Positions 1-6,346 of a stretch of 6,346 nucleotides of DNA are shown here, piece after piece. Position 1 is the first letter of the stretch; each line of letters starts with the position of its first letter. Source of the stretch: a virus; IMG/VR virus record IMGVR_UViG_3300045988_008366, positions 1 to 6,346 of that record; one strand, given 5' to 3'. Under the pieces are notes generated by a model. It saw only the letters and a program-made list of their open reading frames with translations. It made no database searches and was not told where the DNA came from. A program made the translations under genes and the position numbers.

Positions 1-55
1 ATTATTGGAACTCCGATACGATGTTTGACCTCAAGTATTGCAACTGGAATAAGGA
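1..55 (+). repeat. Terminal redundancy, copy 1. Identical to 6292..6346 and marks the overlap of a circular genome or assembly.
   Basis: Read directly: attattggaactccgatacgatgtttgacctcaagtattgcaactggaataagga occurs at 1..55 and again at 6292..6346, all 55 nt identical. The offset is 6291 nt, a multiple of 3, so the VP1 frame is kept across the junction. Confidence 0.95.
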
Positions 56-1094
56 TATGTTGATGGGTGTTCTCCCTAACTCTCAGTTTGGTGATGTTGC
101 TGTTCTTGATATTTCCAATTCCGGTAAGCCTGATGTTGTTTTGGGCCATGATAATTTTAATAGTACAGTAGGTACTGCTTCTGCTGTTTCTTCTAACTCG
201 GCCCCAGTTCCTCTCTTTGCTCTTAAGGCTTCTACCTCTAATTCTCTTCCTACTGGTTCTACGCTTCGTGTTGATTTGACTTCTTTGAAGTCTCAGTTTA
301 CAGTTCTTGCCCTTCGTCAAGCTGAAGCTCTTCAACGTTGGAAAGAAATCAGTCAATCTGGTGATAGTGATTATCGCGAACAAATTCGCAAACATTTCGG
401 AGTAAATTTACCTCAATCTCTTTCCAATATATGTACTTATATTGGTGGTATTTCTCGTAACCTTGACATCAGTGAGGTTATAAATAATAACCTTGCCGCT
501 GAAGGTGATACTGCTGTTATTGCTGGTAAAGGTGTTGGTGCTGGTAATGGTTCTTTTACTTACACTACTAATGAGCATTGTGTTGTTATGTGCATTTATC
601 ATGCTGTTCCTTTGCTTGATTATGTAATTTCCGGTCAAGACGGTCAGTTACTTGTAACCGATGCTGAATCTCTCCCGATTCCTGAGTTTGACAACATTGG
701 TATGGAGGTTCTTCCTATGACGCAGATTTTTAATTCTCCTAAAGCTTCTATTGTTAATTTGTTCAATGCAGGTTATAATCCTCGCTATTTTAATTGGAAG
801 ACAAAGCTCGACGTTATCAATGGTGCCTTTACTACTACTCTTAAGTCTTGGGTTTCTCCTGTTACCGAGTCTCTCCTTTCCGGATGGTTTGGTTTTGGAT
901 ATGCTGAAGGTGGTGCTAATAAAGTCAATAAGGTTGTTTTGAATTACAAGTTCTTTAAGGTTAACCCTTCTGTTCTTGATTCTATATTTGGAGTTGCTGC
1001 GGATTCTACCTGGGACACTGACCAGCTTCTTGTCAATTCTTATATCGGTTGTTACGTTGCCCGTAATTTATCTCGTGATGGTGTACCTTACTAG
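1..1094 (+). CDS. VP1: Major capsid protein VP1, C-terminal part. It is truncated at the 5' end by the window edge. The first full codon starts at 3 and the stop TAG is at 1092..1094.
   Basis: The 357-aa track ORF 21..1094 starts at an internal Met. The frame is open from nt 3 and is continuous with 5535..6346 (…NNNYWNSDTMFDLKYCNWNKDMLMGVLPNSQFGD…). Joined length is 1851 nt, or 616 aa, a size typical of Alpavirinae-type capsids. The sequence is jelly-roll capsid-like (…RQAEALQRWKEI…, …NPRYFNWK…). Confidence 0.93.
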   Translation, partial: YWNSDTMFDLKYCNWNKDMLMGVLPNSQFGDVAVLDISNSGKPDVVLGHDNFNSTVGTASAVSSNSAPVPLFALKASTSNSLPTGSTLRVDLTSLKSQFTVLALRQAEALQRWKEISQSGDSDYREQIRKHFGVNLPQSLSNICTYIGGISRNLDISEVINNNLAAEGDTAVIAGKGVGAGNGSFTYTTNEHCVVMCIYHAVPLLDYVISGQDGQLLVTDAESLPIPEFDNIGMEVLPMTQIFNSPKASIVNLFNAGYNPRYFNWKTKLDVINGAFTTTLKSWVSPVTESLLSGWFGFGYAEGGANKVNKVVLNYKFFKVNPSVLDSIFGVAADSTWDTDQLLVNSYIGCYVARNLSRDGVPY

Positions 1095-1109
1095 TTTTTT
1101 GTTTCAATT

Positions 1110-1619
1110 ATGATAGGAAAATTTAATTCTTTGGAATGTTTGGAACAAGGTTCTGGACTTATTCCTAATGTCGCTCCTGATGCTTTTTCTGTTGCTCCTC
1201 AGTTTGATTCTACCGAGGAACTTCGCGTAGAAATTGATGATACTGATGAGTCTCGTCCGATTCGTTACACTTCTGATGTTCGGTTGATTCTTCATTCTAA
1301 GGATTTGGCTTCTCGTGCTGGTCTTGCTGTTGCTTCTAAGTTTGGACAAGGCAACCAATCAACTTCTCAAATTCAGACAATAATGGATACGATGTCTGAT
1401 GATGACCTTCTTGCAACGGTACGTTCTCGTTATATTCAGGCTCCTTCTGAAATCATTGCTTGGTCTAAGGAATTGGCTGCTTACGCTGAGCGTCTTGAGA
1501 CTCAAGCTCAAGAATTGATTGATGCTGAAAATGCTAGACAAGCATTGATTGCTGATGATGCTAAAAACGAGGCAGGAAATGCGGCTGCTGCTTCCGCTGG
1601 TGCTGCTTCCTCTGAATAA
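1110..1619 (+). CDS. Acidic 169-aa protein between VP1 and VP2. Putative internal scaffolding protein (VP3-like). The function is inferred, not recognised with certainty.
   Basis: NNT codon periodicity is strong and the composition is acidic. It has an Ala-rich C-terminus, a predicted helical segment (AYAERLETQAQELIDAENARQALIADDAKNE), and a QAPSEI segment reminiscent of the LPSEL/IR block of gokushovirus VP3. Its position between VP1 and VP2 and the 1-nt stop/start overlap with VP2 (TAATG at 1617..1621) support a morphogenesis-module gene. Confidence 0.6.
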   Translation: MIGKFNSLECLEQGSGLIPNVAPDAFSVAPQFDSTEELRVEIDDTDESRPIRYTSDVRLILHSKDLASRAGLAVASKFGQGNQSTSQIQTIMDTMSDDDLLATVRSRYIQAPSEIIAWSKELAAYAERLETQAQELIDAENARQALIADDAKNEAGNAAAASAGAASSE

Positions 1620-2725
1620 TGGGCTTATTTGGTTCAATCACTGGTGGTCTCCTTGGTCTTGGTGCTTCTTCTGTTCAGAATTCACAGAATAGGCAGAATG
1701 TACGGGAGACCAACCAGATGAATTACAAGATTAATCAGATGAATAACCAGTTCAACGAACGTATGGCGATACAGCAGCGTAATTGGCAGGAGAATATGTG
1801 GAATAAGGAGAACGCTTATAACACTGCTTCTGCCCAACGCCAACGTCTCGAGGAAGCTGGTTTGAATCCTTATTTGATGATGAACGGAGGCTCTTCCGGT
1901 GTTGCTCAGTCTGCCGGAACTGGTGCTACTGCTTCTTCTTCTGGAAATGCTGTTATGCAACCTTTTCAGGCTGATTATTCTGGTATAGGTTCTTCCATTG
2001 GTAACATTTTCCAATACGAGTTGATGCAATCTGAAAAGTCACAATTGCAAGGTGCTAGACAGCTTGCTGATGCTAAGGCAATGGAAACTCTTTCTAATAT
2101 TGATTGGGGAAAACTTACCGATGAAACTCGTGGTTTTTTGAAATCTACCGGATTGGCTCGCGCTCAGCTTGGTTATGCTAAGGAACAACAAGAAGCTGAT
2201 AACATGGCAATGACAGGTCTTGTTTTGCGTGCTCAGCGTTCTGGAATGCTTCTTGATAATGAGGCTAAAGGTATTATGAATAAGTATCTTGACCAACAGC
2301 AACAACTTGATTTGAGTGTTAAGGCTGCGGATTATTATCAGCGGATGGCTGCTGGCTACGTTTCTTATGCTGACGCTAAGAAGGCTATAGCTGAAGAAGC
2401 TTTGGCCGCTGCTCGTGCTCGTGGTCAAGACATTTCTAATAAGGTTGCTTCTTCTATTGCTGAGTCTCAAATTGCTGCTAATATTGCGGCTAATCAATCT
2501 TCTGCGGCTTATCATAGTGAAGAGCTTAGACTAGGTCTTCCTCAAGACAATGCTCGCAGTAAGAATATTGAGGAATGGTATCGTGCTAGGAATGAAAAGA
2601 AAAGGTATAAATATTTTGACGCTGATAAATGGGTCGAATATGGTACTAGTATTGGTAATACTATAGGCAATTTCTTGCCTCGTAGAGTTATTTCTAAGTC
2701 TTTTTCTCGTTCCATTAAACCATAA
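1619..2725 (+). CDS. VP2: Minor capsid / DNA pilot protein VP2 (phiX H functional analogue).
   Basis: The N-terminus is Gly-rich and hydrophobic (MGLFGSITGGLLGLGASSV). The conserved Microviridae VP2 block NAYNTASAQRQRLEEAGLNPYLMM is present. A long Q/A-rich helical centre and a basic C-terminus follow. Size (368 aa) and position fit VP2. Confidence 0.88.
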   Translation: MGLFGSITGGLLGLGASSVQNSQNRQNVRETNQMNYKINQMNNQFNERMAIQQRNWQENMWNKENAYNTASAQRQRLEEAGLNPYLMMNGGSSGVAQSAGTGATASSSGNAVMQPFQADYSGIGSSIGNIFQYELMQSEKSQLQGARQLADAKAMETLSNIDWGKLTDETRGFLKSTGLARAQLGYAKEQQEADNMAMTGLVLRAQRSGMLLDNEAKGIMNKYLDQQQQLDLSVKAADYYQRMAAGYVSYADAKKAIAEEALAAARARGQDISNKVASSIAESQIAANIAANQSSAAYHSEELRLGLPQDNARSKNIEEWYRARNEKKRYKYFDADKWVEYGTSIGNTIGNFLPRRVISKSFSRSIKP

Positions 2726-2746
2726 CTCTAACACTGGTTCTTATAC

Positions 2747-2770
2747 TAATTATAATTATAATTATAGTTA
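2747..2770. repeat. Tandem hexamer repeat TAATTA x3 plus TAGTTA. It contains two TATAAT hexamers and lies just 3' of the VP2 stop.
   Basis: Read directly: taatta taatta taatta tagtta at 2747..2770. It sits in a stretch of about 12% G+C (2741..2800, hand count). Confidence 0.8.
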
Positions 2771-2800
2771 TAAACGTTAGTATTTTTTCATTTACATTTA

Positions 2801-2833
2801 CCCGGCCGTACTCGATACGTGCTGGGTTTTGTT
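2801..2833 (+). terminator. Candidate intrinsic terminator ending the VP4-VP1-VP3like-VP2 transcription unit. It also forms the 5' edge of the GC-rich structured module.
   Basis: The hairpin is cccggccgta-ctcga-tacg(t)gctggg. It has 10 bp, including one G-T pair and one bulged T at 2820, and a 5-nt loop. It is followed immediately by TTTTGTTG (2827..2834) and lies 75 nt downstream of the VP2 stop. Confidence 0.5.
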
Positions 2834-2926
2834 GCTTGGAGTAACTTCTGGCACCGCGCGTAGCGTGGTTATACACCTTCTGAATTTCGGGACGTAGGAC
2901 TGAAATCAGAGCCGTAGGCTATAGTA

Positions 2927-2944
2927 CTGCCACCCTCTAAGCTT
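2927..2944 (+). repeat. Direct repeat copy 1: CTGCCACCC-tc-TAAGCTT.
   Basis: ctgccaccctctaagctt at 2927..2944 compared with ctgccacccatatagctt at 3114..3131. The 9-nt core is exact and a similar TA(A/T)AGCTT tail follows. The copies are 187 nt apart, and both are preceded by a TAG-containing segment. Confidence 0.7.
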
Positions 2945-3113
2945 GACGTTCGCAACGCGTAAGCAATTTCCCGGAGAGCTTCTCTCTGCCGTCGCTGCTA
3001 TACCCCTAAAATGTTATTTGACGAAGTCTACATGAGTTTGCCCGAAGGGAAAGCGATTTACCTCATCGCTTTCAGTTCCCCCTCGTCTGAATAGCGCAAA
3101 CTCACAGACTAGC

Positions 3114-3131
3114 CTGCCACCCATATAGCTT
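3114..3131 (+). repeat. Direct repeat copy 2: CTGCCACCC-ata-TAGCTT. It marks the 3' edge of the GC-rich module.
   Basis: See copy 1. Immediately after this copy the composition drops to about 20% G+C. Confidence 0.7.
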
Positions 3132-3134
3132 CTG

Positions 3135-3167
3135 TTTATTTATGTTAATAATATATGCGTATATTTG
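3135..3167 (+). promoter_or_regulatory. Candidate Bacteroidetes-type promoter (weaker of two). The -7 box is TATATTTG at 3160..3167, with an imperfect -33 TTTA at 3135..3138.
   Basis: It matches the Bacteroides primary-sigma consensus TAnnTTTG. The -33 element is only 3/4 (TTTA) at a 21-nt spacing. Confidence 0.35.
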
Positions 3168-3196
3168 CTTTTTTAAATTTTAAATCCATATATTTG
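3164..3196 (+). promoter_or_regulatory. Candidate Bacteroidetes-type promoter for the small-ORF / peptidase / VP4 / capsid transcription unit. The -33 TTTG is at 3164..3167 and the -7 TATATTTG at 3189..3196.
   Basis: TTTG-N21-TAnnTTTG is an exact match to the published Bacteroides -33/-7 consensus, with spacing in the 19-21 nt range. It sits in an AT-rich stretch about 43 nt upstream of the first downstream ATG with coding periodicity (3239). Confidence 0.5.
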
Positions 3197-3238
3197 TTCT
3201 GTTTTTAAAATCTATGTCTAATTAAAAATTTAAGTGTT

Positions 3239-3412
3239 ATGGAAAATTGTTATTTGTGCTCTGTACAGTCTAAGGTAAATCCTACTCAGAATGAAACTAT
3301 TCTTGTTCCCGTTGAATCTATTTCTGAGTTTGTGTCTTCAACTCTCCGTCCGGATTGTATTCTTATTATTTCTCCATGTTCAACCTTTAAATCAATTTCC
3401 GATGAAAAGTGA
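3239..3412 (+). CDS. Hypothetical 57-aa protein containing CxxC. Called by hand; it falls below the ORF-track length cutoff.
   Basis: Hand translation: MENCYLCSVQSKVNPTQNETILVPVESISEFVSSTLRPDCILIISPCSTFKSISDEK*. This frame carries the genome-typical NNT third-position bias across 3239..3400. The overlapping track ORF 3291..3491 instead has T at second positions there, which is off-frame Leu/Phe noise. I recognise no family. Confidence 0.5.
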   Translation: MENCYLCSVQSKVNPTQNETILVPVESISEFVSSTLRPDCILIISPCSTFKSISDEK

Positions 3413-3491
3413 AACAAAGTCTAAAATTTGGTCTGCAATTATTGCAGCGGCTGTTAGCCTTCTTACTTCTATTGCTCAGATATTTTCTTAG
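3402..3491 (+). CDS. Hypothetical 29-aa single-pass membrane peptide. Possible holin-like or lysis accessory protein.
   Basis: The sequence is MKSETKSKIWSAIIAAAVSLLTSIAQIFS*, a charged N-terminus followed by a roughly 20-residue hydrophobic helix. NNT bias moves into this frame from about 3402. The ATG overlaps the end of the 57-aa ORF by 11 nt, and the ORF ends 16 nt before the peptidase gene. The 66-aa track ORF is probably this peptide with a spurious N-terminal extension. Confidence 0.45.
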   Translation: MKSETKSKIWSAIIAAAVSLLTSIAQIFS

Positions 3492-3507
3492 TCGTAAATC
3501 GTAAGTT

Positions 3508-3816
3508 ATGAATCCTGAATTAATGAAATTTGTTGAGTGGCTTCTCCGTCGAAATCTTCATTTCACTGTCACTTCAGCCTTTCGTACCAAGGAACAGAAT
3601 GAGGCGTGTAATGGTTCTGAAAATTCTCAGCATTTAACTGGAGATGCTATCGATTTAAAGCCTTTGGATTTTTCGGTTGATTCTTTAGTTTATATAATTA
3701 AAGATTCTCCTTTCAAGTTTGACCAACTTATAAAGTATCGTACTTTTGTCCACGTTTCCTTTGCTCGTGGTCGTAAACCTCGTCAAATGGAGCTAAATTT
3801 TACTAATAGAATATGA
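3508..3816 (+). CDS. Zinc metallopeptidase of the M15 family (VanY / D-Ala-D-Ala carboxypeptidase / L-Ala-D-Glu peptidase-like). Putative peptidoglycan hydrolase (endolysin).
   Basis: The signature S-x-H-x-x-G-x-A-x-D is present as SQHLTGDAID (His42, Asp49). It is preceded by an SAFRTKEQNEACNG block (SGYR…N…GG-like) and followed by FVHVS (His82), the third metal-ligand motif. The protein is a compact 102 aa with no signal peptide. Its stop overlaps the VP4 start (ATGA at 3813..3816). Confidence 0.82.
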   Translation: MNPELMKFVEWLLRRNLHFTVTSAFRTKEQNEACNGSENSQHLTGDAIDLKPLDFSVDSLVYIIKDSPFKFDQLIKYRTFVHVSFARGRKPRQMELNFTNRI

Positions 3817-5501
3817 TTACTAAGGAATTGCAGAATAAGTTAGTGACACGTTGCCAGAATCCTCGTACGGTTGTCAACAAGTATACACATGAATCCGTTG
3901 TTGTTCCATGTGGACATTGCCCTTCTTGTTATCTTCGTCGTTCTGCTATTCAAACTAATTTGCTTACTACTTATTCTTCTCAATTCCGTTATGTATATTT
4001 TGTTACTCTTACTTATGCTCCTTGCTTTCTTCCTACTTTGGAGATTTCGATTGCTGAAACTTGTACGGATGATATTGCTGACGTTTCCTGCTTTCCGGAC
4101 ATTAGTAAGTTGGACGCTGGTGACTCTAATACTTATTTGTTTGGTTTTCGCAGCGTTCCTCGTACCGCTTCTATCAAGGTAAAAAACTCTACTGTTGAAC
4201 GTACTTTCAAAGACCCTAAGGTTAAGTTTGCTTATCCTATGAAGCCCCAGGATTTGTTGTCTATTCTTGAGAAGATTAATCACAATGTTCCGTATAGGAT
4301 TCCTTATGTTTGTAATCGTGACCTCGATTTATTTTTAAAACGTTTAAGAAGTTATTATCCAGATGAAAAATTACGTTACTACGCTGTATCAGAATATGGC
4401 CCTACCAGTTTCCGCCCGCATTGGCATTTGTTACTGTTTTCCAATTCCGAACGATTTTCGCAAACTGTTTGTGAAAATGTATCTAAGGCTTGGTCTTACG
4501 GACGTTGTGATGTATCATTGTCGAGAGGATTCGCAGCTTCATATGTTGCGTCGTATGTTAATAGTTTTGTCGCTTTACCCGACTTTTATACTCAGATGCC
4601 AAAAGTGGTGCGACCTAAATCCTTCCATTCCATTGGATTTACAGAATCAAATCTCTTTCCTCGAGAGGTACGAGTTGCCGAAGTTGACGAAGTTGCCAAT
4701 AAGTGCCTTGATGGAGTCCGCGTTGAGCGCAATGGACATTTTTGCACAATTAAACCTACATGGCCGTATCTCCTTCGATTATTCCCGAGATTTTCAGAGT
4801 CTATTCGTAAATCTCCATCGAGTGTTTACCAGTTATTATCTGCTGCGTTCACAGCGCCCGGGAGAGTCGTTCGTGGCGGATGCGCCGATTTAGATTGTAG
4901 TCCTTTTAGTTCTGACTCTAAACAATCTCTTTTATCTTTTTGTAAACAGTATTTAGATTATGTGGACAATTATGGAAAAAGAAATGACAAAAGAAATATT
5001 CTTTCACCTAAAGCGAATCTACCGTATAGTGATATTCTCATTTTGTCTGAATGTCGTTTGTACGATGGTGTTGATTTGGAACCTGTTCATCGTGTCTCCC
5101 GCGTCTACCGATTTTTTCTTGGAATTAAGAAATTTGTTCGAGTCTATTCATCAGACGGAGATCCAAGATGCTTCTTTCCCAGCTGCTTTTTCGGAGGAAC
5201 ATTCCCTGGACAAATAGATTATTTGCATATTCTTTCCGTTAAAATAGTTGATTTTTGGAATCGTTACGAGTATAAACGTCTTGTTGATTTTTATCAGACT
5301 TTGGACGATGCCAATGACAAGGAATTGGTTGATTTTGAACTTCGTAACTATTCTTTTCGTTATGATAAGTCTGTTCTTGATGAGGAAACTCCTTATAATG
5401 AAATACCTTTTGTTCGTCGCTTGGCTGCCGCGGCATTGCAGAAATGTCGGGATAAGGTTAAGCACAAAAAGGTTAATGATTTATCTGGTATTTTCTCATA
5501 G
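3813..5501 (+). CDS. VP4: Replication initiation protein VP4 (phiX gpA-like HUH rolling-circle endonuclease).
   Basis: The N-terminus has a Cys cluster (VPCGHCPSCYLRR). Motif 1 is FVTLTY, the HUH motif is RPHWHLLLF, and the two-tyrosine motif is AASYVASYVNSF (Y-x-x-x-Y as in phiX174 gpA). At 562 aa it is longer than gokushovirus VP4 and fits Alpavirinae-type Reps. Confidence 0.93.
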   Translation: MITKELQNKLVTRCQNPRTVVNKYTHESVVVPCGHCPSCYLRRSAIQTNLLTTYSSQFRYVYFVTLTYAPCFLPTLEISIAETCTDDIADVSCFPDISKLDAGDSNTYLFGFRSVPRTASIKVKNSTVERTFKDPKVKFAYPMKPQDLLSILEKINHNVPYRIPYVCNRDLDLFLKRLRSYYPDEKLRYYAVSEYGPTSFRPHWHLLLFSNSERFSQTVCENVSKAWSYGRCDVSLSRGFAASYVASYVNSFVALPDFYTQMPKVVRPKSFHSIGFTESNLFPREVRVAEVDEVANKCLDGVRVERNGHFCTIKPTWPYLLRLFPRFSESIRKSPSSVYQLLSAAFTAPGRVVRGGCADLDCSPFSSDSKQSLLSFCKQYLDYVDNYGKRNDKRNILSPKANLPYSDILILSECRLYDGVDLEPVHRVSRVYRFFLGIKKFVRVYSSDGDPRCFFPSCFFGGTFPGQIDYLHILSVKIVDFWNRYEYKRLVDFYQTLDDANDKELVDFELRNYSFRYDKSVLDEETPYNEIPFVRRLAAAALQKCRDKVKHKKVNDLSGIFS

Positions 5502-5534
5502 GTACAATATTGTTTAATTTTTTAAATTTGTTTT

Positions 5535-6346
5535 ATGGCGTCTTATACTGGAATGTCCAATCTTCAAAATCATCCTCACCGTTCTGGATTTGATATTGGA
5601 CGTAAAAATGCTTTTACTGCGAAGGCCGGTGAGCTTCTTCCCGTCTACTGGGATATTTCTATGCCCGGAGATAAGTATAAGTTTAATGTTGAGTATTTCA
5701 CCCGTACTCAACCGGTTGAAACTTCTGCTTATACTCGGTTGCGTGAGTATTTTGATTTCTATGCTGTGCCCTTGCGTCTTCTTTGGAAGTCTGCTCCTTC
5801 TGTGTTAACTCAAATGCAGGATATCAACCAGATTCAGGCTTTGTCTTTGACACAAAACTTGTCGCTTGGTTCTTATCTTCCTTCTCTGCCTCTCAGTTCT
5901 ATTTATCAAGCTTTGAGTCGGATTAATAGAAATAGTGTTAATCCAGGTTATTCTCTTTCTTTAAAGAATCTGTTTGGTTTTAATCGTAGTGATTTAAGCT
6001 ATAAGCTTTTATCTTATCTTGGTTACGGTAATATAGTATCTAACTCTCCTTCTTCTGGAAATCGTTGGTGGTCTACTTCTATAAAAAAGAGCGATGATTC
6101 TTCTGCTTATTCTCAACAATATATTCAGAATAACTATGTGAATCTTTTTCCTCTTTTGGCTTATCAGAAGATTTATCAAGACTTTTTCCGTTGGTCCCAA
6201 TGGGAATTAGCCAATCCTTCTTCTTATAATGTGGACTACTATACCGGTGTTGAGCCTTCATTGGTTTCTTCTCTTCCTGTTGCTAATAATAATTATTGGA
6301 ACTCCGATACGATGTTTGACCTCAAGTATTGCAACTGGAATAAGGA
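5535..6346 (+). CDS. VP1: Major capsid protein VP1 (phiX F homologue), N-terminal part. It runs off the window end and continues at 1..1094 through the circular junction.
   Basis: Hand translation from ATG 5535 has no stop to 6346: MASYTGMSNLQNHPHRSGFDIGRKNAFTAKAGELLPVYWDISMPGDKYKFNVEYFTRTQPVETSAYTRLREYFDFYAVPLRLLWKS... This is the characteristic Microviridae capsid N-terminus (H-x-RS-x-FD, G-x-L-x-P, LPGD-like, R-x-x-x-YFFVP-like block). NNT codon bias is strong. The frame is the same as ORF 21..1094 after subtracting 6291. The ORF is absent from the supplied track because it has no in-window stop. Confidence 0.93.
   Translation, partial: MASYTGMSNLQNHPHRSGFDIGRKNAFTAKAGELLPVYWDISMPGDKYKFNVEYFTRTQPVETSAYTRLREYFDFYAVPLRLLWKSAPSVLTQMQDINQIQALSLTQNLSLGSYLPSLPLSSIYQALSRINRNSVNPGYSLSLKNLFGFNRSDLSYKLLSYLGYGNIVSNSPSSGNRWWSTSIKKSDDSSAYSQQYIQNNYVNLFPLLAYQKIYQDFFRWSQWELANPSSYNVDYYTGVEPSLVSSLPVANNNYWNSDTMFDLKYCNWNK
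6292..6346 (+). repeat. Terminal redundancy, copy 2. Identical to 1..55.
   Basis: Same 55-mer as at 1..55. It implies a 6,291-nt circular unit. Confidence 0.95.

Follow-up and report, generated by a model that had tools for sequence, protein, structure and literature searches.

What is the function of the GC-rich, hairpin-packed and non-coding block found at positions 2801-3131 of this microvirus genome? An earlier inspection of the letters (the sequence-only reading) had proposed either a complementary-strand origin or a structured non-coding RNA. We analysed the block within the window, that is, the whole stretch of 6,346 nucleotides under study, together with its homologues in other microviruses. 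Our preferred reading, to which we give a probability of about 0.55 and in which the priming function is inferred, is that the block represents a new family of single-strand origins, where synthesis of the complementary strand would start. In the literature that we searched, complementary-strand origins are defined only for coliphage-type microviruses, to which hairpin predictions for two tiny clades can be added.

All coordinates reported earlier were exact when re-checked against the letters. The block is a GC-rich island, with 51% G+C compared to 19% and 17% in its flanks and 39% in the whole genome. No ORF of 60 amino acids or more overlaps it, the longest one being of 53 amino acids on the minus strand. 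It occupies the main non-coding gap, 3′ of the terminator-like hairpin, and positions 2801-3131 as a whole comprise three parts: this hairpin, Module A, which in the window type starts 4 nt further 3′, and Module B (Table 1). At least nine helices had been paired by eye; we counted ten, namely the terminator-like hairpin, P1-P5 in Module A and four helices in Module B. The terminator-like hairpin is present in every MFE and centroid structure, and was missed by a simple terminator scan because its stem is imperfect. Close relatives retain it with altered stem bases, and in mar62 another hairpin followed by a T-run takes its place. A sigma-70 promoter scan was uninformative for Bacteroidota.

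Table 1. Structural features of the block 2801-3131, in window coordinates.
Feature	Position	Strand	Description
Terminator-like hairpin	2801-2833	+	CCCGGCCGTAC / GTGCTGGG, then TTTTGTT; 3′ of the pilot-protein gene stop at 2725
Module A	2837-3009	+	portable structured cassette; multi-helix junction closed by P1
P1, 5′ strand	2849-2852	+	pairs with 2994-2997; U-G/C-G and G-U/G-C changes, one-sided only
P2 hairpin	2853-2869	+	7 bp, c-GTA-g triloop 2860-2862; three compensatory pairs
Unpaired tract TTATACACC	2869-2877	+	alignment columns invariant (A1, A2)
P3 long hairpin	2880-2909	+	variable tip, here c-GTA-g 2893-2897; six compensatory pairs
P4 mini-hairpin AGCC-GTA-GGCT	2910-2920	+	4/4 pairs compensatory
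Single-stranded tract ATAGTACTGCC	2921-2931	+	abuts the 3′ side of P4; CTG 2927-2929; candidate primer start region
P5 small hairpin CGT / GCG	2947-2959	+	changes one-sided only
Invariant tract CAACGCGTAAGC	2953-2964	+	encloses part of P5
Tract CTATACCCC	2998-3006	+	resembles TTATACACC; 3′ of the P1 3′ strand
Module B	3019-3125	+	backbone-specific structured module; tail ..CCACCCATATAGC
Hairpin GAC-GAA-GTC	3020-3028	+	covaries GAC/GTC, GGC/GCC, GGT/ACC, GAT/ATC (alignment)
9-bp helix	3033-3041		TGAGTTTGC, exact reverse complement of 3096-3104
CC-GAA-GG	3042-3048	+	mini-hairpin in Module B
8-bp hairpin	3050-3072		AAAGCGAT / ATCGCTTT, loop TTACCTC

The pairing of Module A was assessed on an alignment of 59 homologues, among the matches listed. 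Covariation was judged by shuffles and slid controls, and not by a phylogeny-aware method. The conserved stems with compensatory changes anticipated for a functional structure were observed: 29 base pairs are intact in 99.8% of the cells, and 13 pairs show changes on both sides, as for the P3 pair 2887-2903, which is U-A in 36 homologues and C-G in 20. These pairing and covariation values were matched by none of 500 shuffles, and slid controls were paired in 30-37% of the cells. The covariance model R1 scores 195.6 bits on Module A (E = 1e-50). G.T pairs account for 14% of the paired cells, and the complement would pair in only 85.8% of cells. Indels in Module A are not multiples of three. The tip of P3 alternates between c-GNA-g or c-GNNA-g and GAC-NNN-GTC. 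The full tract ATAGTACTGCC is found in 42 of the 59 homologues, and the triplet that follows P2, P3, P4 and ATAGTA is CTG in 47, TTG in 5 and another one in 7, the A′ subtype being devoid of CTG.

Other pairings were rejected. A lower stem near P5 (GCTT/AAGC) was discarded by eye, having mismatches in L001, L005 and L015 and no covariation, and a long-range pairing of GCTATA (2995-3000) with TATAGC in the Module B tail is broken in L033, L053 and others. A P6-like hairpin, GGAGAG/CTCTCT (2974-2989), is missing from many homologues, and this stretch is therefore considered as a variable pyrimidine-rich region. A brute-force scan for extra or pseudoknot pairs was too noisy at the diversity of the homologues.

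We also compared folding energies with those of dinucleotide-shuffled controls, the first check that the sequence-only reading had called for. The outcome was positive for Module B and the terminator hairpin but negative for Module A. For positions 2780-3150, the plus strand had z-scores of −2.2 (RNA parameters) and −2.7 (DNA parameters), and the minus strand one of −1.9. Taken separately with DNA parameters, Module B reached −4.0, whereas Module A, at +0.27, was no better than its shuffles. Thermodynamics alone thus fails to single out Module A; unlike it, the comparative evidence of 29 maintained pairs, 13 of them compensatory, shows that this module is more than a chance structure. Folding energy did not reveal any strand preference either, the element strand being more stable than its complement in 33 of 59 homologues.

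The hairpin caps obey the rule for DNA mini-hairpins (c-GNA-g or c-GNNA-g) and not the GNRA rule of RNA. The triloops noticed earlier, GTA at 2860-2862, 2894-2896 and 2914-2916 and GAA at 3044-3046, were confirmed. Across homologues, the P2 loop is c-GNA-g in 54 of 59 (GTA 39, GAA 10, GCA 4, GGA 1). The P4 loop is a C-G-closed GNNA or GNA in 54 of 59, with G...A loops in 58 of 59. Its tetraloops carry a pyrimidine at position 3 in 41 of 43 cases (GYYA-type: GTTA, GTCA, GCCA), which breaks the GNRA rule, and the commonest cap is c-GTTA-g, as in alpha3 and St-1. The loop rules of stable RNA (GNRA/UNCG caps) are not followed in Module A, where triloops dominate. Mini-hairpins of the GCGNAGC/GCGNNAGC type occupy the site where primase starts in G4 (GCGAAAGC) and in St-1/alpha3 (GCGTTAGC), and RSF1010 ssiA carries a CCGAAGG mini-hairpin; such mini-hairpins show poor SSB binding and are much less stable as RNA (PMC13037366). 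The hexamer TAGCGT at 2861-2866, which had been likened, with caution, to the CS-6 element of ssoA, is correctly positioned, but its overlap with the P2 apex was rejected as fortuitous: the T of the hexamer corresponds to the N of the GNA loop, which varies freely, and the GCGT stem bases covary to GCAT or GGAT.

The element displays a strict strand specificity. Among the matches listed, all 96 contigs carry it on the T-rich strand, where the G.T-preserving orientation is kept. In 87 of these contigs the genes share the T-rich strand with the element, the T fraction at 4-fold sites being 0.43-0.70. In the other nine (mar40, mar45, mar49, L031, L102, L185, L189, L216 and L227), the genes are on the A-rich strand (A 0.42-0.64) and the element is opposite to them, on the T-rich strand. 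One apparent orientation exception, L190, was rejected, as it has no covariance-model match. Since the element is inverted with respect to the genes in nine genomes and still located on the T-rich strand, its orientation tracks the asymmetry of replication or packaging and not transcription. T-rich third positions are a known signature of a strand that exists as ssDNA (PMC3278643; PMC4032129), from which we infer, indirectly, packaging of the T-rich strand. The coding strand of the cultured phage phiMH2K also has A in excess over T; the equivalence of T-rich and packaged strand may thus not be universal, or phiMH2K may share the phenomenon.

We propose, tentatively and at less than even odds, that Module A is a horizontally exchanged and host-directed ssDNA origin cassette which marks the encapsidated strand, and that mar40, mar45, mar49, L031, L102 and their relatives encapsidate the strand on which none of their genes is encoded. 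If true, this clade would constitute the first 'negative-sense' Microviridae; a gene on the complementary strand was once termed highly unusual (PMC3394797). The rule that links orientation to skew would provide a way of calling the packaged strand without experiment beyond sequencing, and suggests that strand polarity varies within Microviridae. Our literature search found nothing relevant on a negative-sense microvirus, nor on a described microvirus ncRNA or origin.

Strand specificity and loop rules also bear on the RNA alternative, according to which the block is a structured ncRNA gene or an RNA leader that functions at the RNA level, whether as a regulator, a host-factor decoy or otherwise. 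In the nine genomes with reversed genes the transcript would be antisense to every gene, and the orientation of the element tracks T-skew perfectly; strong covariation, many G.U pairs and invariant unpaired tracts would nonetheless suit an RNA, and a multi-helix junction of this size is typical of functional RNAs. The z-score obtained with RNA parameters over 2780-3150 is compatible with it too. However, the near-general departure of the tetraloops from GNRA and the dominance of triloops are not expected for an RNA, the window-type element begins just past a terminator-like hairpin, and no conserved Bacteroidota-type promoter was seen by eye, which is a weak test. Rfam 15 gave no match at E up to 10 within 2726-3238 or in the loci of relatives, and ARAGORN detected no tRNA or tmRNA in the block. 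The RNA alternative is thus weakened by orientation and loops without being eliminated, and we consider it unlikely. The G.U pairs and long invariant unpaired tracts of the element would suit RNA equally well, which counts against the origin reading.

Module A is present in at least about 100 microvirus contigs, from independent assemblies and from lemur, rodent, marmot and human gut, with one copy per genome. Its position differs between genomes, it occurs in both orientations relative to the genes, and modules A, A′, B and C are combined in a mosaic fashion. The two polarity classes have three element subtypes in common. Variable positions and orientations, mosaicism and a 51% G+C island in a 39% G+C genome could be the mark of passive DNA without function for the phage, whether host sequence that was captured, a chimeric assembly or a mobile element that is small and non-autonomous (MITE/PATE-like). 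A selfish insertion would however lack the strict strand choice and the compensatory evolution described above, and the single copy is carried by at least about 100 independent assemblies. Capture of host DNA had been named as a possible refutation: when 185,579 species genomes of bacteria and archaea were scanned with a pattern, two matches came up, both located in long ORFs and both rejected by the covariance model, and blastn against 72,556 plasmids revealed no similarity. We give very little credence to passive DNA. Run with filters off, the covariance model found nothing in G4, alpha3, SpV4, phiMH2K and the cultured Bacteroides phage phiHBP1; as the last one is a Bacteroides microvirus, the element is not universally required.

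Module A is exchanged between distant phages. The L031 copy shares 83-90% identity with window-type copies and only 56-67% with the copies of its clade, while the L031 Rep shares 50% identity with the mar40 Rep and, over 120 aa, about 22% with that of the window. The major capsid proteins (MCP) share 29% identity over 96 aa. An exchange across such divergent Reps (about 22% identity) speaks for a site dependent on a host factor, and not for a Rep nick site. It is thus opposed to the reading of the block as a viral-strand (+) origin, bearing a Rep nick or recognition site, since Module A keeps 83-90% identity across very different Reps and differs between Reps that are 50% identical, which is the opposite of the prediction of Rep-origin co-evolution. 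A packaging signal can be considered together with the (+) origin, as a fixed orientation on the packaged strand is expected for both and the observed orientation is indeed linked to strand asymmetry; we know of no packaging signal in Microviridae besides the origin. The motif CTTGAYG (2942-2948) resembles CTTG^ATA, which we take to be the phiX/pC194 nick motif, but a nick site does not need extensive covarying secondary structure. For the block as a whole, a (+) origin or packaging signal appears improbable to us.

Module B behaves differently from Module A, and its strict co-occurrence with one Rep lineage speaks for a Rep-linked function. It was found at no fewer than 99 loci, only with window-type Rep backbones; neither the opposite-polarity clade nor Dulem 262 has it. 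The 9-bp helix and the 8-bp hairpin that had been paired by eye were both verified. The former shows no change in 86 of the 87 unique sequences, and this helix and the loop TTTACCTC are near-invariant although Rep identity falls to 53%. The latter covaries (GCGA/TCGC in 48, GCTA/TAGC in 29, GCTG/CAGC in 1). Two of the Module B hairpins rest on the alignment. Module B may be a second initiation signal or a Rep-specific viral-strand origin.

The lineage also forms prophages, which raises the possibility that the block serves for integration, as an attP in folded or duplex form for host Xer-type recombinases as in CTXphi. Integrated window-type microviruses are found in two bacterial contigs, L183 (34.8 kb) and L208 (12.1 kb), where the non-coding block lies at the right end of the prophage. 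In L208 the prophage is flanked by a 26-nt direct repeat, TTATATTAAACAT[AA/TC]TCCTGATATTG, whose copies are 6498 nt apart. The att core of L208 and L183 belongs however to an AT-rich spacer outside 2801-3131, some 60 nt 3′ of Module B. Moreover, the window lacks a copy of the repeat (the best one has 9 mismatches of 26) despite having both modules, and the opposite-polarity clade has Module A without the att region. An attP function of the block is accordingly most improbable.

We thus return to the complementary-strand origin. The proposal that the encapsidated strand bears a structured, strand-specific site acting as DNA is supported by orientation, by the loop rule, by the absence of an Rfam match and by the non-host nature of the element, its function still being inferred. 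Because the element is always on the apparently packaged strand, even when the genes are reversed, no better candidate is available so far for the place at which the host begins to copy the incoming phage strand. The block would then be a cis-acting element that works as folded ssDNA on the encapsidated strand. Upon entry of the viral strand into its Bacteroidales host, SSB would coat it, while the short stems P2, P3 and P4, with their c-GNA-g or c-GNNA-g caps, would remain folded and free of SSB. These stems may expose the invariant unpaired tracts, chiefly the ATAGTA-CTG-CC that directly follows P4, for priming by a host enzyme, possibly a DnaG-type primase as at the G4 oric, alternatively RNA polymerase or a PriA primosome. 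This enzyme would make an RNA primer, from which a host polymerase would build the replicative form. Module A would be the portable, host-directed cassette and Module B the part tied to one Rep/backbone lineage. With an element of about 175 nt acting in cis, a covariance model and a predicted start region, conversion of the incoming strand of gut (Alpavirinae-like) microviruses becomes testable in Bacteroides. As a cassette dependent on the host priming machinery, Module A could serve as a host-linked marker for host prediction, and the element could be a part needed by ssDNA vectors for Bacteroidales.

The closest known systems are the oric of G4, alpha3 and St-1, likewise non-coding intergenic sites on the packaged strand of a microvirus, this strand being inferred in our case. 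P2, P3 and P4 may correspond to the three stem-loops of G4 oric. The start-site stem is capped as cited above in G4 and alpha3, and mostly by c-GTTA-g here. The unpaired conserved ..TA-CTG-C that follows the capped stem in Module A may be compared with the CTG 3′ of hairpin I in G4 and alpha3: ..GGCGAAAGCC..TCC-CTA-CTG-C in G4, ..GGCGTTAGCC..TCC-CTC-CTG-C in alpha3 and AGCC-GTA-GGCT-ATAGTA-CTG-CC here. There is however no sequence homology to G4 and alpha3 oric, as judged by the covariance model R1 with filters off at the annotated origins. Module A is also longer, is closed by the long-range P1 and has extra invariant tracts. Its CTG is not universal (47/59), the primase specificity of its Bacteroidales host is unknown, and it is swapped as a cassette between distant phages.

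The sso elements of rolling-circle plasmids and ICEs (definition in PMC4595007) are a second point of comparison. The origins ssoA, ssoU, ssoT and ICEBs1 sso1 resemble Module A by their orientation-specific structure, their size of 150-300 nt, their activity only as ssDNA and their dependence on host factors, the last two being inferred in our case. sso elements are interchangeable cassettes between replicons with unrelated Reps. The CS-6 hallmark of ssoA is not conserved in Module A, blastn detected no plasmid similarity, and sso origins recruit RNA polymerase, whereas the loop and CTG features of Module A point more towards primase. The phiX174 n′/PriA site and the M13 minus-strand origin are also hairpin-based signals of the viral strand that start replicative-form synthesis. 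The former consists of one hairpin region, about 55 nt long, that PriA reads; the latter mimics a sigma-70 promoter, and neither is known for arrays of GNA-capped mini-hairpins. RSF1010 ssiA differs by its size of about 40 nt and by being read by the plasmid's own RepB′ primase, while the 6.3-kb genome of the window has no primase gene; the CCGAAGG heptamer of ssiA is also present in Module B (GCCCGAAGGGA, 3040-3050).

The window covers a complete circular microvirus genome with terminal redundancy: positions 1-55 are exactly repeated at 6292-6346, which leaves 6291 nt, and the circle is cut inside the capsid gene. All genes lie on the + strand, and the block fills most of 2726-3238, the sole large noncoding gap. 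On re-check, every coordinate of the sequence-only reading proved exact, and we confirmed both its G+C island (51%, against 17-19% in the flanks and 39% genome-wide) and the lack of any overlapping ORF of 60 aa or more. Alignments of relatives, MAFFT among them, resolved the block into a terminator-like hairpin and two modules, A and B; Module A, with helices P1-P5, is hereafter the element. The peptidase ORF lies directly upstream of Rep with a 4-nt overlap; peptidase M15 genes were gained horizontally by gut microviruses (Roux et al. 2012, PMC3394797).

Coordinates of features in the window and in related contigs
Feature	Position	Strand	Remark
Major capsid protein	spans window ends	+	
Scaffold	1110-1619	+	
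Pilot	1619-2725	+	
Terminator-like hairpin + T-run	2801-2833		
Module A	2837-3009		
P1	2849-2852 / 2994-2997		long-range closing helix of Module A
P2	2853-2859 / 2863-2869		loop GTA
P3	2880-2890 / 2900-2909		variable tip
P4	2910-2913 / 2917-2920		loop GTA
P5	2947-2949 / 2957-2959		small hairpin
Near-repeat TATAC[AC]CC	2869-2877, 2998-3006		directly 3' of P2, directly 3' of P1 closing strand
AT-rich linker	between Modules A and B		
Module B	3019-3125		
Small ORFs	from 3239	+	
Peptidase	3508-3816	+	102-aa ORF; name from annotation in close relatives
Rep	3813-5501	+	
Subtype A'			in common with Module A: first 43 nt only (P1 5' strand, P2, TTATACACC)
Module C	between A and B in some relatives, or directly after A'		60-150 nt, structured
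Module C, L005	1022-1170		
Module C, L099	3660-3775	-	
Module C, L102	3985-4100	-	
Att core, 26-nt repeat	L208 (reverse complement) 3918-3943, 10416-10441; L183 5925-5950		

Folding of 2780-3150 gave + strand z-scores of -2.2 with RNA and -2.7 with DNA parameters; the - strand gave -1.9 with RNA parameters. Tested separately with DNA parameters against 200 dinucleotide shuffles, Module B reached -4.0 whereas Module A gave +0.3. On energy alone, the claimed structure is therefore backed in the terminator hairpin and in Module B but not in Module A, with the caveat that DNA energy parameters may, we assume, be blind to mini-hairpin stability. Module A is instead supported by conservation and covariation. 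Covariance model R1 recovered 59 copies, in which standard pairs fill 99.8% of 1707 pair cells and compensatory changes affect both partners of 13 of the 29 pairs. Not one of 500 shuffles matched these values, and slid controls paired in 30-37% of cells. The 59-copy alignment was fitted to the model and is thus biased toward the structure; the same compensatory changes are also seen in plain MAFFT alignments. The unpaired tracts TTATACACC, ATAGTACTGCC, CAACGCGTAAGC and CTATACCCC do not vary. The sequence of Module B hardly varies across 99 loci, with covariation in two hairpins only. Both the divergent A' subtype and Dulem virus 262 (..CCGTATATACCC) retain the near-repeat TATAC[AC]CC. Module C (TGTCGCTTGCGACCCC...ACGGTTCAAGTCCGAAGG...), found also in L023, L026 and L043, likewise carries a c-GAA-g cap and has no Rfam match. 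No Rfam match was obtained in the block at E up to 10, and ARAGORN found nothing there.

By blastn against GenBank phages, the block is 84-87% identical in the close relatives Dulem virus 236/257 and bajarodmic virus 410/1134, and about 72% identical in the marmot microviruses mar62, mar40, mar45 and mar49, which show almost no nucleotide similarity to the window elsewhere. Dulem virus 262 has only a 43-nt piece (95% identity). Pattern scans added 49 and a few more IMG/VR contigs and at least about 40 metagenome contigs; among the matches listed, all true ones are microvirus-sized or microvirus prophages. Passive capture of host DNA found no support: plasmids gave no match, and the only two pattern matches in 185,579 bacterial and archaeal species (one genome each) lie inside long ORFs and were rejected by the covariance model. 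The element is missing from phiHBP1, a cultured phage of Bacteroides. Some metagenome contigs (L111, L147, L120) carry two Module A copies, differing and 2.8 kb apart in L111 (4060-4233, 6892-7067), identical and 6259 nt apart in L147 (431-608, 6690-6867); these look like concatemer or chimeric microvirus assemblies, not biology.

The loops are of a DNA type. P2 is capped by c-GNA-g in 54 of 59 copies (GTA 39, GAA 10, GCA 4, GGA 1), and P4 by c-GNNA-g or c-GNA-g in 54, with G...A loops in 58. Among the P4 tetraloops, 41 of 43 are GTTA, GTCA or GCCA, whose pyrimidine at position 3 breaks the RNA GNRA rule. The same pattern holds for the P3 tip and for two hairpins of Module B. DNA hairpins made by GCGNAGC and GCGNNAGC (any N) are extraordinarily stable, bind SSB poorly and are much less stable as RNA; GCGAAAGC lies at the primase primer start of G4 oric, GCGTTAGC at the corresponding site in St-1 and alpha3, and CCGAAGG occurs in RSF1010 ssiA (2026 review, PMC13037366). 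The annotated G4 and alpha3 origins each comprise three hairpins, the last with a mini-hairpin cap; three unpaired bases and CTG-C come next, and the T of this CTG is where primase begins (PMC6783573). Module A similarly presents P2, P3 and P4, then ATAGTA-CTG-CC, and 47 of 59 copies have the CTG. However, the covariance model matches nothing in G4 or alpha3, so the likeness is one of architecture, not homology.

G.T pairs make up 14% of Module A paired cells and the complement would pair in only 85.8%; the structure therefore belongs to the window's + strand. In mar40, mar45, mar49 and L031 the element lies opposite all genes, just past the Rep 3' end. Since this looked contrary to a packaged-strand function, we measured composition at 4-fold degenerate sites. 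Coding strands have T 0.43-0.70 and A 0.08-0.20 in the 87 contigs where element and genes share a strand, and the mirrored skew, A 0.42-0.64 and T 0.08-0.17, in the 9 with the element opposite. Taken in its G.T-preserving orientation, the element thus sits on the T-rich strand in all 96 contigs. Duplicates between collections were not removed, and most metagenome members were found by pattern, a subset being confirmed by the covariance model; L190, the sole seeming exception, is not a covariance-model match. In ssDNA phages, a synonymous T excess arising by C-to-T deamination is the documented mark of the strand present as ssDNA (PMC3278643; PMC4032129). Orientation is thus tied to replication or packaging strand asymmetry, not to transcription direction, and we infer that the T-rich strand is packaged. 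This weighs against a structured ncRNA, which stays a live but unlikely explanation. The block is better read as a family new in sequence and structure but belonging to a functional kind already known, that of single-strand replication origins (probability about 0.55). The complementary-strand origin first proposed for the packaged strand is supported and sharpened, although nothing here shows priming. No prior description of such an element was found in the literature searched.

The nine opposite-polarity genomes, mar40 (L091), mar45 (L092), mar49 (L093), L031, L102, L185, L189, L216 and L227, have capsid, pilot and Rep all on a strongly A-rich strand, which suggests that this clade encapsidates the strand complementary to its genes; we found no paper describing such gut microviruses. 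The coding strand of the cultured Bdellovibrio phage phiMH2K (AF306496, L097) has A 0.44, C 0.26, G 0.06 and T 0.24 at 4-fold sites, so its complement bears the T-rich, C-poor deamination signature. Either phiMH2K weakens or breaks the skew rule, or the polarity question extends to this cultured gokushovirus.

Co-evolution with Rep is expected of a Rep nick site but not of a site read by the host. The L031 Rep is 50% identical to that of mar40 and about 22% (over 120 aa) to that of the window, and the major capsid proteins are 29% identical over 96 aa. Contrary to the co-evolution expected of a nick site, L031 Module A shares 83-90% identity with window-type copies but only 56-67% with those of mar40, mar45 and mar49. 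The A'+C subtype is likewise common to the two polarity classes (L099 and L104 vs L102). Transfer between very different backbones has therefore happened for at least three subtypes, always onto the T-rich strand. Module B, by contrast with this exchange, occurs only alongside Reps of the window-type lineage, whose identity falls as low as 53% (mar62), and is a better candidate than Module A for anything Rep-specific. A Rep or packaging site survives as a minor possibility, weaker than the origin reading.

Two bacterial contigs (L183, L208) contain integrated window-type microviruses, flanked by Usp and TPR+SH3 genes. Both junctions are visible in L208, where a 6498-nt prophage lies between 26-nt direct repeats, TTATATTAAACAT[AA/TC]TCCTGATATTG. 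This att core is about 60 nt 3' of Module B, within an AT-rich spacer, and is absent from the window; the modules are accordingly not the att core, and an attP reading was set aside. The core also occurs in some circular relatives, and its left half is similar to the XerD arm of E. coli dif.
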